Part shown: one piece after another, positions 1-41,777 of the stretch
How positions within the stretch are numbered: position 1 is the stretch's first letter
Layout of the letters: the number at the start of each line of letters is the position of its first letter
Assembly: GCA_965649055.1 (NCBI GenBank)
Contig: CBFGJG010000013.1
Coordinates: forward strand, 1 to 41,777
DNA length: 41,777 bases
Source: a candidate division WOR-3 bacterium
Lineage (GTDB): Bacteria > Hydrothermota > UBA3072 > B12-G15
Direction: 5' to 3'
Made by a program: the position numbers and the translations under genes
Notes under the pieces: model-generated
Seen by the model: the letters and a program-made list of their open reading frames with translations, nothing else
Databases searched by the model: none
What the model was told of the DNA's origin: nothing

Positions 1-815
1 AAATGGTAATTTCTGTATAACATGGGAGGATTACCGGAATGGGGGTTCTGATATCTATGCCCAGAGGTATAATGCATCAGGAACAGCACAGGGAACGAAT
101 TTCATGGTTAATGATGATGTTGGAACAAATGAACAAGATTATCCATCAATAGCGATGGATTCAGATGGTAATTTCTGTATAGCATGGATAGACAACCGAA
201 ATGGAACGTACATCTATGCCCAGAGGTATGATGCATCAGGAACAGCACAGGGGACGAATTTCATGGTTAGTGATGGTTTAACTGGATATCCTCAATATAA
301 TCCATCAATAGCGATGGATTCAGATGGTAATTTCTGCATAATATGGGTAGATTACCGGAACAATTGGGATGCTGACATCTATGCCCAGATATATAATGCA
401 TCAGGTATACCACAAGGAACAAACTTCAAGGTTAATGACGATGTTGGTGAATATGGTCAATATAATCCATCAATAGCAATGGATTCAAATGGTAATTTCT
501 GTATAACATGGTATGATTACCGGAACAATTGGGATCCAGATATCTATGCCCAGATGTATAATGCATCAGGTATACCACAAGGGACAAACTTCAAGGTTAG
601 TGACGATGTTGGGGGATATGTTCAATATTATCCATCAATAGCGATGGATTCAGATGGTAATTTCTGCATAACATGGGAGGATTACCGGAATGGGGGTTCT
701 GATATCTATGCCCAAATGTATAATGCATCAGGAACAGCACAGGGTAATAATTTCAGGGTTAATGATGATATTGGGGAATATGGACAAGAGAATCCTTCAA
801 TAGGAATGAGTCCTG
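1..815 (+). repeat. Intragenic tandem repeat, at least 5 units of 159-165 bp
   Basis: Units start at about 1, 163, 322, 487 and 652 and share near-identical blocks such as ccatcaatagcgatggattcagatggtaatttctg and atctatgcccag. Confidence 0.9.
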
Positions 816-1405
816 ATGGTAATAACTTTGTGATCACTTGGACCGATTATAGAAATCCTGATGGAGACCCTGAAATAATGGGGCAGAAATATGATAACCT
901 TGGTAATCCTATAGATGCAAATGTTATAATAAATTCTGATTCACTTCCATTTTGGAATCAATGGAATTCCCAAAGAGGTATTGCGTGTAATAACAATATA
1001 ATAGGTTTTGTATGGCTGGATAATCGGAGGAGTAAGGGTTATGATATTTATGCGAAGTTAACAGATTGGGGACTTACGGGTATAGAGGAGGAAGAAGAAG
1101 TTAGTAAATTAATGCAGAATTATCCTAATCCATTTTCAACACAGACTATTATCACCTACTGGGTTTCAAATGATACAAGGTATATTACACTGAAAATCTT
1201 TAATCTTGCAGGTGAGCTGGTTAAAACATTGGTGAATAATGGTCAAGGATTATTATCAGTTGGTAATAAAGGTAAGGTAGTGAAGATGTCAGTTGTATGG
1301 GATGGGAAAGATAGTAATGGTAAACGTGTTCCATCAGGTGTTTACTTTTACGAGTTGAAGACAAATGATTTTAAAGATACAAAGAAGATGATATTGGTGA
1401 AGTAA
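2..1405 (+). CDS. 5'-truncated secreted repeat (beta-propeller-like) protein with C-terminal T9SS type-A/FlgD-Ig-like sorting domain
   Basis: Frame is open from position 2 (NGNFCITWEDYRNGG...) into the listed ORF. It has 53-55 aa repeats (PSIAMDSDGNFCIxWxDYR..IYAQ) and a C-terminal QNYPNPF...WDGKD...GVYFYELK...KKMILVK tail. Confidence 0.8.
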   Translation, partial: NGNFCITWEDYRNGGSDIYAQRYNASGTAQGTNFMVNDDVGTNEQDYPSIAMDSDGNFCIAWIDNRNGTYIYAQRYDASGTAQGTNFMVSDGLTGYPQYNPSIAMDSDGNFCIIWVDYRNNWDADIYAQIYNASGIPQGTNFKVNDDVGEYGQYNPSIAMDSNGNFCITWYDYRNNWDPDIYAQMYNASGIPQGTNFKVSDDVGGYVQYYPSIAMDSDGNFCITWEDYRNGGSDIYAQMYNASGTAQGNNFRVNDDIGEYGQENPSIGMSPDGNNFVITWTDYRNPDGDPEIMGQKYDNLGNPIDANVIINSDSLPFWNQWNSQRGIACNNNIIGFVWLDNRRSKGYDIYAKLTDWGLTGIEEEEEVSKLMQNYPNPFSTQTIITYWVSNDTRYITLKIFNLAGELVKTLVNNGQGLLSVGNKGKVVKMSVVWDGKDSNGKRVPSGVYFYELKTNDFKDTKKMILVK

Positions 1406-1525
1406 GAAAAAGAAGGATTAAGAAAACTAACATTTACAAATTTTAAGGATAAAGTTTTTGTTATTTAATAAATATAAGTTCTAAGATTTTAAGAAGAATT
1501 TAGTACAAACTTATAATACTTTATC

Positions 1526-1553
1526 TTGATTTTTTCTTGATAAAAAATATAAT
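1526..1553 (+). promoter_or_regulatory. Putative sigma70 promoter TTGATT-N16-TATAAT
   Basis: Motif match upstream of the lipoate ligase, with the same geometry as other promoters in the window. Confidence 0.55.
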
Positions 1554-1627
1554 ATTTTTTACTTGCGGAAAGAGGATTCAAAAAACTTTTAAAAAGATAA
1601 AATTGTTAAAAAATAAGGTGAAGAAAT

Positions 1628-3181
1628 TTGAAATACAGGGTAATTGATACGAATCATAAGAACGCTGCTTGGAATATGGCAATGGATGAGGTTATGCTTG
1701 AACTTGGAGATAGGATACCACCTACAATAAGATTCCTTTCTTTTTCCCCACATTGTGCACTTGTTGGGAATTTTCAGTCAGTAGAACAGGAAATAAGGGT
1801 TAAGTATTGTAAAGAAAATGGTATTGATATAAACAGGAGGATAACAGGTGGAGGTGCAATTTATTTTGATGAATCACAGATTGGTTGGGAGATAATTGGC
1901 AAAATAGATGAATTTAAAATGAATCTTCAGGAGATGAATGAATTGTTTGGTAATATATGTGCTTATGCCTTGCAAAAATTGGGTATAAATGCAGTTTTTA
2001 AATTAAGAAATGATGTCGAAGTGAACGGAAGAAAAATATCAGGAATGGGTGGTGCTATATATAAAGGAAATTTTCTTTTTCAGGGAACTTTGCTTGTACA
2101 GGACAGGATTGAGAAGATGCTTTATGCGTTGAAGGTTCCTATAGAGAAATTAAAACCAAAAGAGATAGATTCAGTAAGAGAAAGGGTTACGTGCTTAGAA
2201 TATGAATTGGGCAGGATACCTGAAAGGGAGGAACTTAAAAATATCTTTAAAGATGCATTTATTGAAAAACTTGGTATTGAATTATATGATGGTGAGTTAA
2301 CAGATGAAGAGATAAATTTACATAATAAATATTTGCCATATTATTCATCTTTGGAATGGATAGATAAGATAAAACTACCTAAAAATACACAGGGATTAAT
2401 CAAATCAGTTTACAGGTCTGGATTCGGGACAGTTAAGGTTAATGCCATTATTAACACAAGACAGAGGATGATTCGTTCAATACTTGTAACAGGTGATTTC
2501 TTTGAAGACAAAAGGAAAATCCTTGATTTTGAGAGGATGATAAAGAATGTATCAATAAATAAAAAAAATATAAATGATATTATAAATAAATTTTTTGATG
2601 ATGAAGATGAAAAGGAATCTTTTAATGGTTGCTTTGATGAGATATTTAGAAAAATAGAACTTTTGAAGTTAAAATTTAGCCCGAATGAAGTGAATAAGAT
2701 TTTTACCGTGAATTTAGAGGATATTCAGGATTTTTCCCCTGAGGTTTTCCTCCTGCCATACTGTTCAAAGAAATCAGGATGTGTTTACAGGAGAAAGAAT
2801 GATTGTCTTATATGTGGGAAATGCAGCGTTGGGGATGCATATAGAATTTCTTATGATTTTAATCTTAAACCAATAACCATTTTAAGTTTTGAAAACCTGC
2901 TTTACAATTTTGAGATAATGAAAAGGAAAGGTATCAAAGATTATATAGGAAGTTGTTGTGAGGCATTCTTTATAAAACATCAGGAAGAATTCAGGGAATC
3001 CGGATTAAGAGGGATACTTATTGATATTGAAAATTCAACCTGTTATGAACTTGGTAAGGCAAAGGAGGCGTATTTGGGAAGATTTGAGAGCGAAACTTCT
3101 TTGAATCTTGGATTGATAAGGAAGGTTTTGAAAAATATATTAAGAGGAAGAAGTAAAAAATTATCCCTTGATTCATTGTAG
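1628..3181 (+). CDS. lplA: Lipoate-protein ligase A family protein fused to a Cys-rich DUF116-like domain
   Basis: NMAMDE, RRITGGGAIYFD, NDVEVNGRKISG and FQGTLL motifs. The C-terminus has LPYCSK..C..CLICGKC..GSCC..C. Confidence 0.8.
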   Translation: MKYRVIDTNHKNAAWNMAMDEVMLELGDRIPPTIRFLSFSPHCALVGNFQSVEQEIRVKYCKENGIDINRRITGGGAIYFDESQIGWEIIGKIDEFKMNLQEMNELFGNICAYALQKLGINAVFKLRNDVEVNGRKISGMGGAIYKGNFLFQGTLLVQDRIEKMLYALKVPIEKLKPKEIDSVRERVTCLEYELGRIPEREELKNIFKDAFIEKLGIELYDGELTDEEINLHNKYLPYYSSLEWIDKIKLPKNTQGLIKSVYRSGFGTVKVNAIINTRQRMIRSILVTGDFFEDKRKILDFERMIKNVSINKKNINDIINKFFDDEDEKESFNGCFDEIFRKIELLKLKFSPNEVNKIFTVNLEDIQDFSPEVFLLPYCSKKSGCVYRRKNDCLICGKCSVGDAYRISYDFNLKPITILSFENLLYNFEIMKRKGIKDYIGSCCEAFFIKHQEEFRESGLRGILIDIENSTCYELGKAKEAYLGRFESETSLNLGLIRKVLKNILRGRSKKLSLDSL

Positions 3182-3201
3182 ATATAAAGAGAATAAAATC
3201 A

Positions 3202-3229
3202 TTGACACAAAAAGATTATATTGTAGAAT
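3202..3229 (+). promoter_or_regulatory. Putative sigma70 promoter of the ATP synthase operon, TTGACA-N16-TAGAAT
   Basis: Consensus -35 and near-consensus -10 upstream of an AGGAG Shine-Dalgarno (SD). Confidence 0.65.
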
Positions 3230-3273
3230 TTAGAATAAAGATTTATATAATTTTAACATAAAAAGGAGTGTTT

Positions 3274-3582
3274 ATGGAATTTGATATGATAAAAGAGATA
3301 AAGGAAGCAGAGAATAAGGCAAAAGAGATGGTTGAAGATGCAAAGAAAAAGGCGAGGGAAATGATAATGAATGCAGAAAAACAGGCTAAAGAAATAATTG
3401 AAAATGTAGAAAAAGAGGTTAAGAATATATTAAAAGAGGCAAAAGAAACCGGAGAAAAAGAGGGTGAAAAGATAGTTAAAAAAATGAGAGAGGAACTTCC
3501 AAAAAAAATTGAAGAGATAGAGAAAAAATCAAAGGAAAAAATAGATAAGGTTGTTGAAAAAATATTAAAAGAATTTGAATAA
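3274..3582 (+). CDS. A/V-type ATP synthase subunit G/H (peripheral stalk)
   Basis: Charged coiled coil (IKEAENKAKEMVEDAKK) and first gene of the operon. ATG 3274 lies 5 nt after SD AGGAG. Confidence 0.8.
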   Translation: MEFDMIKEIKEAENKAKEMVEDAKKKAREMIMNAEKQAKEIIENVEKEVKNILKEAKETGEKEGEKIVKKMREELPKKIEEIEKKSKEKIDKVVEKILKEFE

Positions 3583-5541
3583 ATGGGTGTAAAAAAGATA
3601 AAAAAAATAAATATAGTAATACATAATGCCGAGATTGATAAATTTCTTAACGATATTCAGGAAAAATGTATTTTACATATAAGTGATATATCAAAATCAA
3701 TCCCTGATGAATATTTTAAGGATATTCAGTTTAAAGAAGAAGAACTTGAGAACAAGGTTAAAAAGATAGAAGAAGCAATAAAAATACTTGAAAAATATGA
3801 AAAAAATAAAGATATACTGAGTAATTTCGTCGATATAAGATATGAGATTTCAGAAGATGATTACAATAGATTAATAAAAGAATTCAATGATGATATTCTT
3901 AATGAGGTATTGAAACTAAATAATGAGGAACACGCGTTGATTATGAAGAAAGAAAGCGCGAAAAATGATAGAATGAAACTTAAGAAATGGAAAGATTTGA
4001 AGATTCCAGTAGAAGAGATAAGAGAAGGAACGGATTATTCTTTAAATCTTGTATTGATTAAGAATAAAAATTTCGAAGAGGTTGAATCAAGATTCAAAGA
4101 TGAAATTGTTGATATTATCCCTATTTTTAAAGATAAGACAGAAAATGGTATTCTTTTTGTTTATCCTAAGAGTGAAAAAGATAATTTTTTTAAGATACTT
4201 GGCGAATTTGACTATGAAATAATTGACTTTTCAATGTTCAAAGGAACAATTTCTGAAAATATTAAATCAATTGATGAGTTAGAAAAAAAACTTGATCTAA
4301 GGATTAAAGAGATTAGAAAAAGACTTGAAGAATTGAGCACAAAAAAAATGGTATTCATTGTTGCATTCGAATATTATAATACAGAACTAACAAGAAGAAC
4401 CGTAAGGGAAAAATTCCTAAATTCTGAAAATTTCTCTTTCATAACAGGCTGGATAAAATATGAGGATGAAAAGGAAATTACTAAAATCCTTAAAAAATTC
4501 TCACATATAGACTATAAGATATCAGAACCTTTAAAAAATGATGATGTCCCTGTTATTATTGATAATCCAAAGATAACAAGACCATTTGAAGCAGTAACAA
4601 ATATGTATGGTCTTCCGAAATATAACGAGGTTGACCCTTCAACATATCTTGCTCCATTCTTCGCAATAATATTTGCATTCTGTTTTTCTGATGCAGGTTA
4701 TGGTATAATTTTATCCCTTGTATGTTTCTTCCTTCTAAAAAGGCTGAAAGGCGGTGAAAAATACCTCTGGATATTTATAATATCAGGAATTTTTACTGTT
4801 TTTATCGGTATCCTTCTTGGTAGTTTTTTTGGTGATATTGATTCGGTTCTTCCATTCTTAAAGAATATTCGTGAAAAGACAATGTGGTTTGACCCTTTTA
4901 AGGAACCTATCAAATTCTTTATACTTTCATTGGGAATAGGTATAACCCAGATAATATATGGTTTCATAATAAGTGCTATATTCAGGTTAAAAAGAAAGGA
5001 ATATATAGATTTTATAGGTAATGAATTTGCCTGGTTATTTTTCTGGATTTATATTATTGTTATATTATTGTTATCATTTTTAAAGAAGATAAGTTTTTCA
5101 CCGATTTTTCTGATTCCTCTTGTATTACCTGTCATTCTCATACTTCTTTTTGGTTGGCGTGGAAGAAATATTTTTATTTCATTCCTTAAAGGATTCTATA
5201 AACTGTACAGTGGTTTCTTTGGTATGATCGGTGATGTTTTATCATACTCAAGAATTATGGCACTTGGTATGGTATCAGGCGGTATTGCTATGTCTATTAA
5301 TATTATAGTGAATCTCATGAAACAGATACCGGTTATTGGATTTGTGATTGCTATTATAATTTTTTTATTAGGCCATACAATAAGTGCTGGTTTGAATGTC
5401 CTTGGTGCGTTTGTCCATACAATAAGGTTGCAATATGTTGAATTCTTCACCAAATTTTATGAAGGTGGTGGAGAACCTTTCCAGCCTTTTGGAAAATCAG
5501 AAAAATTTATCTTGTTAAGAAAATTAAAAAAGGAGGTTTGA
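3583..5541 (+). CDS. ntpI: A/V-type ATP synthase subunit I (a)
   Basis: PFE..YGLPKYNEVDP, DAGYG, DVLSYSRIMALG and HTIRLQYVEFF motifs. Confidence 0.95.
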   Translation: MGVKKIKKINIVIHNAEIDKFLNDIQEKCILHISDISKSIPDEYFKDIQFKEEELENKVKKIEEAIKILEKYEKNKDILSNFVDIRYEISEDDYNRLIKEFNDDILNEVLKLNNEEHALIMKKESAKNDRMKLKKWKDLKIPVEEIREGTDYSLNLVLIKNKNFEEVESRFKDEIVDIIPIFKDKTENGILFVYPKSEKDNFFKILGEFDYEIIDFSMFKGTISENIKSIDELEKKLDLRIKEIRKRLEELSTKKMVFIVAFEYYNTELTRRTVREKFLNSENFSFITGWIKYEDEKEITKILKKFSHIDYKISEPLKNDDVPVIIDNPKITRPFEAVTNMYGLPKYNEVDPSTYLAPFFAIIFAFCFSDAGYGIILSLVCFFLLKRLKGGEKYLWIFIISGIFTVFIGILLGSFFGDIDSVLPFLKNIREKTMWFDPFKEPIKFFILSLGIGITQIIYGFIISAIFRLKRKEYIDFIGNEFAWLFFWIYIIVILLLSFLKKISFSPIFLIPLVLPVILILLFGWRGRNIFISFLKGFYKLYSGFFGMIGDVLSYSRIMALGMVSGGIAMSINIIVNLMKQIPVIGFVIAIIIFLLGHTISAGLNVLGAFVHTIRLQYVEFFTKFYEGGGEPFQPFGKSEKFILLRKLKKEV

Positions 5542-6005
5542 TGTCTGGTTTCTTTATCGCTATGTTAGGAGCAGGTATTGCCGCACTTTTTGCAGGTTTT
5601 GGTTCAAGCCTTGGTGTAAGTTATCCCGGAAGGGCAGCAGCAGGTGTTTTATCAGAAGACCCTAATAAATTTGGAAGGCTTTTCTTGCTTGTTGCATTAC
5701 CGGGAACACAGGGTTTCTATGGCTTCATTATTGCCCTTTTTATAGTTCTTAAAATAGGTCTTCTTGGTAATCCATTGTTTGATATGGATGTTGCAAAAGG
5801 AATACAGTATCTCATCGCATCTTTACCCGTTGGATTAATAGGACTCATATCAGGTATTTTTCAGGGTAAGGTATGTGCAGCAGGTGTTGAGATGAGTGCA
5901 AAAAGGCCTGAAGCAACTATGAAGGCTGTAATATATGCGGCAATGGTTGAAACATATGCTATTCTGGGGCTTTTAACTTCTCTATTCCTAATATTAAAAT
6001 TATGA
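5541..6005 (+). CDS. ntpK: A/V-type ATP synthase subunit K (c), two-hairpin
   Basis: Hydrophobic, with LPGTQGFYG and MVETYAILG. AGGAGG SD and TGATG overlap with subunit I. Confidence 0.95.
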   Translation: MSGFFIAMLGAGIAALFAGFGSSLGVSYPGRAAAGVLSEDPNKFGRLFLLVALPGTQGFYGFIIALFIVLKIGLLGNPLFDMDVAKGIQYLIASLPVGLIGLISGIFQGKVCAAGVEMSAKRPEATMKAVIYAAMVETYAILGLLTSLFLILKL

Positions 6006-6012
6006 GGTCAAG

Positions 6013-6585
6013 ATGAGCAAGGTAAAGGATAAGATACTCCACGATGCTCAAAAAGAATGTGAAAAAATACTAAACGATGCGAAAAAAGAGGTTGAAAAGA
6101 TTATCTCTGATGCGAATCAAAAAAAAGAACAGATGATACATGAAGCTTTGATTCAAAAGGAAAAAATCATAAAAAGTGAAGCTGAAAGAAAGAGAATATT
6201 TGAAGAGGTTGAAGAGAACAAATTAATATTGCTTAAGAAAAAGGAAATCCTTGATGAAGTTTCTAATAGCATAAAGAAAAGAATGCTTGGATGGAACGAA
6301 ACAAAATATATTGATTTCATAATTAAAAATCTCAGTTCCTTTATCTCAAATGAGAAGGATGAACTTATAGTAGGTAAGATTCATTCAAAAAAATTAAGAA
6401 AGGCAATTGAAAAATATTCCAAGAACAAAGGATTGAAATTTACTCTTTCAAATGAAGATGGTAATTTTGAATTTGGTTTCATTGTAAATAGAAAGAAAAT
6501 ACAGAGTCGTTTTACATTAGACGATATTATAGAAGAAATAAACGAAAATAAAGGAGCAATGATAGTGGAGGAGATTTTTGGATAA
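6013..6585 (+). CDS. ntpE: A/V-type ATP synthase subunit E
   Basis: N-terminal coiled coil, C-terminal FGFIV strand and operon position. Confidence 0.8.
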   Translation: MSKVKDKILHDAQKECEKILNDAKKEVEKIISDANQKKEQMIHEALIQKEKIIKSEAERKRIFEEVEENKLILLKKKEILDEVSNSIKKRMLGWNETKYIDFIIKNLSSFISNEKDELIVGKIHSKKLRKAIEKYSKNKGLKFTLSNEDGNFEFGFIVNRKKIQSRFTLDDIIEEINENKGAMIVEEIFG

Positions 6586-7591
6586 GATTTTGGAACATTT
6601 TCCACAGAGGTTTATTGAAAATCCTGAATATGCATATTCTCTTGGTAGGGTTAGAAGCCTTGAGATCCACATTCTTGATATTTCTGATTATGAAAGGATG
6701 GCTAATTCGGATATTAAAGAGATTCCAAAAATCCTTGTTGAGAGTGATTTTTCAATGGAAGTGAACCTTTTATTGAATCAGAATACATTAGAGAATACAC
6801 TTAATAAACACAAAATGATAATCTTTGGACTTATGGATGAACTGATTCCAGAGGAAAGGATAAAAATTTCGTTTAGGATGGATTACGATTTCTATAACGC
6901 AAAGATACTTCTTCTTGAGAAAATATTTGATATTAAGATTTCAGAACCCTTACCATTTGGGAATATAAACCCTGATAGATTGAAATATATATTAACGGAA
7001 GAAAAATATGAGCTATTACCTGATTATTTAAAGGATGCTGTCCAGGAAGCAATAAAGGTTTATTATGATAAAAAAGAAAAAAGGTTTATAGATTTTGTAT
7101 TTGATAAATCTTATCTTGATTATATCTGCGTCAATTCTTATCCACCATTTCTTCAGGATTATTTCAGAATTTTAGCGGATATCTCGAATCTAAGTTCTTT
7201 AATAAGGATTAAATACATGAATGAAGATTTGAGTTTATTAAACTACATATTATCAGAAGGTGGTTTTATCCCGTTAGAATTATTATTTTCGCTTTCAAAA
7301 AAAGAGATTTCTGAAATACCCAATTACATGAAAAGATGGATTTATTTTAAACCACTTGATGAAGGGGTAAAATTTTTGAATGAAAAAAACTCTTTTGTGA
7401 AGTTGGAAAACTTGTTCAATAAATTAGTCTGTGAGTATCTTGATACAACAAAATATATATCTTTGGGTCCTGAACCTGTTGTTGCTTATATTCTAAAAAA
7501 ATTGATTGAGATTAAAAACATAAGAATAGTATTAATAGGAAAATTTTATAATGTTAAAAATAATGAAATAATTGAGAGGATAATAGTATGA
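6578..7591 (+). CDS. ntpC: A/V-type ATP synthase subunit C
   Basis: YAYSLGRVRSLE, YDFYNAK and GPEPVVAYILKKLIEIKNIRIV motifs. Confidence 0.88.
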   Translation: MDKILEHFPQRFIENPEYAYSLGRVRSLEIHILDISDYERMANSDIKEIPKILVESDFSMEVNLLLNQNTLENTLNKHKMIIFGLMDELIPEERIKISFRMDYDFYNAKILLLEKIFDIKISEPLPFGNINPDRLKYILTEEKYELLPDYLKDAVQEAIKVYYDKKEKRFIDFVFDKSYLDYICVNSYPPFLQDYFRILADISNLSSLIRIKYMNEDLSLLNYILSEGGFIPLELLFSLSKKEISEIPNYMKRWIYFKPLDEGVKFLNEKNSFVKLENLFNKLVCEYLDTTKYISLGPEPVVAYILKKLIEIKNIRIVLIGKFYNVKNNEIIERIIV

Positions 7592-7888
7592 AGATAGCTG
7601 CTTTTGGTCCAGAGGAACTTATTGAACCATTTAAGGCAATTGGTATAGAAACTTTTTCAAGTGGTGAAAACAACGAAGAGATACTGAAAACGATAATTTC
7701 TAAGGGTTATAATTTGATATTGATAACAGAAAATGTCCTTGCGACATTTAACTATCTTGACTATATTTATTTACCTGAAGTTACATTACTTCCTATCCCG
7801 GGAATTTACAAGGAAAAAGAGGGGATAGGGAAGAAAATATTAAGGGATGTTATAAGAAAAGCAGTTGGAATAGAAGTGGGAGGAATGA

Positions 7889-7896
<8 letters not shown>
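7588..7896 (+). CDS. ntpF: A/V-type ATP synthase subunit F
   Basis: MKIAAFG..FKAIG..LILITE..PIPG..IRKAVG. Confidence 0.9.
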
Positions 7897-9644
<1,748 letters not shown>

Positions 9645-9661
<17 letters not shown>

Positions 9662-11018
9662 GACTATAAATAACATTGCAGGTCCACTTATTTTAGTGGA
9701 AGAAGTAGAAGGTGCAAAATATGGTGAACTTGTTGAAATAATTTTACCTGATGGTGAAAAAAGGAACGGGCAGATTCTCGAACTCAATCGTGATAAGGCA
9801 TTGATACAGGTTTTTGAAGGAACACAGGGAATTGATATTGATAAGACAATAGTGAAGTTCAAAGGAAAGGTCATAGAGTTAACCCTATCAAAAGATATAC
9901 TTGGAAGATTTTTTAACGGGCTTGGGAAGCCAATTGATGGTGGGCCAGAAATTATTTCGCCAGTAAAAAGGGATATAAATGGGGCACCAATAAATCCATA
10001 TGCAAGAGAATACCCTAATGAGTTCATACAGACGGGTATATCTGTCATAGATGGGCTCAATCCGCTTGTCAGAGGACAGAAATTACCATTTTTCTCAGGT
10101 TCAGGTCTTCCACATAACAGGCTTGCTGCACAGCTTGCAAGGCAGGCAAAAGTTCTTGGTAAAGAGGAGGAGTTTGCTGTTGTTTTTGGTGCTATGGGAA
10201 TAACATATGAAGAAGCAAATTTCTTTATTGAAGATTTTAAAAAAACAGGTGCAATCCAAAAGGTGGTTATGTTTATAAATCTTGCAGATGACCCGGCAAT
10301 TGAAAGGATTGCTACACCAAGGGTTGCATTGACTGCAGCAGAATACCTTGCATTTGATCTCGATATGCATGTCCTTGTTATTTTAACAGATATGACCAAT
10401 TATTGCGAGGCATTAAGGGAGATATCTGCTGCAAGAAAGGAGATACCTGGAAGGAGAGGTTATCCTGGTTATCTCTATACAGACCTTTCAACAATATATG
10501 AGAGGGCTGGAAGAATAAAAGGTAAAAAGGGTTCGATAACACTTGTTCCTGTTCTGACAATGCCCGAAGATGATAAAACACATCCAATACCAGACCTGAC
10601 GGGTTATATAACTGAAGGACAGATAATATTTTCAAGGATACTCCACAGGAAAAAAGTCTCTCCTCCAGTTGATGTCTTACCATCACTTTCAAGATTAAAA
10701 GATAAAGGTATTGGAAAGGGAAAGACAAGGGAAGACCATGCGGACCTTTATAACCAGCTCTATGCAGCATATGCAAGAGGCAAAGAAGCAGAAGAATTAT
10801 CAGTGATACTTGGCGAAGCAGCACTTTCGGATATGGATAAACTTTATTTGAAATTTGCAAATGAGTTTGAAGAGAAATATGTGAGCCAGGGTGAATACGA
10901 AGATAGGAGTATTGAAGAGACACTTAACCTTGGATGGAAGTTGTTGAGGATGTTCCCAAAGATAGAACTTAAGAGGATAAGGGAAGAATTTATTGAAAAA
11001 TATTACGGTGAAAAATGA
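9645..11018 (+). CDS. ntpB: A/V-type ATP synthase subunit B
   Basis: [30 protein letters not shown] and [16 protein letters not shown] motifs. Confidence 0.98.
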
Positions 11019-11632
11019 GGATAGTTAACGCAACAAGAATGGAACTTTTGAATCAGAAAAAAAGGCTTGCTATTGCGAGAAGAGGTCATAAACTTTTGAA
11101 AGATAAAAGGGATGAACTTATGAGGGCAATACAGCTTCTTTTGAAGGAGATATTCCAGCTAAGAATCGAGGTAGAAAAGGATTTGAATGAAGCTATGAGC
11201 AGGTTTGCACTTGCAAAATCAACTTTAGAACCTTCTTTTCTTTTAGACCTTTTCATATCAAAAGAAGCTGAGTTTTCTGTGAGTGTCTCCCATAAAAATA
11301 TAATGAATGTGAAGATCCCAAGGTATGAACATATATTTAAAGGAAGATTGAATTCTTATGGATTCCTTCACACATCTGGCGAGATTGATATTGCATTAAA
11401 GAAACTTGAAGAGGTTATTGAAAAGATGATAAAACTTGCAGAGAAAGAAAAAGGTTTGATAATGCTTTCAGAAGAGATGGTGAAGACAAGAAGAAGGGTT
11501 AACGCACTTGAATACAAAATAATACCAGAGACAGAAGAGGTTATAAAATTTATTAACTTTAAACTGAATGAAATTGAAAAAAGCAATATTTCAAGACTGA
11601 TGAGAATAAAGGATGTTATCAGAAAACAGTAA
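11015..11632 (+). CDS. ntpD: A/V-type ATP synthase subunit D
   Basis: [31 protein letters not shown]. Confidence 0.95.
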
Positions 11633-12530
11633 TAAATTAAGGGTTGCAGATTTACATTCTGACTTTTTAAGCTGTATGAGGTATAAAAAAGAATGTGTTA
11701 CCTCACCTGAAAGGTTGAAGAATTCTCCTGTAAAAATTCAGTTTTTCTCTATCTTCTTTATGCCGAAAGAGCAGAATTTTATTATGCTTATGAGGGAATT
11801 AAAATCAATAGTTCGGTTGATGAAAGAAAACGATGTTGAATGGGGTAGAACATTAAATGAAATTGTTGGGAATTTAGATACTGAGAAGGTTATTGCAATA
11901 CCGTGTGTTGAAGGTGCAGAGATATTAAATCTTTTCCCTTCAAAAGATTGGGTCTTATGGATAGGTGTTAGATACATAACACTTACATGGAATTTTAGTA
12001 ACAGGTATGCTGATGCTGCACTTGATAATGAAAGAAATAAAGGTGTCTCAATAGAAGGAAGAGAACTAATAAGATGGATGGATTCAAAAAGAATACTTGT
12101 AGACGTATCACATATTTCAGAAAAGTCTTTTATAGATGTGATTGATAACACTACATTACCTGTTATTGCAAGCCACTCCAATGCCTATACACTTTGTGAG
12201 CATCCCAGGAATCTTAAAGATTATCAGATAAAAGAGATTGCTGATACAGGTGGTGTTATAGGTATTAATTTTTGTGTAAACTTTCTTGGTGAAGGTGATG
12301 GTCTGGATAAGATTGTTGAACATATAAAATATATTTCATCACTTGTAGGGACTGATTTTGTTGCTATAGGTTCAGATTTTGATGGTGCAAAAACACCTGA
12401 TGACATGAAAGGTCCTGGAGATTATTTTAAGTTAAGAGAGAAACTTGAAATAAATGGATTCTCAAATTCTGAAATCGAAAAGATTTTCTTCAATAATATA
12501 TTAAGGGTTATCAAAGAAATCAACAGGTGA
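11613..12530 (+). CDS. Membrane dipeptidase (peptidase M19)
   Basis: DLHSD, VEGAE, TLTWN, DVSH, SHSN..HPRNL and GSDFDG motifs. Confidence 0.9.
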   Translation: MLSENSNKLRVADLHSDFLSCMRYKKECVTSPERLKNSPVKIQFFSIFFMPKEQNFIMLMRELKSIVRLMKENDVEWGRTLNEIVGNLDTEKVIAIPCVEGAEILNLFPSKDWVLWIGVRYITLTWNFSNRYADAALDNERNKGVSIEGRELIRWMDSKRILVDVSHISEKSFIDVIDNTTLPVIASHSNAYTLCEHPRNLKDYQIKEIADTGGVIGINFCVNFLGEGDGLDKIVEHIKYISSLVGTDFVAIGSDFDGAKTPDDMKGPGDYFKLREKLEINGFSNSEIEKIFFNNILRVIKEINR

Positions 12531-13853
12531 AAGCCTTAAGACTAACATAATATTTCTTATACCAAATTCAAACGGGTATGCTATTTCTAAATTAAATCTA
12601 TCTTTTGAAATACCACAACCAGTAGAATATTTTTTGTTAAATGCAGGATAAATATTGTAATCGAAGAATGCATAAAATCCAAAATCTCTTTTTTTGAAGA
12701 AATCATAATTTAAACTGATAGAAATAACTCGATAGTTATATGTGTAAGGATAGCCTCGAACTACCGGGAAAAAGTTTTCTTCGTCTTTCATATTTTTGTT
12801 TGTAAAAGAAGAAATTGTATTTAAAGAAAATTTATAAAAATTGAATTCAGTTTTTATTTTTAAGATAAATGAATTTTTAAAATCTGAAAATGACTCAAAG
12901 GTATTTTTTCTATATCCTAATTGAAAGTTATACAAGACAAGTTTCTGCTTAATAGCACCTGTCTTATCTGTATATTTTATTCCATCCCCAATCCTGTAGT
13001 TTCTGAATTTATAAACGTGTTTGAAAGAAAAGTTATTTATAATAAGCGTATCAAGACTTGTTATCAGTGAATAGGATATAAAAAAATTATTTCCCGTTTG
13101 TAATAAAGGTATCTGAAGTCTTGTAGAAAATGTCTTTTCATTGATAAGTCTTTCGAATTTTATCCTCCATAATGTTCCAAAACCAAAAGGGTTAAAAAAA
13201 TCACCCGTGAAATTAAAATTCCAGCCTTCGTTGCTTTGAAAGGATAGACCACCTGAAATATCACTGTAGCTTATATTTGAGACAAAAAGTATAACATTTA
13301 TTCCGTTATCTTCTTCCTGAAGACTAAACGAGTCTACTTTTATAATTTTTGAACTGTTTATATTTTTTATCTCATTTAATAAATTCCTTCTTGAATATGG
13401 TAGATCAGATAGCTTGTATATTTCTTTAAATAGACTTCTGTTTCTGACATTTCCATTAAGAATAATCTTTTTTATTTTGTATAAATCTTTTAAGATAACT
13501 ATGAAATCTATATCTACAAATGTATCATTTATTGAGAATTCAGGAATTATCTCATTAAAAGGAAAACCAAAATCAGAAAAATAATAATTAATTGTATCTG
13601 TAAGGGCTTCCATATTTTTCTTTGTGAAAGGTTTCATTAAAAATATATGGAAAATAGAAGAATCAACTTTTATGGGACTTTGTATATTCACATTCCTTAT
13701 ATAGAATAAATTCCCTGTTTCAATAAATATGGAATCATTCCTTATAAATGAGTATGCTCCGAGATATCCATTTTCCAGATAATTTTTTAATTCCTTATCT
13801 AATAATTTTTTATTGTTGATAAATATTTCAGCCTGAAAGATAAAAAAAATCAC
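12501..13853 (-). CDS. Putative POTRA/beta-barrel outer-membrane protein (BamA/TamA-like), hypothetical
   Basis: POTRA-like segments (YLENGYLGA, YFSDFGFPF), GDFFNPFGFG resembling the N(L/P)FG barrel-start motif, and an aromatic beta-rich C-half. Confidence 0.5.
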   Translation of the reverse strand: MIFFIFQAEIFINNKKLLDKELKNYLENGYLGAYSFIRNDSIFIETGNLFYIRNVNIQSPIKVDSSIFHIFLMKPFTKKNMEALTDTINYYFSDFGFPFNEIIPEFSINDTFVDIDFIVILKDLYKIKKIILNGNVRNRSLFKEIYKLSDLPYSRRNLLNEIKNINSSKIIKVDSFSLQEEDNGINVILFVSNISYSDISGGLSFQSNEGWNFNFTGDFFNPFGFGTLWRIKFERLINEKTFSTRLQIPLLQTGNNFFISYSLITSLDTLIINNFSFKHVYKFRNYRIGDGIKYTDKTGAIKQKLVLYNFQLGYRKNTFESFSDFKNSFILKIKTEFNFYKFSLNTISSFTNKNMKDEENFFPVVRGYPYTYNYRVISISLNYDFFKKRDFGFYAFFDYNIYPAFNKKYSTGCGISKDRFNLEIAYPFEFGIRNIMLVLRLSPVDFFDNP

Positions 13854-14209
13854 TATTTCACATAAAGCGTTTCAGCAATCTCGTAATCAAAATAAATTAC
13901 CTTACTTTTTTTGAAAAAAGGGAATACAAGGCTGTCATAGTATGAAACATATATATAAGAAAATTGTGGATTTTTATCTATCATTAAATATGCCGTGTCC
14001 ACATTAATATTGTTATCCGTAATGTGTGTAATAATGTCATTCCTTGCTTTATCGAGTGTTATTGTTCCGGAGTAAAGATATTCAAGTGTTTCTTTCGCCT
14101 TTTCTTCAAGTCCTTTTTTTCTCATTATAACCTGGACATAGTTTACGAGAATATATACACCGTATGCTATTAGGCCAATTATGATTAGAAAGGATAAAAT
14201 CCTTTTCAT
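13853..14209 (-). CDS. Small N-terminally membrane-anchored hypothetical protein
   Basis: One N-terminal TM helix, then a helix and beta strands. Translationally coupled to its neighbours. Confidence 0.7.
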   Translation of the reverse strand: MKRILSFLIIIGLIAYGVYILVNYVQVIMRKKGLEEKAKETLEYLYSGTITLDKARNDIITHITDNNINVDTAYLMIDKNPQFSYIYVSYYDSLVFPFFKKSKVIYFDYEIAETLYVK

Positions 14210-14210
14210 T

Positions 14211-15371
14211 TTACCACCTTATATCTATTGCATCCTGTTTATATTTCCTTGCCCTTTTTAAACCATTTTCAGCGTATGTCTTCCAGTTTGCTTCTTTGGA
14301 AACAGATAAAGCCTTGTTGTAAGCATTTATTGATTTATCAAAGAGTTCTATCGACTTTGTTACTGATTCGTAATCCATTTTCTTCAGGAAGTCAACACCA
14401 TAATAGAGATAGGCATCTCCAAGAAAACAATATAATATTTCATCCTGTGGAGAAATCTTCAAGGCATTTTCTATAGCATTTATTGATTTCCCATAGAGCT
14501 TCTGTTTATTATAAAGATCAATCAAAGCATAGTATGCTGATATGTTATTCGGTTCTATCTCAAGTGCTTTATTCAGCTCTTGTTCAGCGAGTGTATATTT
14601 ATTCATCTCTGAATATGTTTTTCCCAATTTTATCCTGACACTTACAAAATTAGGTATCTTTTCAAGGACAAAATTATATTCGTTGATTGCTAACTGATAT
14701 TTTTTTGCTTCAAAATAATTATCCCCAAGTTTAACACGGACTTCAATATCTTCAGGGGCAAATTCTTTTACAGATTCAAGCAATTTTATTGATTTATCTG
14801 TTTCACCAAGTTTTTGATAAACAGTTCCAAGTCTGAAAACAATCCCCATATCCTGTGGTTTCAATTCATGGGCTTTCTCATAGTATTTTGCAGCATCTTT
14901 TAAATTACCAAGTTCTTCTTCAAGACCACCAAAAACATCCCACAAATCGGCAATTGTTGAATCCCTTTTCAATGCTTCAATGAATAGATTTCTTGCTTTA
15001 TCATATTGTTTTAATTTTGTATAAAGATTTCCAAGACATCCAAGTATCTTAGGATTATCAGGATTATTTTTTAAGAAATTAATGTATGCACTTTCAGCAG
15101 AGAAATTATCACCCTTATCCCTGAAAGCCTTACCGAGTGCAATACATGCATCTGTATAGCTTGTGCTTTCAGCAATAGCCTTTAAAAAATTATTTATTGC
15201 TTCATCGTATCTTTTCTGTCTCAAATACTCGTATCCAATACTGAAATCCCTTTTTGCAGGTGAAATTTCTTCTTTCTTCTCTTCCTTTTTAACTTCTTCC
15301 TGTTTTATTTCCTGTTTTTTAGCGCAGGATAGAAAAGATATAAATAATATTATCCAGATGATTTTTTTCAC
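14211..15371 (-). CDS. TPR-repeat lipoprotein
   Basis: Lipobox FLSC and many TPR units (LG..Y...G.Y..A...Y..AL...P). Confidence 0.85.
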   Translation of the reverse strand: MKKIIWIILFISFLSCAKKQEIKQEEVKKEEKKEEISPAKRDFSIGYEYLRQKRYDEAINNFLKAIAESTSYTDACIALGKAFRDKGDNFSAESAYINFLKNNPDNPKILGCLGNLYTKLKQYDKARNLFIEALKRDSTIADLWDVFGGLEEELGNLKDAAKYYEKAHELKPQDMGIVFRLGTVYQKLGETDKSIKLLESVKEFAPEDIEVRVKLGDNYFEAKKYQLAINEYNFVLEKIPNFVSVRIKLGKTYSEMNKYTLAEQELNKALEIEPNNISAYYALIDLYNKQKLYGKSINAIENALKISPQDEILYCFLGDAYLYYGVDFLKKMDYESVTKSIELFDKSINAYNKALSVSKEANWKTYAENGLKRARKYKQDAIDIRW

Positions 15372-16762
15372 TTAGTCCTCCTTTTCTTAGGTTGTGTCTT
15401 CTTTTTCTCTTCTATTTTTGTAGTTTCTTTTTCTGGTATGAATGTGAATTCAGGCCTTGTTGTTATTAACGATTTTAGAACATCTTTGGCATGTGCCTTT
15501 AAGAAAAATGTAATCGTGGAATCAGAAGTGTAGTATTCAGGTGTGGATGAGAATGATTCATTTATCAAATCCTGGAGATTGTTTATATAGTTGACAATTA
15601 ATCTTACTTCTGTATTTTGATTATTCTTTGCTCTACATTTTATGATATAACCACCATCTTTTGCCTCAAGAGAAGGATTGGATGAAACAAGGTGAAGACC
15701 ATCTTTAAAATATAAAGAATCAGCGAAGTAAATACTCAAATCACCGGTAGGCAAACCACCAAATTCATTCTTATAATAAGAAACAAGTAATCTTAATTTA
15801 TCAAGGTAATTATATACATTCATAACAGAGTTTGCAAAAAGGGTTTGTTCCCTCTGTTTTGTAAGGAAATCCTTAAGGAGAACCATTGTTGTCGGTAATT
15901 TCTTTTTAAAAACAACAAGGTAATTTAAGAATTCAATATTCCAGTAGTTATTTTTGTAAATATTTATATCAGTCCTTAATTTTTCAACAAGTTCAATTTC
16001 ATAAATATTATTTTTGGGATCAAGTAGATTCAAGATTTTGTTTAAAGGGATATCTGTGTTTGGCAATCCCTTTTCACTGAATGTTGTTGTTGAAACCTTT
16101 GTGGCATTTGAATATATTGTATCAATAGCAGTTTTTAAATATTCTATAAGTGCTTTTGTTGTGTCGTCTATCACTACCAAATCCTGGATAGTTGTTTTTA
16201 TTGATTCTATATTTTTAATAATCCTATCTTTGTCATTTACGATTTTATCGAGATAATATTTCTTTTTCTCAACAACATTAACCTTTGAGATGAGATTATT
16301 CAATCTATCAAAATAGCGAAGAGGGTCATCGGTTTCTATTCTTTTCCCTGTCCTTATCTCCATTTCAAGAAGCCCCAGTATACTGTCTATTTCCGTAGTT
16401 ATTACAAATATATCATAAACAAGGGAAGAATCTGCAAGCATTGACTTTCTTCTGAATTCTGATACAACACCTGTTATCTGACTTATTGTGTTATCAGCAC
16501 TCATAAGCGTCATTTTGTAGTCAGTTATGTCTTTTGTCTCAAATACAACTTCTTTGGTGAAAAAGGGGGATATAAGTTTTAACCAGTCTGAGTTATTACC
16601 AGGGTATGCACCTTTATTAAATCTGTATTCTTCAAGGGCATTTCTTAATTTTATAATGGTTCCCTGAGCCTTCAGTATCTTTGCCTGGTCTGAAAAACCA
16701 CCAACTTCAGAACATCCTAAAAATAAAATAACCGGAATTAAAAATAAAAACAATTTTTTCAT
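15368..16762 (-). CDS. Hypothetical lipoprotein with pseudopilin/GspG-like motifs
   Basis: Lipobox FLGC, IKLRNALEEYRFNKGAYP and KLRLLVSYYKNEFGGLP. AGGAG SD. Confidence 0.65.
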   Translation of the reverse strand: MKKLFLFLIPVILFLGCSEVGGFSDQAKILKAQGTIIKLRNALEEYRFNKGAYPGNNSDWLKLISPFFTKEVVFETKDITDYKMTLMSADNTISQITGVVSEFRRKSMLADSSLVYDIFVITTEIDSILGLLEMEIRTGKRIETDDPLRYFDRLNNLISKVNVVEKKKYYLDKIVNDKDRIIKNIESIKTTIQDLVVIDDTTKALIEYLKTAIDTIYSNATKVSTTTFSEKGLPNTDIPLNKILNLLDPKNNIYEIELVEKLRTDINIYKNNYWNIEFLNYLVVFKKKLPTTMVLLKDFLTKQREQTLFANSVMNVYNYLDKLRLLVSYYKNEFGGLPTGDLSIYFADSLYFKDGLHLVSSNPSLEAKDGGYIIKCRAKNNQNTEVRLIVNYINNLQDLINESFSSTPEYYTSDSTITFFLKAHAKDVLKSLITTRPEFTFIPEKETTKIEEKKKTQPKKRRTK

Positions 16763-16780
16763 CTATAACTCCTTTCTCAC

Positions 16781-16853
16781 TGGAGCCGACGGGATTTGAA
16801 CCCGTGACCTCCTGACTGCCAGTCAGATGCGCTACCAATTGCGCCACGGCCCC
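16781..16853 (-). tRNA. tRNA-Ala(GGC), CCA not encoded
   Basis: Reverse complement GGGGCCGTGGCGCAATTGGTAGCGCATCTGACTGGCAGTCAGGAGGTCACGGGTTCAAATCCCGTCGGCTCCA folds as a cloverleaf with G3:U70 and anticodon GGC. Confidence 0.97.
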
Positions 16854-16920
16854 TAAATAAAAGGTTTTTTTAAATATTTATAGATTTTATTCATTTGTCA
16901 AGAAAAAAACAAACTTTTTC

Positions 16921-16948
16921 TTGACTATTTTTTTACTCTTTTTACTAT
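16921..16948 (+). promoter_or_regulatory. Putative promoter TTGACT-N16-TACTAT; leaderless hldD
   Basis: ATG lies 6 nt after the -10 box and there is no SD. Confidence 0.55.
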
Positions 16949-16954
16949 AAAATT

Positions 16955-17944
16955 ATGTTTGTTATAACAGGTGGTTCCGGATTTATAGGAAGTGCTTTGT
17001 TATGGGGTCTTAACAGAATAGGTATTGATAAAGTTATGATTGTTGATTTATTAAAAGAGAATAGAGAAAAATTTAAGAATATAGAACATCTTAAATTCTT
17101 TGATATTATAGATGCCTGGGATTTCCTGAATGATTTCAGGAAATTTAGCGAGATAAAAATAGTATTCCATTTTGGTGCAATAACAGACACGACATACAAT
17201 GACGAAAATATAATGATGAAGAATAATTATGATTATTCTGTTTCACTCACGAAATTATGCAGGGAAAAAGGTCTGAATCTTTTTTATGCTTCGAGTGCTG
17301 CAACATATGGAACAGGTGATTATTTTGGTGATTCTGAAGAGTCTTTAGAATCATTAAAGCCGGCGAATCTATATGCAAGATCAAAGCATCTTTTTGATTT
17401 ATGGGTTAAAGAAAATAAATTGTTTGATTTTTTAACTTCCATTAAATTCTTCAATGTTTACGGACCAAATGAATACCATAAAGGCAGAATGGCTTCTTTT
17501 ATTCTACAGGCATATAATCAAGCTAAAAATAATGGTGTCGTAAAACTTTTTAAGTCCTTTAAAGAAGGTGTGAAAGATGGTGAACAAAAAAGGGATTTTA
17601 TATACATAAAAGATGTTGTGGATATTCTGATTTTTATTTATGAGAGGAATCTCAAAGGAATATACAATGTTGGAACTGGAATGGCAAGGAGTTTCAATGA
17701 TATTGTAAAATCTTTATCGGTGAGTATGGGAAAAGAGATAGGAATAGAATATATAGATATGCCTTATTCACTAAGGAGTTCTTATCAATATTATACATGT
17801 GCAGATATAAGAAAGTTAAGGATTTCAGGTTACAGTAAGGAATTTTATTCACTTGAAGATGGAATAAATGATTATGTGAAAAATTATTTAGAAAAGACAC
17901 TTTATCTTGGTAAACAAAATAAAGAAAAAAGGGAGGAAATATGA
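16955..17944 (+). CDS. hldD: ADP-L-glycero-D-manno-heptose 6-epimerase
   Basis: ITGGSGFIGS, HFGAITDT, YASSAATYG, YARSK and FFNVYGPNEYHKGRMAS motifs. Confidence 0.93.
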   Translation: MFVITGGSGFIGSALLWGLNRIGIDKVMIVDLLKENREKFKNIEHLKFFDIIDAWDFLNDFRKFSEIKIVFHFGAITDTTYNDENIMMKNNYDYSVSLTKLCREKGLNLFYASSAATYGTGDYFGDSEESLESLKPANLYARSKHLFDLWVKENKLFDFLTSIKFFNVYGPNEYHKGRMASFILQAYNQAKNNGVVKLFKSFKEGVKDGEQKRDFIYIKDVVDILIFIYERNLKGIYNVGTGMARSFNDIVKSLSVSMGKEIGIEYIDMPYSLRSSYQYYTCADIRKLRISGYSKEFYSLEDGINDYVKNYLEKTLYLGKQNKEKREEI

Positions 17945-18984
17945 ATCTTCTTGTAACTGGTGGTTCTGGCTTTTTAGGTTATCATATATGCAACAGGCTT
18001 AAAGATAAATTCAAAAAAATTATAATAATTGATATTGCACCGATAGATAGGAATGAATATCCTGAAAATATTGAATATTTTAATGTTGATGTTAGGGATT
18101 ACGAAGGTGTCCTTGAGAAGATGAAGGGTGCTGATTTAATCGTCCATGGTGCCGCAGCATTACCATTATGGAAGAAAAAAGATATTTTTTCAACAAATGT
18201 TGATGGAACCGTTAATGTTTTAAAGGCAGCAAAGGAATTGAATAAGGAAAGGGTTGTCTTTATATCATCAACCGCTGTTTATGGTATACCTGTAAGACAC
18301 CCAATATACGAAGATGATAGACTCCAAGGTGTTGGCCCATATGGTGAAAGCAAGATACTTGCTGAAAAAATTTGTGAGGATGAGAGAAAGAAAGGAATGA
18401 TAGTCCCTGTTATAAGACCAAAGACATTCATAGGAACCGGAAGGATGGGTGTTTTTTACATACTTTATGACTGGGTATATAGTGGGTGTAGAATCCCGAT
18501 AATTGGTGATGGGAAGAACAGATATCAATTACTTGAGGTTCAGGACCTTGTTGATAGTATTTATAATGCTTTAACATTGCCTGAAAGAGATGTGAATGAT
18601 ACTTTCAATATAGGTGCAGAGAGGTTCAATACAGTTTACGAAGATATAACAGAATTTTTGAATTTTGCAAATACAGGTTCAAAGGTTTTAAGGACACCTG
18701 CTAAACTTGTGAAGTTCTTCCTTGAAATTGCTTGGTATTTAAGGATTTCACCTTTATACAAATGGGTTTATGGGACAGCAGACAAGGATTCGTTCGTATC
18801 CATTGAAAAGGCCAAAGATAGATTAAAATATAGACCAAGATTCAGCAATGCAGATGCGTTGATAAATTCTTATAAATGGTTTCTTGAAAACAGGGAAGAG
18901 ATACTTGGCGTTTCAGAAGGAATAACACACAGGGCACCCTGGAAGCAGGGAATTTTAGGAATTTTTAAGAGGATACTTAAATAG
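17941..18984 (+). CDS. NAD-dependent epimerase/dehydratase (extended SDR)
   Basis: GGSGFLG, SSTAVYG and YGESK motifs. Confidence 0.88.
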   Translation: MNLLVTGGSGFLGYHICNRLKDKFKKIIIIDIAPIDRNEYPENIEYFNVDVRDYEGVLEKMKGADLIVHGAAALPLWKKKDIFSTNVDGTVNVLKAAKELNKERVVFISSTAVYGIPVRHPIYEDDRLQGVGPYGESKILAEKICEDERKKGMIVPVIRPKTFIGTGRMGVFYILYDWVYSGCRIPIIGDGKNRYQLLEVQDLVDSIYNALTLPERDVNDTFNIGAERFNTVYEDITEFLNFANTGSKVLRTPAKLVKFFLEIAWYLRISPLYKWVYGTADKDSFVSIEKAKDRLKYRPRFSNADALINSYKWFLENREEILGVSEGITHRAPWKQGILGIFKRILK

Positions 18985-18993
18985 GAGGATAAT

Positions 18994-20733
18994 ATGAAGG
19001 CTTTTCTTACAGGTAATGAGGCAGTAGCAAGGGGTGCATATGAAGGTGGTTGTCATATCGCCACTGCGTATCCAGGGACTCCAAGTACTGAGATACTTGA
19101 AAATATTGCCCAATACAATGAAATATACAGTGAATGGTGCACTAATGAGAAGGTAGCACTTGAGGTAGCAGCAGGTTCAAGTTTTGCAGGTGCAAGGGTT
19201 TTGACTGCAATGAAACATGTTGGATTGAATGTTGCAGCAGACCCGTTATTCTCCCTTTCATACATAGGTGCAACCGGTGGGTTCATCATAGTTTCAGCAG
19301 ATGACCCTGGTATGCATTCTTCACAGAACGAGCAGGATAATAGGAACTATGCCAAGTTTGCAAAGATACCGTTACTTGAACCTTCTGATTCACAAGAGGC
19401 AAAGGATCTAACAATCCTTGGATTCAAAATAAGTGAGGATTTCGATACACCTGTTCTTCTGAGGCTTACAACAAGGATTTCACACTCTTCAGGTATTGTT
19501 ACACTTGGTGAGAGGAAAGAAGTCCCAATTAAAGGGTATGTGAAGGATTTTACAAAGAGGATAATACTTCCTTCAAATGCGAGGAAGCTACATCCTATTG
19601 TTGAAGAAAGACTGATTAAATTGAAAGAATTTTCAAATAATTTTGAATATAACAGGATTGAAGAAGGTGATAAAAAAATTGGGTTTATAACAGATTCAGT
19701 ATCCTATCAGTATGTCAAAGAGGTCTTCCCTGAAGCATCTGTTTTGAAATTAACAATGACATGGCCAATGCCGGATGATTTAATCAAAAGATTCAGTGAT
19801 ATGGTTAATGAATTAATAGTAGTAGAGGAAAACGACCCATTCATTGAAGAATACATAAAGGCTATGGGTATAAAGGTTAAAGGTAAGGATAGAATTCCGG
19901 TAGTTGGTGAATTAAATCCTTATATTGTTGGTGTTTCTCTGGGGAAGATGAAAAAAGTCGAAGAAGTAGAGAAAGGAGATATTCCCGTAAGAGCACCTAC
20001 ATTGTGCCCTGGTTGTCCACATATAGGTGTTTTCAATGTGATAAGAAAATTAAAGCTCATAGCAACAGGTGATATAGGTTGTTATACACTCGGTGCTTAT
20101 CCACCATTGAATGCACTTGATACCTGTGTAGAAATGGGTGCATCTGTAGGGAATGCATACGGTATCCAGATAGCATTAAAGGACGAAAAAATAAAAAAGA
20201 AGGTTGTTGGTGTTATCGGTGATTCTACATTCTTCCATTCAGGTATTACAGGTTTATTGAATATTATTTATAATGGTGGTATAACAAAGATAATAATCCT
20301 TGATAACAGGACAACAGCAATGACAGGGCATCAGGGGCATCCGGGAACAGGCAAGAAATTGAAGGGAATTGGGAGGACAGTTGATTTATATAATTTTATA
20401 AAAGGAATGGGGATTAATGTCTATAAGGTTAACCCATTTAACCTTAAGGAGATAACAGAAACATTTAAAAGAGAGATAGAAAAGGACGAACCTTCTGTTA
20501 TAATAGCAGAAGCACCTTGTAGACTTATACCTCTTAGCAAAAAAGAGAAATATTTTGTGGTTGATGATGAAAAATGTAATGGCTGTAAGGTCTGTTTAAA
20601 GGTAGGTTGTCCGGCTGTCTCATTTGATAAAAAGAAGAATAAGGCAGTTATAGATAAATTCTATTGTGTTGGTTGCACATTATGCGAACAGGTCTGTCCT
20701 TTTGGAGCAATCGTAAGAGGGGAGGAAGAATGA
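18994..20733 (+). CDS. iorA: Indolepyruvate:ferredoxin oxidoreductase alpha subunit
   Basis: GNEAVARG, YPGTPSTE, MKHVGLNVAAD, LCPGCPH, GDSTFFH and two C-terminal 4Fe-4S motifs. Confidence 0.95.
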   Translation: MKAFLTGNEAVARGAYEGGCHIATAYPGTPSTEILENIAQYNEIYSEWCTNEKVALEVAAGSSFAGARVLTAMKHVGLNVAADPLFSLSYIGATGGFIIVSADDPGMHSSQNEQDNRNYAKFAKIPLLEPSDSQEAKDLTILGFKISEDFDTPVLLRLTTRISHSSGIVTLGERKEVPIKGYVKDFTKRIILPSNARKLHPIVEERLIKLKEFSNNFEYNRIEEGDKKIGFITDSVSYQYVKEVFPEASVLKLTMTWPMPDDLIKRFSDMVNELIVVEENDPFIEEYIKAMGIKVKGKDRIPVVGELNPYIVGVSLGKMKKVEEVEKGDIPVRAPTLCPGCPHIGVFNVIRKLKLIATGDIGCYTLGAYPPLNALDTCVEMGASVGNAYGIQIALKDEKIKKKVVGVIGDSTFFHSGITGLLNIIYNGGITKIIILDNRTTAMTGHQGHPGTGKKLKGIGRTVDLYNFIKGMGINVYKVNPFNLKEITETFKREIEKDEPSVIIAEAPCRLIPLSKKEKYFVVDDEKCNGCKVCLKVGCPAVSFDKKKNKAVIDKFYCVGCTLCEQVCPFGAIVRGEEE

Positions 20734-21308
20734 CAAAATCAATAATCCTTTCAGGTGTTGGCGGACAGGGAATAATACTTGCAGGTGATATAATAAGCCT
20801 TGTTGCCATGGAAAAAGGTCTTGATGTGAAAAAGGCAGAGGTTCATGGTATGGCACAAAGAGGCGGAAGTGTTATAACAACTGTGAGATTCGGAGAAAAA
20901 GTATACTCACCTATTATAGGTCCAAAGATGGCAGATATATTGGTAGGTATGGAGAAGCTTGAAGGATTAAGAAATATCGAATATCTGAAAGATGATGGGA
21001 TAGTGGTTGTTAATGATTACAGATTTGACCCACTTTCTGTTTCATCTGGCGAGGCTGAATATCCCGAAGATGTGATCGAAAGGATAAAAAAGATAGCAAA
21101 TAAAACATATGTAGTAAATGGTAAAGATATAGCAGTTTCCCTTGGTAATATAAGGATAATGAATATTGTTATGCTTGGTGCACTTGCAAAGATACTACCA
21201 TTTGATAAGGAAATCTGGCTTAAAGTGATAGAAAGGAGGGTTCCGAAGAAATTCCTTGATATAAACATAAAAGGTTTTATTTCAGGTTATGAAGCAATGA
21301 GCAATTAG
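20730..21308 (+). CDS. iorB: Indolepyruvate:ferredoxin oxidoreductase beta subunit
   Basis: GVGGQG and EVHGMAQRGGSV. The start is ATG 20730 (ATGA overlap, GGAGG SD). Confidence 0.95.
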   Translation: MTKSIILSGVGGQGIILAGDIISLVAMEKGLDVKKAEVHGMAQRGGSVITTVRFGEKVYSPIIGPKMADILVGMEKLEGLRNIEYLKDDGIVVVNDYRFDPLSVSSGEAEYPEDVIERIKKIANKTYVVNGKDIAVSLGNIRIMNIVMLGALAKILPFDKEIWLKVIERRVPKKFLDINIKGFISGYEAMSN

Positions 21309-21333
21309 AACATTATCTTAGTGTTGTCAAAAT

Positions 21334-21360
21334 AAAATCAGGAACGAATTTTTTATATAA
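21334..21360 (+). promoter_or_regulatory. Conserved pilin upstream motif, copy 1 (AAAATCAGGAACGAATTTTTTATATAA)
   Basis: 25/27 identical to 21854-21880. Confidence 0.7.
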
Positions 21361-21380
21361 ATATTATAAAAGGAGTAAAA

Positions 21381-21776
21381 ATGAGAAAAGGTTTTACTTT
21401 AATAGAACTTATGATTGTTGTGGTAATAGTTGGTATTCTTATATCAATAGCAATACCTAACTTTGTGAGAATCAATGAAAAAGCAAGGGATGCAAGCCTT
21501 ATGGCAAATATGCACACTGTCCAGGTTGAAGTGGAACTTTTCTCTATCAATGCAAAAAGATATCCACAGAATGTTTCAGAGATTAAAACACCACCAAATT
21601 TCAAAAACCCATATTCATATGAACTCCCTGCATTACAGGATGAAAGCGAAGCTGATGTTCGGGGTGTTGTTGAATACAAGGTCACTGAAACATTTGATTT
21701 TTACTGGATTACAGGTATAAATGGTAAATTAAAACCTTTAGACCTTGTCTTAACACCTTCATCCCAGATGTTCTGA
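21381..21776 (+). CDS. Type IV pilin / pseudopilin
   Basis: Class III signal MRKG|FTLIELMIVV with E5, and AIPNF. Confidence 0.92.
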   Translation: MRKGFTLIELMIVVVIVGILISIAIPNFVRINEKARDASLMANMHTVQVEVELFSINAKRYPQNVSEIKTPPNFKNPYSYELPALQDESEADVRGVVEYKVTETFDFYWITGINGKLKPLDLVLTPSSQMF

Positions 21777-21777
21777 G

Positions 21778-21808
21778 GCAAAATGCAAAAAATTCGCAAA
21801 ATGCAAAA
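21778..21808. repeat. Direct repeat GCAAAATGCAAAA x2 (18-bp period), possible regulator site
   Basis: Exact 13-mers at 21778-21790 and 21796-21808 between the pilin genes. Confidence 0.6.
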
Positions 21809-21853
21809 GAATTTTATACAAAGAATCTGTAATTTATTGAAAATTAGAGAAAA

Positions 21854-21880
21854 AAAATCAGGAACGTTTTTTTTATATAA
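21854..21880 (+). promoter_or_regulatory. Conserved pilin upstream motif, copy 2 (AAAATCAGGAACGTTTTTTTTATATAA)
   Basis: 25/27 identical to 21334-21360. Confidence 0.7.
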
Positions 21881-21909
21881 TAGGTTAAACCCTAAAAAAG
21901 GAGGTATTT

Positions 21910-22344
21910 ATGAAAAAGGGTTTCACACTTATTGAACTTATGGTTGTTGTGGTGATTATTGGTATACTTGCAGCAATAGCGATTCCTAACTTTGTCAGGA
22001 TCATTGACAAGGCAAGGGAATCATCTGTTCAGGCAAATATGCACAGCACACAGGTTACCATTGAGACAATGGCAGTTGACCTTGGTGGTTCTTATCCTAA
22101 TGTGGAAAATGATATTGAGGCACAACTTCCACAGAATATGAAGAACCCATGGAATTCAAGCGAAACTTATACAGATGTGTTTGAGATCGATGCAGATGCA
22201 AATGGTCCAACATCAAATGGAGATGCTGGTCATGTCCTTTATGGCGTTACTGGAACACAGGATTTCTACTGGATAAATGGGTTCAACAAGAGTGGTGCAG
22301 CACTTCCGCTTACACTTATGCCTGGTCAGCAATCAGGAACATAA
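21910..22344 (+). CDS. Type IV pilin (likely major pilin)
   Basis: MKKG|FTLIELMVVVVIIGILAAIAIPNF, a strong AGGAGGT SD and its own terminator. Confidence 0.93.
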   Translation: MKKGFTLIELMVVVVIIGILAAIAIPNFVRIIDKARESSVQANMHSTQVTIETMAVDLGGSYPNVENDIEAQLPQNMKNPWNSSETYTDVFEIDADANGPTSNGDAGHVLYGVTGTQDFYWINGFNKSGAALPLTLMPGQQSGT

Positions 22345-22366
22345 TCACACCACACAACAGGATTTT

Positions 22367-22395
22367 AAAAGGGGGCTTTAAGCCCCCCTTTTTTT
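22367..22395. terminator. Bidirectional intrinsic terminator
   Basis: AAAA-GGGGGCT-loop-AGCCCCC-C-TTTTTTT between convergent pilin and rmlB genes. Confidence 0.85.
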
Positions 22396-23533
22396 ATCTT
22401 TTAAGATACCATTTATTATAAAAAATTTTGAATTCCTTATTTCTCTTTATAATATCTTCCCACCATTCCTTATTCTCTTTATACCATAAAACAGTTTTTT
22501 CAAGACCTTCTTCAAATCTTGTTTTGTTCTCAAAACCTAGTTCCCTTATCTTTCTATCTTCCATAGAATACCTTCTATCATGACAGGGTCTATCTTTAAC
22601 ATACTTTATCAAGGATTCAGGTTTACCGAGTATTTTACAAACTTTTCTTGCGATTTCTATATTCTCTTTTTCCGTTCTACCTGATATATTGTATACTTCA
22701 CCAGGTATACCCTTTTCAAGGAGTAATTTTATTCCATAACAGGTGTCTTCCACAAAGAGCCAGTCCCTTATCTGTCTTCCATCTCCATATAAAGGCATCT
22801 CTTCGTTATTTAGACATTTTATCGTTATAAGTGGTATGAATTTTTCAGGGAACTGATAAGGACCATAGTTATTTGAAGGCCTTGCTATCACAATAGGAAG
22901 ATTGAACATCTTAAAATATGAAAATGCAATCCTGTCAGCAGCAGCCTTTGATGCAGAATACGGATTTGTAGGCATAAGAATAGATTCTTCATCAAAGGAT
23001 TTATCAAGAGCAGGACCATATATCTCATCTGTTGATATGTGTATTATCTTTTTGAATTTCTTTTCTTTTATCGTATTATATAAGACAAAAGTCCCAACGA
23101 TATCTGAGAATATGAACCTTTCAGGAAAGATAATAGACCTATCAACATGTGTCTCTGCCGCAAAATGAACAATATAATCTATATCATCTGTTAAATCATT
23201 TATAAGTTCAGAATCAAGAAGATTTCCTTTTATGAAAAGCAAATTTTCATTGTTATTATAGAAACTTTTTAATTTCCTTTTAATGTTACATTCTTTCTCT
23301 TTTATCTTTTTTTCGAATATTTTTTTCCTTATCACACTAAACTCTTCACCTATTTTGAATTTATTACTTTTATCTTTATAATACACATATTTTATAATAT
23401 CTTTGAAATTCTCAGGATTTCCTGAATACTCAATACTATCAAGGATTATTACCTTGTTATCTTTATTTAATATACTCTTTACAAAATTTGTTCCTATAAA
23501 ACCAGCACCACCTGTTATAAGATATTTATCCAT
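22394..23533 (-). CDS. rmlB: dTDP-glucose 4,6-dehydratase
   Basis: ITGGAGFIG, HFAAETHVDRS, STDEIYG, PYSASK and NNYGPYQFPEK. The likely start is ATG 23533. Confidence 0.93.
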   Translation of the reverse strand: MDKYLITGGAGFIGTNFVKSILNKDNKVIILDSIEYSGNPENFKDIIKYVYYKDKSNKFKIGEEFSVIRKKIFEKKIKEKECNIKRKLKSFYNNNENLLFIKGNLLDSELINDLTDDIDYIVHFAAETHVDRSIIFPERFIFSDIVGTFVLYNTIKEKKFKKIIHISTDEIYGPALDKSFDEESILMPTNPYSASKAAADRIAFSYFKMFNLPIVIARPSNNYGPYQFPEKFIPLITIKCLNNEEMPLYGDGRQIRDWLFVEDTCYGIKLLLEKGIPGEVYNISGRTEKENIEIARKVCKILGKPESLIKYVKDRPCHDRRYSMEDRKIRELGFENKTRFEEGLEKTVLWYKENKEWWEDIIKRNKEFKIFYNKWYLKR

Positions 23534-23966
23534 CTTTTCTCTCCCAGCTGTAAGGAATATCATTGTGTGCAGGTCTTCTTAATTCGTCAGGGTTTTCGTA
23601 GTTGTATGTATTTGTTGGTATGTTTATAACATAGCACACATCATTACAGATGTTTTTAAAACCATGCCATATTAATTCAGGGATATGGATTAAAGAAGGG
23701 TTTCTTTCACCAATAAAGAATTCGTTTATCATTCCTTTTGTTGGACTTCCGTCTCTATCATCATAAAGACATAGCTTTATCATCCCTTTTAGACAGACTA
23801 TATTGTCTTTCTGAAATCTGTGTGCATGCCATGCCTTTACAACACCGGGGTATGCAGCAGTAACATATAACTGACCGAATTTAACAAAGATATCGTCATC
23901 GTTTCTTAAGATTTCCATAACAAATCCTCTTTCGTCGGGAATGATATTTAGCTTTTTTACCCTCAC
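23526..23966 (-). CDS. rmlC: dTDP-4-dehydrorhamnose 3,5-epimerase family (cupin)
   Basis: DERG and PGVVKAWHAH..WHGFKN motifs. The start is uncertain (see the ACG finding). Confidence 0.85.
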   Translation of the reverse strand: MRVKKLNIIPDERGFVMEILRNDDDIFVKFGQLYVTAAYPGVVKAWHAHRFQKDNIVCLKGMIKLCLYDDRDGSPTKGMINEFFIGERNPSLIHIPELIWHGFKNICNDVCYVINIPTNTYNYENPDELRRPAHNDIPYSWERKDG

Positions 23967-23974
23967 ACCTTCGA

Positions 23975-24628
23975 TTAACTTCGTAAATCCTCCTTTCTTA
24001 GAATAATTTTAGGGTTCACTGAAAAAATCCTATCTGCAAGGAATCCATTGAATTTTTTCAATTTCTCGTATGCCTTCTTCATAAGGTATTTTCTTTCTGG
24101 ATGCATATCTGAAGCGATAAAATCTATTAAATCATTAAAGATTATTTTCTGAAAAAATCTGTCATTAATAAATGTTTCTGCGTTCACCTGTAAAAGAATA
24201 TTCAATGATTTTAATAATTTGATATCTTTAATATTCCTTGTGTACCTTTCTATATGTGCCACTATCGGTATAAGATTAAAATCTTTGACCCTTTCAATCA
24301 TCTTTATGATTATTGAAAATGTTGTTAGTGGAGAAAATTCAACAAGAATATACCTTGTTCCAGCAATTGTAAATTTTTTCAGATTATCCTGAACATGGGA
24401 AAGGTTCACTTCATATCCTTCAATTATATCCATATCATTTTCTAACTCTTTAATCTTTTCGGATATCTTTTTTTTATCTACGTCTCTGTTGATATCATTT
24501 ATATGGGTTGTCTGGATAACCTGTCTTATACCTTGATTTTTTATTTCTTTTAATATTTCCCGAGATTCTGTTATACTCTTTGGACCATCATCAACATCAG
24601 GAATTATATGACAATGTATATCTATCAT
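23975..24628 (-). CDS. PHP-family tyrosine-protein phosphatase (CpsB/CapC)
   Basis: MIDIHCHIIPDVDDG, TTH, AHIERY and ASDMH motifs. Confidence 0.9.
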   Translation of the reverse strand: MIDIHCHIIPDVDDGPKSITESREILKEIKNQGIRQVIQTTHINDINRDVDKKKISEKIKELENDMDIIEGYEVNLSHVQDNLKKFTIAGTRYILVEFSPLTTFSIIIKMIERVKDFNLIPIVAHIERYTRNIKDIKLLKSLNILLQVNAETFINDRFFQKIIFNDLIDFIASDMHPERKYLMKKAYEKLKKFNGFLADRIFSVNPKIILRKEDLRS

Positions 24629-24633
24629 TTTTC

Positions 24634-25230
24634 CTAAATCTCGTTCCTGTTCTTCAATGCATTAATTATAGTTAATTTATCTGTAAGGTCAATATCGCCA
24701 CCAACAGGGATACCTACACCAATTCTTGTGACCCTGATATTAAATCTTTTAATCTTTTCAGAAATATAATGTGCTGTAGCTTCCCCTTCTGTTGTTGCCT
24801 TCAAAGCAATTATCACTTCTTTTGTATTATCATCAATCCTCTTCAAAAGTTCATCAATCCTTAATTTTTCAGGTCCAATCTTATCAAGTGGTGAAATGAG
24901 ACCACCTGTGATATGATAAAGACCGTTAAATATACCTGTGTTTTCAATGGCAAGTAAATCTGCAACATTTTCAACAATACAAATCTTGCTTCTATCTCTG
25001 TTCCTATCTTCGCATATCTTGCATATCTCGGATTCTGTTAGATTACCGCATATCTTGCAATTCTTCACATTCTGTATCGCATTTAATATTGTGTTCCCAA
25101 TATTTAATCCTTCATCCCTGTGGTTTATAATATAGAATGCAATCCTTTCTGCGGACCTTTTACCTATTCCAGGCAATAACATTAATGAATCAATCAGATT
25201 CTCAAAACTTTTATTCAAAACTACCTCCAA
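24634..25230 (-). CDS. recR: Recombination protein RecR
   Basis: LPGIGKRSAER, a C4 zinc finger and TOPRIM EGEATA. Confidence 0.96.
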   Translation of the reverse strand: MEVVLNKSFENLIDSLMLLPGIGKRSAERIAFYIINHRDEGLNIGNTILNAIQNVKNCKICGNLTESEICKICEDRNRDRSKICIVENVADLLAIENTGIFNGLYHITGGLISPLDKIGPEKLRIDELLKRIDDNTKEVIIALKATTEGEATAHYISEKIKRFNIRVTRIGVGIPVGGDIDLTDKLTIINALKNRNEI

Positions 25231-26746
25231 AAAGTTCTATAGCCTTCTTTAAAACAGGATGTTCGTAAAGATTTTTATCTTTGGGAGATTTCTCAGGTTC
25301 TTTATCGATTATTTTAATTCTTACATTATTACCCACGATACTCTTTGCTATTTCTTCCAACTCGAAGATGTGCTCATCGTGATAAAAATAATGTGATGTG
25401 TACTCAAGTGAGATTTCTCTCTTTTCTTCATTGAAACTAATAAATTTTAAACTATTTATCAAAAGTGGCATAGAACCCATTTTATGTTTCTTCAAGACTT
25501 TTTCCTTAATCTTCTCCCATATATCTTCTTTTTTTTCTAAACTTACCGGTTTTTCAATTAAAACTTCATCTCCAGTCTTCTTTTCCTCCTTATTTTCCTT
25601 AATCTCAATCCTGTTTTTTACTTCGATAATCTGGCTCTGGGATAAAAGATCTGAAATCTTCTTAATGTAAGGAACCCTTGCCATTTTCAAAAGATAAAGT
25701 TCAAGCAAAGCCTTTGAATATGGTATATTTCTCATATTTCTATCAAGTTCAACAGCAAGATTGAATATCGCAGCAAGTGTATCTTCGTCAAGTTTGTTAG
25801 ATATCTCTTTATATATATGTTCTTCGCCGACAATGTAAGGATTCCTTACATCAAGTTTTATCAGGAAGAGATTTCTTATAAATTCTATAAAACCAATGAT
25901 GAATTCCTTTAAATCATAACCTTTATCAAAGACATTTTCCATAATCTGCAGAATTTTTCTATCATCCTTTTCAATTATACCTTCTATAATTTCTTTATAA
26001 AGAGATTTATCAATAAAACCAAAAACATCCTTAACATCTTCTTCAGTAATAATCTCTTCTTTGTAAGACCTTAACTGGTCAAGCATAACTTCTGCATCCC
26101 TTAATGCACCATCAGCCCTTTCAGATATCATCTGTATTGCTTCATCCTGTATAATAATCTTTTCTATATCTGATATTTTCTTTATATGTTCATAGATTTC
26201 TTTTGTTGTCAATTTTCTAAAATCGAACCTCTGGCATCTTGAAAGGATTGTAGATGGAACTTTATATGGTTCTGTCGTTGCAAAAATAAATATAGTATGT
26301 GGTGGTGGTTCTTCAAGTGTCTTAAGGAGTGCATTGAATGCTTCATTTGTTAGCATATGGACTTCATCAACTATATAAACCTTGTACCTGCCTTTTATTG
26401 GTGCATAACCTATTCCTTCTTTTAAATTCCTTACCTCTTCTATTCTTCTATTAGACGCACCATCTATTTCAAGGACATCCTGAGACCTCCCATTTGTTAT
26501 CTCCAAACATTGTGAACATTCGTTACACGGTTCAACATTCACACCCCTTTCACAATTCAAAGCCTTCGATAAAATCCTTGCAACAGTTGTTTTTCCAACA
26601 CCCCTTGGACCTGTGAAAAGATAAGAATGCCCAATCTTTCCTTCTTTTAAGGCATTTTGTAATGTTTTAGTTACATGTTCCTGACCAACGACATCGCTGA
26701 ATTTTTGCGGTCTGTATTTCCTTGCTATAACTATATATTCTTTCAT
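25211..26746 (-). CDS. dnaX: DNA polymerase III subunit gamma/tau
   Basis: ARKYRPQ, GPRGVGKTT, DEVHML, NALLKTLEEPP and SRC motifs. Confidence 0.97.
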   Translation of the reverse strand: MKEYIVIARKYRPQKFSDVVGQEHVTKTLQNALKEGKIGHSYLFTGPRGVGKTTVARILSKALNCERGVNVEPCNECSQCLEITNGRSQDVLEIDGASNRRIEEVRNLKEGIGYAPIKGRYKVYIVDEVHMLTNEAFNALLKTLEEPPPHTIFIFATTEPYKVPSTILSRCQRFDFRKLTTKEIYEHIKKISDIEKIIIQDEAIQMISERADGALRDAEVMLDQLRSYKEEIITEEDVKDVFGFIDKSLYKEIIEGIIEKDDRKILQIMENVFDKGYDLKEFIIGFIEFIRNLFLIKLDVRNPYIVGEEHIYKEISNKLDEDTLAAIFNLAVELDRNMRNIPYSKALLELYLLKMARVPYIKKISDLLSQSQIIEVKNRIEIKENKEEKKTGDEVLIEKPVSLEKKEDIWEKIKEKVLKKHKMGSMPLLINSLKFISFNEEKREISLEYTSHYFYHDEHIFELEEIAKSIVGNNVRIKIIDKEPEKSPKDKNLYEHPVLKKAIELFGGSFE

Positions 26747-26756
26747 AATCTTTTCT

Positions 26757-27031
26757 GCCAGCCATACACCCTGAATCGATATATCCTAACTACCGGTATC
26801 CTTGGTTCTTGCTCCAGTCAGGCTCCCCACCAACAAAGATTTTATCCCTTACCGCTGCTTCCTTCCGGACCTGACGGGGTTCGGGAAAAACCCTTCTGGT
26901 GGACCCAACCTTCATCGCATTCCCCAAAGACCCATAATAGTTATTCAATACCTCATACAGGGCTCTCGGTCCTGCATATAGCGGATTTCAGGTTCAGGGC
27001 ACCGCTAGCTCCCCACCTTAGTACGGCTGGC
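26757..27031 (-). ncRNA. ffs: Large (Alu-domain) signal recognition particle RNA, about 275 nt
   Basis: Minus strand carries the helix-8 signature CCGTCAGGTCCGGAAGGAAGCAGCGG and the Alu-like 5' GGGGAGCTAGCGGTGCCCTG. Ends GCCAGCCGTAC and GTATGGCTGGC pair. It lies upstream of dnaX. Confidence 0.93.
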
Positions 27032-27037
27032 ATTATC

Positions 27038-27065
27038 ATTATAAAGATAAAAATATTAAAGTCAA
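27038..27065 (-). promoter_or_regulatory. SRP RNA promoter TTGACT-N16-TATAAT
   Basis: Predicted +1 (6 nt gap after the -10) coincides with the RNA 5' G at 27031. Confidence 0.75.
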
Positions 27066-27087
27066 GATTTGAAAATATAATATTTAA

Positions 27088-27115
27088 TTGACAAAAATAG
27101 AAAATTTTTTAAAAT
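27088..27115 (+). promoter_or_regulatory. Promoter TTGACA-N16-TAAAAT; leaderless downstream gene
   Basis: ATG 27122 lies 6 nt after the -10. Confidence 0.6.
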
Positions 27116-27121
27116 TTTAAT

Positions 27122-27352
27122 ATGGAAGAAAAAATGGAAAAAAAAGATTTTATACTCTTTGGGAAGTTCAATAATTTCTTGGAAGTGAAGGTTATAGAGT
27201 CAATCTTGAAATCTGAAAATATTCCTTATTTTATCGAACAAGAATCCTTTGGTAAGATTTCAAGTATAACATTTGATGGTCTTGGTGAAATAAAGATTTA
27301 TATTCATAAAGATTACCTGGAAATTGTAAAAGAACTTTTAAAAAATACTTGA
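27122..27352 (+). CDS. DUF2007-like small protein
   Basis: EVKVIESILKSENIPYF...GEIKIYIHKDYLEIVKELL pattern. Confidence 0.75.
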   Translation: MEEKMEKKDFILFGKFNNFLEVKVIESILKSENIPYFIEQESFGKISSITFDGLGEIKIYIHKDYLEIVKELLKNT

Positions 27353-27376
27353 TTTTTCTTAAAATTTTATTATAAT
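27349..27376 (+). promoter_or_regulatory. Promoter TTGATT-N16-TATAAT
   Basis: Motif match upstream of a GGGGGA SD and ATG 27402. Confidence 0.55.
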
Positions 27377-27401
27377 ATAATTGAGAAAAAAGGGGGACAC
27401 T

Positions 27402-30314
27402 ATGATGATATTTATATTATCATTAAATTTTTATTTTTCAAATAATAGGGTTTTAAAACCTGTAAAATATATTGAAAGAAAGGCAGAAAATTTTGTTGAA
27501 GCGAAATCAAAGATTTATTTTGAAGGAATAAGCGAACCCAAGGAAATCGAAGAAATTCAGATTAAAGAAAAAATTTCAAATGTTAACAAGAGAACCTTTT
27601 TTACTACCGACCATGCAGTCTGTGTTGATAACTATAATCAGTCATATCCATCTTTATCCACAGATTCCCGTGGATACATTTATATAGCAATGGACTATTT
27701 TAATGGTTCAACCTATGAGATTGATTTATATCGTTCTATAGATAATGGAGATAATTTCGAACTCCTTTTATATCTTTACCATCCTTCCTACAATTATAGA
27801 TTTCCTCATATTGTGATTGACAATAGGGATACTATATTTGTTTTCTATGAGACCAATGACACAAGGTATGGATTTCAGTACCTTTCTTCACCGGATGGGA
27901 ATAACTGGACAATCTATTATGTAAGTGCATTTAATTTTTACCCGGATTCCTGCGAATATCCAAGGGCTGCAACAAAAGATACTTTGATTTATGTAACATT
28001 TATGTTTGATTATTATGGGAATGGTTCTGATTATGATGTGGGATACGTTTATTCAGTTAATCGTGGATTATCATGGTATGGATATCGTAATAGGATAGCA
28101 AATACTGCAAGACATGAGAGATTCCCAGTTGTTTCAATATCTGATTCAGTTGTAGGTGTAGCATATGAATTTAATAATATTTTAGCTGATACAGATTCAT
28201 TTGATATTTATTATAAATATGATAGAAATCAATCTAATAACTGGACTTTAATCTATGGTATTGCAACATATCATAATGACAGATACCCGGACCTTAAAGC
28301 AGATAAAAGATATATGTATATAGCCTGTCAGAGGAATTATTATACAAAACCTTCAAGAGATTGGGACATATGGATGAGGAAATCATCAAATGGTGGAAAA
28401 TCCTGGGATGGTGCTTCATTTTATCCTGCTTCAACATCTTATGAAGAAAAATTTCCTTCAATCTTCTGCAAGTTAGATACAATGTTTCTTGGATATGTTT
28501 ATAAGGATAGTTTAATCCTTTATGCAGAGACAACGGCAGTATCCAATAATTGGTTTGCTGATACAGTTTCAGATTTAAAATCTGCTGTTTCTGAATTTAG
28601 GACTCTGAATGTCTTAAAAAATGAAAATCAAAGGATGGTTGTATGGACAGATTATAGAAATATTGGAATATTTCCAAACATAGGTTACGACATTTATTTC
28701 TCAACTGATTATCCTTTGACAAACCTGCCGGATATTTCAATTTATAAACCATTATCCTGGTTTGATTGTATTGTTCCATCAAAGATAAGAGGAACGAATT
28801 TCCCTTCAGAAACATTATTAGGTTCGAATGGTAATGATTCAGTCTATATTGATTTTGCATTGATTTCAAATTCACCTGTAGATGTCAGGGATACAATTTA
28901 TATTTCTTTATATGTAGATGGAATATTGGAACAGGTGTTTTTCTCACCACCATTACCGACTGGATGGTATGCAAGAGCTGAAGATTATGCAACATTAATT
29001 ATGGGTGGGAGGCATACAATAAGTTATTATAATGACTATCTTGATAGTATTAAAGAAATATACGAAGATAACAATGATTATGGGAAACAGTTTGTCTTTT
29101 TTCCTTTAATTCTTAACGATAAGATTCCAGGAATTTTTAGAACACCACCATACCCGTATGTAAGTTTCACACCAAATGATACATTCAATTGTGATGGTTT
29201 CAGAATATCCACACAGAATAGATGGTGTGGAGTTGCTCTAAAGCCACCTGCTAATTCTGATTACAACCTGAGATTATACGATGACCACTATCTTAATTAT
29301 AAAACTGGATTTTCAAGTCTTAGAAAGGAATCTAACTACTCAACAGGTGAGGTTGATTTTATACTAATAGATGGAAATCATTTCACAGAAGGAACATTCT
29401 TTTATCCTGGTGTATACATGGTAAACGGTAACGGAGATTACATTATTGAATATAACAGTGGAGATTATACCCTAAATCCTGGTGGCTGGATTATACAGGA
29501 TACCTTAAAAGGTGGTTCTATCATAAAAGTATACGATGCAAATCTTTCTGTCGGGAATAAATATTACATTGCAATTAAAGAGACCCTGACGGATGAAAAT
29601 TTAGGTTTTGCAATCTTCTCATCTGAAGATGGGAACTATATAAAGTCAAGGGGTGAATGGGTTGGATTCAGAGATACAATCACAATAAATGTTTCAAAGG
29701 ATACTTCTTACATTCCTACGACTTCCGATATTTTTAGTATAGTCGTATGGAACAACAATCCATCTTCAAAAGGTGACGCAATCTATAAGATATATATTTC
29801 ATCAGTTCCATTAGTGATTGAATTAACCGAGTTCTTCATCGATGTTAAAGGTAATGAAGTGTTTATATTATGGAATTCACCTCTTGATGTTGATAAATGG
29901 TTTGTAAAGAGAAAAAATCTAAATACAAATGATAGTGTAATATTTAATTTAAAAAATAGTGAAAAAAGATTTGTTGATAGAATTGATTTCTCAGGAAATT
30001 ATAAGTATTATTTTGGATATGAAAAAGGAGATAAATCTGTTATTTTAAAAGAGGAAGATATTACTATAACACTCAAAACATTCCTTTTATCAAACATCGT
30101 ATTTAAAGATATAAAATTCTTTATGCTGAAAGGAACAGATTACTCTATAGAAATATACTCGATTAATGGTTCGTTAGTCTGGTCAAAAAAATACTTCTCT
30201 GATAAGGTGGGAATCCATAAATTTGAATTAAATATACCCAAAGGTATTTATTTTATAGTTTTAAATGAGAACGAGAAAATCCTGATTAAAGAAAAATTAA
30301 TGAAACTTAATTGA
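27402..30314 (+). CDS. Large secreted protein: BNR/Asp-box propeller, CARDB/Ig-like domains, T9SS-like C-terminal domain
   Basis: Asp-boxes SIDNGDNF, SPDGNNW, SVNRGLSW and SSNGGKSW; IKEIYEDNN; PLVIELTEF; C-terminal IYSING..PKGIYFIVL..KLMKLN. Confidence 0.7.
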   Translation: MMIFILSLNFYFSNNRVLKPVKYIERKAENFVEAKSKIYFEGISEPKEIEEIQIKEKISNVNKRTFFTTDHAVCVDNYNQSYPSLSTDSRGYIYIAMDYFNGSTYEIDLYRSIDNGDNFELLLYLYHPSYNYRFPHIVIDNRDTIFVFYETNDTRYGFQYLSSPDGNNWTIYYVSAFNFYPDSCEYPRAATKDTLIYVTFMFDYYGNGSDYDVGYVYSVNRGLSWYGYRNRIANTARHERFPVVSISDSVVGVAYEFNNILADTDSFDIYYKYDRNQSNNWTLIYGIATYHNDRYPDLKADKRYMYIACQRNYYTKPSRDWDIWMRKSSNGGKSWDGASFYPASTSYEEKFPSIFCKLDTMFLGYVYKDSLILYAETTAVSNNWFADTVSDLKSAVSEFRTLNVLKNENQRMVVWTDYRNIGIFPNIGYDIYFSTDYPLTNLPDISIYKPLSWFDCIVPSKIRGTNFPSETLLGSNGNDSVYIDFALISNSPVDVRDTIYISLYVDGILEQVFFSPPLPTGWYARAEDYATLIMGGRHTISYYNDYLDSIKEIYEDNNDYGKQFVFFPLILNDKIPGIFRTPPYPYVSFTPNDTFNCDGFRISTQNRWCGVALKPPANSDYNLRLYDDHYLNYKTGFSSLRKESNYSTGEVDFILIDGNHFTEGTFFYPGVYMVNGNGDYIIEYNSGDYTLNPGGWIIQDTLKGGSIIKVYDANLSVGNKYYIAIKETLTDENLGFAIFSSEDGNYIKSRGEWVGFRDTITINVSKDTSYIPTTSDIFSIVVWNNNPSSKGDAIYKIYISSVPLVIELTEFFIDVKGNEVFILWNSPLDVDKWFVKRKNLNTNDSVIFNLKNSEKRFVDRIDFSGNYKYYFGYEKGDKSVILKEEDITITLKTFLLSNIVFKDIKFFMLKGTDYSIEIYSINGSLVWSKKYFSDKVGIHKFELNIPKGIYFIVLNENEKILIKEKLMKLN

Positions 30315-30338
30315 CATTTATTTTTTTTAATCTAACAT
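30311..30338 (+). promoter_or_regulatory. Promoter TTGACA-N16-TAACAT; leaderless GT2
   Basis: ATG 30345 lies 6 nt after the -10 and there is no SD. Confidence 0.6.
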
Positions 30339-30344
30339 ATTTAT

Positions 30345-31010
30345 ATGAAACTTTCAATAATAATTCCTGTTTATAATGAAAAGGATTTTATTGAAAAGTT
30401 AATAAATCTTGTGAAAGAAATACCTGTTGAAAAAGAGATAATAGTTGTTGATGATTGTTCAAAAGATGGGACAGGTGAAGTTATAAAAAAAATAGAAGGG
30501 ATTAAGGCAATCTCACATGATATAAATAAGGGAAAAGGGAGTGCAATAAGGACAGGATTACAGTATGCGAAAGGTGAATACACAATAATTCAGGATGCAG
30601 ACCTTGAATACAATCCTTTTGATATTCCGAGGTTATTTGATTATGCTATTAAAAACAGTATTTATGCTGTATATGGTTCAAGGTTCAAGGGAAAGGGTAA
30701 ATTTCTTCCTCATAGTTATTTTGCAAATAGAGTCCTTACAATGTTAACTGATATTTTATTTGGTGGGAATATCTCAGATATGGAAACCTGTTATAAACTT
30801 GTTAGGACTGATTTATTAAGGTCATTAAATCTGAAATCAAAGAGATTTGAAATTGAACCAGAAATAACTTCAAAATTGTTAAGGAAAAAAATAAAAATTC
30901 ACGAATTGCCAATAAGATACAAAGGAAGAACCGAAAGTGAAGGTAAAAAAATTCATTGGAAAGATGCAGTTGTAGCAATAATTGTATTATTTAAAATCTT
31001 CATAAGTTAG
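30345..31010 (+). CDS. Glycosyltransferase family 2 (DPM/DPG-synthase-like)
   Basis: SIIIPVYNE, VDDCSKDGT, NKGKG, QDADLEY and DMETCYK motifs. Confidence 0.92.
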   Translation: MKLSIIIPVYNEKDFIEKLINLVKEIPVEKEIIVVDDCSKDGTGEVIKKIEGIKAISHDINKGKGSAIRTGLQYAKGEYTIIQDADLEYNPFDIPRLFDYAIKNSIYAVYGSRFKGKGKFLPHSYFANRVLTMLTDILFGGNISDMETCYKLVRTDLLRSLNLKSKRFEIEPEITSKLLRKKIKIHELPIRYKGRTESEGKKIHWKDAVVAIIVLFKIFIS

Positions 31011-31033
31011 GTGTCAGGTCTTGACATTTGACA
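31010..31033 (+). repeat. Left terminal inverted repeat
   Basis: 24/24 match to the reverse complement of 31983-32006. Confidence 0.95.
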
Positions 31034-31048
31034 AAAATTTAGTATATT
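31021..31048 (+). promoter_or_regulatory. Transposase promoter TTGACA-N16-TATATT (leaderless)
   Basis: The -35 lies inside the left IR and ATG 31055 lies 6 nt after the -10. Confidence 0.6.
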
Positions 31049-31054
31049 GAAACT

Positions 31055-32002
31055 ATGTCCAGACCTTTAAGAATTGAGTATCCAGGTGCATTCTATCATG
31101 TGGTAACGCATGGTAATGGAAGAATATGGTTGTTTAAAACGGATGCTGATTACAGGAAACTGCTTGATATTTGCGGTGAATATAGTATTAAATACAGGGT
31201 GAATGTCCATGCTTTTCTACTTATGAGAAATCACATACATCTTGTTGTAGAGACCCTGGAGCCAAATCTGAGCCAGTTTATGTGCCAGTTTCTAAGAGGA
31301 TATGCCATGTATTACAACAATAAGACAAACAGATGCGGGAGTGTATTTAAGACACATTATGGTGCATTTTTAATCCAGAAAGATAGGTATTACGAAAATG
31401 TTATTGGTTATGTTTATAATAATCCTGTAAAGGCAGGAATTGTAGAGAATCCATATGAATATAGATGGAGCAGTTTATATTATATTATGAATCCAGAAGC
31501 CTTGAAAGAAATTAGATGGTTTAGCCCTGAAATATCTTTATCCATTTTAGGTGGAATAGAAAGAATTAGGGATTTAATTTCTTCAAAAATACAAGATTTT
31601 CCTGTATTACACAATGTGTTTATAGGTGATAAAGAATGGGTTGATAATTTAATTAAGAAAGTTAAGGTTTATGAAGAAACAATTGGTTCTCAGAAGATAA
31701 AAAAATCCGTGATTTCTCCAGGTAATATAATTGAAATCGTTTCTAAACATTTTAATATCAGTAAAAGTAAGATTATAGAAGGAAAGAATAAAGACGCAAC
31801 AATGATTACTATATATTTAATGTCAAAATTTACTTCATTGAAGATGAAAGAAATAGGAAAGATTTTTAATTTGAGTGGATACACGGTTTCTCAGAGGCTC
31901 AAAAGATTTAAGGAAAATAAATTGAAAGACAGAGAAAAGATAATTGATCAGCTAACTCGGAATATAATAGAAAAATTAAAAATGTCAAATGTCAAGACCT
32001 GA
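31055..32002 (+). CDS. Y1/HUH transposase, REP-associated tyrosine transposase-like, with C-terminal DnaA domain IV-like HTH
   Basis: MSRPLRIEYPGAFYHV, LMRNHIHL (HUH), YVYNNPVKAG..YRWSS; C-terminal IIEIVSKHFNIS..IYLMSKFTSLKMKEIGKIFN..TVS. Confidence 0.88.
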   Translation: MSRPLRIEYPGAFYHVVTHGNGRIWLFKTDADYRKLLDICGEYSIKYRVNVHAFLLMRNHIHLVVETLEPNLSQFMCQFLRGYAMYYNNKTNRCGSVFKTHYGAFLIQKDRYYENVIGYVYNNPVKAGIVENPYEYRWSSLYYIMNPEALKEIRWFSPEISLSILGGIERIRDLISSKIQDFPVLHNVFIGDKEWVDNLIKKVKVYEETIGSQKIKKSVISPGNIIEIVSKHFNISKSKIIEGKNKDATMITIYLMSKFTSLKMKEIGKIFNLSGYTVSQRLKRFKENKLKDREKIIDQLTRNIIEKLKMSNVKT

Positions 32003-32006
32003 CACC
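31983..32006 (-). repeat. Right terminal inverted repeat
   Basis: TGTCAAATGTCAAGACCTGACACC, which contains the transposase stop codon. Confidence 0.95.
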
Positions 32007-33170
32007 ATGAAGGTGTGTTTCCTTACGCTTGGATGTAAGCTTAATCAGTATGATGCGGAAAGATTGAAAGAAATACATATTAAAAAAGGTGATATTATCG
32101 TTTCAATAGATGAAAAACCTGATATTATTTATGTTAATACCTGTTCTGTTACATCTCTTGCTGGACATCAGTCAAGGAATCTATTTAGAAGGGCTAAGAA
32201 GATAACGGATAAGGTTTTGGTCCTTGGATGCCATGCAAAACTCTTCCCAGAAGAATTTGATGGTGCAGAATTTTACAATTCAGAAGATAATGGAATAAAC
32301 GTATTCCAGGAAAGGATGAGGGCTTACCTTAAGATACAGGAGGGATGTAATAATTTCTGTTCATATTGTATTGTCCCTTATGCAAGGGGGGAAAATAGAA
32401 GTGTACCACCTGATAGGATTCTTGAAGAGTTAGAAAAAAAGATAGATTCTGGATACTGCGAAATTATTTTAACAGGAACACACATAGGAAATTATTACTA
32501 TGATGGTATTAAACTAAAAGATGTTGTTGAGATGATTCTAAAAAGGAAAGTGCATCTTAGGTTATCATCATTGAGTCCCTCTGAAATTGATGATAGTTTT
32601 ATCCATTTATTTGAATATGAAAATCTCGCCCCTCATATTCATATTTCACAGCAGAGTGGTGATAATAAAATCTTGAAACTTATGAGAAGAAAATACACAA
32701 GGGAAGATACTATAAAGATAGTTGAGAAAATAAGAAAGGTAAGAGAAGATGTAAATATAGGTGCTGATTTCATAGTAGGTTTTCCATACGAAGATGATAA
32801 TGCATTCCAGAATTCACTGAAACTTATAGAAGAGGCAAACTTTACCTATCTCCATATATTCAGGTATTCACCAAGACCTTTTACACTTGCAAAACTATTC
32901 GAAGATAATGTTTCTGATAAGAAGAAAATAGAAAGGTCAAAGGTAATGAAAGAATTTGGTGATAAAAATAATTATAGATTCAGAGAAAAAATGCTCGGGA
33001 AGGTTTACAAGGTCTTCCCTGTCAGAAAATTTGATAAACAGGATAAAATGTATTATGGATTTACTCCAAATTATATCAGGGTTCTTTTCAGTAAAGAGCC
33101 GTTCTATGAACCTACATATGTCAGAATAACAAAGATAACTATGGATAGGACTTATGGAGAGAAGGCGTAA
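32007..33170 (+). CDS. mtaB: tRNA t6A37 methylthiotransferase MtaB
   Basis: TLGCKLNQYD, NTCSVT, KIQEGCNNFCSYC and EIILTGTHIG. The family-typical N-terminus MKVCFLTLGC begins at ATG 32007. Confidence 0.88.
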   Translation: MKVCFLTLGCKLNQYDAERLKEIHIKKGDIIVSIDEKPDIIYVNTCSVTSLAGHQSRNLFRRAKKITDKVLVLGCHAKLFPEEFDGAEFYNSEDNGINVFQERMRAYLKIQEGCNNFCSYCIVPYARGENRSVPPDRILEELEKKIDSGYCEIILTGTHIGNYYYDGIKLKDVVEMILKRKVHLRLSSLSPSEIDDSFIHLFEYENLAPHIHISQQSGDNKILKLMRRKYTREDTIKIVEKIRKVREDVNIGADFIVGFPYEDDNAFQNSLKLIEEANFTYLHIFRYSPRPFTLAKLFEDNVSDKKKIERSKVMKEFGDKNNYRFREKMLGKVYKVFPVRKFDKQDKMYYGFTPNYIRVLFSKEPFYEPTYVRITKITMDRTYGEKA

Positions 33171-34413
33171 ATTCCATATTATAACATACGGTTGTCAGAT
33201 GAATGTTTATGATTCCGAAATCCTAAAAGAAATACTTGTTAATGATGGATATGAATATACAGAAGAAATAAACGATGCAGAAGTTATACTTATAAATGGT
33301 TGTTCAGTCAGAAAACATGCAGAGGAAAGGGCAATAGGAAGATTCCTGAACCTTAAAAAAAATGGTATAAAAATTGGATTTGTTGGATGCCTTGGGAAAA
33401 ATTTAAGGGATAAAGGCTTTGTTCTTGCGGATTTTCTTATTGGTCCGGATGAATACAGAAATGCTAAGAATATTATTGAAAATTCAGATTTTGAAATTTC
33501 TGAATTTGAAACATACGACGATATTATACCTGAACAGGAAGATGTTTCGGTCTATGTGGCAATTACAAGAGGATGTAATAATTTTTGTTCATACTGCATA
33601 GTTCCATATTTGCGAGGACCTTTGAGGGCAAGGCCTTATGAATCCATCTTGAATGAGGTAATAAAACTTAAAAATAATGGGGTTAAAGAGGTTATACTTG
33701 TTGGACAGAATGTTAATGAGTATAGATACGATTCTATTGATTTTTTAGGACTTTTAGGGATGGTTAAGGATACTGGTATTAAAATGATATCTTTCTTGAC
33801 ATCTCATCCAAAAGATGTAAACTTGGATATATTTAGATTGATGAAAGATAATGAAAACATTGTTAGATACCTGCATCTTCCAGTGCAATCAGGTTCTAAC
33901 AAAATTTTAAAATTTATGAATAGAGGTTATACAAAAGAGGAATATATTGAATCAATAATGAAAATAAGGGAAATTCTTCCTGATATAACTATTACAACAG
34001 ATATACTTGTTGGTTTCCCGGGTGAAGAAGAGAAGGATTTTATTGAGACGCTTGAAATGATACAAAAAATAAGGTTTGATTTTGCGTTTATGTTCAGGTA
34101 TTCAGCAAGGGATAAAACCCTTTCTTCTCTGATGGATGAAAAAATGGATGATAAAGAGAAAAAAAGGAGGTTAGAGGAAATAATAAAGACACAGTATAAA
34201 ATTACAAAAGACAAATCTTTAGCAATGATTGGTAATAATAGAAGATGTATAGTTATGAAAAAGGCAAAAAGAGGAGGTTTTCTCTGTAAAGATTTTACAG
34301 GTAAAAATATAATAGTTAAAGAAGATGTGAATATTGGTGACGAAGTAATTGTAAAAATAATAGATGTTAAGGGAAATACACTTATAGGAAAAATCCTTAA
34401 AAAGGAGGAATAA
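33154..34413 (+). CDS. miaB: tRNA i6A37 methylthiotransferase MiaB
   Basis: TYGCQMNVYDSE, CSVRKHAE, GCNNFCSYCIVPY, GQNVN and a TRAM-like tail. Confidence 0.88.
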   Translation: MERRRKFHIITYGCQMNVYDSEILKEILVNDGYEYTEEINDAEVILINGCSVRKHAEERAIGRFLNLKKNGIKIGFVGCLGKNLRDKGFVLADFLIGPDEYRNAKNIIENSDFEISEFETYDDIIPEQEDVSVYVAITRGCNNFCSYCIVPYLRGPLRARPYESILNEVIKLKNNGVKEVILVGQNVNEYRYDSIDFLGLLGMVKDTGIKMISFLTSHPKDVNLDIFRLMKDNENIVRYLHLPVQSGSNKILKFMNRGYTKEEYIESIMKIREILPDITITTDILVGFPGEEEKDFIETLEMIQKIRFDFAFMFRYSARDKTLSSLMDEKMDDKEKKRRLEEIIKTQYKITKDKSLAMIGNNRRCIVMKKAKRGGFLCKDFTGKNIIVKEDVNIGDEVIVKIIDVKGNTLIGKILKKEE

Positions 34414-34724
34414 TGGGTTTTGTTATTGTTTTATTATCCTGTTTTGCAATTCTTTTTTTGACTATCCTCGGTATACAGAATGGAAATACAATGACTGATG
34501 TTGTTATTTTCACAAGGTCTTTTAATGATATCCCTTTAACCCTTGTTATGATCGAAGCGTTTGCATTGGGTATTATAGTTACTATAATAATTGCAGGTAT
34601 AAATGAACTTAGGTTAAGACAGAGGCTATGGGATCTTGAAAAAAAGAACAAGGAACTTACAGAAGAAATAAAGGCATTGAGGAATGTCCCCTTAAATGAG
34701 ATCAAAAACGAAGGGGGAAAATGA
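34413..34724 (+). CDS. lapA: LapA-family membrane protein
   Basis: TM-QN-TM-coiled coil (ALRNVPL) directly upstream of a LapB-like gene. Confidence 0.75.
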   Translation: MGFVIVLLSCFAILFLTILGIQNGNTMTDVVIFTRSFNDIPLTLVMIEAFALGIIVTIIIAGINELRLRQRLWDLEKKNKELTEEIKALRNVPLNEIKNEGGK

Positions 34725-35845
34725 TGATATACACTATTGTTGTGACGTTCATAATAATATTTCTCTTGATTTTCTGGGTTGTCTATCAATCTACCAAGAT
34801 AAAGAAGGAAAAAGAAAAGATACCATTTGATTATATTAAAGGGCTTGAATATTATGCTTCAAACGACCTTGAGAATTCATTTAGGTATCTCAACATCGCA
34901 TGGGAAAAAGATGCTGAAAATATTTATGCTTATCTTAAGGTTGGTGATATTTTAAGGCTGAAAGGTAATGTTGATGCTGCAATAGGTGTTCATAAAAATA
35001 TATTAGTTAAGCCAAATCTTGATAAGGATTTAAAAATAAGGGTATTAAGAAGTCTTGCAGATGATTATCTTAAAAAAGGAATAAAGAAAGAAGCTATTGA
35101 ATGCCTTGAGAATGCTATTAAAGAAGGTGATAATTTAATAGAAACAAAGAAAAAATTAATTACACTTTATGAAGAAATAGAAGACTGGGAAATGGCATTT
35201 TCAACAGGTAAAGATTTTTATGAAGAAAAGGGGATTTTACCTGCTTATTCTTCATATATTGGTTTGAAACTTCTCGATAAAAAATCTTCAAAGGCATTCA
35301 ATTTTATTAAGACCGGTCTAAAGTCAAATATACCACTTGCACATTATGCTTTTTCACTTTATCTCTTCAATCTTGAGAAGGAGGATGAAGGTATAAAAGA
35401 GATGAAGAATCTTGTCCTTGAAAATCCAAGGTATTTTGAATTATGTATAGAACATCTTGAGCAGAAATCTTTCCAGAAAGGAAAGTTCAGTGAACTTGAA
35501 GAATTTTATAATGAAGTCCTTCAAAAAGATAAAGAAAATGTTTTTCTCATAGCAAAGTATGCTGAAATGATGGCTAAAAAGAAAGACAAAACAAAGACAA
35601 TGGATTTGCTTGAACTTCTAAAAGATGAAAAATTCTTCCCTGAGAATGTTATTACAAAGATAAAAATTCTTAGTATTATTGATTTCCCAAAGATAAGACA
35701 ATATATTGATGAATTAAATGAAATTTTAAACTATAAAAAAGTTTATAAATGTAAGGAGTGTGGATATGAAATTGAAAAATTTAGTTTTAAGTGCCCTTCC
35801 TGTTTTAATATTGATACTTTCTATAGGATGTGGAAACTTACCTGA
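34721..35845 (+). CDS. lapB: LapB-like TPR protein with rubredoxin-type C-terminus
   Basis: N-terminal TM, YIKGLEY, GDILRLKGNVDAAIGVHKNI and YKCKECG..CPSC. Confidence 0.8.
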   Translation: MMIYTIVVTFIIIFLLIFWVVYQSTKIKKEKEKIPFDYIKGLEYYASNDLENSFRYLNIAWEKDAENIYAYLKVGDILRLKGNVDAAIGVHKNILVKPNLDKDLKIRVLRSLADDYLKKGIKKEAIECLENAIKEGDNLIETKKKLITLYEEIEDWEMAFSTGKDFYEEKGILPAYSSYIGLKLLDKKSSKAFNFIKTGLKSNIPLAHYAFSLYLFNLEKEDEGIKEMKNLVLENPRYFELCIEHLEQKSFQKGKFSELEEFYNEVLQKDKENVFLIAKYAEMMAKKKDKTKTMDLLELLKDEKFFPENVITKIKILSIIDFPKIRQYIDELNEILNYKKVYKCKECGYEIEKFSFKCPSCFNIDTFYRMWKLT

Positions 35846-36224
35846 TTTACCTGAAGGTGTAATATCTGGTGTTGAAGAGATAAAAATATATGATTTCCAG
35901 CAATATGCCTTTTATTATCGTAATAATTATTATGGTTACATTGAATTTTATAAATATGCTTCAAGTGTGAGGATAAAAGCACCTTATGGAATATATGTGA
36001 GTTCTGTAGACCTTGATAGTGCACCTGAAGATACAGGTTCAATTTATTCTGGAAGTGCAGTTTTATTTGAATTTGGCAAATATTATTTCTTCAAGCCTGA
36101 TTCGAATATCTATGGAAAATTGGTAAAGATACAGGAAAATATAGCTGATACAATATCTTTAAGATTTGAGTATTTTATACAGACAGAAAAGGGTGTAAGG
36201 GAACTATGGCTTTTATTTTATTAA
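35766..36224 (+). CDS. Hypothetical lipoprotein
   Basis: MKLKNLVLSALPVLILILSIG-C lipobox. AAGGAG SD upstream of ATG 35766. Confidence 0.65.
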   Translation: MKLKNLVLSALPVLILILSIGCGNLPDLPEGVISGVEEIKIYDFQQYAFYYRNNYYGYIEFYKYASSVRIKAPYGIYVSSVDLDSAPEDTGSIYSGSAVLFEFGKYYFFKPDSNIYGKLVKIQENIADTISLRFEYFIQTEKGVRELWLLFY

Positions 36225-36784
36225 TCCTTTTTTCACAGGAAAAACCAAAATTTGTGTCTCAAGCTGATTCTCTGTTTTATTATGGAAGAAAACAGGAAGA
36301 CCCATTAAAAGCTATGGAATATTATAAAAAAATTATTTCAGAACATAACAAGACACCTTTCTCTGATAGTGCATTAATGAGGATTGCTCTTTTTAACTTT
36401 ATCCTTGGTGATTATAAAGGTGCAATTGACTATTTCAAAAAACTTTCCAAATCTAAATATGAAACTGTATCTGAATCAGCAAAATACTGGTTAAATTTAT
36501 GTTATATTTCAATAGGAGATTCTTCAAAGGTCGTAAAAGAAGATAAAAAAGAGAAAAGATACGTTTATTCTGTCCAGATAGGTGCTTTTAAGGAAGAAAA
36601 ATTTGCAATTGAATATATGAAAAAATTTAAAGATGAAGGCTTTGATGCTTATATTTTAAAAACTGATGAGCTTTTCAAGGTCTTTGTTGGTAAATTTATA
36701 GATAAAGAATCTGCACAAAAAGAACTTGGAAGGTTAAAAGAAAAAAATTACACAGGTTTCATTCAGTATATATGTCTACCCTGA
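36206..36784 (+). CDS. TPR + SPOR domain protein
   Basis: TPR pair followed by YSVQIGAFK..FKVFVGKF. Confidence 0.85.
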   Translation: MAFILLILFSQEKPKFVSQADSLFYYGRKQEDPLKAMEYYKKIISEHNKTPFSDSALMRIALFNFILGDYKGAIDYFKKLSKSKYETVSESAKYWLNLCYISIGDSSKVVKEDKKEKRYVYSVQIGAFKEEKFAIEYMKKFKDEGFDAYILKTDELFKVFVGKFIDKESAQKELGRLKEKNYTGFIQYICLP

Positions 36785-39312
36785 CACCACTTTTGAAACA
36801 ATACCATTCAATAAAAAGAAAATTCAATGACACAATCCTGCTTTTCAGGGTTGGTGATTTTTATGAAACATTCTATGATGATGCGGAGCTTTCTTCCAGG
36901 GTTTTGAATATAACTTTGACTTCAAGGAATCACGGGAAAAGTGAAAGAGTCCCACTTGCGGGTGTTCCTGTGAAGGCAGCAGAAACTTATATATCAAAAC
37001 TTGTTAAGGCTGGATATAAGGTTGCAATATGTGAGCAGCTTGAAGAACCACAAAAGGGTAAAAAGATAGTTGATAGAGATGTGATAGAGGTGATTACACC
37101 TGGAACTATAACATTACCATCATTACTTGATAAAAAAACAAATATCTACATTATGAGTGTTTATGGTGATAAAGGAAAATACGGAATTGCATTTGCTGAT
37201 ACATCAACAGGAGAATTCCAGACAGGTGTCTCTACTGAACCGATTGTAGATATACAGAGAATTAATCCCCAGGAATTAGTCTTAAAAAAAAATGAAGAGA
37301 TAGCAATTGATACACCTAAAAGTTTTATTGATGAAGATATTTTTAATCTTTCTTTTTGTGAAGAGATATTAAAAAAACATTTTAATGTTCATACAATAAA
37401 TTCATTAGGGCTTTACGAAGATGTTGAAATTATTGCAGCAGGCTCTCTTCTCTGGTATATAAGTGATACACAGAAGTCAAATCTTTCACACATAAAAAAA
37501 ATAATTCATTACTCCAATAATGATTTTATGTTCCTTGACAAATCTACGATAAGAAATCTTGAAATATTTAAGAAAATAGATGGTTCATATGAAGGTTCTT
37601 TTGTATCGGCAATTGATTATACAATAACACCTATGGGTGGAAGACTTCTGAAAAAATTTCTTCTTTTTCCGTTGAAAAATATTGATGAGATAAACAGCAG
37701 ACTGAAAAAAGTTCAGGAATTTTTTAATAACAGGAATATAATCTTTCAGTTAAGAAACAAATTGAAAGATATTCAGGATATAGAAAGGCTTTCTGGTAGA
37801 ATTGCAACGTCTAAGGCAAACCCAAGGGATGTTGTATCTCTTGCAACATCAATTAAGATTTTTAAGGAAATAAAAGATATGATAGAATCATCAAATATAG
37901 AAAGTGTTAAAAAGCAGATTGCAGGAATAGACGATTTATCATATATAGCAGATAAAATTAAAAAGATCATTATAGAAGCACCACCACTTTCAACAACAGA
38001 AGGAAATTTTATAAAAGAAGGAGTATCTTCTGAACTTGATGATTTAAGGAATATTAGTAAGAATGGTAAGAAATGGCTTTTCGATTTTGAAAAAAGAGAG
38101 AGAGAAAGAACAAAGATAAATTCATTAAAAGTTGGTTACAACAATGTGTTTGGATACTATATAGAAGTGACAAAACCCAATCTTCCTCTTGTCCCTGAGG
38201 ATTATATAAGAAAACAGACTTTAACAAATGCTGAGAGATTTATAACCCCTGAACTTAAAGAATTTGAAGATAAAATTCTTGGTGCAGAGGAAAAGATAAA
38301 AAAATTAGAAAATGAAATATTCTTTAATCTCAAAGAAGAACTGAAGAATTATTTGGATAAATTCCAGATTATTTCAGATGCTATCGCGAATATAGATATT
38401 TTTTCATCATTTGCACTCCTTGCAATTGAGAATGATTATATATGTCCTGTAATAAAAGATGAAAAAATAATAAAAATAAAGGATGGAAGGCATCCTGTTG
38501 TAGAAAAAATCCTTCCACCGGGTGATTACATCCCAAATTCAACTGATTTAAATGAAGAAGAAAGTATTCATATAATAACAGGTCCTAATATGGCTGGAAA
38601 ATCAACATATCTAAGACAGGTCGCACTTATTACATTGCTCGCACAGATAGGTTGTTTTGTTCCAGCAAAAGAGACAGAAATAGGAATAGTTGACAGAATA
38701 TTCACAAGAATAGGTGCATCGGATGACCTTTCAAGAGGTGTTTCAACTTTTCTTGCAGAGATGAATGAGACATCTGTTATATTGAACAATGTAACCGGAA
38801 GAAGCCTTGTTATCCTTGACGAGATTGGCAGGGGAACAAGCACTTATGACGGTCTTGCTATTGCCTGGTCTTGTGTTGAATATTTTGCTAAGATGAATGA
38901 TTCTCCTCTGGTTCTTTTTGCAACACACTATCATGAATTAACAGATATTGAATCTTATTATAAAAACATTGTTAATTATACTGTGGATATAAAAGAGACA
39001 GATAATGGAATAGTTTTCTTGAGAAAATTAAAGAAAGGAAAAGCAGATAGAAGTTATGGTATTGAGGTTGCAAAACTTGCAGGATTACCAGAAGTTGTTA
39101 TAAAGAGAGCAAAAGAGATACTACAGGACCTTGAAAAAGATGACAGGGTTATAAGCCATCATCCACCAAAGTATATGAGATTATCTCTTTTCAAGGATGA
39201 AAGGGATGTATTGATTGAAAGAATAAAAAAAATAGAACCTGAAAAAATAACACCAATTGAGGCACTGAATCTAATTGCTGAATTCAAAAAGATTATTAAA
39301 GGCAATGATTGA
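36772..39312 (+). CDS. mutS: DNA mismatch repair protein MutS
   Basis: GDFYETF, GRHPVVE, TGPNMAGKST, DEIGRGTST and ATHYHEL motifs. Confidence 0.98.
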   Translation: MSTLTPLLKQYHSIKRKFNDTILLFRVGDFYETFYDDAELSSRVLNITLTSRNHGKSERVPLAGVPVKAAETYISKLVKAGYKVAICEQLEEPQKGKKIVDRDVIEVITPGTITLPSLLDKKTNIYIMSVYGDKGKYGIAFADTSTGEFQTGVSTEPIVDIQRINPQELVLKKNEEIAIDTPKSFIDEDIFNLSFCEEILKKHFNVHTINSLGLYEDVEIIAAGSLLWYISDTQKSNLSHIKKIIHYSNNDFMFLDKSTIRNLEIFKKIDGSYEGSFVSAIDYTITPMGGRLLKKFLLFPLKNIDEINSRLKKVQEFFNNRNIIFQLRNKLKDIQDIERLSGRIATSKANPRDVVSLATSIKIFKEIKDMIESSNIESVKKQIAGIDDLSYIADKIKKIIIEAPPLSTTEGNFIKEGVSSELDDLRNISKNGKKWLFDFEKRERERTKINSLKVGYNNVFGYYIEVTKPNLPLVPEDYIRKQTLTNAERFITPELKEFEDKILGAEEKIKKLENEIFFNLKEELKNYLDKFQIISDAIANIDIFSSFALLAIENDYICPVIKDEKIIKIKDGRHPVVEKILPPGDYIPNSTDLNEEESIHIITGPNMAGKSTYLRQVALITLLAQIGCFVPAKETEIGIVDRIFTRIGASDDLSRGVSTFLAEMNETSVILNNVTGRSLVILDEIGRGTSTYDGLAIAWSCVEYFAKMNDSPLVLFATHYHELTDIESYYKNIVNYTVDIKETDNGIVFLRKLKKGKADRSYGIEVAKLAGLPEVVIKRAKEILQDLEKDDRVISHHPPKYMRLSLFKDERDVLIERIKKIEPEKITPIEALNLIAEFKKIIKGND

Positions 39313-40369
39313 TATTGATAAAGAAATCCAGAAGAAAATAGAAAGAAGAGAAGAAATAAATAAGCAGCTTATGGATGAGAAAGTATATAAGGACAGAAAA
39401 AACCTTGCTTTGTTACAAAGAGAATTGAGGGATATAAATGAAATCCTCGAAAATTATAATGAATACAAGGATATCAGGAAAAAAATAGAAGAGGATGAAG
39501 AAATCCTTAAAGGTGATGATGATGAACTTATCAATATTGCGAAGGAAGAAATAAAGGATTTAAGAACAAAGATTGAAGGTATTGAGAAGAAAATAATAAA
39601 GCTACTTTTGCTAAAGGAGAAGGAAGATGAAAATAATGCAATAGTTGAAATAAGGGCAGGAACTGGAGGTGAAGAGGCATCTCTTTTTGCAAAAGACCTT
39701 TTCAGGATGTATACAAAATATGTTGAAAAAAAGGGATGGAAATATGAAATTCTTTCAAGCCATCCTACTGACCTTGGTGGATTCAAGGAAATTGTTTTTC
39801 TTGTTAAAGGAGAAAATGCATATGGAACATTAAGGTTTGAAAGTGGGGTTCACAGGGTCCAGAGGATTCCAATTACAGAATCAGGTGGCAGGATTCACAC
39901 ATCTGCTGCATCAGTTGCAGTCCTCCCAGAACTCGAAGAATTTGAACTATCGATAGATGAAAAAGATATCAAGATGGAATTTTATAATGCATCAGGACCC
40001 GGTGGGCAGAATGTGAATAAGGTTGCTACGGCAGTAAGGCTTATCCATATACCTACAGGGCTTGTAGTAACATGCCAGGATGAAAGGTCTCAATTCCAGA
40101 ATAGGGTTCGTGCAATGAGTATTTTAAGGTCCAAACTTTATCAGATGGAGAAGGAAAAAAGAGAAAAAGAGATAGGACTGAAAAGAAAAAATCAGATAGG
40201 TTCAGGAGATAGGAGTGAAAAGATAAGAACTTACAACTTTCCACAGAACAGGATTACCGACCACAGAATAAACTACACAAATTATAACCTTGAGAATTTT
40301 CTTGAAGGTGAACTTGATGAGTTGATTGAGAATCTCCAGTTTTATTTCAGGAGTTCAAATGAAGATTAA
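39305..40369 (+). CDS. prfA: Peptide chain release factor 1
   Basis: EIRAGTGG, HRVQRIPITE (PxT) and GGQ. The likely start is ATG 39305. Confidence 0.96.
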   Translation: MIDIDKEIQKKIERREEINKQLMDEKVYKDRKNLALLQRELRDINEILENYNEYKDIRKKIEEDEEILKGDDDELINIAKEEIKDLRTKIEGIEKKIIKLLLLKEKEDENNAIVEIRAGTGGEEASLFAKDLFRMYTKYVEKKGWKYEILSSHPTDLGGFKEIVFLVKGENAYGTLRFESGVHRVQRIPITESGGRIHTSAASVAVLPELEEFELSIDEKDIKMEFYNASGPGGQNVNKVATAVRLIHIPTGLVVTCQDERSQFQNRVRAMSILRSKLYQMEKEKREKEIGLKRKNQIGSGDRSEKIRTYNFPQNRITDHRINYTNYNLENFLEGELDELIENLQFYFRSSNED

Positions 40370-41177
40370 TGAACTTGTTAAAAATGGTAGAGAAATTCTT
40401 AAGGAAATTGATTACTATGAATATTACACATTATTTAAGGAAATATTTGAAGGATTCACAGGAAAAAGTTTTTATAAAATGTTACAATACGATGAAATAG
40501 AAGAAGACCTTGCGGAGAAAATAATCTATGCTATTGAAAGATATAAAATGGGTGAACCTTTACAATACATAACAAAATCGGTAAATTTTATGGGATTTAA
40601 TCTTTATGTAAAAGAAGGTGTTTTTATTCCCAGGCCTGAGACTGAGAATCTTGTTGAGTATACAATTAAGAGGATAAATCATATAAAATCACCGTTCTTA
40701 CTTGATTTGTGCACAGGTTCAGGTGCTATTGCTATAGCAATAGCAATGTTTAAAAAAGATGCTTTTATTATAGCTTCTGATATTTCTGAAGAAGCGATTA
40801 ATGTTGCAAGGAAGAATGTTAAAAGATATAAACTTGAAAACAGGGTTTTTTTAATAAAAGGAAATCTGCTTGAACCATTCAAGAGAAAAGTTTTTGATGG
40901 AATAGTCTCAAATCCACCTTATATACCAAGCGAAAGAATAAAAGATCTTCCTTTGAATGTGAAAAAAGAACCTATAATATCTCTTGACGGAAAAGAAGAT
41001 GGGAATTATTATGTAAGGGAAATAATAGAGAAAGGAACAGGATATATTAAAAAAGATGGTTTTATGATAGTAGAAACAGATAATATAAATATAGAAATTG
41101 AAAATAAAAGATTAAAATATGAATTTTTAGATGACTTTAGAGGAATAAAAAGATTTATTAAATGTGAGTTTATATGA
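40359..41177 (+). CDS. prmC: Release factor glutamine methyltransferase
   Basis: [22 protein letters not shown] and NPPY. AGGAG SD before ATG 40359. Confidence 0.95.
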
Positions 41178-41777
41178 GGATTTCTGTATATTTTAACAGG
41201 ACGAAGGAAAAGTCATATTGTATAGTGGAAAAGATAAAAAATTGGTGTGAAGAAAATAAATTTGAGTATAATGAATTTGTTCCTGATGGTGATTTTGTCT
41301 TTGCAATAGGTGGTGATGGAACAATGTTGAGAACAGCATCAGAAATTAGAGATAAAAATATTCCAATAGTTGGTATAAATGCAGGAAGTCTTGGTTATTT
41401 GACAGAGATTACAATTGACGAAGTTGATTCTGCCCTTGAAAAAATTAAGAGAAAAGAATATAAGATAGAAGAGAGGATGACAGTAAAAGCAGATTTCAAT
41501 GGGAAAAGTTTTACTGCCTTAAATGAAATTGCACTAACTTCAAAATATATTAGGATGGTAACAATATCTATTGTTATTGATGGAGAATATTTAACAGATG
41601 TTTCCTGTGATGGATTGATATTTTCTACACCTACAGGTTCAACTGCTTATTCACTCGCCTGTGGTGGCCCTATTGTGAAACCAGATATGAATTCGATTGT
41701 TCTTACTCCGATAAGCCCACACACTTTAAGTTTCCGCCCACTTGTGTTAAGCGAAGAATCTGTAATAGAAGCAAAGG
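41174..41777 (+). CDS. nadK: NAD(+) kinase, 3'-truncated
   Basis: Not in the ORF track. Manual translation gives [37 protein letters not shown] and TPISPH. Confidence 0.93.

Follow-up and report, generated by a model that had tools for sequence, protein, structure and literature searches.

A TIRtron-type unit with a RAYT-like HUH/Y1 gene and dispersed terminal inverted repeats in a candidate division WOR-3 genome

Results

The window, the whole 41,777-nt stretch of DNA analyzed here, contains a 997-bp unit in which one gene lies between two terminal inverted repeats (TIRs, Table 1). The two 24-nt arms are exact inverted partners (100% complementary) separated by 949 nt, and the HUH/Y1 gene is the only ORF between them. 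Allowing up to 3 mismatches, just these 2 copies of the arm were found in the window, and 0 of 100 shuffles contained any. Upstream, the stop codon TAG of a GT2 glycosyltransferase gene (31008–31010) shares its G with the left arm. Downstream, the ATG of an MtaB-like radical-SAM gene at position 32007 directly abuts the right arm; this arm contains the final 6 codons and the stop codon TGA (32000–32002) of the transposase gene. The sense promoter-like site takes its –35 hexamer from the left TIR, where it is the first of the two TTGACA copies. No target-site duplication was visible at the element, which is flanked by GTTA and ATGA, and the genome, 93.8% complete, yielded no TnpB-type gene (PF07282). 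A first-pass annotation of this DNA had described an exact 24-bp repeat pair bounding one Y1 ORF, a stop codon inside the right repeat, the lack of TnpB, and a compact unit with one HUH gene between symmetric ends. The anatomy bears out each of these points.

Table 1. Features of the 997-bp unit, in window coordinates
Feature	Position	Strand	Remarks
Whole unit (TIR-gene-TIR)	31010..32006		997 bp
Left TIR (TIR-A)	31010..31033	+	head GGTGTCAG, then two tandem TTGACA hexamers
Right TIR (TIR-A, reverse complement)	31983..32006	-	exact inverted partner of the left arm
TIRYT gene	31055..32002	+	315 aa, RAYT-like HUH/Y1 with DnaA domain IV-like C-terminus
Y1/HUH catalytic core, residues 14–123	31094..31423	+	Pfam, alignment, Foldseek
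Predicted C-terminal helical DNA-binding domain, ~residues 222–311	31718..31987	+	Pfam, model helices, Foldseek
Promoter-like TTGACA-16-TATATT, into the gene	31021..31048	+	11/12, consensus match only
Mirror-image promoter-like TTGACA-16-TATATT, reading out of the right TIR into the gene's 3' end, antisense	31961..31988	-	11/12, consensus match only

The encoded protein combines two recognizable parts. Pfam Y1_Tnp matched residues 14–123 (E 2.4e-8, 34.6 bits, cut-off 23), while Bac_DnaA_C matched residues 224–272 with 31.0 bits, 0.5 below its cut-off of 31.5, and NCBIfam DnaA models matched residues 205–307. The best NCBIfam match was REP_Tyr_transpos (NF047646) with 62.4 bits, under its cut-off of 80, and transpos_IS200 scored 17.8 bits against a cut-off of 55. 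The NHIH and YxxxNP motifs read in the first pass are present as N59-H60-I61-H62 and Y119-V-Y-N-N123-P124. In a 20-sequence alignment of divergent homologues, H60, H62, Y119, and N123 are invariant, and a W138-S139-S140 (WSS) motif downstream of Tyr119 is conserved. The AF2 model (pLDDT 87.5) has helices across residues 222–311. Its top Foldseek match was E. coli TnpA-REP (4er8_A, E 4.3e-7, TMt 0.77, rmsd 2.3, 150 columns), and its C-terminus matched 3pvp_B, the DNA-binding domain of M. tuberculosis DnaA (TMt 0.80, rmsd 1.9, 95 columns). IS200/IS605-type structures, including 2vjv and 2xma, were matched as well. As modeled, the protein is a TnpA-REP fold with the corresponding motifs plus a predicted DnaA-type DNA-binding domain.

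The ~2-Mb genome holds 3 Y1 genes, mutually 28–32% identical, of which the gene described here is present as a single copy. The two paralogues lie at C18:7375-8229 and C10:46874-47707. Each of the three has its own perfect flanking inverted repeat of 24, 23, or 28 nt. The repeat families TIR-A, TIR-B, and TIR-C follow a common layout, in which a conserved head, GGKGTCAG, is followed by two tandem hexamers 7–8 nt apart. The head reads GGTGTCAG in this element and GGGGTCAG in the TIRs of its two paralogues, fitting the motif GGGGWSAS at 7/8 and 8/8 positions, respectively. GGKGTCA-type heads occurred in 14 of the 20 listed homologue TIRs. A tandem-hexamer match of at least 5/6 at an offset of 7–8 was found in 16 of these 20 (shuffles: mean 2.0, maximum 7 in 500), a count that overstates the pattern because related TIRs are not independent (L015, L017, and L019 are near-identical). 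TIR-A carries two perfect –35-like hexamers, which are absent from families B and C. No significant hairpin was found in TIR-A (DNA fold –3.2 kcal/mol, z –0.8 and –1.5 versus shuffles) or in TIR-B and TIR-C (DNA folds –0.3 and –0.2 kcal/mol).

The repeats are dispersed through the genome. The TIR-A 24-mer has 21 genomic copies, mostly between genes and 15 of them perfect, compared with 0 for a reversed control. The earlier statement that no REP array accompanies the gene was correct within the window, but genome-wide this same 24-mer recurs. Families A, B, and C have 21, 31, and 9 copies, and 49 of 62 repeat entries (A, B, and C together) lie wholly outside ORFs of at least 90 aa, as judged on crude ORF maps (ORFs of at least 90–100 aa, drawn without a gene finder). 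Of the 21 TIR-A entries, 2 are the arms of the unit itself and 6 belong to three inverted pairs; the other 13 either stand alone or adjoin a copy from a different family. Clusters include TIR-B or TIR-C. A copies show no uniform orientation toward downstream genes. Beyond 30–37 nt, no other part of the element is repeated in the genome.

Solo repeats and MITE-like derivatives, both raised in the first pass, were found in the genome. TIR-A bounds three mini-elements, 167 (C49:2141-2307), 178, and 335 bp long, with homologous interiors; those of C49 and C11 agree at 138 of 184 positions. No flanking duplication was visible at these three. For 11 of 55 solo heads, an ORF in the same orientation ends with its stop codon no more than 5 nt upstream. 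The null distribution had a mean of 1.0 and never exceeded 4, and matching the flanks in the null did not change this outcome. A specific target motif was rejected, as the 5' flanks, weakly A/T-biased and with T at position –1 in 43 of 61 copies, gave no clear tetranucleotide.

A homologue of the gene is present in 32 of 41 related genomes. As suggested in the first pass, homologues carry inverted repeats of the GG(G/T)GTCAG type, and a perfect flanking inverted repeat of at least 17 nt was found at 24 of the 32 homologue loci examined. These repeats are placed ~40–85 nt before the start codon and at or just past the stop codon. A single-protein scan also returned 8 distant N-terminal matches from other phyla. 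TIR-A is multi-copy in only 4 of the 41 genomes, with 21 copies in this genome (G000), 9 in G014, 7 in G039, and 5 in G027. The TIR-A variant that is multi-copy in G014 and G039 also flanks the best homologue of this gene in each of these two genomes. The G014 orthologue is 45% identical, has a TIR that differs by one base, and lies at another locus, where the neighboring genes enclose it just as closely. The 3 same-family genomes contain neither TIR-A nor a homologue more than 30% identical.

Contigs of four public runs (X1–X4) were compared with positions 30400–32600; assembled contigs of this kind drop rare variants. Contigs from X1, possibly the source sample, span both junctions with 0–2 differences. 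A metagenome contig from X3, ~90% identical, carries the GT2 gene, the left TIR, and the transposase gene, and therefore the same occupied locus. X2 and X4 contributed short or unrelated pieces only. The contigs of the four runs gave no sign of an empty site, circle, or excision joint, and none of their joints skips 31010–32006. This absence does not imply immobility because contigs cannot show rare excision. The first pass had named constant occupancy of this locus among relatives as an argument against a mobile element, and the comparison supports such occupancy in part: the sole close relative, that in X3, is occupied, and an empty allele was not encountered. Of 25 genomes, 23 contain MtaB-like genes. 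At 0 of 21 relatives' loci did a GT2 gene or a TIRYT homologue occur within 1500 nt upstream of the MtaB-like gene (less at contig ends), and tblastx of 6 upstream stretches of relatives against the window gave no similarity. The MtaB-locus comparison is uninformative on an empty allele because these relatives are too distant (MtaB at most 63% amino acid identity).

Other functions for the repeat were considered and set aside. An 11/12 inverted match between the left TIR and the start region (AGGTCTTGACAT / ATGTCCAGACCT) was seen by eye, and pairing of the two could block read-through translation. This idea was not supported by leader RNA folds: those of 6 homologous leaders were no more stable than shuffles (z –1.0 to +2.0), and the minimum-energy fold paired the TIR with the start region in 2 of the 6. 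A role of TIR-A copies as portable promoters is not general, given that B and C have no –35-like hexamers and that orientation is mixed; promoter-like matches in the region numbered 7 versus 6.6 expected. The hexamers were also rejected as DnaA boxes, as TTTGACA fits the box consensus quoted from PMC6006769 only in its last three letters, ACA (by eye).

Discussion

The gene and its repeats match the TIRYT/TIRtron systems named by Di Nocera, De Gregorio, and Rocco in 2013 (BMC Genomics 14:522, PMC3733652). They correspond to TnpA-Y1 subclass 2.1.2 of Quentin, Siguier, Chandler, and Fichant in 2018 (BMC Genomics 19:475, PMC6006769), an assignment that rests on described features set beside passages of the published text rather than on the authors' MCL classes, profiles, or tree. 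The TIRtron passages of PMC3733652 describe long TIRs, a TIR that overlaps the 3' end of the gene, the motif GGGGWSAS for "some" TIRs, and "moderately abundant families of TIRs" that are single, dimeric, or grouped. The present system shares with these a RAYT-like HUH/Tyr gene inside long non-REP terminal inverted repeats, a TIR over the 3' end of the gene, dispersed TIR families, and several TIRYT genes with different TIRs in one genome. Its head, GGTGTCAG, resembles GGGGWSAS at 7/8 positions. It differs from Koribacter, where only one of three TIRYT systems is said in these passages to have amplified its repeat, in that all three co-resident systems are amplified here. The tandem-hexamer layout and the position just behind stop codons are not mentioned in the same passages.

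In the relevant passages of PMC6006769, YxxxNP marks class 2, a short serine motif adjoining the catalytic tyrosine marks subclass 2.1, and C-termini similar to Bac_DnaA_C belong to 2.1.2. Low copy number and low identity between copies of class 2 are read there as non-IS behavior. The present protein has YxxxNP with a serine motif after it and a Bac_DnaA_C-like C-terminus, is among the longest family members, lacks REP-like hairpins near its gene, and shows low copy number and low within-genome identity (3 genes, 28–32%). Those passages limit the DnaA-box comparison to the GGGGWSAS head and assign the HTH domain no definite role. In our system, by comparison, the variable tandem hexamers are more likely to be the HTH target.

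The element shares with IS200/IS605 members (IS608, ISDra2) the HUH/Y1 fold and the absence of a visible target-site duplication. Unlike them, it has no subterminal hairpins and no TnpB, is single copy with symmetric inverted ends, and carries YxxxNP where IS200 has YxxxQ. It also differs from DDE-type TIR insertion sequences in having neither a DDE transposase nor a target-site duplication. Classical RAYT/REP and REPIN systems are reportedly those of Nunvar 2010 and Bertels and Rainey 2011. With classical RAYT/REP systems the unit has in common a Y1 gene present once and bracketed by inverted copies of its cognate repeat, a repeat dispersed between genes with one family per gene, and the closest fold (TnpA-REP 4er8) and closest NCBIfam model. 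In contrast to those systems, there is no GTAG/GGAG-headed palindrome and no significant hairpin, the protein has ~150 extra residues including the DnaA-type HTH domain, the copies number in tens rather than hundreds, and the score falls under the NCBIfam RAYT cut-off.

On this basis, we read the 997-bp unit as a TIRtron, a TIRYT gene with its cognate TIRs in which a stationary gene acts in trans on TIR units, with a probability of roughly 80%. A match to a characterized family had been named in the first pass as evidence against novelty. The family is indeed described and classified, but a literature search by the names TIRYT and TIRtron returned descriptive works only, with no cleavage, binding, transposition, or other biochemical test. 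We infer every mechanistic step that follows. The C-terminal HTH domain would read the system-specific tandem hexamers. This binding would position the HUH/Tyr119 center so that one strand is nicked and rejoined at the outer edge of the conserved head, and rejoining would proceed without target duplication. With one-strand nicking at this edge, the inverted ends would be cut on opposite strands. The gene itself probably sits still now, since it is single copy and occupies the same locus in the ~90% identical relative. Its product may act in trans on the short TIR units and TIR-bounded mini-elements, as is thought for RAYTs with REPs/REPINs. Since the left TIR supplies the –35 box of the gene, binding there could autoregulate it. 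The G014 orthologue at another locus is a sign of past movement. Simple two-ended cut-and-paste does not account for the predominance of solo ends among the copies.

An active autonomous insertion sequence, which would still transpose as a whole and would have left the solo TIRs and mini-elements behind as debris of its past insertions and deletions, is unlikely. Its two TIRs are identical at 24/24 positions, the unit is wedged exactly between a stop codon and a start codon, and mini-elements with the same TIRs exist. The equally tight placement of the G014 orthologue elsewhere and the patchy distribution among relatives, with 0 of 3 same-family genomes carrying TIR-A or a homologue above 30% identity, also fit such an element. 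However, there is one copy per genome and the paralogues are only 28–32% identical, a pattern that the class 2 passages of PMC6006769 read as non-IS behavior. The ~90% identical relative has the same locus occupied, and contigs contain no excision joint. The uniformity of the repeats, with 15 of 21 TIR-A copies perfect and nothing else repeated beyond 30–37 nt, is unlike decay debris.

Somewhat less probable still is a fully domesticated DNA-binding protein, for which the TIRs would be selected operator or nucleoid-type sites or gene-end RNA elements and DNA movement would have ceased. The same uniformity of the copies, although the mini-element interiors have diverged by 25%, favors this explanation, as do the solo heads close behind co-oriented stop codons (11/55 versus a null mean of 1.0), the two perfect –35 hexamers of TIR-A with their promoter-like sites, and the DnaA-type HTH domain. 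Against it, the HUH histidines and the tyrosine are invariant in 20 divergent homologues, which argues that catalysis has been retained. Neither B nor C has –35-like hexamers, A copies are oriented both ways relative to downstream genes, and the presence of homologous mini-elements at three loci calls for a transposition-like process. The undescribed mobile element class proposed in the first pass, joining HUH chemistry to DDE-style terminal inverted repeats, is very improbable: the anatomy is as first described and the protein scores under the NCBIfam cut-offs for RAYT (62.4 vs 80) and IS200 (17.8 vs 55), but passages of PMC3733652 and PMC6006769 hold the same anatomy, with a GGGGWSAS-type head and a DnaA_C-like tail, as TIRYT/TIRtron since 2013 and subclass 2.1 since 2018.

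Within the TIRtron reading, we tentatively suggest that the TIR is a two-module "mini-origin" as in rolling-circle Rep proteins, although this more specific model is doubtful. GGKGTCAG would be the nick and joining site of the HUH center, and the hexamers would serve as iterons for the HTH domain. If true, three orthogonal nuclease/repeat pairs could coexist in one 2-Mb genome, and the model would explain how single 30–37-nt TIR units, in addition to two-ended elements, come to be copied to sites directly behind stop codons. TIRYTs would then recognize double-stranded DNA and cut single-stranded DNA, unlike the hairpin-guided IS200/IS605 and RAYT paradigm.

Conclusions

Herein, we describe a TIRYT gene with its TIRs. 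As the class is already known, the finding opens no new category of mobile DNA. New for this genome are three gene/repeat systems with different tails, whose repeats are amplified to 9–31 mostly intergenic copies. TIRYT-type genes (subclass 2.1) are given in the survey passages of PMC6006769 as occurring in 14.9% of strains, or ~15% of those sequenced, yet the literature found under the names TIRYT and TIRtron is only descriptive. The three divergent enzymes, their three cognate repeat families, alike in head but not in tandem-hexamer tail, and the three mini-elements form a compact natural test set, suited to asking whether tail recognition lies with the DnaA-like domain and whether the HUH center cuts at the head.

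Window Element and Encoded Protein

The first-pass annotation had placed a Y1 transposase ORF between an exact 24-bp inverted repeat pair, with its stop codon inside the right repeat, and this layout was confirmed. The gene is RAYT-like, of the HUH/Y1 kind with terminal inverted repeats (TIRYT; TIRtron when the repeats are included), and its repeat family is termed TIR-A. At ≤3 mismatches, the window contained just the two arms, and 0/100 shuffles gave any copy. Pfam matched Y1_Tnp to residues 14–123 of the 315-aa protein (E 2.4e-8) and Bac_DnaA_C to residues 224–272, the latter 0.5 bit below the curated cut-off. The HUH (N59-H60-I61-H62) and tyrosine (Y119-VYN-N123-P) motifs were present as annotated, and their residues were invariant in an alignment of 20 divergent homologues. 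An AlphaFold model (mean pLDDT 87.5) displayed two domains, with a low-confidence linker at residues 209–218. Its top Foldseek PDB match (E 4.3e-7) was 4er8_A, E. coli TnpA-REP in complex with a REP hairpin, at TMt 0.77 and rmsd 2.3 over 150 columns; the IS608, ISDra2, and IS200 transposases ranked after it. For the C-terminal helical domain, the match was 3pvp_B, the box-bound DnaA DNA-binding domain of M. tuberculosis (TMt 0.80, rmsd 1.9, 95 columns). The best NCBIfam model was REP_Tyr_transpos at 62.4 bits, below its cut-off of 80, and the IS200 model scored 17.8 bits against a cut-off of 55.

Features of the window element and related repeats (C numbers are contigs of the window's genome, G000)
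Feature	Position	Strand	Description
TIR-A inverted repeat	31010-31033 / 31983-32006		24 nt, 100% complementary; repeat search of window
TIRYT ORF	31055-32002	+	315 aa; sole ORF between arms
TGA stop of TIRYT gene	32000-32002	+	within right arm
GT2 glycosyltransferase gene, upstream	TAG stop 31008-31010		final G common to left arm
MtaB-like radical-SAM gene, downstream	ATG 32007		starts at first base past right arm
MITE-like mini-element	C49:2141-2307		167 bp; TIR-A ends, heads outward
MITE-like mini-element	C11:10039-10216		178 bp; TIR-A ends, heads outward
MITE-like mini-element	C18:1226-1560		335 bp; TIR-A ends, heads outward; nested TIR-B
Example solo TIR copies	C20:10111, C1:62282, C4:9671, C7:29872, C15:22675, C26:23362

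Downstream, at 32007–34413, two radical-SAM methylthiotransferase-like genes stand in tandem, matching UPF0004 and Radical_SAM, with a weak match to TRAM in the second as well. Of the 21 loci inspected in relatives, all keep the two genes side by side except one that runs into a contig end. The MtaB-like ATG has no visible Shine-Dalgarno-like sequence ahead of it and is enclosed in a 5-bp stem, ACACC-ATGAA-GGTGT (32002–32016, plus strand), made of the right TIR's outer end and MtaB-like codons 3–4. On the minus strand, a mirror-image promoter-like TTGACA-16-TATATT (31961–31988; 11/12, consensus match only) points from the right TIR into the transposase gene at its 3' end, in antisense orientation, and an antisense RNA might arise from it.

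Three Y1 Genes with Dispersed Repeat Families

The window's genome (2.08 Mb, 31.6% G+C, 93.8% complete; the window is contig C13) carries only three Y1_Tnp genes: the single-copy window TIRYT gene and two paralogues, 32% and 28% identical, on C18 and C10. Each paralogue is bracketed by its own perfect inverted repeat, GGGGTCAGCCTTCTCATTTCTCA (23 nt, family TIR-C) on C18 and TGGGGTCAGTCATAAACCTTCAACCTTT (28 nt, family TIR-B) on C10. The TIR-A 24-mer has 21 genomic copies at ≤3 mismatches (15 perfect, 5 with one, and 1 with two), with 0 occurrences of the reversed control in the same search. At ≤4 mismatches, TIR-B and TIR-C have 31 and 9 dispersed copies, respectively. Wholly outside ORFs of ≥90 aa lie 49 of the 62 rows of TIR copies, the remaining 13 touching ORF ends; on the same crude ORF map, intergenic DNA makes up only about 8% of the genome. 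Because each single-copy gene has its own scattered repeat family, the arrangement is that of RAYT/REP systems rather than of a lone TIR transposon, with a Y1 gene between inverted copies of an intergenic repeat and one family per gene. The annotated lack of TnpB extends genome-wide, with no TnpB-type gene found in the 93.8%-complete assembly. The annotated lack of a REP array holds for the window only, as TIR-A itself is dispersed through the genome in RAYT/REP-like fashion.

The three families share a sharp start, the head GGKGTCAG, which is preceded by T in 43/61 copies. In each family, the head is followed by two tandem direct hexamers 7–8 nt apart (A, cTTGACA-tTTGACA; C, cTTCTCA-tTTCTCA; B, AACCTTc-AACCTTt). 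A hexamer match of ≥5/6 at offset 7–8 occurred in 16/20 homologue-locus TIRs (shuffles: mean 2.0, maximum 7 in 500), a count somewhat inflated because three of the 20 come from near-identical relatives. None of the three families is a REP-type palindrome: when folded as single-stranded DNA, TIR-A reached –3.2 kcal/mol (z –0.8 and –1.5) with a stem of just 5 bp, and TIR-B and TIR-C gave no structure. Solo TIR-A copies run 6–13 nt past the 24-nt core, matching the gene unit's left (…GACAAAAAT) or right (…GACATTTTT) inner flank, and no other part of the 997-bp unit is repeated in the genome.

Composite repeats of TIR-A, a 7–12 nt gap, TIR-B, and ~100 nt occur at C11:9529-9671, C18:1226-1354, and C20:12480-12617 with 82–92% identity. 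Behind TIR-B there is often a CTTTTC-TTGTA-GAAAAG hairpin, followed by a longer repeat of ~150-nt period abundant on C7 and C4. A 65-nt stretch (C18:1150-1214) recurs with 100% identity at the termini of at least 20 other contigs (C9, C10, C21, C30, C36, C37, C42, and others), presumably as the border of a high-copy element breaking the assembly.

Solo TIRs are biased toward stop codons. In 11 of 55 solo copies, the head follows the stop codon of an ORF in the same orientation by ≤5 nt. Over 300 draws, random intergenic sites averaged 1.0 such cases and never exceeded 4, and matching the null for the 3-nt 5' flank did not change this result. The TIR's first G(s) complete a TAG stop in three of these 11 copies and at the window's left end. 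REPs are likewise described as lying mainly downstream of coding regions in the abstract of PMC3733652. Without the window element, TTA and ATG would abut and give TAATG, a hypothetical allele in which the GT2 stop and MtaB start overlap.

Homologues and Mobility

TIRYT homologues of ~300 aa were present in 32 of 41 related genomes (own genome counted), most with several divergent ones. Examination of 32 loci, following the annotation's proposal to look for repeats beside homologues, gave a perfect inverted repeat of 17–38 nt around the ORF in 24, placed ~40–85 nt ahead of the start and, on the other side, at the stop or immediately beyond it. In the other eight, the best perfect repeats were 8–15 nt; two of these loci are truncated where their contigs stop, and at several the repeats are imperfect and were split by the exact-match script. 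Among 20 listed TIR heads, 14 were GGKGTCA-type and four GGGACGG. TIR-A-like sequence was multi-copy in only 4/41 genomes, G000 (21), G014 (9), G039 (7), and G027 (5), and brackets the best homologue of the window gene in G014 and G039. The closest orthologue, in G014, is 45% identical, with a TIR one base different from TIR-A. It occupies a different locus (L013, G014:C516, gene-oriented 1454–2447), fitted tightly between a 208-aa ORF on one side and a PP-loop (MnmA-like) gene on the other. Like the window gene, it sits directly ahead of a tRNA-modifying enzyme gene.

The solo repeats and MITE-like derivatives that the annotation suggested seeking were both found, the latter as three mini-elements with homologous interiors (138/184 identical, C49 vs C11) and no visible flanking duplication. 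These homologous mini-elements and the G014 orthologue at another locus suggest, from sequence comparison, that TIR-bounded units may be mobile. Empty junctions were sought in assembled contigs of public metagenome runs, with genomic relatives too distant for an empty-site comparison. Contigs of run X1 cover both element junctions with 0–2 differences. Contigs of run X3, from another study and labelled hot springs metagenome, are ~90% identical and extend from the GT2 gene through the left TIR and the TIRYT gene before breaking at the right TIR. None of the run contigs compared joins across the element, a comparison that rare excision would escape. The single copy, the same locus in the X3 relative, and the X1 contigs across both junctions favor present stability of the window gene.

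Comparison with Described Systems and Proposed Mechanism

The annotation's central claim, an undescribed class of mobile element, did not survive comparison with the literature. Di Nocera, De Gregorio and Rocco (2013; PMC3733652) describe RAYT-like genes with long TIRs unrelated to GTAG repeats, named TIRYTs and TIRtrons. Some of these TIRs share the motif GGGGWSAS; TIRs are also described as overlapping the gene ends and forming "moderately abundant families of TIRs" arranged as singles, dimers, or groups; some genomes have several TIRYTs, each bearing different TIRs. In Quentin, Siguier, Chandler and Fichant (2018; PMC6006769), TIRYTs are equated with TnpA-Y1 subclass 2.1, which 14.9% of strains carry; its group 2.1.2 has a Bac_DnaA_C-like or HTH C-terminus and no REP-like hairpins, and GGGGWSAS is noted to be unlike a DnaA box. 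The window element is most likely a well-preserved new member of this described, widespread kind, and the new-class reading is unsupported. A full-text search of one literature collection, which papers elsewhere would escape, found the names TIRYT and TIRtron in these two works alone and no biochemical test under either name.

Beyond the directly supported features (fold, catalytic motifs, gene/repeat pairing, head and hexamer layout, dispersal, mini-elements, and hairpin absence), we propose that the DnaA-type HTH domain would read system-specific tandem hexamers, and the HUH/Tyr119 center would nick and rejoin one DNA strand at the outer boundary of the conserved head. In trans, the stationary gene would act on short TIR units and on mini-elements. 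The left TIR holds the –35 hexamer of a promoter-like consensus match, TTGACA-16-TATATT, and may double as an autoregulatory operator. To the described kind, this genome adds three putatively orthogonal systems with amplified repeat families, together with mini-elements and a bias of solo TIRs toward positions next to stop codons.
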